From assembly GCA_963727625.1 (NCBI GenBank), contig CAVSHR010000002.1, positions 512,001 to 576,000 of the forward strand: DNA of 64,000 nt. Direction: 5' to 3'. Within the stretch, counting starts at the first letter, position 1. Every line of letters starts with the position of its first letter. Both the position numbers and the translations under genes were made by a program. The notes beneath the pieces are model-generated. The model searched no databases. It was not told where the DNA came from and was given only the letters and a program-made list of their open reading frames with translations. The stretch comes from an uncultured delta proteobacterium (lineage in GTDB: Bacteria; Desulfobacterota; Binatia; UBA9968). This document shows, piece after piece, positions 1 to 64,000 of the stretch.

Positions 1-23
1 TGCGGGCGTGATGTAGCAGGTCT

Positions 24-2300
<2,277 letters not shown>

Positions 2301-2316
2301 CTACCCTAAGACGCTT

Positions 2317-2766
2317 ATGGACCGTCTAAAGCCGAGAACGATTCGCCTCATCGGGCGGCTGCACGAATGGTTATGGAAGCTGAGCGGCGGTAAACTCGGC
2401 AATGGATTCGGAAGAGCGCCTTTCATGATGCTTACGACGAGGGGCCGCAGGACGGGGCTCCCGCGCACCACCCCGGTTCTCTACCTCCAAGATGGAGCCG
2501 ATTTTATTGTTGTGGCATCCTTCGGTGGCAACGACATGCATCCGGCCTGGTACCTCAACCTCGAGTCCTATCCGGAAGCCGAGGTCTTGGTGAATGGCGC
2601 GCGCCGCCGAGTTCTCGCACATCGGATCTCTGCCGAAGAGAAAAACCGCATCTGGCTAAGATTGGTGAAAATCTACCCAAATTTTGCCATCTATCAGCAA
2701 CGGACTCATCGAGAAATCCCGCTGTTGCGACTGTCCCTCCGGATCGAGCCGATTTCGGTCGATTGA
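2317..2766 (+). CDS. Deazaflavin (F420)-dependent nitroreductase family protein (Ddn-like)
   Basis: LTTRGRRTG.PRTTPV, VVASFGG...HPAWYLNL, YQQRT.REIP motifs. Confidence 0.9.
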   Translation: MDRLKPRTIRLIGRLHEWLWKLSGGKLGNGFGRAPFMMLTTRGRRTGLPRTTPVLYLQDGADFIVVASFGGNDMHPAWYLNLESYPEAEVLVNGARRRVLAHRISAEEKNRIWLRLVKIYPNFAIYQQRTHREIPLLRLSLRIEPISVD

Positions 2767-2848
2767 GGATTCGCCGCGCCGTTGTTCCAGTCCGCGAATG
2801 TTTCCATCAGGCATCGCCCGAGGACGCAAAAAGAGTTATTCATGAATC

Positions 2849-3253
2849 ATGCTGGGTCGTTTAATACTGCTCTTCACCATCGTGCCGCTGGCCGAGCTTT
2901 ACATCCTGATTAAGATTGGCAGCTATATCGGCGGGTTCAACACCATCATCCTCGTCGTACTGACCGCAATGCTGGGCGCTTGGCTGGCGCGCCTGCAGGG
3001 TTTGCGCACTCTGCAGCAAATACAATCGAGCCTGGCGCAGGGCCAGATTCCGGCGGAGGAACTGATCGACGGTGTGTTGATTCTCGCCGGCGGTATTCTG
3101 TTGCTCACGCCGGGCGTGTTGACCGATCTATTCGCGCTGGTTTTGCTGTTTGCCCCCACGCGGACACCGTTCAAGCGCTGGCTGCGGCGCCGCTTTGACC
3201 GCATGGTGGCGTCCGGCGATGTCCGGCTTCACTATCACCGCGGCGGGTTCTGA
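2849..3253 (+). CDS. fxsA: FxsA family membrane protein
   Basis: VPLAELYILI, GGILLLTPGVLTD signature; hydrophobic. Confidence 0.9.
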   Translation: MLGRLILLFTIVPLAELYILIKIGSYIGGFNTIILVVLTAMLGAWLARLQGLRTLQQIQSSLAQGQIPAEELIDGVLILAGGILLLTPGVLTDLFALVLLFAPTRTPFKRWLRRRFDRMVASGDVRLHYHRGGF

Positions 3254-3720
3254 CGTTTAGAATAACCCTGCGCGCTGTCGCCCGTGAAATAAATTTTCGC
3301 ACTGAGCCTTGCAACGATGACTCTTCGGTCTGCGATGTGGTCAGCGGCAATTGAAACAAATATTTCGTCTGGTAACACTCGGTTTCCCATTGGTTGGACA
3401 AACGCGATCAAACGGCTCCAGGCATCGAAGATCCGAATGTGTGGGCCTGTTGCAAACGCTTTTCGCATTAGAATGCTGGCGGCGCGAGTGGAGGCAACAA
3501 CATCACCCGACGACTTGTCGCACGATTGTAAGACAAAACATTGATTTATGTGCTTTACCCGTCACGTCGTCGGCGAAAGCTCTCGGCTCTCGACTGATTC
3601 CGGTTGGACAAGAATTGTTGTTTTCGCCTGCTGCTAGGAAAATGCCGGTCGCCATGCTAAAAAACACTGCATTATTCAAATAATCGCTCAAGCTTTTCGG
3701 CCGCGGCGACTGGAGCAGTA

Positions 3721-4143
3721 ATGAACGTTAAAGTACATGAACTCATGACAGCGTCCGTTGTCACCACCCAGCCTCATGCGAGCATCGCTTATATTCGCGG
3801 GCTGATGAAACGCCACAAGATCGGTTCAATCCCTGTAGTCGACAGCGACGGTCACCCCGTCGGCATTGTGTCTTCAACGGATTTGGTAACGGAACTTAAG
3901 TCAGCCGCTCCGGTCAGCACGATTATGACCGAGAAAGTGCTAACCGTTCCCAAATACGATGAAGTCAGCACTGCGGCCCGGGTTATGCGAAATCATAAAA
4001 TTCACCATGTCGTCGTGACTCATGAAAAGCAGGTCGTGGGCGTCCTCAGCTCGTTTGATTTGCTTCGACTGGTGGAGAATCACCGGTTCATCGCAAAGCC
4101 ACCGCCCACTGCACCGACGCGGAAGCCTTCCAAGCGAACCTGA
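3721..4143 (+). CDS. CBS domain pair protein
   Basis: Two CBS repeats (V.ELMT..V, IPVVD..G..VGIVS..DL; IMT..V..V, VVGVLS..DL); GGAG RBS. Confidence 0.9.
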   Translation: MNVKVHELMTASVVTTQPHASIAYIRGLMKRHKIGSIPVVDSDGHPVGIVSSTDLVTELKSAAPVSTIMTEKVLTVPKYDEVSTAARVMRNHKIHHVVVTHEKQVVGVLSSFDLLRLVENHRFIAKPPPTAPTRKPSKRT

Positions 4144-4346
4144 ACGCTTAGTCCTCGGAATCCAGCGACCGCAACGGCTCGGGACCGTGCTAAAATTGTC
4201 CTGGAATAGTTGTAGGCAGCGTAGGAAGGATGGACGCTGTTGACTAAAGGGAATAACTCCGGGGCCGGTCGGAAATTGGTCGGCCTAGTCCACCTGGTCA
4301 ATAGCGCCCCTATTTCCCCGTTCTGGGAATAGCGTTCTCGATCAGC

Positions 4347-5495
4347 TCACAGATATGCTTCCTCAGGCATATTGAATTCCGCGCCTTCTTTCACCAACTG
4401 CTCTTCGAACATTTTGCGGATATAGGGGTCCTCGTCACGGTATTCGATGGTGTTGCCTCCCTGTTTGATGTCGAGATTCAAGCCGCGCCAATCGACACCC
4501 GGCACACCTTTGACTCGCCTTGGAAAACCGCCCAGAAAGGCCAGCACGCGCAGCGGTACCTTGGATGCGCCGAAGTGGCCGTGGAACCAGCCGGCGTCGC
4601 CGGGCGCAGCGCTCACGATGCCGCCGGGCTTGTAGTCCTGTCGCTGGACCAATTCGCCTTTCCCGTCCGCCCATGGCGTCGTACCCGCCTCGCCAGGCCA
4701 CGTAATGGTGTAGCCCTTGCCGCCCAGACACAGGAGCACCGGGCCGGCTTCATGGGCGTGACACCGGGAATAGCGCCCGGGCGCGTATTGCGCAATGAAC
4801 CCCTGAAAACTATTGCCCGACAGGTTCCAAAAAAAGGTTCGGTGACCGACGCCACGCTGGCCATCCACGGGCAGCTCCACGCGGTCCGCGTCCGGGATAA
4901 TGTTGCCGTAGTTGCGCGCGCGGCCGTGGCGCGGATCTTTGCCGAGCTCGGTCTGCGCTTTGAAATAATTTGCGCTGCCATCGTAGCGATCCTTGAACTC
5001 ATACGGGTTGTTGAACAGCGCGTCCTGACTCCGGTACAGATGAAAGATCGGTGGTGCGTTGGTCACGCCGAGTAAGAGAGCAGGGCTGGAGGTGGCGTTG
5101 ACGATGCGGTGCCAGGTATTGAGCGGCGGAGAGAAGAGGCTGCCCGGTTGCCACTCGAAGGTCTGCTTCCTGTTAGCATCCTCGCCGCTCCAGATCTCCG
5201 TCGTGCCGCGCCCTTCGAGCACGTAGAAGATCTCCTCGTACATATGCTTTTCAGGAGTGATGGCGCCCGCGCCGGGCACCTCGATCACGTACACCCCCTG
5301 GAGCCCGCCGCAGCCGTTGAGCTCAATGAACGCGCCGTGCGCGCCCATGCGCTTCCACGGTTCCAAAGTCAGGTCGCGGATGTCATAGAACCCCACCGCG
5401 CCGCGATGGATGGGAAGATTTTGCTCCTCCATGTAAATTTCATAGGGAGAAGCCGGCCGTATCCAGCGCTTGGTACCAACGAAATCTTGCGCCAT
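4347..5495 (-). CDS. Bi-cupin domain protein (gentisate dioxygenase-like fold)
   Basis: EKHMYEEIFYVLEGRG...WQPGSLFSPPLNTWH and CHAH...WFHGHF cupin motifs. Confidence 0.8.
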   Translation of the reverse strand: MAQDFVGTKRWIRPASPYEIYMEEQNLPIHRGAVGFYDIRDLTLEPWKRMGAHGAFIELNGCGGLQGVYVIEVPGAGAITPEKHMYEEIFYVLEGRGTTEIWSGEDANRKQTFEWQPGSLFSPPLNTWHRIVNATSSPALLLGVTNAPPIFHLYRSQDALFNNPYEFKDRYDGSANYFKAQTELGKDPRHGRARNYGNIIPDADRVELPVDGQRGVGHRTFFWNLSGNSFQGFIAQYAPGRYSRCHAHEAGPVLLCLGGKGYTITWPGEAGTTPWADGKGELVQRQDYKPGGIVSAAPGDAGWFHGHFGASKVPLRVLAFLGGFPRRVKGVPGVDWRGLNLDIKQGGNTIEYRDEDPYIRKMFEEQLVKEGAEFNMPEEAYL

Positions 5496-5732
5496 AAATC
5501 ATTTGCCTCCTGTCCAGTTTGTCGCACCGAAGGTCGGGTCAATGCAAGCGTTCAACTCCTGCGCACAGTGCGGCTTCACAAGTAAACCATCGAAGCTCCG
5601 TTTTAAATCGAATCATTGATTGTGATTCAAACCGTTGCGGGCCCATCTCGCGTGAATCAGTCCAGACTCACGCACGACTCACGATCGTGGTTATCCTTGC
5701 CATTCAACATCACATCATGTTAGAGCGCAGCC

Positions 5733-6710
5733 ATGGTTACAAACCAACGTAAACTGGTAATTTTCACGACTTTGATTTTGTTGCTTGCCTTGGTCGCGGC
5801 GCGGGAACCCCGAGCCGCCGCGGCGCGGCCGTTGCGCATCGCCTTTCTGTTCTCATCGGGAACCATGGCATCGGTCTGGATGGCGAAGGAAAGCGGCGCT
5901 TTCGCCAAAGAGGGTCTCGAGGTCGAGATGATTTCCATGGGTTCGACCCTCGCCCTGCCGGCGCTGCTCGCCAACGAAGTCGATGTAATTCAGGTTTCCG
6001 CGGTGCCCGTGATTACTGCGTCGCTGCGCGGCTTCGACGTGGTTTTCATAGCCGGAATGCTCAACACGATGATCTGGGATTTGTATGCCAGGCCGGAAAT
6101 CAAAAACGCCGAGCAGTTGAGAGGAAAAATTGTCGGCACGGACCGGCCGGGCAGCCCGGTGGCCTACGGCACCCTGGTCGCACTGCGCAAACTGGGACTC
6201 AGTGCAAGGGACGTCCAGCTCCGGCCTTTCGGCGGTTCGGTCCAGGTCGCCTCGGCGCTCCAGAGCGGGCAGATCGCCGCAGGGCCCGCGGGCCCCCCTC
6301 TGAGCTTTCATGTCGAGCGCAGCGGCTTTCATTCGCTGGCCTCGACCCTGGACCAACCCTATCAAAACGTCGGTCTCGTCGTCAGGCGCAGCCGGATGAA
6401 TGAACTGGCGCCGCGCCTCGTCCCGCTTTTACGCTCGGTGCGCGAGGGCATCGACCGCTATTATGCGGATAAGCCGTTTACGTTAAAGGTAATCCCGAAA
6501 TACACCCGGGATTCCGATCCCGATATCATCGAGCGAACTTACGAGTTTTATCGCAAGGCCGGTTTCCGGCGCGAGCTGATGATTTCAGAGCCCGGCATGC
6601 GGGGGATTTTGAACTTTCTCTCGGAAACCACCGTCCCGGAAGCGAGGAAAGCCAAACCGTCGCAGTTCTTCGACGATCGGTTCGTGCGTCAATTGAATAG
6701 CGGCAAATAA
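5733..6710 (+). CDS. ABC transporter substrate-binding protein, SsuA/NMT1/THI5 family
   Basis: Signal peptide, AKESGAFAKEGLEVE, IKNAEQLRGKIVG, FFDDRFV terminal motif. Confidence 0.85.
   Translation: MVTNQRKLVIFTTLILLLALVAAREPRAAAARPLRIAFLFSSGTMASVWMAKESGAFAKEGLEVEMISMGSTLALPALLANEVDVIQVSAVPVITASLRGFDVVFIAGMLNTMIWDLYARPEIKNAEQLRGKIVGTDRPGSPVAYGTLVALRKLGLSARDVQLRPFGGSVQVASALQSGQIAAGPAGPPLSFHVERSGFHSLASTLDQPYQNVGLVVRRSRMNELAPRLVPLLRSVREGIDRYYADKPFTLKVIPKYTRDSDPDIIERTYEFYRKAGFRRELMISEPGMRGILNFLSETTVPEARKAKPSQFFDDRFVRQLNSGK
5821..6710 (+). repeat. Direct repeat copy 1 (copy 2 at 8312-9201)
   Basis: 5821-6645 reads identical to 8312-9136 by eye; 5 substitutions in the last ~65 nt. Confidence 0.9.
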
Positions 6711-7011
6711 AAGAGCGGTAGCGCCGCGTGATTAGGCGAAGGGTTCAGTTGAGCAAAAAATATCAAAAATAAAGATGCGACGGCAATACTCACGGTCGCA
6801 AACATAAGTAAATAACGATTTCAACGATGGCTCTGCTCGTGCTCAGGCTGCTTTGCCGCGTCACTTTGAGTTTTTCAACCGCCTGTTTACTTTTGACGTT
6901 CGTGCAGGTCGAGATTCGATAAATGTCATAAGTAAAGATTTGAACCAAATCACTTGCGGGATGGAGCTGGATTCTAAAAATTCAGATTTGAACTCAAACA
7001 GTCGACGTCAG

Positions 7012-7040
7012 TTGACTTCACCCGGAATAACACGTAGCTT
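7012..7040 (+). promoter_or_regulatory. sigma70-type promoter for RRM gene
   Basis: TTGACT-17 nt-TAGCTT, about 190 nt upstream of the ATG. Confidence 0.5.
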
Positions 7041-7232
7041 GAATCATCTTCTTCAGTTACCGGCCTTCTGAGAGGAACACTAGAATTTGAAGGCTGCTTT
7101 CCGTCTCTATCCTTTGATAGCAATTTCTAAATGACAATCCGACTAGAGCGGGGTTATAAGCCCAGGTTCTGCCCCATTAGCAGTTAGATTCTCAGGATCA
7201 CAGACAACAACACTGTCTAATAGGAGGACAAC

Positions 7233-7547
7233 ATGGGTAGTAAATTATATGTAGGTGGTTTGCCTTATTCAGTCACTGAGGGGAGTCTTCGGGAACTTTT
7301 CGCGGCACATGGCACGGTGGAATCGGCCAATGTGATCTCGGATAAGTTTACCGGACAATCGCGCGGTTTCGGCTTTGTCGAAATGTCGTCGAACAATGAG
7401 GCGCAATCCGCGATCTCGTCGCTCAACGGCACGCAATTCGAAGGGCGCAGCCTGACGGTAAACGAAGCCAAGCCGATGGCCAAGCGCGATAACTTCGGTG
7501 GTGGCGGCCGTGGCGGCGATCGCGACGGCGGCCGCAACCGCTGGTAG
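7233..7547 (+). CDS. RRM-domain RNA-binding protein with Gly/Arg-rich tail
   Basis: RNP2 KLYVGGL, RNP1 RGFGFVEM; AGGAGG RBS. Confidence 0.95.
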   Translation: MGSKLYVGGLPYSVTEGSLRELFAAHGTVESANVISDKFTGQSRGFGFVEMSSNNEAQSAISSLNGTQFEGRSLTVNEAKPMAKRDNFGGGGRGGDRDGGRNRW

Positions 7548-7575
7548 TTTTTTCGTTGGGTCAGTAATTTGTACG

Positions 7576-7619
7576 AGAGGGGGGCACCTAGTCGGGGGGT
7601 CCCTCGGTTCCTTTTTCTC
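7576..7619 (+). terminator. Probable intrinsic terminator
   Basis: GC-rich imperfect hairpin followed by T-rich tract after the RRM gene. Confidence 0.4.
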
Positions 7620-7683
7620 AAATCTCCAAAACTCAGTCTGGTTCCGCAAAACAATTAGTTAGGTTCAATTAGGAGGCTTCAAT

Positions 7684-7872
7684 ATGTACAGGATTTTGTG
7701 CGACCGGTCGCCGGCTCGCGAGCTCGGCTCAGGCCTGACCTGGTATAACGTAGACGGCAAGATCGTCGAATTCGCTACGACGGAAGAAGCCGGGGCAATG
7801 GTAAAAAAATTAAGCGAGGGCCCCAGAGCCGCGATGATTAAGTACACGGCGAAAGAATATAACGTCGAGTAA
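7684..7872 (+). CDS. Small hypothetical protein (62 aa)
   Basis: AGGAGG RBS about 8 nt upstream; protein-like composition. Confidence 0.65.
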   Translation: MYRILCDRSPARELGSGLTWYNVDGKIVEFATTEEAGAMVKKLSEGPRAAMIKYTAKEYNVE

Positions 7873-8296
7873 GATTCATTCAGCTAAACACGTTCTCGGT
7901 TAAGACGGCGCCGTAACAAGATTAAAACATTTAGGCGGTGCCGCCTTTAAAGCCAATCTCAACCGCGGGTTCGGACACCGCTCTCTGCGGTTTGTTTGAT
8001 GCTAGTTGCTCGTCCCTATCGCATCTATTTCATAAGCGTTGCCGGTTACTACCATTCTGTTTCCGGGTCTCTTTTCATAGACCGACGATTTCGGTTGTGA
8101 GCCAACGGGCATAGAAATACCCCGCCTGCGAGCGCATGGGGCAGCGCGACGGCAAATCCGATAATACTCTCACTGAGCATTTTCTATTCTCTCGACTGTT
8201 CACAAAAGAATTGACCGGTTTACGTCCCGATTGCTGGTTACATTCTAGTCTCATTTCCGCGCTGCCATCCAACGTCGCACCGTATTAGACGCAGCC

Positions 8297-9201
8297 ATGG
8301 CTACAAATCAACGGCGCGGCCGTTGCGCATCGCCTTTCTGTTCTCATCGGGAACCATGGCATCGGTCTGGATGGCGAAGGAAAGCGGCGCTTTCGCCAAA
8401 GAGGGTCTCGAGGTCGAGATGATTTCCATGGGTTCGACCCTCGCCCTGCCGGCGCTGCTCGCCAACGAAGTCGATGTAATTCAGGTTTCCGCGGTGCCCG
8501 TGATTACTGCGTCGCTGCGCGGCTTCGACGTGGTTTTCATAGCCGGAATGCTCAACACGATGATCTGGGATTTGTATGCCAGGCCGGAAATCAAAAACGC
8601 CGAGCAGTTGAGAGGAAAAATTGTCGGCACGGACCGGCCGGGCAGCCCGGTGGCCTACGGCACCCTGGTCGCACTGCGCAAACTGGGACTCAGTGCAAGG
8701 GACGTCCAGCTCCGGCCTTTCGGCGGTTCGGTCCAGGTCGCCTCGGCGCTCCAGAGCGGGCAGATCGCCGCAGGGCCCGCGGGCCCCCCTCTGAGCTTTC
8801 ATGTCGAGCGCAGCGGCTTTCATTCGCTGGCCTCGACCCTGGACCAACCCTATCAAAACGTCGGTCTCGTCGTCAGGCGCAGCCGGATGAATGAACTGGC
8901 GCCGCGCCTCGTCCCGCTTTTACGCTCGGTGCGCGAGGGCATCGACCGCTATTATGCGGATAAGCCGTTTACGTTAAAGGTAATCCCGAAATACACCCGG
9001 GATTCCGATCCCGATATCATCGAGCGAACTTACGAGTTTTATCGCAAGGCCGGTTTCCGGCGCGAGCTGATGATTTCAGAGCCCGGCATGCGGGGGATTT
9101 TGAACTTTCTCTCGGAAACCACCGTCCCGGAAGCGAAGAAAGCCGAGCCGTCGCAATTCTTCGACGATCGGTTCGTGCGCCAATTGAATAGCGGCAAATA
9201 A
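8297..9201 (+). pseudogene. Duplicate SsuA-family binding protein with signal-peptide deletion/frameshift
   Basis: ATG GCT ACA AAT CAA at 8297 parallels ATG GTT ACA AAC CAA at 5733, followed by a 73-nt deletion that removes the signal peptide and shifts frame; remaining ORF 8323-9201. Confidence 0.75.
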
Positions 9202-9373
9202 AGGTACGTAATTTTCGATTCTACCCGCTAACGCGGCGGCGGCGTGTGAATTGAATTTGCCTAGGCTCGACTGAAGGGTATTAACGGCTGAAACAATTGG
9301 GATCCCTAAGCCTTGTGTGTCTGCAATTTTCCCGTGTCCAATGGATCTCCCAGCCTAGGAAGATGTTCTCCCA

Positions 9374-10561
9374 TTAACGCCACAGCTCGCGGGTCGCCAA
9401 GCGGGCGCCCTCCGCCAGCGCGGCGAACTTGAGCCAGGCCACGCTGGGATGGGTATCGTTAAATCTCAGTGCGGAGGCGGCAAATCCGCAATCGGCTCCC
9501 GCAATGACGTTCTCGCGCCCGACGATTTTGGCGAACCGCACGATCCGCTCGGCAACTAGCTCCGGATGCTCTACCAGGTTGGTCGTGTGGCTGATCACGC
9601 CCGGAATGAGGATCTTCCCGTCGGGGAGTTTGAATCGTTCGAAGACATGGTATTCGTGTTCGTGTCGTGGGTTCGCCGCTTCGAACGAATAGGCGCAGGC
9701 GTTGATTTTGAACATAATGTCGACGATGTCCTTGAGCGCCATCTCGTGGAGGCGCGGTCCGACATCGATGCTGTAACAGGTGTGGAAGCGGACCTTCTCG
9801 GGCGGGATGCCGCGGAGCGAATCATTGATCACTTCGACCCGCTCGGCTGCCCACTTCCTGCAGTCCGCGACGCTCGAGTCCGGGTTCATCATGTAATAGG
9901 AGACCAGACGCGGGTCGTCGATCTGGAGAATGAAGCCGGCGTCGACGATCGCCTGATACTCTTCGCGCAGGGCGTTGGATACGGCCTGCTCGTACTCCTC
10001 ATGGTTGCGGTAATATTCGTTGGAATAAGTCGCCGTGATATAAGATGCGGCGATCGCAGGCACGAAGATCTCCTCGTACTTCAAGCCGTTGGTTGCCGCC
10101 TTGAGATTGGCGATGTCTTCCTGGACCGCCGCGTGACCTCTATAACTGACCGGCCCGGTACAGGTGTCGACGCCTTGGCCGCGCCCGCTGCTCCGACCGC
10201 CGAACGGTTCGGCGATGCGCTCGGACCAGGCATAGTAGTCCGGGAAAGGGAGATATTCCCGGCTTGCCGCCCGCGGTCTGATTGAACCCGGAGCGGCCGG
10301 CTTGCGCTCGAAGCCGTTGAATCGCTCGATGACGTAGCCGAAGAAGCTCGCTTTGCCCTGCTCGCCGTCGGTGACGATATCGATGCCCGCTTCGATCTGT
10401 TTTTTTACAACCTCCGCTACCGCATCGCGCACCAGCCTTGCGAGCTCTTCACGGTCGTATGGCTGACCTCTTTCCCTCAGTCGAAGGAGCGGGATCAGGG
10501 AGTCGGAGCGGGCCAGACTGCCGACATGGGTCGTGAGGATTCTTTCATTGCTGCGCTTCAT
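9374..10561 (-). CDS. Cobalamin-independent methionine synthase II family protein
   Basis: TTHVGSL, LQIDDP, HTC, FEAANPRHEHE, ADCGF Zn ligands. Confidence 0.85.
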   Translation of the reverse strand: MKRSNERILTTHVGSLARSDSLIPLLRLRERGQPYDREELARLVRDAVAEVVKKQIEAGIDIVTDGEQGKASFFGYVIERFNGFERKPAAPGSIRPRAASREYLPFPDYYAWSERIAEPFGGRSSGRGQGVDTCTGPVSYRGHAAVQEDIANLKAATNGLKYEEIFVPAIAASYITATYSNEYYRNHEEYEQAVSNALREEYQAIVDAGFILQIDDPRLVSYYMMNPDSSVADCRKWAAERVEVINDSLRGIPPEKVRFHTCYSIDVGPRLHEMALKDIVDIMFKINACAYSFEAANPRHEHEYHVFERFKLPDGKILIPGVISHTTNLVEHPELVAERIVRFAKIVGRENVIAGADCGFAASALRFNDTHPSVAWLKFAALAEGARLATRELWR

Positions 10562-10671
10562 TGCAATTTTCCCTTTGGAACCGCGGATCGATCGCTACTT
10601 GGAATCTTAGCCAGCCGCTGAATTTAAACCATTGGAACGTCTGGAACGATTGGAACCTTACAACGTTCCGC

Positions 10672-11877
10672 TTAACTCCAAAGTTTCTTGCTCGCCAGCG
10701 CCGCGCCTTCGCAGAGGATGCGAAGTTTGGCCCACGCAATCTGAGGATGCACTCTCCCGCCCAGGCCACAGTCGGTGCCCGCGATCACGTTCTCGCGGCC
10801 TACGGCGTCGGCGAACGCGAGGATGCGGTCCGCCACCAGCTCCGGGTGCTCGACGACGTCCGTCGCGTGGCTGACGACGCCGGGAATCAGAATCTTGCCG
10901 GCCGGCAGCTTTACATTCCGCCAGACTTTGTGCTCATGCTCGTGGCGGCCGTTGCCCGCTTCCACCGAGTACGCGCCCGCATTCACTCTAAGCATGACGT
11001 CGACGACGTCGCGAAGCGGAATGTCCGTCGTGTGCGGGCCGTGCCAGCTGCCCCAGCAAATGTGATAGCGCACCCGATCCTGCGGAATGCCCGTGAGCGC
11101 GTGATTCAGCACCTCGACGCGCAGCAGCGCGTAGTGTTTGTATTCGTCCAGCGTCGGCCGCGGATCGAGCATGTCCCAGGCGCCGGGCAGACCGGGGTCA
11201 TCGAGCTGCAGGATGAAACCCGCGTCCGCGATTGCCCGGTATTCTTCGCGCATGGCCGCGGCGATCGCCTCTAGAAATGCCTCGGCGGTCGGGTAGTAAG
11301 TGTTCTGGTCGCGGCAAAACATCTCCAGGCTGCCGGGGGCGATGGAACTCATGAACGCTTCATCGACGCCTGCGGCATCGGCGGCTGCCTTCAGATTCGC
11401 GAGCTGGGCGCGCAGGTTCTCTTTGGCGGTGTAGGTAATCGGACCGATGCAGGTCGGGCGGCTCGCGGCGGTGCTCGGCGCTCCCAGTCCCGTGTCGGCG
11501 TAAAACTCGGCGAACTCGCGCTGCTCCCAGCGCTCGCCGACGATGCGCATGGGCGCTCCCGGAGCGGCCCGTTCGGGCGCAAGAGACTCCGCCGAGGTCG
11601 GGCCGAAACCGGAGACGCGTTCGAAGATGTAATTGCCCCAGGCACCCCGGTCCGTCGCCGCCCGCATGGGCTTGCCGAACTCGCCGTCGTTGGGAATATC
11701 GACGCCGGAATTTTTCTGCGCGACCACGACCTCGCCCACTGCAGAGCGCAACCGCGCCTGCAGAGCCGCTTCGTCCTCGGCCCCGCTGCTTTTCTTCGAC
11801 CACATTTCGCGCAAGTCGGCCGGTCGCGGCAGGCTGCCGGCATGCGTGGTCAGGATACGGTCAGTGCTTCGTCTCAT
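10672..11877 (-). CDS. Cobalamin-independent methionine synthase II family protein (paralog)
   Basis: TTHAGSLPRP, LQLDDP, HICWGSWHGPH, VEAGN.RHEHE, TDCG. Confidence 0.85.
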   Translation of the reverse strand: MRRSTDRILTTHAGSLPRPADLREMWSKKSSGAEDEAALQARLRSAVGEVVVAQKNSGVDIPNDGEFGKPMRAATDRGAWGNYIFERVSGFGPTSAESLAPERAAPGAPMRIVGERWEQREFAEFYADTGLGAPSTAASRPTCIGPITYTAKENLRAQLANLKAAADAAGVDEAFMSSIAPGSLEMFCRDQNTYYPTAEAFLEAIAAAMREEYRAIADAGFILQLDDPGLPGAWDMLDPRPTLDEYKHYALLRVEVLNHALTGIPQDRVRYHICWGSWHGPHTTDIPLRDVVDVMLRVNAGAYSVEAGNGRHEHEHKVWRNVKLPAGKILIPGVVSHATDVVEHPELVADRILAFADAVGRENVIAGTDCGLGGRVHPQIAWAKLRILCEGAALASKKLWS

Positions 11878-12165
11878 AATGCCTCCGCCCAAACGTCATT
11901 ATCATGGCGTGCTCCTACGCTCACGTCCGGTATCTCGCAGTCGCCACATCGATTCATCACTCGAAGTAGCTCGATCTCTCCGTGCGCCATTTGTGGGAGA
12001 AACTATCCGCGCGAACGATGCCCTGTCAAATTGTTGAAGGGGAGAAGACACAAATTTGGCACTCGATAGCACTTGTTTAACCTAAGATGCGTGGCGTCGC
12101 TTTCTACGAGGCGCTGCGACTTGTCCCAATGTAGATTCCCAACTCCTTAAAACTTTCGCGTGACC

Positions 12166-12206
12166 TGCGATTGACGACTCGAGGCGTTAGCGATAACAGA
12201 GAAAAC
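12166..12206 (+). promoter_or_regulatory. 41-nt promoter-like element duplicated at 21457-21497
   Basis: 37/41 identical; contains TTGACG. Confidence 0.6.
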
Positions 12207-13314
12207 AAACATTCAAATTCACACCAGACGGGGCAAATCCCGGCCCCGCAACCAACCTTTTCAACACCTTATCAAGCCCCGGTTCGAAAACGGTTTGATC
12301 GAACTGCAATCCCAAAGTCCCGCAGTAGTCCGCCTGAATCATCGCCAGCGACGTTCCACAGTACTGAGCAACCGACAGCGGATTCTCCCCCCGCCTGATC
12401 GCTTCCGTGATAAACGTATGCCGCGTGGCGTAGAATTTCCTATGTCGAATTCCCAATTTCTTTAGCGGACCGCCCCAATTATGCTCACTCCACTTCCTTG
12501 CGTTCATAGGCTCCCCGTTCTTATTCACAAAAATATGCTTAAGCCCTAACTGAAGCGAAGGCAGAATTTTCAGAACGTTCAACACAGGTTCCCCAAAGTG
12601 AATCGTCCGCGCACTGCCAAACGTTTTAGGCCCCGACTCGCTGCCCATGTATCTCGATTTGCTGATTGATAGAGTCTGCCGCTCCAAGTCCACATCGGCC
12701 CAGGAAAGCGCCGAAGCCTCAGACGGACGCATACCCGTATGAAACAACGTAAAAACCCAAGGGAAATAAAAGAAATCATTCTCAGCCCAGTAAGCCACAA
12801 TTTTGTCCCGCTCTTCCGCTGTAAACGGGTCTGGCTTCGCCCGCTGGTTCCGAGGCCATTCAATGTCAATAAACGGGTCTCTCCCCTTCAACGCCTCGAA
12901 ATCGCCCCGTGCGCCCTTGTAAAGCGCTCTAAATGAACCGTCAACGACATTTCGAGCAGTTTTCACGCTCAGGCCCTGCTGTAGCAATTGCCCCCTAAAT
13001 TCAATCAATTCGCCCGTTCCAATGGCCAACAAGCGCCGGTCTTTGAATCTGGGAAGAATGTAAGCCCGGAAATGTTGGTTATAGTCCCGCACCCGAGATC
13101 GCCGGTAGAGCGGTTCAATCTTAGTCTTGATCCATGAATCATAATACTCCTGAACAGTAGGTGTTGGCGTCAACCCGTACTGTCCCTTGATGTATTGCTC
13201 AAGCCGATGTTGAGCCAGGCCTTTTTTCGTCGTCTTTAGCGACTTCGTCACGCTTCCGTCAATCAGATACCACCTAGAGCCTCGGTCTTTCCGCTGTTTG
13301 ATGTGTGGGGGCAA
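12187..13314 (-). CDS. Tyrosine recombinase/integrase
   Basis: HTGMRPSEA, PKT, FYATRHTF, ADY catalytic motifs; AGGAGG RBS before TTG; C-terminus LVAGPGF is the antisense tRNA end. Confidence 0.92.
   Translation of the reverse strand: MPPHIKQRKDRGSRWYLIDGSVTKSLKTTKKGLAQHRLEQYIKGQYGLTPTPTVQEYYDSWIKTKIEPLYRRSRVRDYNQHFRAYILPRFKDRRLLAIGTGELIEFRGQLLQQGLSVKTARNVVDGSFRALYKGARGDFEALKGRDPFIDIEWPRNQRAKPDPFTAEERDKIVAYWAENDFFYFPWVFTLFHTGMRPSEASALSWADVDLERQTLSISKSRYMGSESGPKTFGSARTIHFGEPVLNVLKILPSLQLGLKHIFVNKNGEPMNARKWSEHNWGGPLKKLGIRHRKFYATRHTFITEAIRRGENPLSVAQYCGTSLAMIQADYCGTLGLQFDQTVFEPGLDKVLKRLVAGPGFAPSGVNLNVCFLCYR
12234..12254 (+). other. att site: tRNA-fMet 3'-end fragment CAAATCCCGGCCCCGCAACCA
   Basis: T-loop remainder + T-stem + CCCCGCA-ACCA acceptor end typical of initiator tRNA; 5' part of the tRNA absent. 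Confidence 0.8.
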
Positions 13315-13507
13315 GGATGGCCTCCTGAAAAGGAATTTCTAGCCCATGCAAAACCCGGTAAAAAGCATCAAGCCTCGGCATCTGGCCTTGCAAAATTTTC
13401 CCCAGGGTTTTGTTATTAACCCCACATACTGCACATGCGTCAGCGACTTTCAATTGCTTGGCTTCCATCGCTTGCAGTATACGGGCCACGTTAATCGTTA
13501 TATTCAT
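13274..13507 (-). CDS. Small Cro/XRE-like HTH protein
   Basis: 77 aa, VADACAVCGVNNKTLGKILQG helix-turn-helix pattern; overlaps the int start. Confidence 0.7.
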   Translation of the reverse strand: MNITINVARILQAMEAKQLKVADACAVCGVNNKTLGKILQGQMPRLDAFYRVLHGLEIPFQEAILAPTHQTAERPRL

Positions 13508-13534
13508 TGACTCACCAAAGGTCAGTCAGCAGGA

Positions 13535-13789
13535 TCACGAACCTTTGACCACTTTTCTAAGCCCTGGTTCACGATATTTTTCCATTGCTTCCCGTACGCT
13601 AGCCGCAGCCCCTTTCACTAGCATCTTAAGCCCATGGGGTTTCAGCGAGACGGCCAAATAAAGCAGCGCTGCCGCCCGCATGAATTCACTGACCTTCATG
13701 TCCAGTTTCTCAGCAGCTTCCTCAAAGGCTTGTTTATCCTGCGCTGACACTCTAACCATGATAACTCGACTACGATCCCGTGTTTCCAT
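13535..13789 (-). CDS. Ribbon-helix-helix (CopG/DUF1778-like) protein
   Basis: VIMVRVSAQDKQAFEEAAEKLDMKVSEFMRAAA; GAGGAGG RBS. Confidence 0.75.
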   Translation of the reverse strand: METRDRSRVIMVRVSAQDKQAFEEAAEKLDMKVSEFMRAAALLYLAVSLKPHGLKMLVKGAAASVREAMEKYREPGLRKVVKGS

Positions 13790-13976
13790 AACGCCCTCCT
13801 CATGTGTAATGCGTGTATATCATTATAGCTCAATATGTGTCAAGCGCTATTTTGACCGTATATAACAAGTGAACCGGACGCACGGCCAAGCGACGCAGCA
13901 ACCTAATATTTGACACATCCCACCTAAAGAAAGTAAGTTTACGAAGGGCTTTGATAATTTGCTTGTTGGAGGCTCT

Positions 13977-16535
13977 TTGGAAATTCCGCTCGTCGTTACA
14001 ACTTCCGGGTTATACTCCCGCCTCGGAGGTGATTCAGACCTTTTGACTGCAGTTCTGTCCCTGCGCTCGGTCGCGGGCAGTCTCGCCGAGACCGTTTCAC
14101 GCACAGTCCCTGGCTTCACCGATCACAGCCTCAGACACATGGACGCCCTCTGGAGTGTCAGCGATCGTATACTTATTCAGCAAGAGTTGATGGCTTTGTC
14201 GTATGGCGAGGCATTTCTTTTGGCGTGCGGATTTTATCTTCATGATATTGGCATGGCATACGCCGCGACATCCGAAGGCCTGGCACGCGTCCGCTCGTCG
14301 CCCGTGTACGCGAGCGCCATGGCAACCGCCAGTGCCGCCACGGGCGCGAAAACAGATCGAGCCTTAGAAGCAAGAGCAATTGCAATCGCTGTTCGGCAAC
14401 TTCATGCAGACGCAGCGATCGAACTGGCTACAAGCCCAGTGCCAGGTACAAACATCCACTTGTTTGAAAGTAGTTCTGTCCGAGATTCATGGGCGGAAAC
14501 CGCTGGTCGTATCGCTACTAGTCACCATTGGAGTCTAGAAACCATTGAGCGCGAGCTAGGTTCCCAAGGGGTGATTCCTCTGCCAGGTGGTCGCAGGGGT
14601 GACCTCGGATATATCGCCTCGCTTCTCCGTATTGTGGATTATGCTCACATTAATAGAGACAGGGCACTAACGATTGACCGTGCATTCCGCCCACCTATCG
14701 AGCGGGAGAGTTTGATTCATTGGCTTGCGCAGGAACATGTCGACGGCCCAGCCCGGGACGGTGCTGACCTGGTTTACCGAGCATCAAGCGCGATTTCAGA
14801 TGTTGACGCCTGGTGGACATACTATGAAATGCTTAAAGGACTTGATGAAGAAATACGCGCAGTTAGACGTTATTTGGACCGACGCTTAGTGAGCCAAGGC
14901 CGCTTTTCGCTGCAGGGTGTTCGAGGCGCCACATCTCCCGAAGAGGCTGCCGTCTTTGTTCCTACCTCTGGGTTTCTTCCGATAGAAATTAACTTACGTA
15001 CCGGCTCAATCGAACGGTTGGTACAACTCCTCGCAGGCGAATCACTTTATGGCCCCGATCCGATGGCGGCCGTACGCGAATTGATTCAAAACGCGCGTGA
15101 CGCCGTCATGCTAAAAACTGCTCTTGCGGCTACGGAATTTGATAGAGCTACCCTCTCCATCCCCATCCGCATAGCACTCAAAACAAATAGTTCCGCCCCG
15201 ATGTTGGAAGTCATGGATTCAGGTATAGGAATGACCCAAAAAGTTATGACCGACTACCTTATTTCGATTGCTTCCGATTATTGGACGTCGCAGATAGACA
15301 TCGATTTTCCGGGAGCTCGTGATCGGGGCTTCCACCCAGCGGGTAAATTCGGAATCGGATTCCTCTCCGTGTTCATGTTAGGTGAAGAGGTCACTGTAGA
15401 GTCCAATCGTGACGGAGGAGAACGTTATCAGCTTCATCTCCGAGGCGTAGGCCGGCGAGGTGAAATCCTAAGTCGAGTTGGACCATCCGGCAGCGGCACG
15501 GCTGTCCGTATATCTCTGAAACCGCAAGTCGTTGAGGCCCTTCGACCCCTTAGCGATCTAGTCAAAGTGTACGCTCCGATGCTGCCGCACAACCTAGAAG
15601 TCGAAGTAGACGGTCAACGCACAAGCATTCCAGCAGGCTGGTTACAAGAACTAAACGCTGATGAGTTCCTTAAGTGGACACTTAACGCCGTCTCGAAGCT
15701 GCAACGTAACCGAGCTGGCAGAACTTGGGATGACCGGAGGCTACCCCGCTCGATGTTTTTTCGCTACGGAATGACAGAGGAGCCCACAACGTGGCCCACA
15801 GGCTGGCCCGAATACCAAAATGCACATGTCCGATTGCTCGCCTCTTTTCACAATTACAGCCTTTTGTGTCTAAGAGGCCTGGCGATTCAACCCATTGCGA
15901 CGCCAGGTTTCGTTGGCGTTATTGACCTCGAATCAGCAACACCTGATGTGAGTAGAAAACAAATACTGAACAAGGATGTAACGGATATTATTCGTCACGC
16001 AAATCAAACAGTCAGGACGAAAATCGTCGAGAACCTAAACGCCCTGGCCAAGGGTTTACTAATCCAAAAACTCGACTTTGTAGGGATGTGTGTTTCTATG
16101 TATGGCCGAGAGACGATCTTAGAATCATCATTGCCCTGGATTAGCTTACTGAAATTGCCAGGTGAAGTACATTTGATAACTAGCACGATGCTCTTGGAGG
16201 AATTGTCCAAGGCCCCTTCACTATTTATTTCTTACGGCACAGGGCCCTGGACGGCAATGAAGCATTGGGGCGAGCTGAACTCGCAATCTTTGAGCGGTGC
16301 GCCAGCAGTAGTGCTCGATGATCTTCGCGGCGACAACTTGCGCTATCATGGCGGCTCAGAAGAAAAAGTAGGCACTTTGAGCGAGCTTTGGGATGACTGT
16401 GTTGATACGCCGCTATTTGGAACCGTCTTGCGACTCGCTGCCGAAGCGTGGCAGGTCAGCTTAGAGAACCTCACAGGACAAGAAGGGTGGCATCACTCTG
16501 GATCCGTACTTTGGGGTCAGCTCTTAAGACCGTGA
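13977..16535 (+). CDS. HD-domain + HSP90-like (GHKL) ATPase protein, candidate defence protein
   Basis: FTDHSLRH...LHDIGM...SHH...D HD motifs; LYG..AVRELIQNARDA, DSGIGMT, GKFGIGFLSVFM, GT GHKL motifs; GGAGG RBS before TTG 13977. Confidence 0.85.
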   Translation: MEIPLVVTTSGLYSRLGGDSDLLTAVLSLRSVAGSLAETVSRTVPGFTDHSLRHMDALWSVSDRILIQQELMALSYGEAFLLACGFYLHDIGMAYAATSEGLARVRSSPVYASAMATASAATGAKTDRALEARAIAIAVRQLHADAAIELATSPVPGTNIHLFESSSVRDSWAETAGRIATSHHWSLETIERELGSQGVIPLPGGRRGDLGYIASLLRIVDYAHINRDRALTIDRAFRPPIERESLIHWLAQEHVDGPARDGADLVYRASSAISDVDAWWTYYEMLKGLDEEIRAVRRYLDRRLVSQGRFSLQGVRGATSPEEAAVFVPTSGFLPIEINLRTGSIERLVQLLAGESLYGPDPMAAVRELIQNARDAVMLKTALAATEFDRATLSIPIRIALKTNSSAPMLEVMDSGIGMTQKVMTDYLISIASDYWTSQIDIDFPGARDRGFHPAGKFGIGFLSVFMLGEEVTVESNRDGGERYQLHLRGVGRRGEILSRVGPSGSGTAVRISLKPQVVEALRPLSDLVKVYAPMLPHNLEVEVDGQRTSIPAGWLQELNADEFLKWTLNAVSKLQRNRAGRTWDDRRLPRSMFFRYGMTEEPTTWPTGWPEYQNAHVRLLASFHNYSLLCLRGLAIQPIATPGFVGVIDLESATPDVSRKQILNKDVTDIIRHANQTVRTKIVENLNALAKGLLIQKLDFVGMCVSMYGRETILESSLPWISLLKLPGEVHLITSTMLLEELSKAPSLFISYGTGPWTAMKHWGELNSQSLSGAPAVVLDDLRGDNLRYHGGSEEKVGTLSELWDDCVDTPLFGTVLRLAAEAWQVSLENLTGQEGWHHSGSVLWGQLLRP

Positions 16536-16539
16536 TGTG

Positions 16540-16737
16540 CTAAACTAAGCTTTTAATGTACCAACGCGCTTGCGCAGGGGCAGACGCATCTTCTGCCCCT
16601 GCGCAGCTACTGCTAAATTCATAAAACACTCCGACAAATGGCCTGCGAACGAGAAACGCAACCGATCTAGCGCGATGACGTTCCTTATTGAACTTTATCC
16701 TTGCGGCCCGAGCGACACCCGTTTTTAGCCTACCCAT
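16540..16737 (-). CDS. Small basic hypothetical protein (start uncertain)
   Basis: AGGTGG RBS before ATG GGT AGG; downstream of rep; spans the hairpin, so doubtful. Confidence 0.3.
   Translation of the reverse strand: MGRLKTGVARAARIKFNKERHRARSVAFLVRRPFVGVFYEFSSSCAGAEDASAPAQARWYIKSLV
16571..16605. other. Perfect 14-bp stem hairpin (candidate replication origin or terminator)
   Basis: TGCGCAGGGGCAGA-cgcatct-TCTGCCCCTGCGCA. Confidence 0.6.
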
Positions 16738-16871
16738 GTCCCCACCACCTTTTTTATAGAATTCATAAACAATTTTTCTTCCACATTTGGCTTTAAACGA
16801 ACGATCTCGCATTAACCCTCATCTACCCCCCCTCTCACCTCTTATCGAGGCGCACCCCGACGTTGCGAATT

Positions 16872-17564
16872 TCAGAAGAGCTCGACTATCTGACGCTCGC
16901 GTACCTCAAGCAGCCTTCCTCCAATCACCGTTGAGCCCTCAGTCAACACCTCTTCCCACGAAACCAGCAGATCCTGAAAAGTAACGTCCGGCATCTCACG
17001 ATCAAACTTGTAAGCGTAATGCACGTCATGGCGAACCAACCTCAACATTCGAACCATAAACTTCCAGCCTTTGCCTATCGCAACCCTCGCACGCTTCCAG
17101 CTCCAGGACATCCTCACCAGTGCCCCCCGCTGATCGGCCAGGTATTGAAGAGCGAAATATCTCCCAACGCGACGAATTGAATTATTCCCCAGATTCATAC
17201 GCTGAATATAAACAATGTACGCTCCGTGAATGGTGTCCCACTGTTCGGAAAGCCAACCTTGATCGATGATGAACGGCCGATCGCCAGCCCAGGCCCAAAC
17301 CATGTGGAGAACTCCGTTGCCCTCCGAGGTTTCCACCACGAACGTTTCGACTCCTTTGTAACCGAGGTCACGTTCAACTCGCCGGCGAAGTTCTTGGAGA
17401 TGGCGACGCAGGAGATGAGCCGGACCATTATCAGCAGTGGTTAGATCGATCCTCGAAATCTGACAATTACGAGATTTTGCTTCGTAGCACCAACTTATAA
17501 GCCGGTTAAATACTCGCTTCTGTTGTTTTGTCCACGGCTTAAAATCACCCTTAGAATTCACCAC
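16872..17564 (-). CDS. Rolling-circle replication initiator (HUH endonuclease-like)
   Basis: Motif I IDLTT, motif II variant GVLHMVW, conserved W..IHG, motif III RYFALQYL (two Tyr); AAGGAGG RBS. Confidence 0.75.
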   Translation of the reverse strand: MVNSKGDFKPWTKQQKRVFNRLISWCYEAKSRNCQISRIDLTTADNGPAHLLRRHLQELRRRVERDLGYKGVETFVVETSEGNGVLHMVWAWAGDRPFIIDQGWLSEQWDTIHGAYIVYIQRMNLGNNSIRRVGRYFALQYLADQRGALVRMSWSWKRARVAIGKGWKFMVRMLRLVRHDVHYAYKFDREMPDVTFQDLLVSWEEVLTEGSTVIGGRLLEVRERQIVELF

Positions 17565-17723
17565 AAAACCTCCTTGGCACGACAGCCAACGGTTTGATTT
17601 TGGTTAGATCAAGGGTAGCCATAGGCAGCCTTTAGGCGCTTTTCCGCTTTTGTAACTTGTCGATTTGTCGGGAACTTAGCAGTTGAAGACTGTTAACAGC
17701 AGACGTTTCGGCGGATTCAAATC

Positions 17724-17903
17724 ATAGCACCATCCAATCCATTACGTGTAGGCCTCATCGGAGCCGCCGGCAGATGGGGACGGCGGGCGCATGTGCCGGC
17801 GCTCAAGGGCGTGTCCGAAGCCGAGCTCTATGCGGTGAGCACGGCGCACGCGGATACCGCCAAAGCGGCGGCCGGGAAGCTCGGCGTGGACCTGGCCTAT
17901 TAG
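17724..17903 (+). pseudogene. 5' fragment of Gfo/Idh/MocA oxidoreductase
   Basis: Translates IAPSNPLRVGLIGAAGRWGRRAHVPALKG...LAY*, a diverged copy of the N-terminus of 20181-21284; start codon is ATA. Confidence 0.85.
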
Positions 17904-18035
17904 AAGAGAGAAGGCTTTTTTTCAATGCACATGGCCCATAGGTGCTCATCGCGGCGCGAAAAAAACCTTGCCGCACCTTTTCGCAATAGATTAACTAGAG
18001 CTTGTCAGGTTTAGGTTAAGGGGTTTACGGAACGC

Positions 18036-20096
18036 ATGCTAAGGTTGTTATGGTCAAGAAGCGATTTTTGGACATGGCTTTTCCTTGATTTTTTATCGCC
18101 CGTTTATTTTTTTACTGCTCTCTTTCTTTATTATCGATATCTCAAAAAGACATCGCGAGGCAGGGTGGATGCTATTAGGGTCGCGTTCTGGTCGTTGCTG
18201 GCTATCGTCGGGTTGCTCCACTTGGCTTTTGGCGGACCCAGGCTCGTGTTATCCGGCCATACGGCTTTTATAAACAGTGTGGCCTTTTCTCCCGACGGTC
18301 AGTTTCTAGTATCAGCGGCAGACGATGAAACTGTCACGATCTGGGACCCCGTCACCGGCGAAAACCTTGAGACTCTCACCTATGTCGATCCCGTTCCTGT
18401 GAATTCGTTAGATTTTTCTCCTGATGGAAAGATCGTCGCGTTGGGGACTTGGAACAAAATAACGCTCTTGAACGTCACTGATGGAAAAGCACTTGCGACA
18501 CTGGGGAAACATCGAGAGCGCGGAGGCACGGATATCGATGCGGTATTATTTTTGTCTAATGCCAAGAAGTTGGTTGCCGCCGACATGAATTCGCTCAGAG
18601 TATGGGACGTTGAATCAAAAACCATCCAAGCTGCGTTGCTTGATGAGAGCAAAGATTTTTTCCAAGCCGAAGCCATAGCTGCCTCTCGTGACGGAAAGAT
18701 CCTCGCGTCGGGAAATCACCGCGGGAAGGTCACCCTTTGGGAAGTACTAGGGAAAAAAAGGATTGTGACGTTTGCGGCACATGGCGACGAAAAGGTGTCG
18801 GCGCTGGCTTTTTCTCCCGATGGCCGCTTGCTCGCCAGTGGCGGACATGACGCACGAACCGTCCTATGGCATTTGAAAGGCAATCAGCCCGAAGAAATTT
18901 TTATCCTGAAAGCGGATACTGGCGATATCAACACCTTGGCCTTCTCGCCTGACGGGAAACTGCTCGCTACCGGCGCATATCACATACGAATATGGAATGT
19001 TGCTACCGGTAAATTGATGTTAACGACTAAAGGACGCCGGGTACGAATCAGAAAAATTGCTTTTTCTCCGGACGGTGCGAGATTGGCGGCCGGAGGTGAA
19101 GATGGAATCATCGAGGTTTGGAGTGTAAAAAGCCGAAAAAATCAATTAACACTCAAAGTCGACGACGGGTTTCCAGTCCTGGCACTCGGATTCTCCCCCG
19201 ACGGCAAGATCCTCGCGAGCGGCACCCGAGGCGGGTTGGTGACTTTCTGGGATCCTGTCAGCGGCAAAAAAAAATCTGTTTTTCAGACGGATGGCAAGAA
19301 ATCCTCTCCAAACATCGGAACAGTAGGCCACAAAGTCGAAGCATTAGCGTTTTCGCCCGACGGAAAGACGCTCGCCGCCGGAACCTGGAAGATCGTGAAC
19401 CTGTGGGACACTGAAACCTGGCAGCTTCGCAGAAACTTCTGGCTGGGCGGAGATTTTTCTATAAAATCGCTAATTTTTTTCCCGACGGGACAGTTGTTTG
19501 CCGCCAATGAGAAAGCTAGCGCGGTATGGACCATTGCCACCGGTGAAAGGGTTTCCGGTGTGGATAAACGCCTGGGCCCGTTGGCGACTCTCTCCCATGA
19601 CGGCAAAATACTCGCGACCGGTAGCGGCTATGGGCTCAATCTTTGGAACACGGGGCGGTGGAGTTTAATGTTCCACCTACAAATGCTTGGACGGAAAAAA
19701 GTAACCTCCATGGCATTTTCCCCCAATGGGAAAATTTTGGCGGTCGGCAATGCTGCCAACGAATTGGCGCTTTGGATTAGTAGCCGGTGGCAGAGAGTGC
19801 CCAACGTTCTGAACAAAGTCGGATGTGGGGGAGCAGTCGTGTCGCTTGCGTTTTCTCCTAACAGTAGGTGGTTGGCTGCCCGAACCGTCCACTCGCGTGC
19901 CCGTTGGGTGTTGTTCTTTTTACCGTTACCGGAGAGCCCGGGGTGTATAACTCTCTTTCGCATAAAGGATAATTATTTTAGCTTTATGCCTTGGCGCGCA
20001 GAAATTGGGGGGAGTGGGTTAAGCTTTTCTTCGGACAGCAAGACCCTGGCAGCTGCTTCCGGCATGAATACGATTAAATTGTGGCAGGTGGAGTGA
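18036..20096 (+). CDS. Membrane-anchored WD40 repeat protein
   Basis: Two N-terminal hydrophobic helices, then >12 (L/V)AFSPDG..LA....D..I.IW repeats. Confidence 0.9.
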   Translation: MLRLLWSRSDFWTWLFLDFLSPVYFFTALFLYYRYLKKTSRGRVDAIRVAFWSLLAIVGLLHLAFGGPRLVLSGHTAFINSVAFSPDGQFLVSAADDETVTIWDPVTGENLETLTYVDPVPVNSLDFSPDGKIVALGTWNKITLLNVTDGKALATLGKHRERGGTDIDAVLFLSNAKKLVAADMNSLRVWDVESKTIQAALLDESKDFFQAEAIAASRDGKILASGNHRGKVTLWEVLGKKRIVTFAAHGDEKVSALAFSPDGRLLASGGHDARTVLWHLKGNQPEEIFILKADTGDINTLAFSPDGKLLATGAYHIRIWNVATGKLMLTTKGRRVRIRKIAFSPDGARLAAGGEDGIIEVWSVKSRKNQLTLKVDDGFPVLALGFSPDGKILASGTRGGLVTFWDPVSGKKKSVFQTDGKKSSPNIGTVGHKVEALAFSPDGKTLAAGTWKIVNLWDTETWQLRRNFWLGGDFSIKSLIFFPTGQLFAANEKASAVWTIATGERVSGVDKRLGPLATLSHDGKILATGSGYGLNLWNTGRWSLMFHLQMLGRKKVTSMAFSPNGKILAVGNAANELALWISSRWQRVPNVLNKVGCGGAVVSLAFSPNSRWLAARTVHSRARWVLFFLPLPESPGCITLFRIKDNYFSFMPWRAEIGGSGLSFSSDSKTLAAASGMNTIKLWQVE

Positions 20097-20180
20097 GGTC
20101 GGGCGCCGGAGCCTATGGGAGTAATGCAGCCGCCTATCCAAGCGTTTCACTGAAGAAACGTATCCAAAAAAGGAAAACCA

Positions 20181-21284
20181 ATGGCACAATTCGATCCACT
20201 ACGCGTAGGCCTTATCGGAGCGGGAGGCAGATGGGGGCCGCGGGCGCACGTGCCGGCGCTAAAGGGCACGCTTGAAACCGAGCTCTATGCGGTGTGCACG
20301 GCGCATGCGGATACTGCGAAGGCGGCGGCGGATAAGTTCGGCGTGGCGTACGCGTACGGCAGCGACGAGGCTATGTATTCTGACGAGCGGGTCGAAGCGG
20401 TGTCGGTCGCGGTGCGCGTGCCGGCGCATTATGAGCTTTGCAAAAACGCCATCGAGGCAGGCAGGCACGTCTTCTGCGAATGGCCGCTCGGCGCCAATAC
20501 CAAAGAAGCCGAAGAACTCGCCGTATTGGCGCGCAAGAAAAATGTCCGCACCATGGTCGGCCTGCAGCGTCGCGCGTCGCCCGCTTATCTCTACATGCGC
20601 GAGCTGATTCAGGATGGCTACGTCGGCCAGGTACTAGCGGTGAACTTGCTGCTCATTGGCAGCGGCGTGTTGACCCGTCCGTCTGATCGCACCTGGCAGC
20701 GCGACGTGACGTTGGGCGCAAACACATTGACGATTACTTTCGGGCACGTGCTCGACGCCATGTGCCTGGTAGCCGGCGAGCTCGCCGAAGTTTCCGCTAT
20801 CGTCTCGACGCAGGTGCCGCAGTGGTTCGAGACCGACACGAAGAAATATGTGGATGTCACCTCGCCCGACAACGTCATGGTTCATGGTCGGCTCGAAAAC
20901 GGCGCCGTCGTCAATGCCTACTGTGGCGTGCAGCCGTACCACGGCAGCGGCCATCGCCTGGAGATTTACGGCAAGGACGGCACGCTCTCGATGATCGGCG
21001 GCGGCGAGGGCGGCGGGGAGCATCAACGCAAGATCATGGGCGGACAAAAGGGCGACAAGGCGCTCCAGGAGTTGACCGTCCCGGAAAAATTCAAGTGGGT
21101 GCCGGAAGCGGTGCGAAGCAGCGGTCCGGCATACGAAGTGGGCCAGCTGTGGGTCAAGTTCGCCGAAGCGATCCGCAGCGGCTCGACCAACGACGCCGAC
21201 TTTGATCATGCGGTGCGCCGCCAGCGAACCTTTGATGCCATCGTGCGCGCTTCAGAGACGGGACAGAGGCAGAAAATAATATGA
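20181..21284 (+). CDS. Gfo/Idh/MocA family oxidoreductase
   Basis: RVGLIGAGG Rossmann motif, HVFCEWPL. Confidence 0.9.
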   Translation: MAQFDPLRVGLIGAGGRWGPRAHVPALKGTLETELYAVCTAHADTAKAAADKFGVAYAYGSDEAMYSDERVEAVSVAVRVPAHYELCKNAIEAGRHVFCEWPLGANTKEAEELAVLARKKNVRTMVGLQRRASPAYLYMRELIQDGYVGQVLAVNLLLIGSGVLTRPSDRTWQRDVTLGANTLTITFGHVLDAMCLVAGELAEVSAIVSTQVPQWFETDTKKYVDVTSPDNVMVHGRLENGAVVNAYCGVQPYHGSGHRLEIYGKDGTLSMIGGGEGGGEHQRKIMGGQKGDKALQELTVPEKFKWVPEAVRSSGPAYEVGQLWVKFAEAIRSGSTNDADFDHAVRRQRTFDAIVRASETGQRQKII

Positions 21285-21296
21285 TCGATTAACTCA

Positions 21297-21438
21297 GTTC
21301 CAAAGGTTCCAGCGGTTCCAATCGTTCCAGTAGGTTCGCCGGGTTCAAATCGTTCAAGCCGTGCAACCGACCGAAACAGAGTTCATTAAACCATTGGAAC
21401 GATTGGTACGAAGCGCAGCGATGGAACGACTGGAACCG
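21297..21438. repeat. Inverted array of ~9-nt GTTCCA/GTTCAA units (REP-like)
   Basis: gttccaaag gttccagcg gttccaatc gttccag... mirrored by ttggaacga ttggtacga...atggaacga ctggaacc; related arrays at ~10610-10660, 37770-37812, 51115-51187. Confidence 0.75.
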
Positions 21439-21521
21439 GTCCCTGTTCCAGCCGATTGTGATTGACGACTCGACGGCTTAGCGATAACAGAGAAAACGAA
21501 TAAGCGGGAGGAGCGCTGATC

Positions 21522-22985
21522 ATGGCAAATCGAGCGGCACAAATTCATGACGGGTTGAAGCATCCGGTGATCGACGGCGACGGCCACTGGTTGGAGCCGA
21601 TTCCGATTTTCCTCGAGTACCTGAACGAAGTCGACGGCGCGAAATCTGTGGACCAGATGCGAGCGTTATGGCGCGGACGGGATGCATGGTACCGCGCCAC
21701 CCCAGATCAGCGTCAACAAAGCCGAATCCGTCGCGCCATCTGGTGGGGTGTGACGAGCGACACCTACGACAAGGCGACGGCGCTGCTGCCGGCCTTGCTG
21801 AACGAGCGACTGCCCGAGCTGGGCATCGACTTCGCGCTGATCTATCCGAGCTTCGGGCTGAGCATCAACGGCATGGGCGAGGGCGACCTGCACCGGGCCG
21901 CGGTGCGCGCCTACAACATGATGACGGCCGACATGTTCGCGCCCTTTGCCGCGCGCTTCGCGCCGGTTGCCATCATTCCCACCCACACGCCTGAAGAAGC
22001 TCTTGAGGAGCTGGAGTATGCCGTCGTCCAGCGCGAATACCGGGCGATCATGCTACGCGGAAATCAGGAGCGGACAATTCCAAGCGCGGCGGAAGCGGTC
22101 AATGACCGGCAGAAGGCCGCGTGGTATGTCGATACCATCGCGCTCGACAGCCCTTATGATTTCGAGCCGCTCTGGAAGCGCTGCGTCGAGCTTGGCGTCG
22201 CCGTGACCCAACACTCAGGCAGCGGCCGTTGGCAGGATCGCGCCTCGATCAGCAACTTCACCTACAATCACGTCGGCCACTTCGCCGAATCGAACCATGC
22301 GTTCGCGCGGGGAGTTTTCCTCGGCGGTCTGGTACGACGCTACCCGAGCCTCAATTTCGGCTTCATGGAAGGCGGCGTGAGTTGGGCATGCCAGATGTGT
22401 CTCGACATGATCGAGCACTGGGAGAAGCGCCGCCGCGCCGGCTTGCAGTATCCGAGCGAAACCGACATTGCCGAGATCAACCGGCTGATTGATCGCTACG
22501 GCGATCAAAAGCTGAAGGCCAACGCCGCCGCGCTCATGAACAGTCTGGACGCCTTCCGTCCGGAGTGCAGTCTTGAAGAGCTCAGCCGGCCCGAATATGT
22601 CACGGACGATTTCGAAGCGTCCGGCGTCAACTCAAAAGACGACGTTCGGGCAGTCTTCTCCGGCAACTTCTACTTCGGCTGCGAGGCGGACGATCGCGCA
22701 ACCATGTGGGCCTTCGATCCACGCATGGGCGTGCGGCTTCGGCCGATCTTCAGCTCGGACTTCACCCACTTCGACGTGCCCGATTTCAAGGAGGTGATTC
22801 CTGAAGCGTATGAGATGGTGGAGAGGAACTTCGTGACCGAACAGGATTTCAAAGAGTTCACCTTCACCAACGCCGCGCGCCTGCACACGCGCAACAACCC
22901 GGTATTCTTCAAAGGCACTGTCGTCGAGCGAGCAGTGGTCGATGAGTTGGGACTGAAGACGCGGTTGGCAGCGGCGAAAGCTTAA
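21522..22985 (+). CDS. Amidohydrolase family protein
   Basis: VIDGDGHWLE, FMEGGVSW, FSSDFTHFD motifs. Confidence 0.85.
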   Translation: MANRAAQIHDGLKHPVIDGDGHWLEPIPIFLEYLNEVDGAKSVDQMRALWRGRDAWYRATPDQRQQSRIRRAIWWGVTSDTYDKATALLPALLNERLPELGIDFALIYPSFGLSINGMGEGDLHRAAVRAYNMMTADMFAPFAARFAPVAIIPTHTPEEALEELEYAVVQREYRAIMLRGNQERTIPSAAEAVNDRQKAAWYVDTIALDSPYDFEPLWKRCVELGVAVTQHSGSGRWQDRASISNFTYNHVGHFAESNHAFARGVFLGGLVRRYPSLNFGFMEGGVSWACQMCLDMIEHWEKRRRAGLQYPSETDIAEINRLIDRYGDQKLKANAAALMNSLDAFRPECSLEELSRPEYVTDDFEASGVNSKDDVRAVFSGNFYFGCEADDRATMWAFDPRMGVRLRPIFSSDFTHFDVPDFKEVIPEAYEMVERNFVTEQDFKEFTFTNAARLHTRNNPVFFKGTVVERAVVDELGLKTRLAAAKA

Positions 22986-23042
22986 GTGGACGTATTTGAA
23001 CTTTTCGGTTGCGTCGAACTTTTCGGAATCGGAACGAGGATG

Positions 23043-23147
23043 TCCCCCGCAAAGGCGCAAAGACGCGAAGTTCGGAAAAAAACAAACCGATTTTCTTTGC
23101 GCGCTTGGCGTCCCTTCGACACGGCTCAGGGCATGCTTGGCGGGAGA
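23043..23147. repeat. REP-like inverted repeat with CGCAAAG/CTTGGCG 9-nt units
   Basis: cgcaaaggcgcaaagacgcgaag ... ctttgcgcgcttggcg...cttggcgggaga, with embedded CCCTTCGACACGGCTCAGGG; related copy at 27314-27413. Confidence 0.7.
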
Positions 23148-23365
23148 AAATATCTTGAACTCATTCTGTCAAGTATTTCCGACGGAAAAATCTATAAGAA
23201 GAATACGTGTCAGAAAAGACTTGACTAACTCTACTAATTTTTGTCCCTGATGTTCGTTCCGCACCGGAGCCGGGTTCGCATCGCTACTTTTCACATTCGG
23301 TAGCCGTGACGCACCGTTAAAACGTTTTAATCTCCCGTTGCCTGCGGGACGCAATGATAGCCAAA

Positions 23366-23995
23366 CTATTGAGCTGATACCTTCGCCTCGTCCTCGACGC
23401 TTTTCTTAACCGTCGAGCGGTTCATCATGCGCTCTTGCCAGGCAGTGTAGGCCTTGAGATCTTTCACCGGATAACCGCTGCGGCTGGCCCAGCCGTAGAA
23501 AACCAAAGCATAACTGTCGACGGCCGTGAAATCGCGGCCCATGACCCAGTCGTTGCCTTGGATCATCGAGTCGATCTCCTGGAGATTGGCCCAGAAAGAT
23601 TTCTTCCCATTTTCCTTGACCGCGGCTGTCGCCGCTTCGCCTTCGGCGAAACGCTCGGGGCGATGGGAGCGCTGGTACGACGGATGCACGACGCTGGAGA
23701 ACCAGCACATGGTGCCGATGCAGCGTGCCTCCTCGGCCGGATCCGCAGGCAGCAGCTTTTTATCCGGGAACCGCCGCGACAGGTAAGTGAGGATCGCCGT
23801 GTTCTCGACCAGGACCTTGCCGTCGACACTGAGCGCCGGGACTTTGCCGCGCGGGTTGATTTTCTGATAGGCCTCGGTCCGCTGCTGCCCCTTGGCCAGC
23901 AGGATCGGCTTGAGCTCGTAGGGCGCGCCGGTTTCCTCGAGACCGATATGCGAGGCCAAAGAACAAGCGCCGGGACTGAAATAGAGCGTCATCAT
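23366..23995 (-). CDS. Glutathione S-transferase (beta class-like)
   Basis: LYFSPGACSLASHI, INPRGKVPAL, EN.AIL.YL. Confidence 0.93.
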   Translation of the reverse strand: MMTLYFSPGACSLASHIGLEETGAPYELKPILLAKGQQRTEAYQKINPRGKVPALSVDGKVLVENTAILTYLSRRFPDKKLLPADPAEEARCIGTMCWFSSVVHPSYQRSHRPERFAEGEAATAAVKENGKKSFWANLQEIDSMIQGNDWVMGRDFTAVDSYALVFYGWASRSGYPVKDLKAYTAWQERMMNRSTVKKSVEDEAKVSAQ

Positions 23996-24102
23996 GGGAA
24001 CACCTCCTGAGTTGTCGAATTAATTTGGAGCGGTACGGGTGCGTACCGACGGGTTTAGGACCCGAGAGAAGAGTAAGCGCTGACAAGCGATGATGTCAAT
24101 CA

Positions 24103-24252
24103 TTAGGATGATTTGGTTGGACAGATATCGATCAGTTGAAGGGCTTCGGTTGATTTCAAGGCAAAAGCATCCGCCAACAACTCGTAGGAGCGATGGCGCG
24201 GAGCTGGATCGTAAGTCCATGTGACCACCAGCAGCTCGTCGAGTTCTTTGAG
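24103..24252 (-). pseudogene. 3' fragment of LLM-class oxidoreductase
   Basis: Translates LDELLVVTWTYDPAPRHRSYELLADAF, a diverged copy of the C-terminus of 26197-27234. Confidence 0.85.
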
Positions 24253-24789
24253 TCACGAAGCCACTGGCTCTGCAGATCCGACAATCGTCATCTCCGCAGA
24301 GACGCCCTTACAGCGCGCTGTTGACCGACCGGACTTGTTGAGAACTAATCGGGCTGGGAAAAAATTATCTGGCAAGTCATCCGCCATTTCGAACTCGGCA
24401 ACAGCGTGATCCTCTTCTGCACGCGAGCGGGCGAAGGTGATCTGCCCTGTATGTGCTGTAAAGCTCGCGACGCCTACTTCGCCTGAAGGCGCCGGATTTC
24501 GCCCATTGGCGCGGCGGGCTCAAAAAAGAAATTTTGCCGTATAAAAATTTGTGCTGCGATTTCGGCAGCTTAGGAAGCAAGGATAATTCGGTATGGCGTA
24601 GCCTCAAAATTTTTGAATTGTTATCCTGAATGGAGTGACCGGATATGGTTGTTACCAGATCCTGCCTTGCCAGTTCGCTACCTTCGAGAACAGTAGGGTG
24701 AGCATATTCTTTTAACGGGCGCGCTTCGCCGTTGGACAGCGAGGATCGAAGCCGCGTCGTGGCATTTATTTAATTGACAAGGAGGTCCT

Positions 24790-25839
24790 ATGAAAAAACA
24801 AAAAAGCTTCATCGCCGCCGTCATATTGGGTGCGGCGATGACCCTGTATCCGGCGTTTACGTTCGCCAACGATTTCTACTCGGGGAAAACCATTAACATC
24901 ATCGTGGGATACCGCGCCGGGGGCGGCTACGACACCTATACGAGAATCGTCGCCCGGCATCTGGGAAATCATATTCCAGGCAACCCGGCCGTCGTGGTCG
25001 AGAACAAAGGCGGCGCGGGGAGTAAGCTTGCCGCCAACTACCTGTACAGCCGCTCCAACGCCGACGGTCTGACCGCGGGCGTGTTCGGCGGCGGCTTGAT
25101 GACGCAACAGGCGCTGGGCTCGAAAGGCGTGAAATTCGACGGTCGGAAGTTCAAGTGGGTCGGATCGATGGCCGGGGGCAATCCCGCCTGCGTCATTATG
25201 GCTTTTACCGGTCTTAAAACCCTGGACGACGTGCTCGCCTCGAAAAAAATTCTCAAGATGGGTTCCACAGGAGCCGGCTCCACCACGGATGATTTGCCAA
25301 AATTAATGAAGGGGTTGATGGGTGCGAAATTTGACGTGGTTTCAGGATTCAAAGGAACATCGGCGATTCGTGTGTCGATGCAACGCCGCGAGCTTGACGG
25401 CGCCTGCTGGACCTGGGATTCCATTCGGGTCACGGCCCGATCCATGCTCGACGCCCGGGGTGACAAGAAGTTGATCCCATACTTGATCGAAGGAAAATTT
25501 GAGGACCCGGAGGTCGTGAACCTGCCGCAAATCAGTGAAACGGTCAAGGGCAAGGAGAACGTCGCGGCCATTCGTGCCTGGTTGGCGCCGTATAAAATGC
25601 TGCGTCCGGTCGCTTTGCCGCCGGGGACCCCTCAGGATAGAGTCGAGATTTTTCGCAACGGACTGATGCAAACCATGAAAGATCCGGCGTTTCTGAAGGA
25701 AGCGAAAAAATTGAATCTTGACGTAGATTTCATCTCCGGGCCGGACGCGGAGAAATTGGTCGAAGAGTCGTTGACTCTGACGCCCGCCGTGAAAGAAAAA
25801 TTGGTCTCCTTGATCGGCCCGAAGAAACGCACCAACTGA
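24790..25839 (+). CDS. Tripartite tricarboxylate transporter (Bug/TctC) substrate-binding protein
   Basis: GYRAGGGYDTY.R, HIPGNP.VVVEN.GGAG, LPPGTP; AGGAGG RBS. Confidence 0.9.
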   Translation: MKKQKSFIAAVILGAAMTLYPAFTFANDFYSGKTINIIVGYRAGGGYDTYTRIVARHLGNHIPGNPAVVVENKGGAGSKLAANYLYSRSNADGLTAGVFGGGLMTQQALGSKGVKFDGRKFKWVGSMAGGNPACVIMAFTGLKTLDDVLASKKILKMGSTGAGSTTDDLPKLMKGLMGAKFDVVSGFKGTSAIRVSMQRRELDGACWTWDSIRVTARSMLDARGDKKLIPYLIEGKFEDPEVVNLPQISETVKGKENVAAIRAWLAPYKMLRPVALPPGTPQDRVEIFRNGLMQTMKDPAFLKEAKKLNLDVDFISGPDAEKLVEESLTLTPAVKEKLVSLIGPKKRTN

Positions 25840-25912
25840 CCAATCAATAGCATCTAGCGTCGAAACATATTGCCGCCCGAGGAGCGTAGCCGTCATGGCA
25901 CGCTCATCGGGC

Positions 25913-26080
25913 GGTCTACTGTATCGCTTCCGCAACGCCGGCGTTGCCGCGGCGCGACGCACTCGTTGACGTACGACCCGCGTTTCTCGTCGCCCGCGTA
26001 CCGGCGGCGCGGATAAGATTACCGAACTGGATTTGAATCCCTTGGTCGCGCTGCCGGTCGGACAAGGTGCGTTCACCGGA
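25913..26080 (+). pseudogene. Degenerate fragment of acetate/acyl-CoA ligase ATP-grasp domain
   Basis: Across frameshifts: LLYRFRN / DALVDV / RVSR...ITELDLNPLVALPVGQGA. Confidence 0.6.
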
Positions 26081-26196
26081 CAATGGGAAAACCGGAGCGC
26101 TGTTTCCTGGCTGGACAAAGTCCGAGTTGGGGGAAACAAGCAGGGCCTCGGATTTGGTTCACCGATTGCTCGCGGCAAAGAGAATCTCGATTGCGC

Positions 26197-27234
26197 CTAA
26201 CGAGCCGCTGCTTTTCCCAATTCAAAGGCTTCGGCCAGCAGCTCGTAAGAACGATGGCGCGGCGCGAGGTCGTAAGTCCACGTGACGACCACCAGTTCGT
26301 CCAGGTCCAGACTTTTCGCCAGCTCTCTCAATCGCTCAGCGACCTGATCTTTAGCCCCGACGATCGCCTTTCGGCGCAGCTTCTCGGCAGTCGCCAGCTC
26401 CGAGGAGGAATAGGGCCGCTCCGCCTCCTCGGGCGGCATGAGCGGCAGGCGGATACCTTGCCGGCGATCGATCATTGCGCGCTCGCGGCTTTTGAACTGG
26501 AAGAGCGCATCCTCCTCGGTGTCGGCCGCCAGAGCCCAGACGCAGATCGTCGCGATCGGCTTAGGGCTTCTTTCGCTGGGGCGATAGTTCTTGCGGTAAA
26601 GCTCCAGCGCCTGCTCGACGCCGGTCCCCTCGCTGAAAAAGTATGCGAACGCGTAGGGCAAGCCAAAATACGCGGCGAGTTGCGCGCCGTAGTCCGAGCT
26701 GCCGAGAATCCATAGTTCCGGACTGCTCGGCCCCGTCGGTTGGGCGACAACTGTCCTGAAGGGATGGCCCTCAGGCAGAGGAGTTCCCGACACCCAGTGT
26801 TGCAGCTCCTGTACTTGCCGGGGGAATTGGTCGAGGACATTCTGGGGGTTCGGATTGAGGGCGTAGGACGTCATCTGGTCGGACCCGGGCGCTCGTCCGA
26901 CTCCCAAATCGATGCGTCCTGGAGCGATCGCCTCCAGGACGCGGAATTGCTCGGCGACTTTCAGCGCCGAATAGTGCGGCAGCATGACGCCGGCGCTGCC
27001 GATGCGGATGCGCGGTGTGGTGGCGGCAATCGCAGCCATGAGTATCTCGGGCGCTGTGCCGACGATGCTGCCGGAGTTGTGGTGCTCCGAGACCCAGTAG
27101 CGATGATAACCCAGGGCGTCGCAGTGGAGCGCGAGCTCGAGGGTCTCGCGGATCGCAACGTCCTGCGCTCTCCCCCTGGACGCGGTCGATTGATCGAGGA
27201 CTGACAATCTCATGGGTGCCTGCTTGTCGGGCAT
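26197..27234 (-). CDS. LLM class flavin-dependent oxidoreductase (luciferase-like)
   Basis: LSVLDQS, WVSEHH, RIGSAGVMLPHY, GRIDLGVGRAPG. Confidence 0.93.
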   Translation of the reverse strand: MPDKQAPMRLSVLDQSTASRGRAQDVAIRETLELALHCDALGYHRYWVSEHHNSGSIVGTAPEILMAAIAATTPRIRIGSAGVMLPHYSALKVAEQFRVLEAIAPGRIDLGVGRAPGSDQMTSYALNPNPQNVLDQFPRQVQELQHWVSGTPLPEGHPFRTVVAQPTGPSSPELWILGSSDYGAQLAAYFGLPYAFAYFFSEGTGVEQALELYRKNYRPSERSPKPIATICVWALAADTEEDALFQFKSRERAMIDRRQGIRLPLMPPEEAERPYSSSELATAEKLRRKAIVGAKDQVAERLRELAKSLDLDELVVVTWTYDLAPRHRSYELLAEAFELGKAAAR

Positions 27235-27313
27235 TGTTTATTCTGGATTTACTGCGAATAGCATTCGCCACGAATGATTTTGTCTGGCAAGACGACAACC
27301 AAACACCGGAATA

Positions 27314-27413
27314 TCTCGCGCAAAGCTCGCCAAGACCGCCAAGTTAAGAGATCAAATCTCCTTGGGGTCTGGAGTTAGGAGGCCTTCGCGTGCTTGGCGC
27401 ACTTGGCGCGAGA
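27314..27413. repeat. REP-like inverted repeat
   Basis: tctcgcgcaaag..cgccaag..cgccaag ... cttggcg..cttggcgcgaga. Confidence 0.7.
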
Positions 27414-27423
27414 AAACCCTCTG

Positions 27424-28338
27424 TCAGCCGAATCGATCGCCGACCTGCAAGTTCACTTGTTTGGCGAACTCCGCCGCCGACACTTTTCCACCTTCGCCGC
27501 GCATTCTCTTCACAGTCAACGTGCCGCCGTCGAGGGCGACGGTGATTTCTTCCGCGCCGATATCAGTCACTTGGCCTGCCGGTGCTGAACTCTTTCCTGT
27601 TTGTAACCGCCCGTCGAAGACGCGCACCATCTTGCCTTTGTAGGTCGTGTGCGCGCCGGGCTGCGGGTCGCAGCCGCGAATTAAATTGTAAACTTGCTGC
27701 GCCGGCTTCGACCAATCGATCTTGGCGTGCTCGTCGGTGCAGGGCGGATCGTAGGTCGCTTGCGATTCATCCTGCACGATGCGCGGCGGGTTGCCGGCTT
27801 TGATCAGATCGACTGCCTCACCGATCGCCTCGATGCCCAGGGGAAAGATTTTATTGAAATAAAGCGACCCGGTGGTGTCGTCGGGCTCGACCTTCACTTC
27901 CTTTTGGAGCAAAACTGGACCGGTGTCGATGCCTGAATCGACCCAAAAGAGACTCAGCCCGGTGACGGTTTCACCCTTGATCAAAGCCCAGTTGATGGCG
28001 CTGGCACCGCGATATTTAGGCAAGAGCGAAGGATGAAAGCAGATACTGCCTAAGCGCGGAACGCTGAACACTTGCCGGGGTACGATAAAGCTTACGAAAG
28101 CGAGAATCGCCAGGTCGGCGTTGAGGGCGACAAATTCATCCCGAACTTCCGGGGCTCTGAATGATTTGTGTTGACGAACTGGAATGCCGAGCTGAAGCGC
28201 CTTCTGCTTGACCGGATCGAGTCTGCCGCCGGGCGCGTCGGGGGGGCAGTAAACCGCGACGATTTCTTCGCCTTGCCCGAGAAGTTTTTCCAGAGTCTGT
28301 TCCGCGAACGCCGCTTGTCCGATGAGAATAACCCGCAT
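27424..28338 (-). CDS. Formyltransferase family protein (Fmt-like / 10-formyl-THF hydrolase-like)
   Basis: FHPSLLPKYRGASAINW, IDTGP, IRGCDPQPGA. Confidence 0.85.
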   Translation of the reverse strand: MRVILIGQAAFAEQTLEKLLGQGEEIVAVYCPPDAPGGRLDPVKQKALQLGIPVRQHKSFRAPEVRDEFVALNADLAILAFVSFIVPRQVFSVPRLGSICFHPSLLPKYRGASAINWALIKGETVTGLSLFWVDSGIDTGPVLLQKEVKVEPDDTTGSLYFNKIFPLGIEAIGEAVDLIKAGNPPRIVQDESQATYDPPCTDEHAKIDWSKPAQQVYNLIRGCDPQPGAHTTYKGKMVRVFDGRLQTGKSSAPAGQVTDIGAEEITVALDGGTLTVKRMRGEGGKVSAAEFAKQVNLQVGDRFG

Positions 28339-28418
28339 GCTGTTCTGCTCCAGTTTGAACGACCGTCTTCATAGGCTTCGCGATCACGAACCAGGAACAC
28401 GATCACGTCATTTTTTCT

Positions 28419-28946
28419 TCAACCGATGACTTTGTAATCGCCGCCCATGTAGCTTTTGCAGAGATTCATATAGGTCGACGAACCCATCTTGATCCAGTGC
28501 AAAGCCTCGCCGGCCAATTCTTTCTTCACTTTCGCCGGCGCGCCGGCGGCGAGGACTCTGGGAGGGATTATCGTATGCGGGACGACCACGCTGCCCGCGG
28601 CGATCAGCGCCTCTTCGCCGATTTCTACATTCTCTAGGAGCGTCACGTTCATGCCGATGATCGCGCCGCGCTTGATCAGCGGCCCTTCCATGATCGCGCC
28701 GTGGCCAATGGTGCAATCATCCTCGATGATCGTCGGCGCCTCGCCGGAATGGAGCACGCAGTTGTCCTGGATACTGGTGCGCGCGCCGACGACGATGGGA
28801 TTGGCATTTTGATCAGACCTGAGCACCGCGCCCCACCAGATGCTCGCCTCGTCGCCGACAGTGACATCGCCGATAATCACCGCGGTCGGCGCGATAAACG
28901 CCGTCGGCGCAATGTTCGGCTTCTTGCCTCGGTATTCAATGATCAT
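28419..28946 (-). CDS. Gamma carbonic anhydrase family protein
   Basis: Hexapeptide repeats, IQDNCVLH, TIGHGA, GAPAK. Confidence 0.9.
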   Translation of the reverse strand: MIIEYRGKKPNIAPTAFIAPTAVIIGDVTVGDEASIWWGAVLRSDQNANPIVVGARTSIQDNCVLHSGEAPTIIEDDCTIGHGAIMEGPLIKRGAIIGMNVTLLENVEIGEEALIAAGSVVVPHTIIPPRVLAAGAPAKVKKELAGEALHWIKMGSSTYMNLCKSYMGGDYKVIG

Positions 28947-29130
28947 TCGGAATCGTCCTCCGTCGAATATCAGTCACGATATGGGACGGTCGTGCGGAAA
29001 TCAAGTTTGGTGTCCTTGGGCAATCTGTTCCTTTCATACACAGATCGCCTACTAGGGGACTGAATCTTCGCGGCGTTCGTTGGAGCGAGGGTGGAGCCCG
29101 CTCGAATCCACGCGAAAGTTCGAAGAGAAA

Positions 29131-29146
29131 TGGCGGACGGTGAGAG
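29131..29146 (-). other. tRNA-Ser-like 3' end relic CTCTCACCGTCCGCCA
   Basis: T-stem + acceptor strand + G discriminator + CCA directly after the NRPS stop. Confidence 0.4.
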
Positions 29147-29147
29147 T

Positions 29148-32100
29148 CTAAGGGTTTTTCAGCAGCGAAGTACTGTTTTTATTCAAGCGCTGATTCACTT
29201 CCTGGTCCGAAAGCGACTCAAGCTCGGCCAAGAGAACCGTCATGTCCCCGCCAGCGGCTTTATGGGAGTGCGCCCGTTCGATCTCCGCGGCCAACTCGGC
29301 CACCGTCGGTGATTCAAACAACGCCCGCAAAGGTAAGTCGCACGACAGCCGAGTCCGGATACGCGAAACGACCTGTGTAGCGATAAGCGAATGACCGCCC
29401 AGTTGAAAGAAGTTGTCGTGGATGCCGATTTTGTCGAGCTTGAGGACTTCGGCCCAGATATTTGCCAGCAGTTCCTCCACCGGCGTGCGCGGAGCGGTAT
29501 AGGAGTGCTCCAGTTCGGGTCTGCTTTGATCCGGAGCCGGCAGGGCCTTGCGGTCCACCTTGCCGTTGGGGGTGAGAGGCAGTGAATCCAAGAAAAGAAA
29601 CGCCGACGGCACCATGTACTCGGGGAGCTTCTGTTGCAGAAAGCCGCGTAGTTCACTGACCGAAGGGATGGAGCCGGAAGCTCCGACTAGATAGGCCACC
29701 AGCCGCTTGTCACCGGGGCTATCTTCTCGGGCCAGCACAACAGCTTCTCGAACTATTGGATGCTGTCCCAGGACAGTCTCGATTTCCCCCAACTCAATCC
29801 GATACCCCCGGATCTTGACCTGGTTGTCGATGCGGCCTAAAAACTCAATGTTACCGTCGGGTAAGTAGCGGCCCAGGTCGCCGGTCTTGTACAAGCGGCT
29901 TTGTGGCTCGGCGCCGAATGGATTCGGAATGAATTTCTCTGCGGTTAATTCCGGACGGTTTAAATAACCTCGGGCTAAACCCGCTCCGCCTACATGCAAC
30001 TCTCCTGCGACTCCGATCGGTACGGGATTCAAATGCGAATCAAGGATGTAAATCTCGGTGTTCGCTATCGGCTTGCCGATGGGAACAGTTGTGGAATTGC
30101 TATACTTTCTGCACTCCCAAGCAGTGACATCAATCGATGCTTCGGTAGGGCCATAGAGATTGTGCAGCGCTGCCGTGCTGCGTTCAAAGAAACGTTGTTC
30201 CAGATCATGGGATAAAGCCTCGCCGCTACAGAAGACATGCTTCAAGCTGATACATTCCTCGATACCTGGCGCCTGCAAAAATACCTGGAGCAAAGATGGA
30301 ACGAAGTGAAGCGTCGTAATCTGCTGTGACTTGATGAGATGGACAAGATAAGCGCTATCTCGATGGCCTTCTGGCCGAGCCATGACGAGACAAGCGCCGC
30401 TGATCAACGGCCAGAAAAACTCCCAGACCGATACATCGAACGTGAAAAGCGTCTTCTGCAAGACCCGGTCCGCAGGTGTGAGGCAATACTTTTCCTGCAT
30501 CCACTGCAAACGGTTGAGCAAGCCACCATGAACATTGACCACACCCTTGGGCGTGCCCGTCGAGCCCGAGGTGTAGATCATGTAGGCAGCGTTCCCGGCC
30601 CTCGTCTGAGGGAAGGGGTTCCTGTCACACTGCTGAGTGATCTGATCCCAAGCTGTATCCAGGCACAGTACCTGAGCTCGATGAGCGGGGAGACCCTGGA
30701 GGAGATGTCGTTGAGTTAAAAGTAAGGGCGTTTGGCTATCGTTCAGCATGAACCCCATGCGCTCTTTGGGATAGTTCGGATCGAGGGGAACGTAGGCCCC
30801 GCCGGCTTTGAGAATGCCCAATAGTCCCACGACCATCTCTAGGGATCGCTCCATGCAGATGCCGACCAGCACCTCTGGGCCGACGCCGAGCGTTTGTAAG
30901 TGATGGGCGAGTTGGTTGCCGCGGTGATTCAACTCTCGGTAGGTAAGCTTTTGATCTTCAAAAATAACGGCGACTGCTTCGGGCGTTTTCTCCACCTGTT
31001 TTTCAAACAACTGATGGATGCACTTGTCCTTGGGATAATCGATCGTGGTGTCGTTCCACTCGACCAATAGCTGGTGCTTCTCGGCTTCGGTGAGAATCGG
31101 TAATTCGCTGATCCGCTGATCGGGATTAGACACTATCCCTTCCAGTAAAATCTTAAAATGTCCCACCATCCTTTCGATGGTATCTGCATTGAACAGGCTG
31201 GTATCGTAGTCGCAGTATCCTCTTAGATGCCCGTCTATCTCCTCCATAAAAACATGCAGATCAAACCTGGCAATACCGGTTTCAACTTCCAGTTCTTCCA
31301 CTGTGACACCGGTCAATTGTGGCCGAACCCGAGGCGTATTTCGAAAAACGAAGCTCACCTGAAACAACGGATTGTGGCCTAGATTTCGATCGGGATGCAG
31401 CTCTTCCACAAGCTTCTCAAAAGGCAATTCTTGATGGGTTAAAGCCCCTAAACATACCTCCCGCACTCGACGAATCGCTTCAGCAAAAGTTGGATTGCCG
31501 GATAGGTCGAGGCGCAGCACCAACGTGTTTAAAAAGAAACCGATCAGATCTTCAAACTCTCTGCGGCCTCGTCCGGCAACAGGAGACCCGATCACCACGT
31601 CCGTCTGGCCGCTATAACGATGGAGCAACGTCTGAAACGCCGCCAATATGGTCATAAAGAGAGTCGCCCCGTATTGGCGACTTAACCTATTGAGCTCGGA
31701 AGAGAGTGCATCTGAGAATACGAAGTACCGCCGAGCTCCGCGTGTGGTCTGTAAGGCCTGCTTAGGACGATCAGTTGGTAATTGCAGAGTCGCGATGTTA
31801 TCGAGCTGTTTTTTCCAATAGGACAATTGCGACTCAAACCGCTCGCCCTCAAACCACTGTCTCTGCCACTTGGCATAATCCGCATATTGGGCCGGCAGGT
31901 CGGAAAGCGGCGATCGTTGTCCGGTCGATAGAGCGTCGTAGATTTCAGATAGCTCGCGCAACAGAACTGCCTCGGACCAGCCATCATAAACAATGTGATG
32001 CATTGCTCGAACCAAAACATATTCATCATCGGCCAGTTGAAGCAGCGTGACTCGAAGCAACGGGCCGATAGCTAAATCGAAAGGCCGCTGAGCTTCTTCT

Positions 32101-35100
32101 GTGAAGATTCGGCGGGCTTCGATCCATCTGTCATCTTCCGAAACGAGTGCTCTTAGATCGAATACCGGCATTGTAATGCTCAAGTTCGGTAAGATGACCT
32201 GTGCCGGTTTGCCATTCTCGGATTTAAACACCGTTCGCAGCACTTTGTGGCGCCGGATGATCTCGTTAAAGGTCCGTTCTAACGCCCCCACGTTGAGCGC
32301 GCCCTCAAGCCGGTAGGCGGAAAAGAGGTTGTAGGTAAAACTTCCGGGATCAAGCTGATCGAGAAACCACAACCGCTGTTGGGCAAAGGATAAAGGCGGC
32401 GTGTCGCTGAAATTCCGAGACGGGATGGGTTCGTTTGCCGGAGTAAAATGTTCGGTCGCTTCAAGCAAGCGCGCGATCCCGGTGATCGAAGAGTTTTCGA
32501 ACAATTCGCCCACAAAGAATTCCCTCTGAAAAGCCAGACTCAAACGCGACACGAGCCTTGCGAGGAGAAGCGAATCCCCTCCCAGATCGAAGAAATAATC
32601 TTCAATGCTCACTTCCTCGACTCCCGTGCACTCGGTAAAGATCCGAGCGATTGTTCTCTCCACGTCCGTTCGAGGAGCCACAAACGGCGTACTAAGCTCT
32701 GGTCTGCAACTATCCGGGTCAGGCAACGCACGGCGATCGATCTTGCCCCTAGTGGTCAAAGGTATTGTGGCCATTTTAATAAAGGTCGAGGGCGCCATAT
32801 AGCTGGGCAATTTTTCGCTGATAAATTCACGCAGTTCACTGACGGATGGGTGCCGCGCTCCGCGGGCCGTATAATAGGCTATCAGGCGATGCTCGCTCGA
32901 CCCGTCGGGCCGACCTAACACGGCGGCTTCGCCGACCGCAGGATGACTCCGTAAGGCTCGTTCCACCTCATCGAGCTCGACTCCGTTACCGCGGATCTTG
33001 ACGCGAAAATCCTTTCGCCCCTTGTGCATCAAACAGCCGTCGGACCGCATGAATCCTAAATCGCCGGTGAAGTAAATGCGCTTTGCCGGATCTTGTGGGT
33101 CGACTTTAAATTTACTTTCGGTCAGTTCCGGACGGCGCCAATAGCCCAGAGCCAGATAGCGGCTACGAACGGCGATCTCGCCAACCTCACCGAAGTCGAC
33201 TTCCTGACCGTCATTGTCGAGTAGAAGCACTTCCTTAAACGGGACGGGATAGCCAATCGGCACTTCGTCGCCCGCAAGGTCGGTGCCACCAACGATGCGG
33301 TACGAAGTGAGGTGGCCTGCTTCCGACGAGGCCAGGCCGGTGATCAAAGCGCAGTGAGACGGAAAGTGTTTGTTGAATAACGAAATATCGGCCGCTTGAA
33401 CTGTATCGCTCCGCAATCTCACGACGCGAAGATTTGAGAAATCTTGCGCGTCGGTTAGACATTCACACAGTTTGCGAAACAGCGGCGCCGCGATTGCGCA
33501 GATCGACACGCCTTCGGTTCCTAACCAAGAGCCCAGGCGAACAACGCCATGCGCGCGCACGTCGAATGGCAAGAGAGTCGCGCCGTTCAGCAAGGCGAGC
33601 AGTACATCGTTTATTGTATTGCCTGCATGCGAGGAAAGGAGGGCGATGCGGTCCGATTCGCTGATCTCGCTCTCGCGGGTCCGGGTTATCTTGCGGTGGA
33701 AGAGAGCCTCATGATTCCATGTGACCCCTTTGGGCGCTCCGGTGGAACCGGATGTGTAAACGATCATGGCTAGACTGTCCGGCGGGATATCGAGCGATAG
33801 ATTGTGCGAATTTAACTGGTTGCCGATGTCGGAATAATCGATTGTCTGACATCCGATATTGGTGATCTCGCGAATCAACGTGCTGTTTTGATCAGCAATA
33901 ACTAATTCTGCCTTAGCATCTTGAACTATCGATGTAATGCGACTTATAGGATCGGCGGGATCAATGAGCGCAAAATATTTTCCAGATTTAAGTACGCCAA
34001 TTATCGCGGTTAAGTATGGGATCCCTGTCTTCATCACTATGGCTACCGCGGCCGGTTTGTTTCCAATCTTGGTCAAGAGCGCCTGCGCAACGCGATTGGC
34101 TTGAATATTGAGCTCGGTATAAGTTACCGACTCCTCCCCGGTTTTTATCGCAACTCGATCGGGAAACATCCTTACGATCTGTTCAAACTGTTCGGGGATC
34201 GATCCCTCGACTTCTTCGTTGGGGAAAGGCGACAAGCCGATGGTGGGTCCGACCGGGCGAGCCTGCACTGCATTGCGGGATCGCTGAGAATGGGGACGAC
34301 CAGGCTGATGAATTACTCTTCGGCTCTCTCTGATTACGGCAGCCATCTCTCGCACGGTCGGTGTATCGAAAAAAGTCTGCGGGGGCAGCTCTAATTGGAA
34401 CTTGTCGATCAAGCGCGTGACAATTCTCGTAGCCGCTAGGGAATGGCCGCCTAGATCAAAAAAATTGTCAGAGATGCCGACCCGATCGATGCCGAGAACC
34501 TCCGCCCATATTTCAGCCACTGCGGTTTCTTCGTTGCCGTGCGGAGCCATAAATGGGGTGTCCAAATGGGGACGTGTCTCGGCTGGTGGCGGGAGCGCTG
34601 CGCGATCGACTTTGTTCTGCGGGTTGAGCGGTATGCTATTCAATCTTACGAAAAAGGCAGGAATCATGTAATCGGGCAACGTCTGCCCTAAGAACCTTAC
34701 CAACTCACTTACGGTGGGCACTTCTTGAGGAGCTGTCACGAAATACGCGACGAGCACCGTTTCTCCTGAATGGTTGATTCGAGCCGTGATGACGGAGTCG
34801 TGAATCCTGGGATGGTCCCGAAGCGCGGTCTCGACCTCTTTGATATCCACCGGATTGCCACGGACTTTTACGCGAAAGTCTTTGCGCCCTTGGTGTACCA
34901 GACAGCCGTCAGAAAGCACGAGCCCCATATCACCGGTTAGGTAAATACGACTTCCATTTTCGGATGGATCGCGCTTGAACTTAGACTTTGTCAGCAGTGG
35001 ATTGCGCAAATAGCCGGGCGACAGATAGCGACTCCGGACAACAATCTCAGCAACTTCATCGGAGCCCACTTCTTCGCCGTCCTGATTAACAAGCACGATT

Positions 35101-36185
35101 TCTTTCCCTGGGGCCGCGTAGCCGATGGGAACCGCGCCATCGGCCACGATCGTGTCGTGATCGATCAAGTAATCCGCTAAGGGCCCTGTCTCGTTTGAGG
35201 ACAGGCCGGTGACGAAGATGCAGGTCGGCGAGAAAAACCGCTTGTAAAGATCGGTATCTGATTTGTAAACCGATTCGCTTCGTAATCGTAGGGCGCGGAA
35301 GTCGGGAAAGTTATTGCTTCCTTTCAAGGTTTCGCACAGGTTACGAAAGAGCGGCGAACTCATCGGCGCAATGGTAATGCGTTCCTCTGCCAACCAACGG
35401 GAGAGCTGTACAATTCCTTGCTGTTTGACTTCCAACGAATAAAGTCCCGCGCCGTTTAGCAGTGCCAGCAAAGAATTCGTAATCGCGTTGGATGTTCCGG
35501 ACGAAAGCAGACTGATGCGATCATGCTCGCAGACATGAATGAGATTGGTGCGCAGCATGACGTTGTGCAAAATCATTCTGTGGTTCCGAAGTAAACCCTT
35601 GGGTTCGCCTGTGGAGCCGGAAGTGTAATTGATAAAAGCGAGAGCTTTGGCTGCAATCGAGAGCTCGGGATTATTTCCGGAAATCGAGCCATCGATGGTT
35701 TCCCATTGCATCAACCGGCAGTCCGGCGTTGCAATTTCATCGGCTAGGCCAGCATTTCGCCGGTTCGTTACCAGCAACTTCGCCCGGGAGCCCTTGAGCA
35801 TGGCAGTGAGCCTGGTTTTTGGAAAGGATGGGTCCAGAATCAAAAAGAACTTTCCGGCTTTCATCGCTCCCAGCATGGCGGCAACTTGTGTCACGTCCTT
35901 TTCCAATAGTAGTGCTACAAGTTGTGCTTTCGGGACCAGGCTTTGCAGCAAGTAGTGGGCAAAGCGATTGGCCATCTCATTAAGTTGGCTGTAAGTCGCG
36001 ACGCAAGCTTCTGTCTTGACCGCGATCCGATCGGCGTGTTGCCGTACAATCCTTTCGAAGCGCGCAGGGATGGAAGTCTCGACGTCCTCAATCGGAAACT
36101 CGACGAAATTTCCACTCGGATGAAAACACTTGTCGCGGATAGCCTGCTGCTCCGGCGGGAACATTTTAGCGTCGTCTTTGCTCAC
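29148..36185 (-). CDS. Non-ribosomal peptide synthetase, A-T-A-T-C-A-T
   Basis: Three YTSGSTG.PKG, three FFxLGG(H/D)SL carrier motifs, one HHIVYDGWS condensation motif; no thioesterase. Confidence 0.93.
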   Translation of the reverse strand: MSKDDAKMFPPEQQAIRDKCFHPSGNFVEFPIEDVETSIPARFERIVRQHADRIAVKTEACVATYSQLNEMANRFAHYLLQSLVPKAQLVALLLEKDVTQVAAMLGAMKAGKFFLILDPSFPKTRLTAMLKGSRAKLLVTNRRNAGLADEIATPDCRLMQWETIDGSISGNNPELSIAAKALAFINYTSGSTGEPKGLLRNHRMILHNVMLRTNLIHVCEHDRISLLSSGTSNAITNSLLALLNGAGLYSLEVKQQGIVQLSRWLAEERITIAPMSSPLFRNLCETLKGSNNFPDFRALRLRSESVYKSDTDLYKRFFSPTCIFVTGLSSNETGPLADYLIDHDTIVADGAVPIGYAAPGKEIVLVNQDGEEVGSDEVAEIVVRSRYLSPGYLRNPLLTKSKFKRDPSENGSRIYLTGDMGLVLSDGCLVHQGRKDFRVKVRGNPVDIKEVETALRDHPRIHDSVITARINHSGETVLVAYFVTAPQEVPTVSELVRFLGQTLPDYMIPAFFVRLNSIPLNPQNKVDRAALPPPAETRPHLDTPFMAPHGNEETAVAEIWAEVLGIDRVGISDNFFDLGGHSLAATRIVTRLIDKFQLELPPQTFFDTPTVREMAAVIRESRRVIHQPGRPHSQRSRNAVQARPVGPTIGLSPFPNEEVEGSIPEQFEQIVRMFPDRVAIKTGEESVTYTELNIQANRVAQALLTKIGNKPAAVAIVMKTGIPYLTAIIGVLKSGKYFALIDPADPISRITSIVQDAKAELVIADQNSTLIREITNIGCQTIDYSDIGNQLNSHNLSLDIPPDSLAMIVYTSGSTGAPKGVTWNHEALFHRKITRTRESEISESDRIALLSSHAGNTINDVLLALLNGATLLPFDVRAHGVVRLGSWLGTEGVSICAIAAPLFRKLCECLTDAQDFSNLRVVRLRSDTVQAADISLFNKHFPSHCALITGLASSEAGHLTSYRIVGGTDLAGDEVPIGYPVPFKEVLLLDNDGQEVDFGEVGEIAVRSRYLALGYWRRPELTESKFKVDPQDPAKRIYFTGDLGFMRSDGCLMHKGRKDFRVKIRGNGVELDEVERALRSHPAVGEAAVLGRPDGSSEHRLIAYYTARGARHPSVSELREFISEKLPSYMAPSTFIKMATIPLTTRGKIDRRALPDPDSCRPELSTPFVAPRTDVERTIARIFTECTGVEEVSIEDYFFDLGGDSLLLARLVSRLSLAFQREFFVGELFENSSITGIARLLEATEHFTPANEPIPSRNFSDTPPLSFAQQRLWFLDQLDPGSFTYNLFSAYRLEGALNVGALERTFNEIIRRHKVLRTVFKSENGKPAQVILPNLSITMPVFDLRALVSEDDRWIEARRIFTEEAQRPFDLAIGPLLRVTLLQLADDEYVLVRAMHHIVYDGWSEAVLLRELSEIYDALSTGQRSPLSDLPAQYADYAKWQRQWFEGERFESQLSYWKKQLDNIATLQLPTDRPKQALQTTRGARRYFVFSDALSSELNRLSRQYGATLFMTILAAFQTLLHRYSGQTDVVIGSPVAGRGRREFEDLIGFFLNTLVLRLDLSGNPTFAEAIRRVREVCLGALTHQELPFEKLVEELHPDRNLGHNPLFQVSFVFRNTPRVRPQLTGVTVEELEVETGIARFDLHVFMEEIDGHLRGYCDYDTSLFNADTIERMVGHFKILLEGIVSNPDQRISELPILTEAEKHQLLVEWNDTTIDYPKDKCIHQLFEKQVEKTPEAVAVIFEDQKLTYRELNHRGNQLAHHLQTLGVGPEVLVGICMERSLEMVVGLLGILKAGGAYVPLDPNYPKERMGFMLNDSQTPLLLTQRHLLQGLPAHRAQVLCLDTAWDQITQQCDRNPFPQTRAGNAAYMIYTSGSTGTPKGVVNVHGGLLNRLQWMQEKYCLTPADRVLQKTLFTFDVSVWEFFWPLISGACLVMARPEGHRDSAYLVHLIKSQQITTLHFVPSLLQVFLQAPGIEECISLKHVFCSGEALSHDLEQRFFERSTAALHNLYGPTEASIDVTAWECRKYSNSTTVPIGKPIANTEIYILDSHLNPVPIGVAGELHVGGAGLARGYLNRPELTAEKFIPNPFGAEPQSRLYKTGDLGRYLPDGNIEFLGRIDNQVKIRGYRIELGEIETVLGQHPIVREAVVLAREDSPGDKRLVAYLVGASGSIPSVSELRGFLQQKLPEYMVPSAFLFLDSLPLTPNGKVDRKALPAPDQSRPELEHSYTAPRTPVEELLANIWAEVLKLDKIGIHDNFFQLGGHSLIATQVVSRIRTRLSCDLPLRALFESPTVAELAAEIERAHSHKAAGGDMTVLLAELESLSDQEVNQRLNKNSTSLLKNP

Positions 36186-36532
36186 GGATCACTTGTTCAT
36201 TTTCATTGCGCGAATCTGTGCTCATACAATTTGTAACGGAACGGAGCAGGAAAACTCAAGACTAGACACCCAATAGGTTTTCGCCTTTTGGAATTGACGG
36301 GAATTGAGGGAATTTGCAGAAACGAACGAGACTCAATTGTGGCAGTCAGATGAGCTTTTTTTTTCTCGTCGAGTCCGAACTGCTAGTAAAGTGCGAGGTA
36401 ATTGCGGCGGGCCTACATCCATCTGAAAAGCTTTGGAACCGGCAGAAAGCGGAGTGCGGGTTTACCTTGACACCGAGATTGCGAATTACTGGCTTCGAAA
36501 GAGGATGATCGCGGTCCGTAGGCGCTCGGTGA

Positions 36533-37756
36533 TTACTTCAATTCAAAGCTTTTTTCCGCCATCTCGCAGATCTGCTGGCCGATGGCGAGCGACGCGGTGG
36601 CGCCCGGCGACGGCGCATTGAGCACGTGAATTGCGCGGGGGCTTTGCTTAATGACAAAATCGTCGACTAGCGCGCCGCTGGCGGACACCGCTTGGGCGCG
36701 CACGCCGGAGCCTCCGGGCACGAGATCTTTTTCGCGAATTTCCGGCAAGAGTTTTTGCAGGGCGCGCACGAACGCGGCTTTGCTGAGCGAGCGGTAAAGC
36801 TCCCCGAAGCCGGTGCGCCAATATTTGCCCGTGATTGCCCAAAAACCTTTAAAGGAAATCGTGCGCCAGAGATCGCTTAAATTAATGTCGCTGTGGCGGT
36901 AGCCCTCGCGCGCATAGGCAAATACCGCGTTGGGGCCGGCTTCCACCCCGCCACGCGCCATACGCGTGAAGTGGACGCCCAAAAATGGAAAGGTCGGATC
37001 GGGCACCGGATATATCAAGTTCCGCACCAGGAATTCTCGCGCCGGGGCGATTTTGTAGTATTCGCCGCGAAACGGAATGATGCGGTGCTCTTCTTCGTCG
37101 ATGTCTTTAGCAGCGATCATTTGCGCGACGATGTCGGACTGCAAGCCGCAGCAATTGATCAGATGTTTGGTGCGGTAGTCGCCGCCGGAAGTCTGTAAGA
37201 CAATTTCATCCGGGCGGTCGAGCATGCCGACGACGCGTTGCGATAACCGGATATCGCCGCCGTTGTCGCGGATTTTCTCGGCGTAGGCCGCGGCGACTTT
37301 TCGATAGTCGACGATGCCGGTCTCGGGAACGAAAAGCCCCCTGATGCCGGTGGCATGGGGCTCGAGCTCTTTCAGTCGCTCGGGTCCGATGCTTTCCAAG
37401 CCCAGCAGGCCGTTGGCGGCGCCGCGGCGACAGAGCTCATCGAGCCGCGGTAATTCTTGTTCGCGGGTCGCGACCACGACTTTACCGCAGATTTCGTACG
37501 GAATGGCATGCTCGTCGCAGAAGGCGATCAGCTCCTTCCGGCCGCTCACGCAGGAGCGGGCTTTGAGGGAGCCCGGACGATAGTAAAGCCCGGAGTGGAT
37601 CACGCCGCTGTTGTTTCCGGTTTGATGGCGCGCCAGCTCGGCTTCTTTTTCCAGGATCAACAGGCGCAGGGTCGGATGGGCGGCAATGATTTTCAGCGCG
37701 GCGGCGAGACCGAGGATGCCGCCGCCGATGATCGTGAGGTCGTACTGCGAAGCCAT
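36533..37756 (-). CDS. lhgO: L-2-hydroxyglutarate oxidase
   Basis: IIGGGILG, HQTGNNSGVIHSG.YY.PGSLKA, FLGVHFT, NAPSPGAT; start at ATG 37756. Confidence 0.9.
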   Translation of the reverse strand: MASQYDLTIIGGGILGLAAALKIIAAHPTLRLLILEKEAELARHQTGNNSGVIHSGLYYRPGSLKARSCVSGRKELIAFCDEHAIPYEICGKVVVATREQELPRLDELCRRGAANGLLGLESIGPERLKELEPHATGIRGLFVPETGIVDYRKVAAAYAEKIRDNGGDIRLSQRVVGMLDRPDEIVLQTSGGDYRTKHLINCCGLQSDIVAQMIAAKDIDEEEHRIIPFRGEYYKIAPAREFLVRNLIYPVPDPTFPFLGVHFTRMARGGVEAGPNAVFAYAREGYRHSDINLSDLWRTISFKGFWAITGKYWRTGFGELYRSLSKAAFVRALQKLLPEIREKDLVPGGSGVRAQAVSASGALVDDFVIKQSPRAIHVLNAPSPGATASLAIGQQICEMAEKSFELK

Positions 37757-37818
37757 CACAGATTGCGCTCGTTCAAGTTGTTCGAAAGGTTCAAATCGTT
37801 CAAGCCGTTTGCAGAGAA

Positions 37819-38754
37819 CTATAGATGCAGCAGCCGGCGCGAGTTTTTTTCCGTGAAGCTTTTTATATGCTCCGGATCGGGCTGCGCCGCGATGGCGGCA
37901 AAGCCCTTGGCGAGCGGCCCCAAGCCCCCGCAATAGTCGGAGCCGAAGACGATGTTGTTCTCGCCCATTTTATGGATCAGGAACGAGAGCGTGGCGGCGT
38001 CGGAGCTGGCGCAATCGATGGAAAAATGTTCGAGGAAGATGTCCGAATAGCGCTGTTCCCCCGTCGCCCCTTTGTGCTTCCAGAAAAAGCGGTGGAGCAG
38101 CAGCGGGATGCCGCCGCCCGAGCTGCGGATGACGATCTGCAGATTGGGGTAACGATCGAACAGGCCGCTGGCGATCATGCGCAGGCAGCACTCGGCGACT
38201 TCGCCGTCGGACAGTACGGCGTAGGCAACGCCGGCGCCGCCGTCTTCGAGGCGCGCCAGGCTCGGGTCCTGCGCCGTGCCGGCGCCGTGCAAAAAAATCG
38301 GCAGATTGAGCTCGGATATTTTCGCGAAGATCGGATCCATCGCTGCGGTGTCGACCAACATTTCGCCCGCCACATGGGGATAGAGCAGCACGGCGCGAAA
38401 CCCCTGTTTCGCGGTGCGCTCGATCTCTTGCACGGAGGCAGCGATATTCTTGAGCGAGAGCGCAGTGACGCCGATCAATCGATCTTGATACGGCGCGATG
38501 CGCTGGGCCAAAATAGCGTTGGATTGCTTGACGATCTCGAGAGCCTGATCGCCGGGCAACTGGTCGGCGTAGACGCCGGCGCCCTGACAGACGAGCTGCA
38601 GGTCGAGGCCGACTTCGTCCATCTCCTTGATGCGCTTCGATAAATCCGGCGAATCGTAGGCGTCGATATGCGGTCGCTTGCCGGTTAGGGATTTGATGTG
38701 GTCGGCGATTTCCGGAGCGGTGTGGTGCGCGTGCCAATCGATACAAGTCGCCAT
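37819..38754 (-). CDS. Amidohydrolase family protein (decarboxylase-like)
   Basis: IDWHAH, PIFLH, IVFGSDY. Confidence 0.8.
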   Translation of the reverse strand: MATCIDWHAHHTAPEIADHIKSLTGKRPHIDAYDSPDLSKRIKEMDEVGLDLQLVCQGAGVYADQLPGDQALEIVKQSNAILAQRIAPYQDRLIGVTALSLKNIAASVQEIERTAKQGFRAVLLYPHVAGEMLVDTAAMDPIFAKISELNLPIFLHGAGTAQDPSLARLEDGGAGVAYAVLSDGEVAECCLRMIASGLFDRYPNLQIVIRSSGGGIPLLLHRFFWKHKGATGEQRYSDIFLEHFSIDCASSDAATLSFLIHKMGENNIVFGSDYCGGLGPLAKGFAAIAAQPDPEHIKSFTEKNSRRLLHL

Positions 38755-38938
38755 GGCGATCTCCTTTACCCTTGCGTACGCTTCTCGAATACTGCGGATC
38801 GTTTCCGTCAGTCAAGAGAGGGCTTGGGCCAAGCCAGCGGAAGCGCCGATGTTGGCGGGCACTCTAAATAATCTATCGTTGGTCGGGCGCGCCAAGCACG
38901 GCCAACGCGACGGATCGTCGGATCGCACCGACGCACGA

Positions 38939-39565
38939 TCATTTCCGCGGCGTGCCGGCGAATTCGGCCTTGTCTTTGAGTCGGCGCACCAGTTCTTCGT
39001 AGGAAGCGTGGGAGATCACGCGGTTGAATTGCGAGCGGTAGTTGTTGACCAGGCTGACGTTTTCAGCGACGACGTCGTACACTTTCCATTCGCTGCGGAC
39101 TAAATGAACTTTGTAGTTGAGAGTGTATTCTTCGCCCCGGCTGGTCAGGATTTTGCTGCCCACGTCGGCGTAGGTGCCGTCGATGCGCTCGTGGGTATAG
39201 ATGAGTTTTTCGTCGGTATAGGATTCGATGATGTCGGCATAGGCGCGCTCGAGCACTTCGGTGAACAAATGGACAAATTCCTCCTGCTCCTTGGGCGTGC
39301 GCCGGCGCCAGTTGGGGCCCAGGGCGCGCCTGGCCATCTCGGTGAAATCAAAACGGGCAAATAAAATTTGTTTCAGCTGATCACGTCGCTCTTCTACCTT
39401 TGCCGCCGGTTTCAAGCGCGGGTCCTTAAGAACCAGCAGCGCCTTATCGACGGTCGCTTTGATCTGATCCGTGGGCAGCCCCGCGTGGGCGTTTCCCGAT
39501 AGCAACGCCAGCGTGAAAAACACAATGGCAATGGTTTTCATAGCGAGATTATTTTTGAAGTTCAT
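38939..39565 (-). CDS. mlaC: Phospholipid transport substrate-binding protein MlaC/Ttg2D
   Basis: FDFTEMARRALG..W, WKVYDV..ENVSLVNNYRSQF. Confidence 0.9.
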   Translation of the reverse strand: MNFKNNLAMKTIAIVFFTLALLSGNAHAGLPTDQIKATVDKALLVLKDPRLKPAAKVEERRDQLKQILFARFDFTEMARRALGPNWRRRTPKEQEEFVHLFTEVLERAYADIIESYTDEKLIYTHERIDGTYADVGSKILTSRGEEYTLNYKVHLVRSEWKVYDVVAENVSLVNNYRSQFNRVISHASYEELVRRLKDKAEFAGTPRK

Positions 39566-40025
39566 CTTTCTTCTCAGTTTTGGACGTCAGGTCGCCGCCG
39601 ACTATCTTGCCGATCAAATCGGGTATGTCCGGCGGCGACTCGGTCTCCCTGATTTTTCCGCCAGGCGCAATCATTTTATCCGAAGCGCCGGGCGAGACCA
39701 AGACAAATTTGTCGCCGATCAAGCCCCGTGCTCGCACCGATGCGATGACATCTTCCTGAAGCTTAATTCCATCGTTAAACCTGAGAGTTAGGCGCGCTTT
39801 GTCGTCGGCCAATCCGATGCTGTCGACGCGGCCAACTCGGACTCCGGCAATTTCTACCGGATCGCCTGGTTTTAGGCCTGCGACAGAAGGGAAATCGGCA
39901 AAAACCACATATCCTTGAGAACTGAATAGCTCGAGTTTGCCTAAGCGGATGGCGAGATAACCCAAGCAAGTAAGCCCGACCAGAACAAAAAGGCCAACGA
40001 TGACGTCTGTGCGTGAATGATTCAA
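39549..40025 (-). CDS. mlaD: MCE protein MlaD
   Basis: VGLFVLVG, F.SVAGLK.G.PV.IAGV.VG.V, GLIGDKFV; TTG start after GGAG. Confidence 0.9.
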   Translation of the reverse strand: MNHSRTDVIVGLFVLVGLTCLGYLAIRLGKLELFSSQGYVVFADFPSVAGLKPGDPVEIAGVRVGRVDSIGLADDKARLTLRFNDGIKLQEDVIASVRARGLIGDKFVLVSPGASDKMIAPGGKIRETESPPDIPDLIGKIVGGDLTSKTEKKDELQK

Positions 40026-40036
40026 TGTCGTAACTC

Positions 40037-40783
40037 CTACAGGACTTGGATCGGGCCCTCGGTTTTGCCGTGAATAAATTGTTGCACCACCGGGTTCTCG
40101 GAGGCGCAAAACGCGTTCGGCGGTCCAACGTTTTCAATTACCCCGTTGGCGAGCATAGCAACGTAGTCGGAGATTTCAAAGACCTGCGGGATGGTATGGC
40201 TCACCACGATTCCAGTAAAACCAAACTCCTTGTGAGTACGAGCGATCAACTGATGAATGCTGGTTGCCAAGACCGGATCCAGGCCGGTGGTCGGTTCGTC
40301 GAACAGAACGATTTGCGGGTCCATAATCAGCGCGCGCGCCAGCCCAGCGCGCTTTCTCATGCCGCCGCTAAGTTCGGCGGGAAGTTTTCCGCCCATTTTT
40401 CCCAAGCCGACCTGTTCCAATCGCGCGTCGACCTTTTTCTTGATATCACTCTCACTGGTGCGGGTTTTTTCGCGCAGCGGAAAGGCGACGTTGTCGAATA
40501 CGGTCATCGAGTCCAACAGCGCAGCGCCTTGAAAGAGCACGCCGAATTTACTGCGGATCTCATAAAGATCCTTTTGCGCCAGTTTGGTGATGTCGACGTC
40601 ATCGATCAAAACTTCACCCGAGTCGGGCAGAAAAAGCGCGTTCAGATGCTTCAATAAGACCGTTTTGCCGCAACCGCTGGTGCCGACGATGGTGGTGATC
40701 TTGCCCGAGGCGAACTCCAGGTTCACACCCTTAAGGACTTGTTGACCGCGAAAACCTTTGTGCAGATTGGCGACCTTGATCAT
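40037..40783 (-). CDS. mlaF: ABC ATP-binding protein MlaF
   Basis: GTSGCGKT, LFQGAALLDS, LSGGMRKR, FDEPTTGLDP. Confidence 0.92.
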   Translation of the reverse strand: MIKVANLHKGFRGQQVLKGVNLEFASGKITTIVGTSGCGKTVLLKHLNALFLPDSGEVLIDDVDITKLAQKDLYEIRSKFGVLFQGAALLDSMTVFDNVAFPLREKTRTSESDIKKKVDARLEQVGLGKMGGKLPAELSGGMRKRAGLARALIMDPQIVLFDEPTTGLDPVLATSIHQLIARTHKEFGFTGIVVSHTIPQVFEISDYVAMLANGVIENVGPPNAFCASENPVVQQFIHGKTEGPIQVL

Positions 40784-40785
40784 GG

Positions 40786-41556
40786 TTAGAGCATGATGGA
40801 AGTCAGAAAGTAGTCCCAGACGAGAATGAATACAAAAGATAGCACCACGGATTCGGTGGTCGCCTGGCTCACCCCGGTCGCCATCGGCGGCGCGTGAAAT
40901 CCCTTATAACAACAAATCCAGGTGATGATCAGGCCGAAGGAGAGCGATTTGACAAAACCGCCGTAGACGTCGTGAAAAACAATGCTGTTTTCCATGCCGG
41001 CAAAAAAGCTGCCGGAGCTGACGCCGAGCAGATTGACGCCGACCAAATAGGATCCAAAAATGCCGATCACATCGAAAATCGCGGTCAGCAGCGGCATCGC
41101 GATCAGGCTGGCGATAATGCGCGGCGACACGAGATACTTAATCGGGTTGATCGCCATCGAGTCAAGCGCGTCGATCTGTTCGGTAGCGCGCATGGTGCCG
41201 AGCTCCGCCGCCATCGCTGAGCCGGTGCGACCCGTCACCATGAACGCAGAAAGGACCGGCCCCAATTCGCGGAGTAGGCCTAAGGCGGCCGCTGAGCCGA
41301 GAAAGCTTTCAGCGTTGAATTTTCTTAAACTGTAGTAACCTTGAAAGCCCATCACCATGCCGGTGAAAAATCCCGACAAGGTGACCACCGACAGCGAGTC
41401 CACACCGATAGTTTTAATGTGATGGATGATCAGGTAAATCTTGGCTGGGCGACGGAAGGCGAGTAATATCGCTGAAATAAGGAAGGAAAACATCCTACCT
41501 ATTCCGGCAATTTGATCGATCGCAAAGCGACCGGTGCGGCCTAGAAAAGAAACCAT
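40786..41556 (-). CDS. mlaE: ABC permease MlaE
   Basis: RELGPVL, GSAMAAELGTM..TEQIDAL. Confidence 0.93.
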   Translation of the reverse strand: MVSFLGRTGRFAIDQIAGIGRMFSFLISAILLAFRRPAKIYLIIHHIKTIGVDSLSVVTLSGFFTGMVMGFQGYYSLRKFNAESFLGSAAALGLLRELGPVLSAFMVTGRTGSAMAAELGTMRATEQIDALDSMAINPIKYLVSPRIIASLIAMPLLTAIFDVIGIFGSYLVGVNLLGVSSGSFFAGMENSIVFHDVYGGFVKSLSFGLIITWICCYKGFHAPPMATGVSQATTESVVLSFVFILVWDYFLTSIML

Positions 41557-41631
41557 GAGTTGTTAGCGTGAAGCGCAGCGAACTTCTTGAATGCAATCTA
41601 AATACAGAAAACGCCTGCGCGTTGCAAGCAT

Positions 41632-42483
41632 ATGAAAAAATACCATGATGTCGCGACGCCGACCGAGCGCGAAGCGATAATAAACCGGCGAGCGCAACTC
41701 GGTTTGACCGGCGATTCGCGACCAGAGCAAAGGAGCGATGAAACTCTCGACGCACTGTTTGACGGTAAGTTGAAGCTCTTGCAAAGCCGTCGCGGCTATC
41801 GTTTTTCTCTCGACTCGCTGTTGCTGGCGCACTTTGTCACGCTAAAACGGCAGGAGAGCGTGATCGATCTCGGCACCGGCAATGGCGTGATCGCCCTGCT
41901 GTTGGCGCGCTTACATGAGGACGCCAAGATTACCGGTGTCGAGGTTCAGCCGGCGATGGCTGAACGTGCCGAGAGAAACGTTCGCCTGAATCAAATGGAA
42001 AACCAAGTGCGCATCTGTCGTGGCGACGTTCGCGAGGTCGAATCGACCGCCCTGGCGGCGAGCTTCGATGCGGCGGTTTGTAACCCGCCGTTTCGTCTTG
42101 CAGGCAGCGGACGGATCAGTCCCAACGACGAGAGGCGCATCGCCCGCCATGAATCCGGCGGCGCGCTCGGCGACTTTCTGAGCGCCGCTAGTTTTCTCCT
42201 GCGCGCCAAAGGGCGTATCGCGCTAGTCTACCTCGCTGACCGCGCGGTCGATCTATTTTCCGCCATGCGCGCGGCGCGCCTCGAACCAAAGCGAGTTCGC
42301 ATGGTGCATTCATTCATTGGCGCCGACGCGCCGCTTGTCTTGGTGGAAGGGGTGAAGACTGGCCGGAGCGGTGTAAAAATTCTGCCTCCGCTGACCATCT
42401 ATCGTGAGGGCAAATCGTATAGCGAGGAAGTCGCGTCGATCATCGCTGGTTTGCCGAAGCAAACGCGCGGGCTCAACCCTTGA
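41632..42483 (+). CDS. tRNA1(Val) A37 N6-methyltransferase-like protein (start uncertain)
   Basis: GYRFSLDSLLL, DLGTGNG, CNPPF, ARHE. Confidence 0.85.
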   Translation: MKKYHDVATPTEREAIINRRAQLGLTGDSRPEQRSDETLDALFDGKLKLLQSRRGYRFSLDSLLLAHFVTLKRQESVIDLGTGNGVIALLLARLHEDAKITGVEVQPAMAERAERNVRLNQMENQVRICRGDVREVESTALAASFDAAVCNPPFRLAGSGRISPNDERRIARHESGGALGDFLSAASFLLRAKGRIALVYLADRAVDLFSAMRAARLEPKRVRMVHSFIGADAPLVLVEGVKTGRSGVKILPPLTIYREGKSYSEEVASIIAGLPKQTRGLNP

Positions 42484-42516
42484 GTGAGAGTCCGGCGGGA
42501 AGTTGCGAATGAGCGG

Positions 42517-42987
42517 TCAACGTTTGGGGCGACGGCGCCAGTAACTTTTCAGCAGACGCTTAAACGCGGCGCGAATCTCGGGGTCGGAGATCGAATTTAA
42601 AAACTCGTCGTTTAATTCCGCTCCCGACATTTCTTCCGCGTCGGATTGCTCTTCCTGCTCGGTGGATTCCGCCGGCCCATCGATGCGTCCGACCATGAAG
42701 AATATGTTTTTGACCGTGTCGCCCTTGAGGCGATGATTGAGCTTCCCGGCGATCATATCTTTCATGAACTGCAGTTGCTGCATCCAGACCGGGCTCGAAA
42801 CTTTAACGAATAGTGTACCATTGCGAATTTTTTCTGGCTGGGCGTTGCGCGCGATGACAGTTCCGACGACCTCGTTCCAAATCGGCCAAACCGCGTATTC
42901 GTCCAGGCGGGCGGCCAAGTCCAAGCGCTTGAGCGACTGCTCAAGCACCGAACCCAGAGTTTCAATCGGTAAGCTGTTCCTAGCCAT
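42517..42987 (-). CDS. DUF721/DciA family protein
   Basis: W.EVVG..IA.NAQP......L.VKV.SPVW.QQL. Confidence 0.85.
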   Translation of the reverse strand: MARNSLPIETLGSVLEQSLKRLDLAARLDEYAVWPIWNEVVGTVIARNAQPEKIRNGTLFVKVSSPVWMQQLQFMKDMIAGKLNHRLKGDTVKNIFFMVGRIDGPAESTEQEEQSDAEEMSGAELNDEFLNSISDPEIRAAFKRLLKSYWRRRPKR

Positions 42988-43118
42988 TGTGTTTGCAGGG
43001 GAAAGGTTAGCAGATCTGATATCGCGACTCTAGAGTTGCTCGGCTAGCTCCCGGAGCGTCTCTAATGTTTTGAAAAGCGGCGATAAATCACGAGAAATCC
43101 CGCCACTGAAAATTATCA

Positions 43119-43147
43119 TTGACAAAGTAAGCAATTGTTTCTAAAAC
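43119..43147 (+). promoter_or_regulatory. sigma70-type promoter of nrdJ
   Basis: TTGACA-17 nt-TAAAAC. Confidence 0.55.
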
Positions 43148-43193
43148 TACAAAATCTAGTGCATTTCTGCTTGATACACACCATATATTGGGA
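43147..43193 (+). promoter_or_regulatory. Tandem NrdR boxes
   Basis: ctaCAAaATcTAGtgc (43147) and acaCCAtATaTTGgga (43178), starts 31 bp apart, fit acaCwAtATaTwGtgt. Confidence 0.8.
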
Positions 43194-43223
43194 AAACCAC
43201 CAAGAGGAAGGAGATAGAAAACG

Positions 43224-45986
43224 ATGGCGACGGGCACTTCTCAGGCGACCGAAATTGGCGCTCCCCAGAGGGCTGGACAGGTAAAAACCGGACTGAAAAT
43301 CGCGCGTTATTTCAGCCATGCCGGGGTCAGTCCCTACGACGAAATTGAATGGGAGCAGCGGACTGCCTCAATTATCAACGAAAAAGGCAAGGTCGTCTTC
43401 GAACAAGCCAACGTTGAAATCCCCAAGGCGTGGTCTCTAATGGCCACCCAGGTGGTGGTATCAAAATATTTTCGCGGTCCGCTCGGCACACCGCAACGGG
43501 AGCATAGTGTGCGCCAAATGATCGGCCGGGTCGTCGATACCATAACCGCCTGGGGGCGCAAAGACCATTACTTCTCCAGTGAGGAGGATGCTGAGGCTTT
43601 TTCCGACGAATTGACCTATATTTTGCTCCATCAAAAGGCCTGCTTTAACAGCCCGGTGTGGTTTAACTGCGGCATCGAAGAAAAACCCCAGTGCTCGGCC
43701 TGCTTCATCCTTTCGGTGGAAGATACCATGGATTCGATTCTCGATTGGTATCGGAAAGAGGGGGTCATCTTCAAAGGCGGCTCAGGCTCCGGCGTCAATC
43801 TTTCGAGAATTCGTTCCTCCAAAGAGCAGCTGGCCGGCGGCGGCACGGCGTCGGGTCCGGTGTCTTTCATGAAGGCGGCCGATGCTTCCGCCGGCGTGAT
43901 CAAATCAGGCGGCAAGACCAGGCGCGCCGCAAAGATGGTCGTCTTGGACGTCGACCATCCCGATATCGAAGAATTCGTTAAATGCAAAGTCGAAGAAGAG
44001 AAAAAAGCCTGGGCGCTGATCGAAGCCGGTTACGATGCGAGCCTCGACGGGCCGGCCTACGGCAGCGTATTTTTTCAAAACGCCAACAATTCAGTCCGTG
44101 TCACCGACGAATTCATGCGCGCGGTCGAAGAAGACCGCGAGTGGCAGACGAAGTATGTTACCTCCGGTCAATCGTGCGACACGTACAAAGCGCGCGATCT
44201 CTTGCGCATGATCGCAGAGAGCACCTATTTCTGCGGCGATCCGGGCATGCAGTACGACACCACGATCAACGATTGGCACACCTGCTCGAACACGGCGCGC
44301 ATTAATGCCTCCAATCCTTGCTCTGAGTACATGCATCTTGACAATTCGGCTTGTAATCTTGCGTCGCTCAACTTGCTTAAGTATCTGCGCGAGGACGGCG
44401 TGTTCGACACCGAGGCTTTTCGCCGCGCCGTCGATATTGTGATCTTGGCGCAGGACATTCTCGTCGACAACTCGTCGTACCCGACGGCTGAGATTGCCGC
44501 CAACGCCCATGCGTTCCGCGAACTCGGCATGGGGTACGCTAACCTCGGCGCGCTGTTGATGTCGCTCGGTTTGCCGTACGATTCCGACGCCGGCCGGGCT
44601 TACGCGGCGGCCGTAACGGCTTTAATGTCCGGCGAAGCCTACCTGCAATCGAGCCGGGCTGCGGCGGCCACGAGCGCCTTCGAGGGTTACGAAATCAATC
44701 GCGAGCCGATGCTGCGCGTGCTCAATAAGCACCGCTCCCAGGCGTACAAAATTTCGCCGTCCCATGTGCCGCTCGATTTGCTCGCCGCGGCGCGCGAAGC
44801 CTGGGACCTCGATTGCGCCGAGGCGGAAAAGCATGGCGTGAGGAACTCGCAAATTTCAGTTCTCGCGCCGACCGGGACCATCGCCTTTATGATGGACTGC
44901 GACACGACCGGCGTGGAGCCGGATATCGCGCTGATCAAATACAAGAAGCTGGTTGGCGGCGGGCTTTTGAAAATCGTCAACAATACGGTGCCTCGGGCTC
45001 TCAAGCGCTTAGGCTACGACGTCAAGCAAATCCAGGAGATCGTCGAGTACATCGAGGAGCATGAGACTATCGAAGGGGCGCCCCATCTGAAGGATGACGA
45101 TCTGGCGGTATTCGATTGCGCCTTCAAGCCGGCCAACGGCAGCCGCTCGATTCAATATATGGGCCATGTCAAGATGATGGGGGCGGTGCAGCCGTTCATT
45201 TCCGGCGCGATCTCGAAGACCATCAACATGCCCAACGACACCACCGAAGAAGACATCATGCACGCCTATATGGAATCGTGGAAGCTCGGCCTCAAGGCCG
45301 TAGCGATCTATCGAGACGGCTCCAAGCGGACTCAGCCGCTCAACACGGCAAAGGACAAAGAGGAGGCGAAAGCGATTCCGGCCGAAAGTAAAGAAGCGCG
45401 GCCGCTGCGGCGTAGGCTTCCCGACGAGCGGCGTTCTATCACCCATAAATTCGATATCGCCGGCCATGAAGGCTATATCATCGCCGGTATGTACGAAGAC
45501 GGCCAGCCGGGAGAAATTTTCATCACGATGTCCAAAGAGGGTTCGACCATCTCCGGTCTTATGGATTCGTTTGCCACGGCGATATCCATATCGCTCCAGT
45601 ATGGCGTGCCGCTAAGAGGGTTGGTCGACAAGTTCAGCCACATGCGCTTTGAGCCTTCGGGTTTTACTAAGAATCCCGACATCCCGATGGCCAAATCGAT
45701 CATGGACTACATTTTCCGCTGGCTTGCCTCCAAGTTTCTCGACGGCGATGCACAGCAGGAAGTCGGCATCGTCAAACCGGAACCGGCCGAAGAAACGCCT
45801 TTGAAGAAAGTGGTTTCCATCTCAACGCACGCGCCGCGCGGCGGTGCGCCGGTAACCAGCATTAGCAGTGTGACGAGCCTTTACCAGCAGGATGCGCCGC
45901 CTTGTCCGGACTGCGGCGCGATCATGATTCGCAGCGGTGCTTGCTATAAATGCATGAACTGCGGCGCGGTGAGCGGCTGCTCATAA
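43224..45986 (+). CDS. nrdJ: Class II (B12-dependent) ribonucleotide reductase
   Basis: FNSPVWFN, QCSACF, ASNPCSEY, CNLASLNL, APTGT, C-terminal Zn ribbon. Confidence 0.95.
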   Translation: MATGTSQATEIGAPQRAGQVKTGLKIARYFSHAGVSPYDEIEWEQRTASIINEKGKVVFEQANVEIPKAWSLMATQVVVSKYFRGPLGTPQREHSVRQMIGRVVDTITAWGRKDHYFSSEEDAEAFSDELTYILLHQKACFNSPVWFNCGIEEKPQCSACFILSVEDTMDSILDWYRKEGVIFKGGSGSGVNLSRIRSSKEQLAGGGTASGPVSFMKAADASAGVIKSGGKTRRAAKMVVLDVDHPDIEEFVKCKVEEEKKAWALIEAGYDASLDGPAYGSVFFQNANNSVRVTDEFMRAVEEDREWQTKYVTSGQSCDTYKARDLLRMIAESTYFCGDPGMQYDTTINDWHTCSNTARINASNPCSEYMHLDNSACNLASLNLLKYLREDGVFDTEAFRRAVDIVILAQDILVDNSSYPTAEIAANAHAFRELGMGYANLGALLMSLGLPYDSDAGRAYAAAVTALMSGEAYLQSSRAAAATSAFEGYEINREPMLRVLNKHRSQAYKISPSHVPLDLLAAAREAWDLDCAEAEKHGVRNSQISVLAPTGTIAFMMDCDTTGVEPDIALIKYKKLVGGGLLKIVNNTVPRALKRLGYDVKQIQEIVEYIEEHETIEGAPHLKDDDLAVFDCAFKPANGSRSIQYMGHVKMMGAVQPFISGAISKTINMPNDTTEEDIMHAYMESWKLGLKAVAIYRDGSKRTQPLNTAKDKEEAKAIPAESKEARPLRRRLPDERRSITHKFDIAGHEGYIIAGMYEDGQPGEIFITMSKEGSTISGLMDSFATAISISLQYGVPLRGLVDKFSHMRFEPSGFTKNPDIPMAKSIMDYIFRWLASKFLDGDAQQEVGIVKPEPAEETPLKKVVSISTHAPRGGAPVTSISSVTSLYQQDAPPCPDCGAIMIRSGACYKCMNCGAVSGCS

Positions 45987-46018
45987 GCCGATGCCAGGTT
46001 GATGCTTCGGTAATCCAT

Positions 46019-46058
46019 GAAAGCGGGCCGGTTGATTTGCCGGCCCGCTTTCTTTTTA
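46019..46058. terminator. Intrinsic terminator between convergent genes
   Basis: gaaagcgggccgg-ttgatttg-ccggcccgctttc followed by TTTTT. Confidence 0.85.
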
Positions 46059-46073
46059 GCGCGAATTTAGCGG

Positions 46074-46679
46074 TTACTTTCTTTCTAAATGGAGGATGGC
46101 CTTCTGAGTATCGATGTCCATGCGAAAATTGCTCAGAAAGTTCAATCCCAAAAGACCGGCGACCTGCGGGTCCGGGATCGCATCATGAACCGCGATCGCG
46201 AGATTGTGAATCTCCATACCGCCGACGGCGACCGATTCAAGGTTGGTTACCGGCGCCTGAATGAGCCCATTGGCGGTTTGGAAGGGCAAAGTTTTGGCGT
46301 TCGGGCCGATGTCGATAGACAGCTCGCGCGCCAACGCATTTGAAATCAAGGTGTAGCTTGAACCGGTATCGACGACGAATCTACCCGAAAGTTTTTTGTT
46401 TAGAGTCGCTTGAATGATCACCACCTGACCCTGTCTTTCGATGGGCACCGAGGCTCGCCGCGGCGGCGCCTTGATTTCGACTTCGGGCGCACGCGGGCTC
46501 TCGGGAGCACGCACCCGGGTGGCATTGCCGCGTCGCTTGGGCGGGACGTTGTGCAGGCTGTCAGTAATGTGAAGCACGCCGTGTTCGTCGACCCAGCGGT
46601 AATACTCCGCCGCCCAAACGGGGGCTAGAATGAGGCAAAACAGACAAAAAAGCGGAATCCAAGCTTGGCGACGCTTCAC
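46074..46679 (-). CDS. DUF4124 + retropepsin-like aspartic protease
   Basis: Signal peptide, YRWVDE.G..H.TD, FVVDTGSS, GLLGLNFL. Confidence 0.88.
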   Translation of the reverse strand: MKRRQAWIPLFCLFCLILAPVWAAEYYRWVDEHGVLHITDSLHNVPPKRRGNATRVRAPESPRAPEVEIKAPPRRASVPIERQGQVVIIQATLNKKLSGRFVVDTGSSYTLISNALARELSIDIGPNAKTLPFQTANGLIQAPVTNLESVAVGGMEIHNLAIAVHDAIPDPQVAGLLGLNFLSNFRMDIDTQKAILHLERK

Positions 46680-46881
46680 GGTTCGATTACTCTACCATTT
46701 TTAACCCAGCGACGGAACTAAGCGAAAACGGCGAAATTTCGCGGAGCGGGTGAGGTTTTGTCCGGTTAGGGCGTCAAATCGCGCTTGCCGTGTGGCTTTT
46801 CCGTCAGCTTCTTTACAAGCCTAAAACAGTGTGGTACAAAATTTATAATTAAAAAGGAAAGAGAGAAAAAAAGCGGAGATC

Positions 46882-47151
46882 ATGGAGATTACTGAACCGC
46901 AAAAACAACAAGTCGTCGAGCAGTTCAGGGTTCATCCGACGGACACCGGCTCTCCCGAAGTGCAGGTAGCGCTGTTAAGCCAGCGTATCGAGCATCTTAC
47001 AGGGCACTTCAAGATCCATGTTAAGGATCATCACTCGCGTCGCGGTTTGCTCAAGCTAGTCGGCCAGAGACGAAGGCTTTTGGACTATCTTCGAAAAACC
47101 GACTTCGCGAGGTACCAGAATCTGATCCAGAGGCTTGGAATACGCAAATAG
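46882..47151 (+). CDS. rpsO: 30S ribosomal protein S15
   Basis: [24 protein letters not shown]. Confidence 0.98.
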
Positions 47152-47220
47152 CGATTCCAACGCTGTTGCCCGCCGCTTCTACACCTCCGTCAGACAAGTC
47201 TCCCGCCAGAGGATTCTTCT

Positions 47221-49320
<2,100 letters not shown>

Positions 49321-49346
49321 TTGCCCGATTGTTTCAAGGATCTTTG

Positions 49347-50624
49347 ATGTTCGCAAAGACCGTCCTCGACAACGGCATCCGTGTGGTGTCCCATCAAATG
49401 CCGGATCACCGGTCGGTGAGTCTCGGCATCTGGGTCGAGAACGGTTCCCGCCATGAGAGCGAATCCGAAAACGGCATCTCTCATTTTATCGAGCACCTGC
49501 TTTTCAAAGGCACCGAGCGGCGCAGCGCGGCGCAAATCGCCGAGGAGATGGACGCGGTGGGAGGCGTCCTCAACGCCTTTACGTCGAAAGAGCATACTTG
49601 TTACTACGCCAAGGTGCTCGACGAAAATCTTCCCCTGGCCATCGACTTGCTGACCGATATTTTCCTGCACTCAAGTTTCGACGCCGAAGAGATCGAGCGC
49701 GAGCGCTCGGTGATCCTCCAGGAGATCTCACAGGCGGAAGACACGCCGGACGATTACGTGCATGATCTTTTTAACCACGATTTTTTCAAGGATCATCCTA
49801 TCGGCCGGCCGATTTGCGGCCGGGAAGAAACCGTCTCGGCGTTCCGGCGCGCGGATATCGTCAAGTTTTTCAAGTCGCGTTACCATCCGCGGCGGGTGGT
49901 GGTGGCGGCCGCGGGCAATATTTGCCACGCGGGATTGATCGATGAAATGGCTGCGCGTCTCGGCGCGGTGGCAGACGACTTCGACGCTGACAACAGGTTC
50001 AAATTGAATGGTGAAAACCCGCCGGATACGGCGAGCGGCGTTTATCCCCATGCCAAGTCTTTGGAACAAGTGCATCTTTGTTTGGGAATGACCGGCATTC
50101 ACCAGACCCATCCCAAGCGCTACACGGCCTACGTGCTCAATACGCTGCTCGGCGGCGGCATGAGCTCGCGCTTGTTTCAAGAGATCCGCGAGAAGCGCGG
50201 CAAGGCCTATTCGGTCTACTCGTTTTCAGCTTCTTACAAAGACGTCGGCTACACGGGCGTATACGCCGGTACCAGTCTTGAAGACACTGAAGAAGTCGTC
50301 GATTTGATCGTTAAGGAACTAAAAAAATTTACCGCCAGCAAGATCACTGAGGACGAGCTTAGCCGCACCCAGGGCCAGCTAGTTGGCAGTATGATGCTCG
50401 GCCTGGAGTCGACTGATTCGTGGATGAGCCATATCGCGCGCAACGAGATTTATTTCGGCAAAACAGTGACGACCGATGAGATTTGCCAGCGCATTCGCGC
50501 GGTTACGCGCGACGAAGTGATCGAGCTCGCCGGCGCGTTTTTTCGCTCCGACGGTATGACGCTCACGTTGCTCGGCGATTTCGGCGAGAGCTCTCAAATT
50601 AAAAATCTAAATCTGAGTCACTGA
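49347..50624 (+). CDS. M16 family zinc peptidase
   Basis: [11 protein letters not shown] inverted Zn motif, [10 protein letters not shown]. Confidence 0.93.
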
Positions 50625-50655
50625 GCCGCCGTTTGGATCGTGCGGGACGGTTACG

Positions 50656-51114
50656 GTGGAACACCTTCGCATTGAAATCAAACGCGTGCGGCCGAGCCCG
50701 ACGCCGCTGGCACTGCCGGCCTATATGACCGAGGGCGCTGCCGGTATGGATCTTTGCGCTGATATTGAAACGGATCTCACGCTCGCGCCGCTGGAACGAG
50801 GCTTGATTCCCACCGGCCTTGCCATTGCCCTGCCGGTGGGCTTCGAAGCGCAAATTCGGCCCCGCAGCGGTGCGGCGCTGAAGCAGGGACTAACGCTGGT
50901 CAACAGTCCCGGGACCATCGACTCGGATTATCGCGGTGAGATTAAAGTCATCGCCATCAACCTGGGGGCTGATGCCATCGTTATCATGCCTGGCCAGCGC
51001 ATCGCGCAGATGGTCCTGCAACGAGTGGTCCGAGCTGAGTGGCAGGAAGTGGACGAACTGCCGCCTTCGGCGCGCCGCGACGGCGGTTTCGGCCATACGG
51101 ATAAAAAAAAATAA
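50656..51114 (+). CDS. dut: dUTP diphosphatase
   Basis: [28 protein letters not shown]. Confidence 0.96.
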
Positions 51115-51208
51115 CGTTCAAGGTTCCAAAGTTCAAAGTAACGCATGCAGATGGCGATTGACCCTTGAACGATTGAACTTTTAAACGAAGCAAAGGCGCC
51201 TTCGAAGC

Positions 51209-52501
51209 ATGATCCCCCGTTACACCCGGCCGGAAATGGGCCGTATTTGGTCCGAAGAAAATAATTTTCAGAAGTGGCTTGACGTTGAGATCCTCGCCGC
51301 TGAAGGACTGGCGCGCCTTGGCAAGGTGCCCAAGGCCGCCGTCGCTCGCATTCGCCGGAAAGCGCGCTTCCGCGTGAAGCGCATCCGAGAGATCGAAGCG
51401 AAAGTGAAACATGAGATCATTGCATTCTTGAGCTCGGTGGCCGAATCGATCGGCGACGACGCGCGCTATCTGCACGTCGGCATGACTTCCTCCGATGTCA
51501 TGGACACAGCGCTGGCGATTCAGTTCAAAGAGGCCTCGGCGATTCTCTCGCGGGATATCAAAGACTTGATGCAGGTGCTGCGCCGTCAGGCGCGCAAGTA
51601 TAAATGGACGGTGATGATCGGCCGCACCCACGGCGTGCATGCCGAGCCGATCACCTTCGGTTTAAAACTGGCGCTCTGGTATCAGGAAATGGCGCGCAAC
51701 TTGTCCCGGTTCGAAAAGGCGGCCGACGATATCTGTGTCGGGCAAATTTCCGGCGCGGTGGGCACATTCGCGCAGATCTCGCCGAAAGTAGAGAGTTATG
51801 TGTGCCGGAAAAGCGGCCTCAAGCCCGCGCCGGTGTCCAATCAGATCATTCAGCGCGACCGTCACGCCTACTACTTCGCGACTCTGGCGATCATCGCCAG
51901 TTCGCTGGAAAAGTTCGCCGTCGAGATTCGTCACTTGCAGCGCACCGAGGTGCAGGAGGCCGAGGAGCCGTTCACCCAGGGCCAGAAGGGCTCGTCGGCG
52001 ATGCCCCATAAACGCAATCCGATCTTGTCTGAAAACGTCTCGGGCCTGGCGCGGCTGATGCGCTCCTATTCTGTCGCGGCGATGGAAAACATACCGCTCT
52101 GGCATGAGCGCGACATCAGCCATTCGTCGGTGGAGCGGGTGATCGCCCCGGACGCCACCATCGCTCTCGACTTCATGCTCCGGCGCATGATCTATGTGCT
52201 TGGCAACCTCTGCGTTTATCCGGAAAATATGCAGCGCAACCTGGCCAAGAGCGGCGGCACGGTTTTTTCCGAAAAAGTTTTGCTCGCTCTGGTCGATAAG
52301 GGGCTTGCGCGCGACGCCGCCTACCGCATGGTGCAGCGCCAGGCCTTGAAGATCGGCAAGGAAGGCGGCGACTTAAAGCGCGAGCTGCTTGCGGACAAAG
52401 AAATTCGCCGCTATTTAACCGCTAAGGAGATCGAAGCGGTCTGGGGTGTCAGGCACCATCTGGTCAACGTCGATTTCATTTTCCGCCGGGTGTTCCATTA
52501 A
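51209..52501 (+). CDS. purB: Adenylosuccinate lyase
   Basis: MIPRY, GRTHGVHAEP, GSSAMPHKRNP. Confidence 0.97.
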   Translation: MIPRYTRPEMGRIWSEENNFQKWLDVEILAAEGLARLGKVPKAAVARIRRKARFRVKRIREIEAKVKHEIIAFLSSVAESIGDDARYLHVGMTSSDVMDTALAIQFKEASAILSRDIKDLMQVLRRQARKYKWTVMIGRTHGVHAEPITFGLKLALWYQEMARNLSRFEKAADDICVGQISGAVGTFAQISPKVESYVCRKSGLKPAPVSNQIIQRDRHAYYFATLAIIASSLEKFAVEIRHLQRTEVQEAEEPFTQGQKGSSAMPHKRNPILSENVSGLARLMRSYSVAAMENIPLWHERDISHSSVERVIAPDATIALDFMLRRMIYVLGNLCVYPENMQRNLAKSGGTVFSEKVLLALVDKGLARDAAYRMVQRQALKIGKEGGDLKRELLADKEIRRYLTAKEIEAVWGVRHHLVNVDFIFRRVFH

Positions 52502-52528
52502 TTGGCAATCGCCGAGAGTTTGAATCCT

Positions 52529-52774
52529 ATGCGTGTCAGAATTTTTGTTTCGCTGAAAAGTGGTGTTCTCGATCCTCAAGGCAAAGCCGTCGAGCGTTCA
52601 TTACACACGCTCGGCTACGGCGAGGTGCAAAATGTCCGGGTCGGGAAGTATCTCGAGCTTGACGTCGACGCACCGTCGCGGGCAGCGGCCGAGATTCGCA
52701 TTCGCGAATTCTGTGATAAACTATTAGCCAATCCCGTCATTGAAGATTACCGTTTCGAAATTAGCGCTGAGTAA
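52529..52774 (+). CDS. purS: FGAM synthase subunit PurS
   Basis: LK.GVLDPQG, LLANPVIEDY. Confidence 0.95.
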   Translation: MRVRIFVSLKSGVLDPQGKAVERSLHTLGYGEVQNVRVGKYLELDVDAPSRAAAEIRIREFCDKLLANPVIEDYRFEISAE

Positions 52775-52779
52775 CCAGG

Positions 52780-52860
52780 ACGGAGCTGAGAGTTCTGTGA
52801 TTGAGCGATGCGCACTCTCGTTATTCAAGACTCAGGACTCAGACCTCAGCACTCATAACT
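52780..52860. repeat. Short-period TGAG/ACTCA inverted repeat array
   Basis: gctgagagttctgtgattgag ... actcaggactcagacctcagcactc. Confidence 0.5.
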
Positions 52861-52863
52861 GAC

Positions 52864-53574
52864 ATGCGCTGGGGTGTTATTACATTTCCGGGCTCCTGCG
52901 ACGACCACGATGTCGTCGACGCACTCAAATCCGAGCTCGGCCAGAACGTCAAGCCGCTCTGGCATAAGGACGACTTGGCCGGCAACTTCGACTGCATCGT
53001 GTTGCCCGGGGGATTTTCCTACGGCGATTATCTGCGCTGCGGCGCCATGGCGCGCTTTTCGCCGATCATGCGCGGCGTGGTGAATTTCGCCCAAGACGGT
53101 GGACTGGTGCTCGGGATCTGCAACGGTTTCCAAATCCTCTGCGAGTCTGGTTTGCTGCCGGGCGCGCTTGTGCGCAACGCCGGACTGCAGTTTATCTGCC
53201 ATGAAGTTCATTTAAGGGTGGAGGAAACCGATACACCTTTTACCGCCGGTCTTAAAAAGGGTCAGCTGCTCAAGATGCCGGTCAAGCACGGCGAAGGCTG
53301 TTACTACGCCGACCCGGCGACCCTTGAGCAATTGCACAAGAACCGCCAAATCCTGCTGCGCTACGTCGACGCTAAGGGCAAGTCGACGGCCGTCGCCAAT
53401 CCCAACGGCTCGTTGGAAAACATCGCCGGCGTGTGCAACGAAGCCCGCAACGTCTTCGGTCTCATGCCGCATCCGGAAGACGCCTGCAGCAAGCTCCTGG
53501 GCAGCCTCGACGGCGAAAAGATTTTCAGCTCGATCGCCGCGGCCTGCGCGCAAAAGGCGGCCGCCCATGTCTGA
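52864..53574 (+). CDS. purQ: FGAM synthase subunit PurQ
   Basis: [23 protein letters not shown]. Confidence 0.96.
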
Positions 53575-55801
53575 AGCGACGGCGGAAAATTCCACCCAGC
53601 CGGCGGTGACGCCGGAGCTGGTCGCCAGCCATGGCATCACGCCCGACGAATATCAGAGGATCGTCAAGACTCTTGGCCGCGAGCCCAACTTCACCGAACT
53701 GGGCGTGTTCTCGGTCATGTGGTCCGAACACTGCAGTTACAAGAGTTCACGCTACTACCTGAAGAATCTGCCGACCGAAGGAGCCTACGTGCTGCAAGGC
53801 CCCGGTGAAAACGCCGGCGTGGTCGATATCGGCGGCGGTCTGGCCGTGGCGTTTAAAATGGAAAGCCACAACCATCCGTCATTCATCGAACCGTACCAAG
53901 GCGCGGCCACGGGAGTGGGCGGTATCTTGCGCGATATCTTCACCATGGGCGCGCGGCCGGTCGCTTCGCTCAATTCGCTGCGTTTCGGCAGCATCGACCA
54001 CCCGCGCACGCGCTATCTGGTCTCCGGGGTGGTCGCCGGAATCGGCGGTTATGGCAACTGCATCGGCGTGCCCACGGTCGGCGGCGAATGCTATTTCGAC
54101 GAGTGTTACAACGCCAATATTTTAGTCAACGCGTTTACCCTCGGCATCGTCAAGAAAAAGCAGATTTTTACCGGCATCGCCAAAGGAGTCGGTAATCCGG
54201 TGCTCTACGTCGGCTCAAAGACCGGGCGCGACGGCATCCACGGTGCCACCATGGCGTCGGCGGCCTTCTCCGAGGAGAAAGAGCAGCGCCGGCCAACGGT
54301 GCAAGTGGGCGATCCGTTCACGGAAAAGTTGCTGCTCGAAGCCTGTCTGGAGCTGATGGAAGCAGATTACATCGTCGGCATCCAGGATATGGGCGCCGCC
54401 GGGCTCACGAGCTCGTCGGCGGAAATGGCCGGGCGCGGCGGTTGCGGCGTCGAGTTGAATCTATCCGCCGTGCCGCTGCGCGAGCTCGGCATGACTCCCT
54501 ACGAAATACTCCTCTCCGAGTCCCAGGAGCGCATGCTCCTGGTGGCCAAGCAGGGCAGCGAGACCGAAATCATCAAAATCTTCGAGAAATGGGACCTCGA
54601 CGCGGTGGTGATCGGCCGCGTCACCGACGACCAGCAGTTCCGCGCGTTATGGGGAGGCCAAGAGGTGGCGCGCATACCGATTCGCGCGCTCACGAAAGAC
54701 GCGCCCGCCTACCAGCGGCCGGCGGCACGGCCCGAACAGCAAGATCAATTGCAACAATTGGATCTCGCCGCGGTGGGGGAGCCGGAAGATCTCGGTATCG
54801 CCTTCAAGCAATTATTGTCATCGCCCAACATCGCTTCGAAGGAGTGGATCTATCGGCAGTACGATCAATTCGTGCGCACCAATACCATGGTTGCCGCCGG
54901 CGCCGACGCCGCGGTGATCCGGATCAAGGGGACAAAAAAGGGTTTGGCGCTCGCCGCCGACGGCAACAGCCGGTACTGCTATCTGGACCCTTATGTCGGC
55001 GGCGTGGTGGCGGTGGCCGAAGCGGCGCGCAATCTTGCCTGCGTCGGCGCCCGTCCGATCGGTTTGACCGATTGTTTGAATTTCGGCAGTCCGGAAAATC
55101 CCGCCGTGATGTGGCAGTTTGCCCAAATCATTCAAGGCATGCGCGACGCTTGTCTGGCGCTCAATGTCCCGGTTGTGAGCGGCAACGTGAGCTTCTATAA
55201 TGAAACTGACGGCACTCCGATTTATCCGACGCCCACCATCGGTATGGTCGGTATTCTCGAAAAAGTCGAGCGTGTGGTGACACCGTGGTTCAAAGCCGCC
55301 GGGGACTCGGTGGTGCTGCTCGGGCGCACACGCGAGGAGCTGGGCGGCAGCGAGTATCTCAAGTGCGTCCATGGCATGACGCGCGGCACGCCGCCCTGGA
55401 TCGACCTGAAGCTGGAGCGTGCGGTGCAGCAGTGTTGCATTGAAGCCGTCGATCAGCGACTTCTCTGTTCGGCCCACGATGTTTCCGACGGCGGCCTGGC
55501 GGTGGCTTTGGCCGAATGTTGCGTCGGCGGTCCGGACAAAGCTTTGGGCGTGCGGATTGAGGCCCATGAAATGATTCGTAGCGACGCGTTGTTATTCAGC
55601 GAGTCGCAATCGCGCATCGTGGTTTCACTGAAGGATGAAAACCTCGATCGCTTGAAAGAGCTCGCAGCGCGGCACAATGTTCCGCTGCAGGTCATCGGCA
55701 CGGTTGGCGGCACGCGCTTCATGATTCGACCGTTGCTGCAATTGCCGGTGGAAGAGCTCAAATCGATCTGGTCGAATGGACTGACGTCGAGGCTTATCTA
55801 G
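53567..55801 (+). CDS. purL: FGAM synthase subunit PurL
   Basis: [23 protein letters not shown]. Confidence 0.97.
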
Positions 55802-55850
55802 GTTCGTGCCATAGTTCAATCGTTCGAGGGAGGGCGCTCGCGACCTGAGC

Positions 55851-57278
55851 ATGCCGGATAAATTTCACGAAGAGTGTGCGGTGATGGGCATCTTCGGCCA
55901 CCCCGAGGCGGCCAACATGGTTTACCTCGGGCTCTATGCGCTGCAGCACCGCGGCCAAGAATCCTGCGGCATTGTCTCTTCCGACGGCAAAGGTCTCATA
56001 TCCCATCGCCAGATGGGGTTGGTCGCCGACGCGTTCAAGGAAGACGTCATCAAGCGGCTCGAGGGCGCCAGCGCCATCGGCCACAACCGATATTCCACTC
56101 AGGGACAAAGTCACCTCAAAAATGCTCAGCCCTTCGTGGTCGAATATTCCCAAGGACCGATCGCGATTTCGCACAATGGCAACCTGGTCAACGGCACGTT
56201 GCTGCGCGAAGAGCTGGAACGCTCCGGTTCGATCTTTCAATCGACCACCGATACCGAAGTGATCATTCACCTGATTGCGACGTCGAAAGAATCGACGCTC
56301 ATGGGTCGGATCGTCGAGGCCTTGAGCCGGGCACGCGGCGCCTACTCGCTGTTGTTTCTCACTCTGGACAAGCTGATCGCGGCGCGCGATCCCTACGGTT
56401 TTCGTCCCCTGGTGCTGGGCAAGTTCGCCGCAGGAAAAAATCGCGGCGCCTACGTTTTCGCTTCCGAGACCTGCGCCTTGGACTTGATCGAGGCGGAATA
56501 CATTCGCGACGTCGAGCCCGGCGAAATCATTACCATCGGCCCAGACCAACAGCTGGAATCGCTCAAACCGTTTCCGCCGGCGCCGCACGCCAAGTGCATT
56601 TTTGAATACATTTATTTCGCCCGTCCCGACAGCAAGCTATTCGGCCATAACGTTTATCAAGTGCGCAAGGAACTTGGCCGCCAGCTGGCGCGGGAAAATG
56701 GGGTGCCCGCGGATCTGGTGACGCCGGTGCCGGACTCGGGTGTGCCGGCGGCGATCGGTTACGCCGAGGAGTCGAAGCTTCCGCTCGAGTTCGGTCTGAT
56801 TCGCAATCACTACGTTGGGCGCACCTTTATCGAGCCGCAGCAGACCATTCGTAACTTCGGCGTAAAAATCAAGCTCAATGCCCAGCGCGATGTGCTGGAC
56901 GGTAAGCGCGTGGTGGTGGTCGATGACTCCATTGTGCGCGGTACCACCAGCCGCAAGATCATCCGCATGCTGCGCGATGCCGGCGCCAAGGAAGTGCACA
57001 TGCGGATCAGCTCGCCGGCGACCATCAGCCCCTGCTACTACGGCATCGATACGCCGACCCGCACCGAGCTGATCGCATCGTCGAATTCGGTCGAAGAAAT
57101 CCGCCGCTACATCGAGGCCGACACGCTAGCCTATTTGAGCAACGACGGCATGTATGCCTACTTTCACGGGAAGAAGGAGGGCTTCTGCGACGCCTGCTTC
57201 ACCGCCAAATACCCGGTGCATTTTGACGACGAAGGGCACACTAAACAACTGCACCTGTTCGATGCGGTGAACCGGTAA
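55851..57278 (+). CDS. purF: Amidophosphoribosyltransferase
   Basis: EECAVMG, LQHRGQE, VDDSIVRGTTS. Confidence 0.97.
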   Translation: MPDKFHEECAVMGIFGHPEAANMVYLGLYALQHRGQESCGIVSSDGKGLISHRQMGLVADAFKEDVIKRLEGASAIGHNRYSTQGQSHLKNAQPFVVEYSQGPIAISHNGNLVNGTLLREELERSGSIFQSTTDTEVIIHLIATSKESTLMGRIVEALSRARGAYSLLFLTLDKLIAARDPYGFRPLVLGKFAAGKNRGAYVFASETCALDLIEAEYIRDVEPGEIITIGPDQQLESLKPFPPAPHAKCIFEYIYFARPDSKLFGHNVYQVRKELGRQLARENGVPADLVTPVPDSGVPAAIGYAEESKLPLEFGLIRNHYVGRTFIEPQQTIRNFGVKIKLNAQRDVLDGKRVVVVDDSIVRGTTSRKIIRMLRDAGAKEVHMRISSPATISPCYYGIDTPTRTELIASSNSVEEIRRYIEADTLAYLSNDGMYAYFHGKKEGFCDACFTAKYPVHFDDEGHTKQLHLFDAVNR

Positions 57279-57494
57279 CGCGCGGCTGTCCAGAAACACT
57301 CTCCAGACAATACGTAGCTCCATTACGCTTGTCACAAACCTCCCGAATCCAGTAGACTGCAAACAATTTCCAATGGCAGTGTTTGCGATAGTCGGATCCT
57401 GCTCCTTACATCGGTAAAATTCTTTGACCCTTGCGTGCTAAAAGCATGGGTGAATTGCGCGTTCAATTTTGGAAAGAGGAATTAGTTTTCAACG

Positions 57495-59144
57495 ATGCTC
57501 GCCAGTGAAATTCGCAGCCAAATCGATCAAATCTGGAACGCCTTCTGGTCCGGCGGGATTTCCAACCCGCTGGAAGTCATCGAGCAGATCACTTATCTGC
57601 TTTTCATCAAGCGGCTCGACGAGCTGCAGACGCTCGAAGAGTTGAAAGCCACGCGTCTAAAAGCGCCCATCGAGCGGCGGTTATTTCCCGAAGGCGATGA
57701 TAACCATCCTCTTTCGCCGCGTCCCTATGCCGACTATCGCTGGTCGCGCTTCAAGCACTTCGCGCCTGCCGATATGTACGAAGTGATTGGCGAGCATGTG
57801 TTTCCGTTCCTTCGAACATTGGGCGGCGACGAGTCTACTTACGCGCATCACATGAAAGACGCGCGTTTCACGATCCCTACGGCCGGCCTGCTCGCAAAGG
57901 TTGTCGATATGATCGACCAGGTGCCGATGGAGGAGCGCGACACCAAGGGCGACCTTTACGAATACATGCTCGCCAAGATCGCGACTGCTGGCCAGAACGG
58001 CCAGTTCCGCACGCCGCGTCACATCATCCGGTTGATGGTAGAAATGGTCGCGCCGAAACCGGGCGACGTGCTGTGCGATCCGGCCTGCGGCACGGCCGGG
58101 TTTCTCGTCGCCGCGGGCGAGTATCTGCGCGAGCAACATCCGGAGATTTTTCGCGACGCCAAGCTCTCGCGTCACTTCCATCAGGAGTTTTTCCACGGCT
58201 TCGACTTCGACAATACGATGCTGCGCATCGGCAGCATGAACATGCTGCTGCACGGCGTGGAAAATCCCGATATCCACTACCGCGATTCGCTCGCGCAGGA
58301 TCACGCGGGCGAGGAAGAGAAATACACGCTGGTCCTCGCCAATCCGCCGTTTGCGGGATCGCTCGATTACGAGAACACCGCCAAGGATCTCCAGCAAATC
58401 GTCAAGACGAAGAAGACCGAGTTGCTTTTCCTCGCGCTCTTCCTGCGCCTCCTCAAGCCCGGCGGACGCGCCGCCGTCATCTCGCTGCCCGGCGGCGTGT
58501 TCAAACCCTACGCCGGCGTTTCCACGGCGATTCTTCTTTTCACCAAGACCAACTCCGGCGGCACGGACAACGTGTGGTTCTACGACGTGGACGCCGACGG
58601 CCTCTCGCTCGACGACAAACGAACGCCGTTATTGCCCGAAGAAAAGCTCGGCCCCACGCCTCGCGCGAGCCTGGACCCCGGCGTTCGCCGGGGTGACGAA
58701 GATGGTCAGAGCGAGCTCCGTCATGCCGGTGAAAACCGGCATCCAGTTCTCACGTCCGAAGAACACGCAAAAAATAATCTCCCCGACATCCTCGCGCGCT
58801 GGCGCACGTTGCATCCTCTCACCAACTCCAACGGAAGAAGACCGTCTTCAGACTCCCTCGCTCCGTCAAACAGGGAGAGGGCAGGGGTGAGGGGCGAATC
58901 TGTCGCCGCCGAAGACGCCGCCAACTACGGCGGAGAATACGCCCGCAAACGCACCGAGCAATCCTTCCTCGTCCCCAAAGCCGACATCGCCGCGCAGGGC
59001 TACGATTTCTCGATTAACCGCTACAAGGAAGTCATCCACGAAGAAGTTGCGCATCGCCCACCGGGCGAGATTCTTGCGAGTCTCGACAAGCTGGAAGCGG
59101 AGATTCAGCAAGGAATGAAGGACCTGGAGGGGATGCTGCGGTGA
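57495..59144 (+). CDS. hsdM: Type I R-M methyltransferase subunit (internal deletion; in-frame REP insertions)
   Basis: GQFRTPRHII, DPACGTAGFL, ANPPF; segment missing after GGRAAVI. Confidence 0.9.
   Translation: MLASEIRSQIDQIWNAFWSGGISNPLEVIEQITYLLFIKRLDELQTLEELKATRLKAPIERRLFPEGDDNHPLSPRPYADYRWSRFKHFAPADMYEVIGEHVFPFLRTLGGDESTYAHHMKDARFTIPTAGLLAKVVDMIDQVPMEERDTKGDLYEYMLAKIATAGQNGQFRTPRHIIRLMVEMVAPKPGDVLCDPACGTAGFLVAAGEYLREQHPEIFRDAKLSRHFHQEFFHGFDFDNTMLRIGSMNMLLHGVENPDIHYRDSLAQDHAGEEEKYTLVLANPPFAGSLDYENTAKDLQQIVKTKKTELLFLALFLRLLKPGGRAAVISLPGGVFKPYAGVSTAILLFTKTNSGGTDNVWFYDVDADGLSLDDKRTPLLPEEKLGPTPRASLDPGVRRGDEDGQSELRHAGENRHPVLTSEEHAKNNLPDILARWRTLHPLTNSNGRRPSSDSLAPSNRERAGVRGESVAAEDAANYGGEYARKRTEQSFLVPKADIAAQGYDFSINRYKEVIHEEVAHRPPGEILASLDKLEAEIQQGMKDLEGMLR
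58671..58746. repeat. REP doublet within hsdM
   Basis: CTGGACCCCGGCGTTCGCCGGGGTGACG (58671-58698) and CGTCATGCCGGTGAAAACCGGCATCCAG (58719-58746). Confidence 0.8.
58815..58894. repeat. Second REP-type element within hsdM
   Basis: cctctcacc ... ctccctcgctcc-gtcaaaca-gggagagggcaggggtgagggg. Confidence 0.65.
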
Positions 59145-60325
59145 AGGCCGAACGTCGTATGACGAATAGAGAGTGGGCGAAGGTTCGGTTGGATGAGTGC
59201 GCCGAAATTGTTGCTGGTGCGACGCCGAGTACATCAGTTGCAGCGTATTGGGATGGCGACGTTTGTTGGGCAACACCGAAAGATTTGAGCGAACTTGATG
59301 GCGCTCACATCTCGGATACGCCGCGCAAGCTAACACGCGCGGGATTGGACAGTTGTGCTGCCACGATTCTTCCCGCGGGCTCTGTTCTATTCAGTTCACG
59401 TGCGCCCATCGGACACGTCGCAGTGAACACTGTACCGATGGCGACAAACCAAGGCTTCAAGAGTTTCGTTCCAAAGCCAGAGCGATTAAGCGCGAAATTT
59501 CTTTATTGGTGGCTTCGGACCAATCGCAGTTATCTCGAAAGCCTTGGCAATGGTGCGACATTTAAAGAAGTTTCCAAGGCGGTTGTATCGCGTATCCAAA
59601 TCCCCCTTCCGTCTCTCTCCGACCAGCGGCGGATTGCGGAGGTGCTGGACCGGGCGGAGGCGTTGCGGGCTAAGCGCCGCGCCGCGCTCGCCCAACTCGA
59701 CTCCCTCACCCAATCCATCTTCCTCGATCTCTTTGGTAATCCTGCAATGAAACGGACGAAGTGGAAAGAAAGTGCTGTAGGCGACGTTACAGATTGTATC
59801 GTTCCGGGACGCGACAAGCCCAAATCTTTCTCGGGAAAAATCCCTTGGATAACAACAGATGATCTCCGTCACCTCGAACTCACACACGACTCGCCTAAAG
59901 GCTTAGGTCTTAATTCTGCGGAGATAGGCAAAGTCAGAGCCAGGATTATTCCAAAGGGGAGCGTAATTATTAGTTGTGTTGGTGATCTCGGAATAATTTC
60001 TATTGCAGGCAAGGATATAGTCATTAACCAACAGCTTCACTCCTTTCAATGCCACGAGAACTTAAACAATGTTTTCTTGATGCACTGCTTGGCCTTCCAG
60101 AGAGCCTTTATGTATGCAAAAGCGTCATCAACGACTCTTCCATATATGAATAAGTCAGTTTGCAATAGTATCCCTATCTTTGTTCCCCCCATCGGCTTGC
60201 AGCGCGAATTCGCCCGTCGAGTTCAGGCGGTGGAGAAGCTGAAGGCGGCGCAGCGCGCGTCGCTGGCGGAGTTGAACGCGCTCTTCGCCTCGCTCCAGCA
60301 CCGCGCGTTTCGCGGGGAATTATGA
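59141..60325 (+). CDS. hsdS: Type I R-M specificity subunit
   Basis: Two TRDs, IPLPSLSDQRRIA and VPPIGLQREFA conserved helices, ends AFRGEL. Confidence 0.93.
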   Translation: MKAERRMTNREWAKVRLDECAEIVAGATPSTSVAAYWDGDVCWATPKDLSELDGAHISDTPRKLTRAGLDSCAATILPAGSVLFSSRAPIGHVAVNTVPMATNQGFKSFVPKPERLSAKFLYWWLRTNRSYLESLGNGATFKEVSKAVVSRIQIPLPSLSDQRRIAEVLDRAEALRAKRRAALAQLDSLTQSIFLDLFGNPAMKRTKWKESAVGDVTDCIVPGRDKPKSFSGKIPWITTDDLRHLELTHDSPKGLGLNSAEIGKVRARIIPKGSVIISCVGDLGIISIAGKDIVINQQLHSFQCHENLNNVFLMHCLAFQRAFMYAKASSTTLPYMNKSVCNSIPIFVPPIGLQREFARRVQAVEKLKAAQRASLAELNALFASLQHRAFRGEL

Positions 60326-60795
60326 AACTATCTCTCCATCAACTTGCGTTCGACGGCGCGCTGCTGGCGCGTGGATTCTGGCTCTACGTCTGGGAGATCA
60401 CCACGAAGGACGGCGGCAAGGTTCATTACGTGGGCCGCACGGGCGACAGTTCATCGCTCAACGCGCAGTCTCCCTTTGCCCGGCTAAGCCAGCACCTTGG
60501 CAGGAACGAGAAATCTAATGCGCTTCGGCGGAATCTGGAAAATTACAAGTTGGTTGCCGAGGAATGTCAGGCGTTCCAGCTCTTCGCCTGTGGCCCGATT
60601 CTTCCGGAGAGTCAGAGCACGTTGGAGCACAGGCGCTCGCGTGACATTGTCGCGGCGCTGGAGAAAGCGCTGGCCGATGCGATGCACGCGGCAGAATATG
60701 TCATGCTGAATGAGGTGGCGTGCCGCAAGCCGGTTGACCCGGAACTATGGCGCGCAGTAGTAGCCGTCTTCAGGGAGCATTTTCCGCAGCTCTAG
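60322..60795 (+). CDS. GIY-YIG-like nuclease-fold hypothetical protein
   Basis: WLYVW...HYVGRT...RLSQHL...E...N pattern; ATGA-coupled to hsdS. Confidence 0.6.
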   Translation: MKLSLHQLAFDGALLARGFWLYVWEITTKDGGKVHYVGRTGDSSSLNAQSPFARLSQHLGRNEKSNALRRNLENYKLVAEECQAFQLFACGPILPESQSTLEHRRSRDIVAALEKALADAMHAAEYVMLNEVACRKPVDPELWRAVVAVFREHFPQL

Positions 60796-60822
60796 CACCG
60801 CGCCTTCAGCGGATAATTATGA
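60790..60822 (+). repeat. Relic of an hsdS 3' end (27/33 match to 60293-60325)
   Basis: ctctagcaccgcgccttcagcggataattatga vs ctccagcaccgcgcgtttcgcggggaattatga. Confidence 0.75.
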
Positions 60823-61793
60823 GAAAAGTCTTCTTCGACGAATCTGGTAACACGGGCCAGAATCTGATCGACGAGGCTGATCCAATCTTCGTTCTCGCGT
60901 CCTGCTCATTCCAGGTAGAAGAGGAAGTTCTTTCACACTTTCAACAATTCAAAGGACCGGAGCTTAAATTCTCCCGCTTGAGGAAGACAGCCGTAGGACA
61001 AAAGGCGGTGCTTGCTTTCCTCTCTTCGGAGCAGGTTACCTCGAAAACCGCCGCCGCATTCGTAACCCATAAACCATTCATGGTGGTGACCAAATATTGC
61101 GACTTGGTGCTGGAACCATCGTTTCGCAACGCCGGAGTGGATTTTTATAAACGCGGCGCGAACATCGCCACGGCGAACCTGCTTACCACGACCATGCCGG
61201 TGTTCTTGAATCCGACGACATGGTCGAACTTTCTTTCCTTGTTTGTCCGCGTAGTGCGCGAGCGCACGCCGAGTTTATTCGATGACTGGCGCAGATCGGC
61301 AGAGTTGATTTTTTCACATCTGGAGCACACGCACAGAAAAGCGGCCGATTTCTTTGCTCCTGTATTCCTTATGCGCGATTGCAGCGAGTTATTTAAAACG
61401 CTCGGTGACGACGAGCTTGATCCTCTCGTTCCTGCGTATTATGTCGTAGTGGACCACTGGGGAACGTCCGTTGGCGACATTTACGAGGTAATTGCGGACG
61501 AATCGAAAGCATTGGCAAAGGCGCGTGGTCTTTTGCTTGCCCTGTCCGATCCAAAATTGAATCCGGTCACTGTCGGATACGACCGTCGCAAGACGGAGTT
61601 TCCGCTGAAGGTTTCAGATATCGTTCCGGTTGACTCAACCCTCCACCGTCAGGTTCAGTTTGCGGACATACTCTGTGGCGCAATCGCGAGCGCAGCAAAA
61701 GCCAAAATAAAGGGCGCGTTGCGCTCCGGCACGTTTGCCCACGATGTCTTGGAGTTGTGCATCTCTAAAGAACTCATTATCGGTGGGCTCTGA
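60819..61793 (+). CDS. DUF3800 family protein (possibly truncated by premature TGA)
   Basis: VFFDESGNTG N-terminus, VDS....VQFADI C-terminal motif; frame stays open to 61922. Confidence 0.8.
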   Translation: MRKVFFDESGNTGQNLIDEADPIFVLASCSFQVEEEVLSHFQQFKGPELKFSRLRKTAVGQKAVLAFLSSEQVTSKTAAAFVTHKPFMVVTKYCDLVLEPSFRNAGVDFYKRGANIATANLLTTTMPVFLNPTTWSNFLSLFVRVVRERTPSLFDDWRRSAELIFSHLEHTHRKAADFFAPVFLMRDCSELFKTLGDDELDPLVPAYYVVVDHWGTSVGDIYEVIADESKALAKARGLLLALSDPKLNPVTVGYDRRKTEFPLKVSDIVPVDSTLHRQVQFADILCGAIASAAKAKIKGALRSGTFAHDVLELCISKELIIGGL

Positions 61794-62168
61794 CCGAGTC
61801 ACGACGTAGATCCGAAGGATCTAGAAACCGATATCGTTCCCGGTCCAGACGAAGTCAACTTGGCAGAATACACCGCGACGATTTTGAAAAGCGACCGTTC
61901 AACAAAGAATAACTCCCAATGAGAAGTTTCCTTTCCCAGAAATTGAACAGTAAACCTTAGAACCGGGACAACTTTTGTAAGAAAAAGCGGGTAGTTTTTC
62001 TTACAAACCACGGAGCCATAAGATTGTGCAAACCATTGATAGTAAATCGAAAGGCTCGCTTCTGGCCGCCGGAGGGGTTAGGTCTTTAATTTTGTGATCT
62101 TGCTTAGGGGTAACGCTGAAGGCGACGCGACTGGTTCGCTGTAAAACTCATAGCGGCACTGGAAACCT

Positions 62169-62255
62169 TAATATGGAAGAAGGTGGCTTCCATATGTCAC
62201 GCTGCCTATAATATGGAGTTGATTCCGATCCATATTGCACGCAAACTATAATATG
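62169..62255 (+). promoter_or_regulatory. 40-bp tandem palindromic operator array upstream of fic
   Basis: Two ATATGGA-N11-TCCATAT palindromes at exactly 40-bp period; third TAATATG contains the ATG. Confidence 0.6.
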
Positions 62256-63437
62256 ACCGAACCTGCTGTTGAATCATCTGCTCGTGCCGGTCGTTACCAA
62301 GCGCAACCCTCGGGTTATCGGGCGTTTGTCCCGGCACCATTGCCGCCGGACCCGGCAGTGGAACTGTCCGGGGACCTGCAAGCCCTTCTATCCGAGGCTG
62401 ACCGTGCCCTGGGTCGTCTTGACGGATCGGTATTGACGCTGCCCAACCCGGATCTATTCGTGTTCATGTATGTGCGCAAGGAAGCCGTGCTCTCCAGCCA
62501 GATCGAGGGGACACAGAGTTCCTTGCAAGATCTTCTGGCGGCAGAGGCCAATTTATTCGAAGCCGATTCCCGACCCCGCGATGTCGACGAAGTGATCAAC
62601 TATGTGAGCGCGATGAATCACGGCTTGGCGCGACTGTCAGAGCTGCCTGTTTCGGTACGATTGATTCGAGAGATTCACGAAAAGCTCATGCAGGGAGTGC
62701 GTGGCAGCCGGTTGACCCCGGGAGAACTACGCCGAAGCCAGAACTGGATCGGTCCGGGTGGGTGCACGTTGAATGAGGCTTCATTCGTGCCGCCGCCCCA
62801 TGATAAAGTTCCCGAGATACTTGGCGACCTCGAACATTTTCTGCATCGCAAAGACGATCTTCCTTTGCTCATCAAAATCGGATTGGCTCACGCACAGTTC
62901 GAGACGATCCACCCCTTTCTCGACGGCAACGGCCGGATCGGCCGGTTGTTGATCACGTTCTTGCTAACCGAACGCGGCGCGTTGCACAAACCGGTGCTTT
63001 ATCTTTCGCACTATCTTAAACGCCATCGACAGGCCTACTACGACCACCTGCAGGCGATTCGCGACAAGGGTGATTGGGAAGCATGGCTCGCATTTTTCCT
63101 TCGCGGAGTTATTGAAGTCAGCGGCGAAGCCGCTGAAACTGCGCACCGTATCTTACTGATGCGTGAAGGCCACCGTGCGGCTATCACCGAGAAATTGGGG
63201 CGGGCCGCCGGAAACGGCCATAAAGTTCTCGAATCGCTGTTTGATCGGCCGATCGTATCGGTAGGCGAAGTCCAGCAGAAAATCGGCGCAGGCTATGCCA
63301 CAGCGAATAGCCTGGTTGGGCGTCTAGTCGAGTTACGCATCCTCGCCGAGATGACTGGCTATGTCCGCAATCGCCGCTTTCGCTACGAGCCCTACGTGAA
63401 ACTTTTTACGGACGACCCGCCGAGTGACTCTCCGTGA
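62253..63437 (+). CDS. Fic family protein with N-terminal inhibitory helix and C-terminal HTH-like region
   Basis: HPFLDGNGRIGR; SSQIEGT. Confidence 0.93.
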   Translation: MTEPAVESSARAGRYQAQPSGYRAFVPAPLPPDPAVELSGDLQALLSEADRALGRLDGSVLTLPNPDLFVFMYVRKEAVLSSQIEGTQSSLQDLLAAEANLFEADSRPRDVDEVINYVSAMNHGLARLSELPVSVRLIREIHEKLMQGVRGSRLTPGELRRSQNWIGPGGCTLNEASFVPPPHDKVPEILGDLEHFLHRKDDLPLLIKIGLAHAQFETIHPFLDGNGRIGRLLITFLLTERGALHKPVLYLSHYLKRHRQAYYDHLQAIRDKGDWEAWLAFFLRGVIEVSGEAAETAHRILLMREGHRAAITEKLGRAAGNGHKVLESLFDRPIVSVGEVQQKIGAGYATANSLVGRLVELRILAEMTGYVRNRRFRYEPYVKLFTDDPPSDSP

Positions 63438-64000
63438 GCTTGTTTGTCTTCCTTCAAAGTGAATGGCCCGAGTTGTTCGAGCCGGCGGCGAAGGCGGAGT
63501 CGCTCGTCTATCCCGACTCGCGGAGCTCGTGCTTTCATGCCCGTCGGGCGTTGGAACTGGCGGTTCATTGGCTCTATAAACACGACTCGACGCTAAAACT
63601 TCCCTATCAAGATCACCTGAGCGCGCTGGTTCACGAGCCGACTTTCCGACGCGCCGTCGGCCCGGCCATATTTGCCAAAATCAAAGTTGTTAAAGACCTC
63701 GGAAATCTTGCTGTTCATAGCCACAAGCCGGTGCGCCAGCTCGACGCGTTAACGGCGACGAAGGAGCTTTTCCATTTCATGTTCTGGCTGGCGCGCACCT
63801 ATGCGCGTGGAGCGAAGCCGGCGGACAATCTTTCATTCAATCCAGATTTGCTTCCGAAGAGCAGCGGTGTCTCGCCGCAGACCCTGGAACAACTGCAGAA
63901 GTTGGAGAGCCAGCTTCGCGAGCGCGATGAAAAACTCTCCGAATTGTTGTCGGGCAAGAAAGCGCTTGATGACGAATTGGAGCGGCTGCGCCTCGAAGTT
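63434..64000 (+). CDS. hsdR: Type I R-M restriction subunit, N-terminus (DUF4145-type), runs off window
   Basis: GTG overlapping the fic TGA; SLFVFLQSEWP...ARRALELAVHWLY...LPYQDHLSALVHEP...LGNLAVHS. Confidence 0.8.
   Translation, partial: MSLFVFLQSEWPELFEPAAKAESLVYPDSRSSCFHARRALELAVHWLYKHDSTLKLPYQDHLSALVHEPTFRRAVGPAIFAKIKVVKDLGNLAVHSHKPVRQLDALTATKELFHFMFWLARTYARGAKPADNLSFNPDLLPKSSGVSPQTLEQLQKLESQLRERDEKLSELLSGKKALDDELERLRLEV

Follow-up and report, generated by a model that had tools for sequence, protein, structure and literature searches.

An integrative element, E1, occupies positions 12240–17723 (no strand assigned) of the window, the 64,000-nt stretch of DNA analysed here, and measures 5,484 bp counting one copy of the hexamer CAAATC. 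The hexamer lies at both ends, at 12234–12239 on the left and 17718–17723 on the right (neither with an assigned strand), as the sequence-only reading of this DNA had placed it. These putative crossover regions are the sole sequence common to both junctions. GC content is about 0.50 in E1 versus about 0.62–0.68 in the flanking host genes. A paralogous element in the same genome, on contig C4, has ends that match those of E1 as far as CAAATC; at the right end, homology to the C4 far end stops at the hexamer and homology to an oxidoreductase gene starts at 17724. The genome is a 6.6-Mb draft assembly of 15 contigs with 6.3% estimated contamination. One public sequencing run contained a 0.05 fraction of sampled words, and its contigs, which matched short pieces in the cargo gene and the oxidoreductase fragment with no joints, no circle junction and no empty site, were uninformative either way.

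E1 appears to be a small integrative element. Besides its integrase it encodes a helix-turn-helix (HTH) protein, a ribbon-helix-helix protein, a cargo protein and a 230-aa protein that is Rep-like. The int gene (12187–13314, minus strand) encodes a 375-aa tyrosine integrase in what we read as an off-target integrated state. Its start is overlapped by the gene for a 77-aa HTH protein (13274–13507, minus strand), a candidate excisionase or regulator with a weak, sub-cut-off match to Pfam HTH_3. This protein has 41 tblastn matches in the fetched loci of relatives, and wherever the position of int is listed, for example in loci L001, L003, L093, L110 and L121, the match lies just upstream of it. 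An 84-aa NikA-like ribbon-helix-helix protein follows (13535–13789, minus strand; PF21983, 33.8 bits) and is kept in L001, L005, L086 and L093. The 858-aa cargo gene (13959–16535, plus strand) combines an HD-CE domain (PF24391, 111 bits) with HATPase_c_3 (PF13589, 34.8 bits); it is missing from the C4 paralogue, which has other ORFs in its place. A 90-aa ORF with no family match (16540–16812, minus strand) is partly kept in the 4-kb element of L093. The 230-aa protein (16872–17564, minus strand) shares 95.2% identity with its counterpart in the C4 paralogue and 69.8% with that in L093. It found no match in Pfam, PHROG or NCBIfam; 28.7% identity over 164 aa (E 3e-6) to the annotated Rep of two 846-bp Thermotoga plasmids makes it a candidate replication initiator.

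The E1 integrase belongs to a large family that appears to be active. Int matches the Pfam Phage_integrase family (PF00589) at 44.7 bits against a cut-off of 27.1, and is 85.8% identical to its C4 paralogue over 367 aa. Its closest solved structure is Tn1549 Int (6en0; profile match E 2.4e-18). R196, K230, R298 and Y330 are invariant in an alignment of 35 sequences; aligned to 6en0, the protein has Tyr at the first His position and Thr at the His/Trp position. Homologues number 481 at E<=0.001 and come chiefly from soil metagenomes and Binatia-like genomes. Because integrated copies are many, the comparison argues that the family is active despite these two substitutions at signature positions.

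The attachment core of E1 is a piece of tRNA-fMet embedded in the 3' end of int. Positions 12234–12254 (plus strand) are identical at 21 of 21 nt to C4:1355527-1355547 and comprise part of the T-loop, the 3' T-stem, the acceptor stem and CCA; this attP/attL core motif occurs only four times in the 6.6-Mb genome. Its complement codes for (L)VAGPGF, with VAGPGF forming residues 355–360, about 30 residues past catalytic Tyr 330. The core lies downstream of every conserved catalytic position, and integrated int genes, at 362–375 codons, are intact. Int can be aligned to Tn1549 Int until about 15 residues past the tyrosine, which places anything exchanged at the core beyond the catalytic fold. Strand exchange would fall within CAAATC, in the T-loop part of the core.

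Joining the two ends of E1 through CAAATC gives a sequence that exists elsewhere in the same genome. The joined string predicted from the window is found verbatim at C4:1361040-1361068. It had been described as a full T-loop plus the tRNA-fMet 3' end: the joined form does match 23 nt, covering the T-loop, the 3' half of the T-stem, the acceptor stem and CCA, and the 5' half of the T-stem is unmatched. The C4 paralogue sits in the true target. The tRNA-fMet gene lies at C4:1355471-1355547, and directly next to it the paralogous int ends in LVAGPGFEPGTSRL and a stop codon. The far end of the C4 element, 93% identical to that of E1, joins a tRNA piece and a second int fragment to the long tail in frame. 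Together with the family loci described below, the paralogue supports the proposal that the ends join via CAAATC and that int contains the attP core in its 3' end.

The far end of E1 carries the coding piece that int would recover on the circle. On the minus strand, 17721–17632 encodes F, a conserved 28-residue episomal tail and a stop, identified by translation and by profile match. Its reading, F-ESAETSAVNSLQLLSSRQIDKLQKRKSA from 17721 with a stop codon at 17634–17632, is the circular Int ending that the sequence-only reading had proposed. Searched against the 2,165 six-frame pieces of the window, a profile built from 29 foreign tails had 17721–17635 as its sole significant match (E 7.4e-9; the next match had E 0.97). 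We considered that the frame is open by mere chance, as 28 sense codons are expected by themselves with p of about 0.26; homology to the family tail, at E 7.4e-9, rules this out. The window tail differs from the C4 copy at four residues.

Int thus has three possible endings, because the docking site sits inside the end of int and the enzyme loses its tail upon integration. On the circle, int would continue across the site into the far end, giving an Int of about 388 residues with the conserved 28-residue tail. Integrated in tRNA-fMet, the element encodes a 367-residue Int ending in EPGTSRL, which is read from the complement of tRNA-fMet; the anticodon loop, in complement, provides the stop codon, the catalytic domain stays whole and the tail coding piece is moved 4–10 kb off. 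The window holds a third form, of 375 residues, with an accidental ending, because E1 integrated at a secondary site. There the open reading frame at 12187–13314 reads LVAGPGF-APSGVNLNVCFLCYR and a stop, as noted before, with the last 15 codons (12187–12233, minus strand) read from a host 5' UTR and promoter box. That ending had been taken as the integrated form as such. It is instead an accident of off-target insertion, and the normal integrated ending of the family is EPGTSRL.

The off-target site falls at the head of a host oxidoreductase gene, with the ribosome-binding region of the 5' UTR on one side and the start codon on the other. In relatives, the 5' UTR reaching to the oxidoreductase ATG is homologous to the left flank (ending in caaattcacaccagacggggcaaatc), including the stretch 12187–12233 that supplies the accidental Int ending. 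A promoter-like box of the interrupted gene lies in this flank at 12166–12209 (plus strand), with a second copy at 21457–21500; in the relatives L175 and L181, similar boxes precede the oxidoreductase gene. The right flank starts at the oxidoreductase start codon, now ATA. This displaced 5' end (17724–17889, plus strand) is 83% identical to 20181–20346, and its identity to orthologues in relatives reaches 89%; neither of the two oxidoreductase 5' ends is clearly closer to the relatives than the other. Because E1 inserted between 5' UTR and start codon, the gene head is orphaned and cut off from its promoter, which illustrates what such an insertion can cost the host. ARAGORN found no tRNA gene in the 64,000-nt window, and the target is a 5' UTR, ruling out a copy seated in a degraded tRNA. 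In eight loci, the window's own and those of seven relatives, a search for the intergenic region or the oxidoreductase gene near a methionine-synthase-like gene gave no match. Since the secondary site and the tRNA have only CAAATC in common, the window copy narrows the strand-exchange region to at most 6 bp of the T-loop.

The exchanged tail is a feature of the whole family. A DNA survey of 192 sources yielded 68 core matches, of which 46 read through into tRNA and the others gave 18 distinct tails. Exactly 28 residues were found in 15 of the 18, and 17 end in Ala or Gly; the window's 15-residue accidental ending is the only one that lacks an Ala or Gly end, and the further length exceptions are L109 (10 aa) and L117 (23 aa). 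Protein homologues give a similar picture. Among the 120 listed of the 481, 54 end in EPGTSRL, and 18 (class B) combine the fMet core with another tail, which is 28 residues long in 14 cases and 23, 23, 25 and 46 residues long in the rest. Comparing the tails of homologous integrases had been proposed as a check from the window alone, and it establishes the tail as a shared character rather than a peculiarity of E1.

Family loci display both states of the exchange. A tRNA-Met(CAT) gene abuts int in L003, L088, L093 and L121, and the far end of each, 4–10 kb off, encodes the tail in frame; integration into a tRNA gene is thus seen in these four and in the C4 paralogue, and not in the window copy. 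In total, six integrated elements encode the tail at their far end. In seven loci (L106, L110, L111, L115, L117, L187 and L188), int and the long tail are contiguous, and two of these sit in contigs from viral collections. Homologous tails also occur in subfamilies whose tRNA-like cores are of another kind. The paralogue, these loci and the tail profile bear out the earlier claim that integration exchanges the Int C-terminus.

One contiguous locus, L110, carries int with its long tail on a 16.6-kb contig. Among eight ORFs near this int, a single Pfam match was found at E<=0.001, to a DnaJ domain at 20.3 bits, under the cut-off of 27.8.

What is established is the anatomy of E1, its junction, a paralogue seated in the true site and a tail conserved across the family. 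The whole explanation, in which E1 carries its attachment site within the last part of its own int and the window holds an off-target copy, is probable. Two other accounts of the window copy fit its junctions poorly. One holds that it is a relic brought here by recombination of another kind, for instance microhomology joining or a deletion of the 5' part of a tRNA. The junctions do share only 6 bp, the flanking half-sites are poorly tRNA-like, and the neighbourhood is rearranged, with a second gene head and a 2.3-kb WD40 insert. Yet both break points fall exactly at the core T-loop position where homology to the C4 paralogue also stops, E1 is complete from int to tail piece, and nothing was deleted at the insertion, because the flanks, 5' UTR and then ATG, adjoin as contiguous sequence in relatives. 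We therefore regard a relic as very unlikely. Still more improbable is an assembly artefact in which an element that was free, or integrated in a tRNA, became joined to unrelated chromosomal sequence. Draft quality and estimated contamination, two similar element copies in one genome and junctions lacking read coverage would permit it, but it needs two misjoins at the same 6-bp core, on host pieces that are neighbours in relatives, and collapse of the copies is unlikely because they differ by 7–22%. Off-target integration of a complete element probably accounts for these junctions.

Whether the exchange matters to the protein turns on how the tail evolves. A swap that is real but neutral, with the tail peptide idle and its open frame and constant length imposed by DNA constraint from attP, through arm-type or bending-protein sites, and from the promoter of the Rep-like gene, has several observations in its favour. 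Differences between close tail pairs are spread almost evenly across codon positions. Non-synonymous changes exceed synonymous ones (4 vs 2, 7 vs 4 and 9 vs 6, for example) and make up about 56–67% of changed tail codons, slightly below neutral expectation. Many tails share the DNA motif GCTAAGT at one fixed place, sequence conservation is poor in the first third of the tail, and 67 nt separate the end of the tail piece from the start of the 230-aa gene. Since the region lies just upstream of the Rep-like gene, promoter or arm-type sites may underlie part of the conservation.

Other properties of the tail are hard to reconcile with an idle peptide. Tails have diverged to about half identity, yet their length is mostly 28 codons, exactly so in the 15 of 18 noted above, and the other two frames of the tail DNA contain stops in all 14 cases examined. 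The pattern is that of a coding sequence: the last codon varies as G-C/G-N, the residues before the tail end are Lys/Arg-rich with varied codons, and a helix-like middle is followed by a basic stretch, then Ser/Val/Thr and Ala/Gly. Homologous tails also persist in subfamilies that copy different tRNAs. Because length and C-terminal pattern are conserved, the comparison shows a tail that is to all appearances under selection, and we judge a neutral swap unlikely. We infer a regulatory role for the tail, as an appendage that only episome-encoded Int carries.

The end of the tail suggests what such an appendage might do. The window tail ends in QKRKSA and others in QRRKIA, HQRKVA and KRAKSA. E. 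coli YbaQ, a ClpXP substrate, ends in RAKKVA; MuA, described as recognised by ClpXP, ends in RRKKAI. In MuA, YbaQ and the E1-family tails alike, a basic stretch precedes a final residue that is small or hydrophobic; in the E1 family, unlike MuA, that residue is Ala or Gly. The likeness spans six residues only, and ClpX is encoded in this genome. By this analogy, the mechanism we tentatively prefer is a C-terminal degradation signal like those of MuA and YbaQ, with which the tail would keep the Int of the free element short-lived. Our second choice, rather doubtful, is that the tail touches DNA or an adjacent protomer and adjusts the balance between integration and excision, as reported for Mx8. 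A full integration-dependent proteolytic switch, in which circle-made Int bears a ClpXP-like signal that integration strips to leave a stable and differently behaving enzyme, is similarly speculative. If true, the switch would act on the recombinase itself and be conserved across hundreds of elements and different tRNA targets. The question posed is whether an element senses its own integration state through its recombinase, and nature offers three forms of 388, 367 and 375 residues with which to ask it.

Work on attachment sites inside int has centred on a single phage, Mx8, and on archaeal viruses, where the arrangement takes a destructive form. In the SSV-type integrases (SSV1, pTN3, pT26-2), as in the E1 family, att lies within int, an arrangement described as a compact int-att module (PMC8371274). 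Integration is described there as splitting int into Int(N) plus Int(C), both lacking activity, a behaviour called exclusive to archaea (PMC8371274). In the E1 family, by contrast, the catalytic domain including the tyrosine stays whole on one side of the core, and the intact integrated genes rule out a suicidal integrase of the SSV type. The Tn1549 and Tn916 integrases share the domain order of E1 Int and align with its catalytic Arg, Arg and Tyr, but have no att site or tRNA-derived coding piece in the gene.

Mycobacteriophage BPs and its relatives offer a precedent for a proteolytic role. Their attP lies in a coding sequence, and integration is reported to strip a C-terminal degradation tag; the integrase of BPs-type phages is also reported to carry a C-terminal proteolysis signal (PMC4557955). 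The cut gene and the signal differ: BPs cuts the repressor and removes an ssrA-like tag, whereas E1 cuts int, its tail end is basic with Ser-Ala, and proteolysis is hypothetical. In the literature searched, main texts outside subscription journals, we found no description of the E1 integrase family, and the nearest work on att/int overlap concerns the int promoter rather than the int coding end. A tblastn search of Int against 50,697 phage records matched 981, all below 60% identity (best 31.9%), with Mx8 absent among the best 25 of the 981.

The E1 family is a further case of the C-terminus exchange known from myxophage Mx8. Mx8 targets a tRNA gene, and about 112 residues of its Int are replaced by 13. 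The precedent, cited in the sequence-only reading, agrees with a review in which attP lies within the int coding sequence, integration gives int a new 3' end, and the altered, rather than destroyed, enzyme is presented as a molecular switch on integrase activity (PMC6070905). As with Mx8 intP/intX, the att core of the E1 family lies inside int downstream of the catalytic residues, and the free and integrated forms differ in their C-terminus. Unlike Mx8, E1 is small and plasmid-like, its target is tRNA-fMet and its hosts are Binatia-like soil bacteria. The family adds a large natural set of 481 homologues in which the removed piece is short, conserved in length and marked by a recognisable end motif, so that integration-state sensing through the recombinase becomes directly testable. 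Where Mx8 remodels a long C-terminus, the E1 family swaps a conserved 28-residue tail for seven residues.

The E1 integrase carries its attachment core within its own coding sequence, and the far end of the element holds an alternative C-terminus. E1 spans 5,484 bp (12240-17723), and its int gene encodes a 375-residue tyrosine recombinase (12187..13314, minus strand; Pfam Phage_integrase, 44.7 bits; cut-off 27.1) that ends LVAGPGF-APSGVNLNVCFLCYR* by translation of the minus-strand ORF. Inside int, on the plus strand at 12234-12254, lies a copy of the tRNA-fMet 3' end, CAAATCCCGGCCCCGCAACCA, whose 21 nt are identical to the end of the genome's initiator tRNA gene. ARAGORN found no tRNA gene in the window; over all 15 contigs of the 6.6-Mb genome it placed the initiator gene on contig C4 (C4:1355471-1355547), and the 21-mer has four copies genome-wide. 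It also called a 96-nt 'tRNA-Met' of unusual sequence on another contig (C7:171496-171591), which is probably a false call. A second CAAATC (17718-17723) marks the far end of E1, where the minus strand reads F-ESAETSAVNSLQLLSSRQIDKLQKRKSA from 17721 down to a stop at 17634-17632. The host side of this junction begins directly with a stop codon, and the far-end piece is therefore silent unless joined to int. The core falls about 30 residues past the catalytic tyrosine, outside the part alignable with the Tn1549 integrase structure (6en0). Alignment to that structure places Tyr at the signature's first His (residue ~295) and Thr at its His/Trp (residue ~321) family-wide; the many integrated copies suggest that the family is active despite these substitutions.

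A paralogue of E1 in the true tRNA-fMet gene on C4 displays the exchange. Its integrase adjoins the tRNA gene directly, is 85.8% identical to the window Int over 367 residues and ends LVAGPGFEPGTSRL*, the final seven residues and stop being the complement of the tRNA, with the stop inside the complement of the anticodon loop. The element's far end, ~5.5 kb on, is 93% identical to that of E1 and runs from GGCGGATT-CAAATC directly into CCGGCCCCGCAACCA, followed by the 3' portion of a truncated second integrase gene. The joined string that the sequence-only reading had predicted for the circle junction is present verbatim at C4:1361040-1361068, with the long tail, ESAEASAVNSLQLLSSQQINKLRKRKSA*, in frame. 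Int measures ~388 residues when encoded by the free element, 367 by the element integrated in the tRNA gene and 375 in the window.

On C4, the tRNA-fMet locus forms a hot spot. Behind the first element lies the last third of the second integrase gene (L001 7045-7327 = C4:1361045-1361327), fused upstream to a second far-end copy that breaks off after ...GGATTC, and another 47 kb along stands a third att-type junction, whose 28-residue tail is a different one (L002 ~7948 = C4:1407948). In the normal integrated state int extends antisense into the initiator tRNA gene for 44 nt (L001 1504-1547; same place in loci L003, L088, L093 and L121), and the anticodon-loop complement that supplies its stop codon is nearly universal in sequence.

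Long tails of mostly uniform length recur across the integrase family. A protein search returned 481 homologues at E<=0.001, and we sorted the 120 listed ones by C-terminus. The tRNA-fMet read-through ending, GPGF-EPGTSRL, closes 54 of the 120. In another 18 the fMet core is followed by a different tail, 28 residues long in 14 (23, 23, 25 and 46 in the others) and with Ala or Gly last in 17. A core from another tRNA with a short ending, such as ASPTGFEPVLPA, is found in 18 of those listed, and at least seven join another tRNA-like core to a comparable long tail (four classed by script, plus P0074, P0097 and P0116 read from the remainder); the rest have truncated or unclear C-termini. Close relatives occur in genomes labelled Candidatus Binatia and 'delta proteobacterium' and in one Blastocatellia assembly.

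We also scanned DNA for the core. The 192 sources were the window and the fetched loci, less three (one from E. coli and two from within the window region); they yielded 68 hits in 63 sources, 46 of which continue as tRNA. The other 22 gave 18 distinct tails, 17 with Ala or Gly last. Fifteen of the distinct tails measure exactly 28 residues, the exceptions being L117 (23), L109 (10) and the window's accidental ending (15). Four more loci (L003, L088, L093 and L121) hold both element ends: int is abutted by tRNA-Met(CAT) in each, and a tail of 28 residues is encoded at the far end, 4-10 kb off, its frame fixed by the displaced tRNA piece. Int and long tail are contiguous in seven loci, two of them viral-collection contigs. 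For an unbiased test we searched a profile of 29 tails, none from the window's genome, against the window's 2,165 six-frame stop-to-stop pieces. The sole significant match was minus-strand 17721..17635 (E 7.4e-9; next best E 0.97), the open frame already proposed as the alternative Int tail and now seen to be homologous to those of the family.

Judged by its flanks, the 5,484-bp E1 has inserted precisely, separating the start codon of an oxidoreductase gene from its ribosome-binding region. The right flank opens at 17724 with 166 bp that duplicate the initial codons of a GFO/IDH/MocA oxidoreductase gene, the start codon being mutated to ATA; an intact gene that has a 5' end of its own occupies 20181..21284. 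A search of 18 same-genus genomes found orthologues in 12. We read the upstream region in ten of the 12, and the relatives' sequence up to the oxidoreductase ATG (...gaaactcaccccggaagaggaaaacc) is homologous to the left flank of E1 as far as CAAATC (...caaattcacaccagacggggcaaatc), at roughly 70% identity counted by eye. A promoter-like box at 12166-12209 has a similar counterpart upstream of the oxidoreductase gene in loci L175 and L181. Because the insertion lies in the oxidoreductase 5' UTR, the 15-residue ending of the window Int comes from backward reading of the host 5' UTR: the sequence-only reading quoted it correctly, and it is not the family's integrated form. The site matches the tRNA in CAAATC and a few adjacent G residues alone, which confines strand exchange to those six base pairs of the T-loop.

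The two oxidoreductase 5' ends, one orphaned beside E1 (17724-17889, ATA start) and one intact with its own ribosome-binding site (20181-20346), are 82.5-83% identical and about equally far from the relatives' sequences. Between them lies a 2.3-kb insert (17890-20180) with a 686-aa WD40-repeat gene (18036..20096) and no recombinase gene. The promoter-like box (GATTGACG...TTAGCGATAACAGAG) occurs both upstream of the interrupted oxidoreductase and at 21457-21500, upstream of the gene that follows (21522..22985); several relatives have similar boxes in the matching positions. The repeated box may be an operator common to a small regulon.

We take E1 to be a small, plasmid-like integrative element. 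Its minus strand encodes in order a 230-aa protein, a 90-aa ORF, an RHH protein, an HTH protein and int, with plus-strand cargo between the ORF and the RHH gene. The HTH protein has 41 tblastn matches in the fetched loci and lies just upstream of int in those with a listed int position; the 4-kb element of L093 carries just the five small genes. The 230-aa protein (16872..17564, minus strand; 95% identical in the C4 paralogue) has no match in Pfam, PHROG or NCBIfam. Its likeness to the annotated Rep of two 846-bp Thermotoga plasmids (28.7% over 164 residues, E 3e-6) suggests a replication initiator of little-known type. The cargo gene (13959..16535, plus strand) encodes an 858-aa protein with HD-CE and GHKL-type HATPase domains and weak matches to HtpG/HSP90 models. 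It is absent from the C4 paralogue, and since unrelated small ORFs occupy the same place there, cargo at this position appears to be exchangeable.

Selection on the tail peptide, as gauged from close pairs, is weaker than the conservation of tail length suggests. Non-synonymous changes outnumber synonymous ones, and differences are almost evenly spread across codon positions. This even spread, a DNA motif that recurs at a fixed position in tails and the location of the region only 67 nt ahead of the neighbouring gene together argue that DNA-level constraints contribute. A coding constraint is indicated by stops in both other frames of the tail DNA (14 of 14 cases), by a last codon that varies as a Gly or Ala codon would and by varied codons for the basic residues ahead of it. 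We conclude from these patterns that the open frame and C-terminal pattern are selected, most of the tail sequence being free to vary. A neutral tail is unlikely.

As a hypothesis, the swap would alter Int function, the tail being a regulatory appendage found only on Int encoded by the episome. The preferred mechanism, held tentatively, is that it would serve as a degradation signal. Tail C-termini read QKRKSA in the window element and QRRKIA, HQRKVA and KRAKSA elsewhere, resembling the MuA C-terminus RRKKAI, which is described as recognised by ClpXP. E. coli YbaQ, which ends RAKKVA, is similar too; Flynn et al. 2003 reportedly placed YbaQ in the same ClpX signal class as MuA. ClpX is encoded in this genome. 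In mycobacteriophage BPs, integration is described as taking a C-terminal degradation tag off the repressor, and the integrase likewise as bearing a proteolysis signal (PMC4557955). Only slightly less likely is that the tail instead tunes recombination through contact with DNA or a neighbouring protomer.

The arrangement of E1 belongs to the Mx8 kind. The C4 paralogue and the family tails establish that the swap is real, and the sequence-only reading was right in structure to place the attP core inside int and to have integration exchange the C-terminus. Mx8, as described, has attP in the int coding sequence, and integration gives a new 3' end with activity changed, not abolished (PMC6070905); on that account it is the closest system to E1 in mechanism. 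The likeness concerns mechanism, and comparison with phage sequences did not establish Int kinship. Integration splits and inactivates the SSV-type integrases, a kind described as confined to archaea (PMC8371274), whereas integrases of the E1 family lack this defining feature. In the KplE1 type the overlap is described as involving the int promoter, unlike that of the E1 family, which involves the int coding end. We found no description of the E1 integrase family in the literature searched, subscription journals and supplements lying outside its scope. Beyond Mx8, the family adds a conserved removable tail throughout a large family, an int stop codon drawn from the complement of the initiator tRNA anticodon loop and, in the window, an off-target copy by which the crossover is mapped.

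Follow-up and report, generated by a model that had tools for sequence, protein, structure and literature searches.

The stretch of DNA analysed here (the window, 64,000 nucleotides in length) contained a discrete mobile element at 12234-17723, a unit of 5,484 bp (5,490 bp with both copies of CAAATC included). Its four smaller genes lie on the minus strand and a single large cargo gene lies on the plus strand, with all five ORFs intact in this copy. The features of the element and its immediate flank were as follows.

12187-13314, minus strand: tyrosine integrase (Int), 375 aa (PF00589, E 1.6e-11; phrog_1, E 1e-40)
12234-12239, plus strand: left crossover core CAAATC (attL), where homology to the second copy starts
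12234-12254, plus strand: element-borne copy of the tRNA-Met 3' end, half of the attP core (a 21-mer unique in the window)
13274-13507, minus strand: small helix-turn-helix (HTH) protein, 77 aa, overlapping the int start (HTH_3, E 0.0076, below the cut-off)
13535-13789, minus strand: ribbon-helix-helix (RHH) protein, 84 aa (NikA-like PF21983, 33.8 bits, cut-off 27)
13790-13878, no strand: conserved non-coding block upstream of the RHH gene, forming the left border of the cargo slot (from alignment with the second copy)
13879-16770, no strand: cargo slot of 2892 nt, with no relation to that of the second copy
13977-16535, plus strand: cargo gene, N-terminal HD-CE phosphohydrolase domain and Hsp90-like body (PF24391, E 8e-32; PF13589)
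16571-16605, no strand: candidate terminator just past the cargo stop codon, a perfect inverted repeat (14-nt arms, 7-nt loop)
16872-17564, minus strand: pRQ7-type HUH rolling-circle Rep, 230 aa (homology to the pRKU1/pRQ7 Rep; modelled fold)
17565-17717, no strand: conserved non-coding region that separates rep from the att end (95% identity to the second copy)
17718-17723, plus strand: right crossover core CAAATC (attR)
17724-17889, plus strand: remnant of the target, external to the element: 166 nt that duplicate the 5' end of a Gfo/Idh/MocA oxidoreductase gene

The genes and domains were as described in the original prediction, which named an integrase, an HTH protein, an RHH protein and an HD+HSP90 cargo gene in the opposite orientation. 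Its claim that capsid, packaging and conjugation genes are lacking also held, with no match to such families in Pfam, PHROGs or NCBIfam. The RHH protein had been called CopG-like; it is an RHH protein, but its top-scoring match was the NikA-like family of relaxosome accessory proteins and not CopG, and its match to RHH_1 was weaker (E 0.002). The small HTH protein, which was also kept in two relatives (L032 and L033), is a candidate excisionase or regulator.

Borders, second copy and target site

The hexamer CAAATC occurred 61 times in the window against 49 ± 7 expected, and by itself it is no evidence of borders. The borders placed at these repeats in the original prediction are right nonetheless, because a second copy of the element on another contig of the same genome (G000:C4) aligned from exactly 12234 and to exactly 17723. 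Identity to this copy was 78% from 12234 to 13878 and 93% from 16771 to 17723, while the middle part was different. In the pairwise alignment identity ended directly after GGCGGATTCAAATC (...GGATTCAAATC). At the protein level the two copies were 86% identical for Int, 69% for the HTH protein and 95% for Rep. The G+C content was ~0.47-0.56 inside the unit versus ~0.60-0.67 in the genes to its left. A WD40 segment adjoining on the right, up to ~20100, was likewise low in G+C.

The second copy sits in a tRNA-Met(CAT) gene (L011 6472-6548), between 24-nt direct repeats TTCAAATCCCGGCCCCGCAACCAA at L011 6526 and 12047, and is adjoined by a truncated tandem remnant. The 21-mer at 12234-12254 of the window is identical to the 3' end of this tRNA gene, and its minus strand codes for the ...VAGPGF tail of Int, such that the end of the int gene overlaps the attP core copied from the tRNA. 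The Int ORF runs 47 nt past the element into the host flank (12187-12233), and the C-terminal tail is changed accordingly, giving 375 aa in the window and 367 aa in the second copy. Four more relatives (L030, L031, L032 and L035) had a tRNA-Met-type junction adjoining the same conserved non-coding region, a junction that was absent from the window. No tRNA gene was found in the window, and the copy there is not integrated in one; it lies at a secondary, non-tRNA site that has only CAAATC in common with the att core, and its two ends share just these 6 bp.

The remnant to the right of the element was 83% identical to 20181-20346 and 90% identical to an orthologue in a related genome (G045). An empty site in relatives, as anticipated by the original prediction, was seen when the flanks were joined: an ungapped local alignment crossed the junction in two of five orthologous loci, with 18/25 positions identical left of the junction in G012 (matched by 0/1000 shuffles) and 12/17 in G009 (matched by 2/1000 shuffles), and did not do so in G045, G043 or G017. 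Rep was found in none of the 30 other genomes of the genus, and the absence of the element from all 30 indicates that it was acquired recently.

The Rep protein and its family

No model in Pfam, PHROGs, NCBIfam or PADLOC matched the window Rep, and evidence that it is an HUH protein had to come from elsewhere. It has a homologue in the Rep of the Thermotoga miniplasmids pRKU1/pRQ7, each of 846 bp (tblastn E 3e-6, 28.7% identity, to NC_006528.1 and NC_023152.1). These plasmids, in which the gene is annotated 'Rep protein', were the only ones matched among 72,556, and hhalign of the Rep family against the pRKU1 Rep gave 99.7% and E 2.2e-26 over 182 columns. The motifs FLTLT, HMH and YMMKY of pRKU1 aligned to DLTT, HMV and YFALQY of the window. 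The pRKU1 Rep itself belongs to PF23343 REP_ORF2-G2P (E 2e-15, 57 bits versus a cut-off of 27.8), a model matched neither by the window Rep nor by nine other family members at E <= 1, and none of 76 Rep homologues contained a Pfam domain.

Invariant residues of Rep include T79, E81, G82, G84, V85, L86, H87, Y136 and Y141. Y136 and Y141, the motif III tyrosines, lie in a helix (127-143 in the AF2 model) and align to YMMKY, and for motif I (uuTuT) the invariant L41 and T42, present in >=90% of rows, both lie in the strand 35-42 and align to FLTLT. Rep thus has the catalytic tyrosine and motif I features of HUH endonucleases, as judged from sequence and model, and is predicted to nick DNA. The metal-binding motif of this group contains two histidines; in Rep only H87 is present, in a degenerate H-M-V, the residue next but one after it was V, I, L or W in 42 aligned members, and the second histidine is missing in nearly the whole clade. 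Single-histidine variants are known among other Reps.

The AF2 model of Rep (pLDDT 92.2) has the fold typical of HUH nucleases, a central beta-sheet with helices. With VIA, the best structure was 2x3g_A (SIRV1 ORF119, a rudiviral Rep; Z 11.3, rmsd 3.2, 114/116 residues aligned), the only match at Z >= 8, and other HUH nucleases followed at Z 5.9-7.1, including Helitron (7.1), AAV5 Rep (6.8) and TnpA-REP (6.4). Foldseek against the PDB returned no more than weak rows, none of them at E <= 1e-3, and in BFVD the model had 126 matches at this threshold, of which the two named ones were microvirus replication initiators. The HUH assignment of the original prediction was therefore borne out by the pRKU1 alignment and the fold, but not by any family model or by a complete histidine motif.

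The region 17565-17717 could be aligned with L030, L031, L032 and L035, the Reps of which share 65-71% identity, and it is a candidate for the origin, the attP arm and the promoter of rep. Upstream of rep, neither a hairpin nor an unusual fold was found to mark an origin (z -0.35 and -0.18).

The Rep family comprised 1606 cluster representatives at E <= 1e-3. Identical terminal repeats, the usual sign of a circular contig though short of proof, were present on 17 of 80 metagenome contigs with Rep relatives and gave units of 1072-2055 bp. Rep was the only sizeable gene in these 1.1-2.1-kb circles, and an RHH homologue lay beside it in one circular contig of 1866 bp (L045). Nine Int...Rep elements of 3998-7017 bp were bounded by direct repeats. 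Eight of the nine, the second copy and seven other relatives, were integrated beside tRNA-Met, Leu, Phe or Pro genes, with the window copy as the sole exception. A tyrosine integrase lay <=8 kb from Rep in 11 of 20 distinct loci with >=5 kb on one side of Rep, in keeping with the predicted co-occurrence of the two genes, and no recombinase was detected in eight of the 20 using a home-made HMM, which can miss some. Rep ORFs were split in L032-L034. The element belongs to a widespread family that is apparently undescribed.

Cargo slot and cargo gene

The alignment with the second copy was conserved as far as ...GTGAACCGG and was then broken, and the match between the copies ended at 13878. The two copies of one genome show directly that the slot lying between the regulators and rep is swappable. 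In the second copy the cargo ORFs are split. In the window the cargo ORF starts at 13959 or 13977 and encodes 852 aa from the start used in the database. HATPase_c_3 was the second Pfam match of the protein, its HD and GHKL motif residues were invariant in 36 homologues, and its AF2 model (pLDDT 87) matched full-length Hsp90/TRAP1 in Foldseek (E 1e-13 over ~480-500 columns). No PADLOC-DB 2.0.0 model was matched at E <= 0.01, and a weak match to a sacsin-type ATPase (NF047352, 25 bits) was below the cut-off of 50. The inverted repeat at 16571-16605 was not detected by the terminator scan. A 90-aa ORF (16540-16812), mostly within the non-conserved slot and lying over this repeat, is probably not a gene.

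Each element carried different cargo, including an Eco29kI restriction-modification system, HicB, SIR2-STAND and unknowns, in addition to the HD-CE/Hsp90-like fusion of the window. The slot had originally been described as one for defence genes. The exchange of cargo was evident from the two copies, but recognised restriction-modification, toxin-antitoxin or SIR2-STAND cargo was present in only three of the nine bounded elements, five of the nine carried cargo without a recognised defence domain, and the window cargo had no PADLOC match. A role of the cargo in defence may be proposed. Tiamat and MORC-like proteins are described as GHL-ATPase defence proteins in bioRxiv 10.64898/2026.09.30.754977, and the cargo resembles them, as they are described there, in fusing a GHKL/Hsp90-like ATPase to a hydrolytic effector in one polypeptide. 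Its effector is an N-terminal HD-CE domain instead of the C-terminal PD-(D/E)xK nuclease of that description, and its body resembles full-length Hsp90.

A probable integrative rolling-circle element and its alternatives

We consider it probable that the locus is an integrative element of three modules. The first would be a rolling-circle replicon consisting of the pRQ7-type HUH Rep, the ~150-nt conserved non-coding region and the small RHH regulator; a replicon of the same kind occurs alone as the 1.1-2.1-kb circles. The second would consist of the tyrosine integrase and its small HTH partner, with an attP core copied from the 3' end of tRNA-Met, and the third would be the slot for exchangeable cargo between the RHH gene and rep, occupied here by the HD-CE and Hsp90-like protein. 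The usual integration site of this lineage would be tRNA-Met, and the window copy may have entered a secondary site just before the start codon of the Gfo/Idh/MocA gene fragment, the strands being exchanged inside the 6-bp CAAATC that this site shares with the att core. Int, with the HTH protein, may excise the circle, and Rep may nick the circle at an origin located in the conserved non-coding region, copying it via single-stranded DNA, with the RHH protein restricting copy number or expression. The cargo may act as a conflict or defence effector in which the ATPase controls the HD hydrolase, and the element may be transferred between cells. The original wording, an integrative rolling-circle plasmid or phage satellite, is supported as to an integrative rolling-circle element, which may be a plasmid or a satellite.

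A phage satellite is suggested by one relative, in which Rep directly follows Zot (PF05707, E 2.5e-25), DUF5455 and coat-like genes in an 8.5-kb IMG/VR contig (L029; a methylase and then an EVE protein lie beyond Rep). RS1 is a satellite of CTXphi, and the element could similarly be a satellite of a filamentous, inovirus-like phage, reduced to functions for integration and regulation plus a G2P-type Rep; a helper inovirus would supply the coat and Zot proteins that package and export the single-stranded DNA made by rolling-circle replication. The placement of the pRKU1 Rep in PF23343, the ORF2/G2P family of filamentous phages, points the same way, and inoviruses are reported to swap replication and integration modules, to integrate at tRNA genes by exchangeable recombinases and to carry toxin-antitoxin cargo (PMC6813254). 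However, L029 was the only viral contig obtained from pattern scans, none of 50,697 phage records matched, and the element and its own 98%-complete genome contain no Zot, nor coat or assembly genes. With no packaging signal identified, and with the 17 Rep-only circles showing that the replicon stands alone, we regard such a satellite as quite unlikely. The match of the RHH protein to a relaxosome accessory family, above its cut-off, raises another possibility, that of an integrative mobilizable element whose HUH protein is a relaxase acting at an oriT in the conserved non-coding region, with the RHH protein as accessory and a conjugative system acting in trans. Rolling-circle Reps and relaxases share their nicking chemistry, such hitcher elements are reportedly common, the same RHH type was found in L015, and there were weak NCBIfam matches to MobA and MbpA. 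This is very unlikely given that no canonical relaxase family was matched in Pfam or NCBIfam, that the genome contains no VirB4 (PF03135) or coupling protein (PF02534), that PLSDB types the two Thermotoga plasmids as non-mobilizable, and that Rep, as the only sizeable gene of the small circles, must serve replication there.

It is barely plausible that the window copy is a fixed remnant, its genes persisting at a secondary site from which it is unable to excise. The mere 6 bp common to its ends and the altered tail of Int would fit such a fate, and decay is known in the family from the tandem remnant and the split Rep and cargo ORFs. Against this stand five intact ORFs, a Rep 95% identical to that of the second copy, base-exact borders and the absence of the element from the other 30 genomes.

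The three-module element resembles several known systems in part. Like the 1.1-2.1-kb circles, the Thermotoga miniplasmids pRQ7, pRKU1 and pMC24 (846 bp) are minimal replicons with a homologous Rep as sole gene; they lack integrase, regulators and cargo, and their Rep has a full HMH. Replication by rolling circle is reported for pRQ7 (PMC3398313). The element shares with actinomycete AICEs and archaeal NitAQ6f-E2 a tyrosine integrase, an att site located within a gene or next to one, a rolling-circle initiator and, in many cases, restriction-modification cargo. AICEs such as pSAM2 are integrative, have a rolling-circle Rep and an FtsK-like transfer gene, and are larger. NitAQ6f-E2 is described as an archaeal cryptic integrated element with a thaumarchaeal SNJ1/IS91-like Rep (PMC6563490). 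The element differs from these in its Rep family (RepSA matched the pRKU1 Rep at only E 0.14), its total size of 4-7 kb and its fixed order Int-(HTH)-RHH-slot-Rep. Integrative mobilizable elements and phage satellites of the PICI and PICMI types carry defence genes and are likewise small integrase-bearing islands with a variable accessory region; however, they are not known to have a rolling-circle Rep of this family, and among the Pfam, PHROGs and NCBIfam matches of the element there was no primase-helicase, terminase, capsid-redirecting or relaxase gene.

So far the Rep found in the smallest natural plasmids known has been treated as a Thermotoga curiosity. It heads a family that numbers at least 1,606 sequence clusters across both prokaryotic domains, most members being without a Pfam model, and this family is tied to a very small and orderly integrative chassis. 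The chassis is a natural experiment in the fewest parts needed for integration, replication and payload carriage, with a possible use in building compact vectors for phyla that are difficult to manipulate, and its slot, with known defence systems and many unknowns, is a place to seek new defence genes. The pair of copies in one genome, at tRNA-Met and at a 6-bp secondary site, offers a test case for site choice by a tRNA-targeting integrase. A broader reading, which we hold to be rather unlikely, is that pRQ7-type Reps form a large unrecognised superfamily of minimal replicons across Bacteria and Archaea, whose members switch repeatedly among bare circles of 1-2 kb with Rep alone, 'defence shuttles' of 4-7 kb that integrate at tRNA genes, and filamentous viruses, and in which excision and rolling-circle amplification raise the cargo dose on demand. 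If so, the element would act in immunity as a copy-number switch, responding for instance to attack by phages, and not as a passive island. The groups named for this superfamily were Nitrospirota, Verrucomicrobiota, Bathyarchaeia and Thermoplasmatota.

Borders and gene content of the element

The element combines a tyrosine integrase and a predicted rolling-circle replication protein with a single large gene on the opposite strand. Window positions 12187-17564 hold four minus-strand genes and one plus-strand gene. The G+C content is about 0.47-0.56, whereas genes on the left side have about 0.60-0.67; the WD40 segment adjoining on the right, up to about 20100, is likewise low.

Genes and ends of the window element
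12234 and 17718: CAAATC, element ends
Minus strand: tyrosine integrase (Int); PF00589, E 1.6e-11; phrog_1, E 1e-40
Minus strand: HTH protein, 77 aa, overlapping the start of int; HTH_3, weak, E 0.0076
Minus strand: ribbon-helix-helix (RHH) protein, 84 aa; best match NikA-like PF21983, 33.8 bits, above cut-off; RHH_1 weaker
Minus strand: Rep, 230 aa; no match in Pfam, PHROGs, NCBIfam or PADLOC
Plus strand: cargo gene, 852/858 aa; HD-CE PF24391, E 8e-32, and HATPase_c_3

The CAAATC repeats are not significant alone, since the hexamer occurs 61 times in the window and 49 +/- 7 occurrences are expected. In order to place the borders, we relied on a second copy of the element (copy 2, locus L011), which was found on another contig of the same genome (G000:C4) when relatives were searched with 9300-22500. 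Positions 12234-13878 matched G000:C4:1355527-1357174 at 78% identity and 16771-17723 matched G000:C4:1360107-1361053 at 93%, and the middle of copy 2 was unrelated to that of the window. The outer ends of these matches agree to the base with the originally predicted borders, 12234 and 17723; in the pairwise alignment identity runs to ...GGCGGATTCAAATC and divergence begins at the very next base. A chance pair of CAAATC repeats is ruled out, since the paralogue fixes both borders. The window's genome contains exactly two Rep genes, one in each copy, and the gene was absent from all 30 other genomes of the genus.

The replication protein

None of the 76 homologues of Rep contained a Pfam domain. 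A profile made from 42 of them (fragments and some full-length members were left out) matched 1606 cluster representatives at E <= 1e-3, 877 at <= 1e-10 and 294 at <= 1e-30, with invariant residues in three motifs, (D/T)LTT, E-G-N-G-V-L-H and Y-x4-Y-L. Among 72,556 plasmids, the only matches were the 846-bp Thermotoga pRKU1 and the RQ7 plasmid, whose single gene is annotated as "Rep protein" (28.7% identity, E 3e-6). The plasmids pRQ7, pMC24 and pRKU1 are described as nearly identical, 846 bp long and carrying one ORF, and rolling-circle replication has been described for pRQ7 (PMC3398313, citing Yu and Noll 1997). Profile comparison of the Rep family with the pRKU1 Rep gave 99.7% probability (E 2.2e-26, 182 columns) and aligned DLTT, HMV and YFALQY of the window protein with the three classical rolling-circle motifs of pRKU1 (FLTLT, HMH and YMMKY). 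The pRKU1 protein falls in PF23343 (REP_ORF2-G2P, E 2.4e-15); the window's Rep clade is too divergent for this model to match. No Rep match was found in the phage collection, and a search of PDB sequences with the family profile gave no credible hit, the best (E 0.034) being an unrelated exonuclease.

The fold was settled by a wide structural search. The AF2 model is confident (pLDDT 92.2, pTM 0.87) and places H87 in a central strand and both tyrosines on helix 127-143. Against 48,161 chains, VIA-align ranked the rudiviral Rep ORF119 (2x3g) first (Z 11.3, rmsd 3.2, 114 of 116 residues), the sole match with Z >= 8. The next matches (Z 5.9-7.1) included Helitron, AAV5 Rep, TnpA-REP, parvoviral NS1, and vientovirus and geminivirus Reps, amid unrelated ferredoxin-like folds. 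Of the 126 BFVD matches at E <= 1e-3, two are named, both microvirus replication initiators; Foldseek against the PDB gave weak matches, none at E <= 1e-3. Together, the homology to pRKU1 and the modelled fold uphold the original prediction of an HUH Rep, with one amendment: in this pRQ7-type protein, predicted to have the HUH fold, the second HUH histidine is replaced. Folding of 17565-17723 as DNA on both strands gave z of -0.35 and -0.18 with no origin hairpin found, and neither the promoter scan (4 vs 4.8 expected) nor the terminator scan (4 vs 6.2) exceeded its shuffles.

Insertion sites and the cargo slot

Copy 2 begins within a tRNA-Met(CAT) gene (L011 6472-6548), and a 24-nt direct repeat, TTCAAATCCCGGCCCCGCAACCAA, stands at its two ends (L011 6526 and 12047). 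The int gene of copy 2 terminates within this repeat, so the ...VAGPGF tail of its Int is encoded by the att core. The left end of the window copy (12234-12254) is the same tRNA-like 21-mer, which is unique in the window; at the right end the tRNA-like sequence stops after CAAATC, and no tRNA gene was found anywhere in the window. Four other loci (L030, L031, L032 and L035), with Reps 65-71% identical, have a full tRNA-Met-type junction beside the same conserved 150-nt non-coding region. These junctions and those of copy 2, set against the window ends, identify tRNA-Met as the usual target of this lineage and the window copy as a secondary-site insertion, with only a 6-bp stretch common to both sites. 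Beside copy 2, L011 12050-12329 contains a truncated int 3' end (57% identity with Int residues 284-360) and, after it, a 52-nt duplicate of the right end, the remains of an older, decayed tandem element.

To the right of the window copy, 17724-17889 duplicates the 5'-terminal 166 nt of a Gfo/Idh/MocA oxidoreductase gene. Identity is 83% with the intact gene at 20181 and 90% with the orthologue in the relative G045; this closer match to G045 than to the gene 2.4 kb downstream suggests that the fragment originated in another strain. The left flank holds a promoter-like motif and RBS region also found ahead of the G045 orthologue. The original prediction had called for an empty site in relatives, and we joined the two flanks by script and compared them with related genomes by ungapped local alignment and 1000 shuffles. 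The joined flanks aligned across the junction in G012 (18/25 identical left of the junction, 0/1000 shuffles as good) and in G009 (12/17, 2/1000 shuffles), and in G045, G043 and G017 the alignment began 9 nt right of the junction and did not cross it. Uninterrupted sequence colinear with the joined flanks is thus present in two of five orthologous loci. From the joined-flank alignments, the element sits directly 5' of the start codon of the oxidoreductase gene fragment.

Several other features were evident around this site. The promoter-like motif, GATTGACGA..TCG....GCGATAAC (window 12166-12209), recurs up- or downstream of the oxidoreductase gene in relatives. The low-G+C segment at 17890-20180 codes for a WD40 beta-propeller protein of 686 aa that has a membrane segment at its N-terminus, and lies between 166-nt direct repeats of the oxidoreductase 5' end (17724-17889 and 20181-20346, 83% identical). 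A search of 30 other genomes of the genus did not find this DNA segment, which looks like a separate, older insertion. On the left, 9374-11892 (minus strand) encodes two adjacent paralogous MetE-like (Meth_synt_2) genes, which in relatives are not syntenic with the oxidoreductase gene and lie on different contigs.

Homology between the window element and copy 2 breaks at 13878/13879 and resumes at 16770/16771. Two copies in one genome with unrelated middles bear out the predicted swappable slot between the regulators and rep. Nine elements were bounded by direct repeats, and the cargo is different in each. Rep and Int lie at opposite ends in all nine, Int adjoins the tRNA in all eight at tRNA sites, and most have an RHH gene before int, often with a small ORF.

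Direct-repeat-bounded elements: length, site and cargo
Window element: 5484 bp; non-tRNA site; HD-CE/Hsp90-like fusion (predicted)
L011 (copy 2): 5521 bp; tRNA-Met; frameshifted membrane-protein gene, DUF5677-like gene, split Trypsin_2 gene
L032/33: 3998 bp; tRNA-Met; unknowns
L014: 5056 bp; tRNA-Leu; HicB and small ORFs
L063: 5847 bp; tRNA-Leu; 952-aa SIR2 + nSTAND5 protein
L068/69: 6313 bp; tRNA-Leu; PDZ protein and unknowns
L081: 7017 bp; tRNA-Leu; Sel1-repeat protein (one ORF scanned)
L015: 6023 bp; tRNA-Phe; N6/N4 methylase and Eco29kI endonuclease (E 1.7e-60)
L062: 6265 bp; tRNA-Pro; unknowns

Recognised restriction-modification, toxin-antitoxin or STAND-type cargo is present in three of the nine. 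Two unbounded loci carry DUF6119, Vsr and a C5 methylase (L061) and an nSTAND3 protein (L016), and PADLOC run on 10 sister-element cargo proteins gave weak matches for the L016 STAND protein only. The window's own cargo had no PADLOC match.

The window cargo has 282 homologues at E <= 1e-5, nearly all of which share both domains and a length of about 850 aa; their distribution across Acidobacteriota, Pseudomonas and Armatimonadota is scattered. Among 400 other genomes sampled from the phylum, just three encode a full-length relative, at 25-34% identity. In 36 aligned homologues the HD residues H50, D56, H89, D90, H143, H183, D221 and H224 are invariant, as are the GHKL motifs (E368, N372, D375; D414, G416, G418; G456, G459, G461). 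Sequence profiles extend over the N-terminal ATPase domain only, and the AF2 model (pLDDT 87) aligns with full-length Hsp90, TRAP1 and Grp94 over about 480-500 columns (E 1e-13). Because of these invariant residues and the structural alignment, the protein is predicted to be a fusion of an HD hydrolase with an Hsp90-like body, both predicted active sites being conserved. A literature search on "HD-CE" found nothing relevant. The patchy distribution, the defence genes held by the slot elsewhere and the analogy to GHL-ATPase defence proteins, Tiamat among them (bioRxiv 10.64898/2026.09.30.754977), lead us to infer a putative role in defence.

The slot of copy 2 contains sequences that also occur at other loci. 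Its cargo at L011 8357-9174 is 98.5% identical to a chromosomal gene at G000:C4:369152-369970 (L125 2653-3471) encoding a 239-aa membrane protein near an integron-type/XerD-like integrase, and is frameshifted in copy 2, which suggests that the slot recently exchanged DNA with another locus. The slot opens with 187 nt (L011 8177-8364) of a repeat that also occurs, at about 75% identity, at several intergenic positions in numerous genomes of the genus. Rfam gave no match in the copy 2 slot, including this repeat, which might supply homology for cargo exchange.

Distribution of the Rep family and a proposed life cycle

Pattern scans identified 11 loci in species genomes, from Verrucomicrobiota, Nitrospira/Nitrospiria, six Bathyarchaeia and one Thermoplasmatota, as well as one IMG/VR contig and 387 metagenome stretches. 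Among the best 80 of the 387 stretches, 17 contigs had identical terminal repeats of 38-317 nt; these circular-signature units are 1072-2055 bp long with 34-58% G+C and encode Rep and 0-3 small ORFs, and one of them (L045, 1866 bp) also carries an RHH gene. The inovirus-like contig L029 has the order coat-like gene, 564-aa Gly/Ala-rich gene, DUF5455, Zot (E 2.5e-25), Rep, methylase, 289-aa gene and EVE gene; viral contigs scanned with its Rep yielded L029 itself only.

For 20 distinct loci the sequence extended 5 kb or more to one side of Rep, and 11 of them have a tyrosine integrase within 8 kb, in keeping with the predicted co-occurrence of Int and Rep. One more has a large serine recombinase, and in eight no recombinase was found near Rep, three of these being cut on the relevant side. 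At L077 4998-8711, beside tRNA-Asn, a family Rep is paired with the serine recombinase (Resolvase, Recombinase and Zn ribbon) in place of a tyrosine integrase, with cargo that includes a Trypsin_2 protein. In a quick tree (SH-aLRT; rows under 190 aa left out), integrase-linked Reps fall in at least eight places, interleaved with circles; the label was no more clustered than in shuffles (74/500 as low), with most rows of unknown state.

We propose that Int, probably with the help of the HTH protein, would excise a 5,484-bp circle, and that Rep would nick in the conserved non-coding DNA, leading to rolling-circle copying. The RHH protein may repress rep and itself, or assist at the nick site. 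The circle could then insert again into tRNA-Met or, on rare occasions, into a sequence resembling the core. We rejected an IS91- or Helitron-like transposase: the nearest characterised homologue is the Rep of a plasmid, and there are Rep-only circles. The element could also be a satellite or a mobilizable element, but we found no Zot, VirB4 or coupling protein in the window's genome, so either would need an outside helper, and we regard both as minority options.

Among known integrative elements, AICEs have rolling-circle Reps. Archaeal cryptic integrated elements also combine integration with a rolling-circle Rep (PMC6563490), and integrated inoviruses likewise carry such Reps (PMC6813254). 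A literature search on pRQ7, pMC24 and pRKU1 returned papers on Thermotoga genetics and genomes, and none was found describing integrative relatives. As far as this search shows, the 846-bp Thermotoga plasmids were the one previously known source of this Rep family, and the inovirus replication families in Supplementary Table 5 of PMC6813254 might include it. Also new are the size of the family, which spans both domains, the many Rep-only circles of 1.1-2.1 kb, and the compact, fixed integrative architecture with a cargo slot.

Two contigs have other arrangements. The 3675-bp metagenome contig L087 contains three head-to-tail units of Rep and a 120-aa ORF (period 1505 nt, 78% identical to each other), and may represent either a tandem array or related mini-circles joined by chimeric assembly. 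The 4204-bp Thermoplasmatota contig L022, which is without a terminal repeat, has a distant Rep relative beside small ORFs, one with an arginine-rich N-terminus as in small ssDNA virus capsid proteins.
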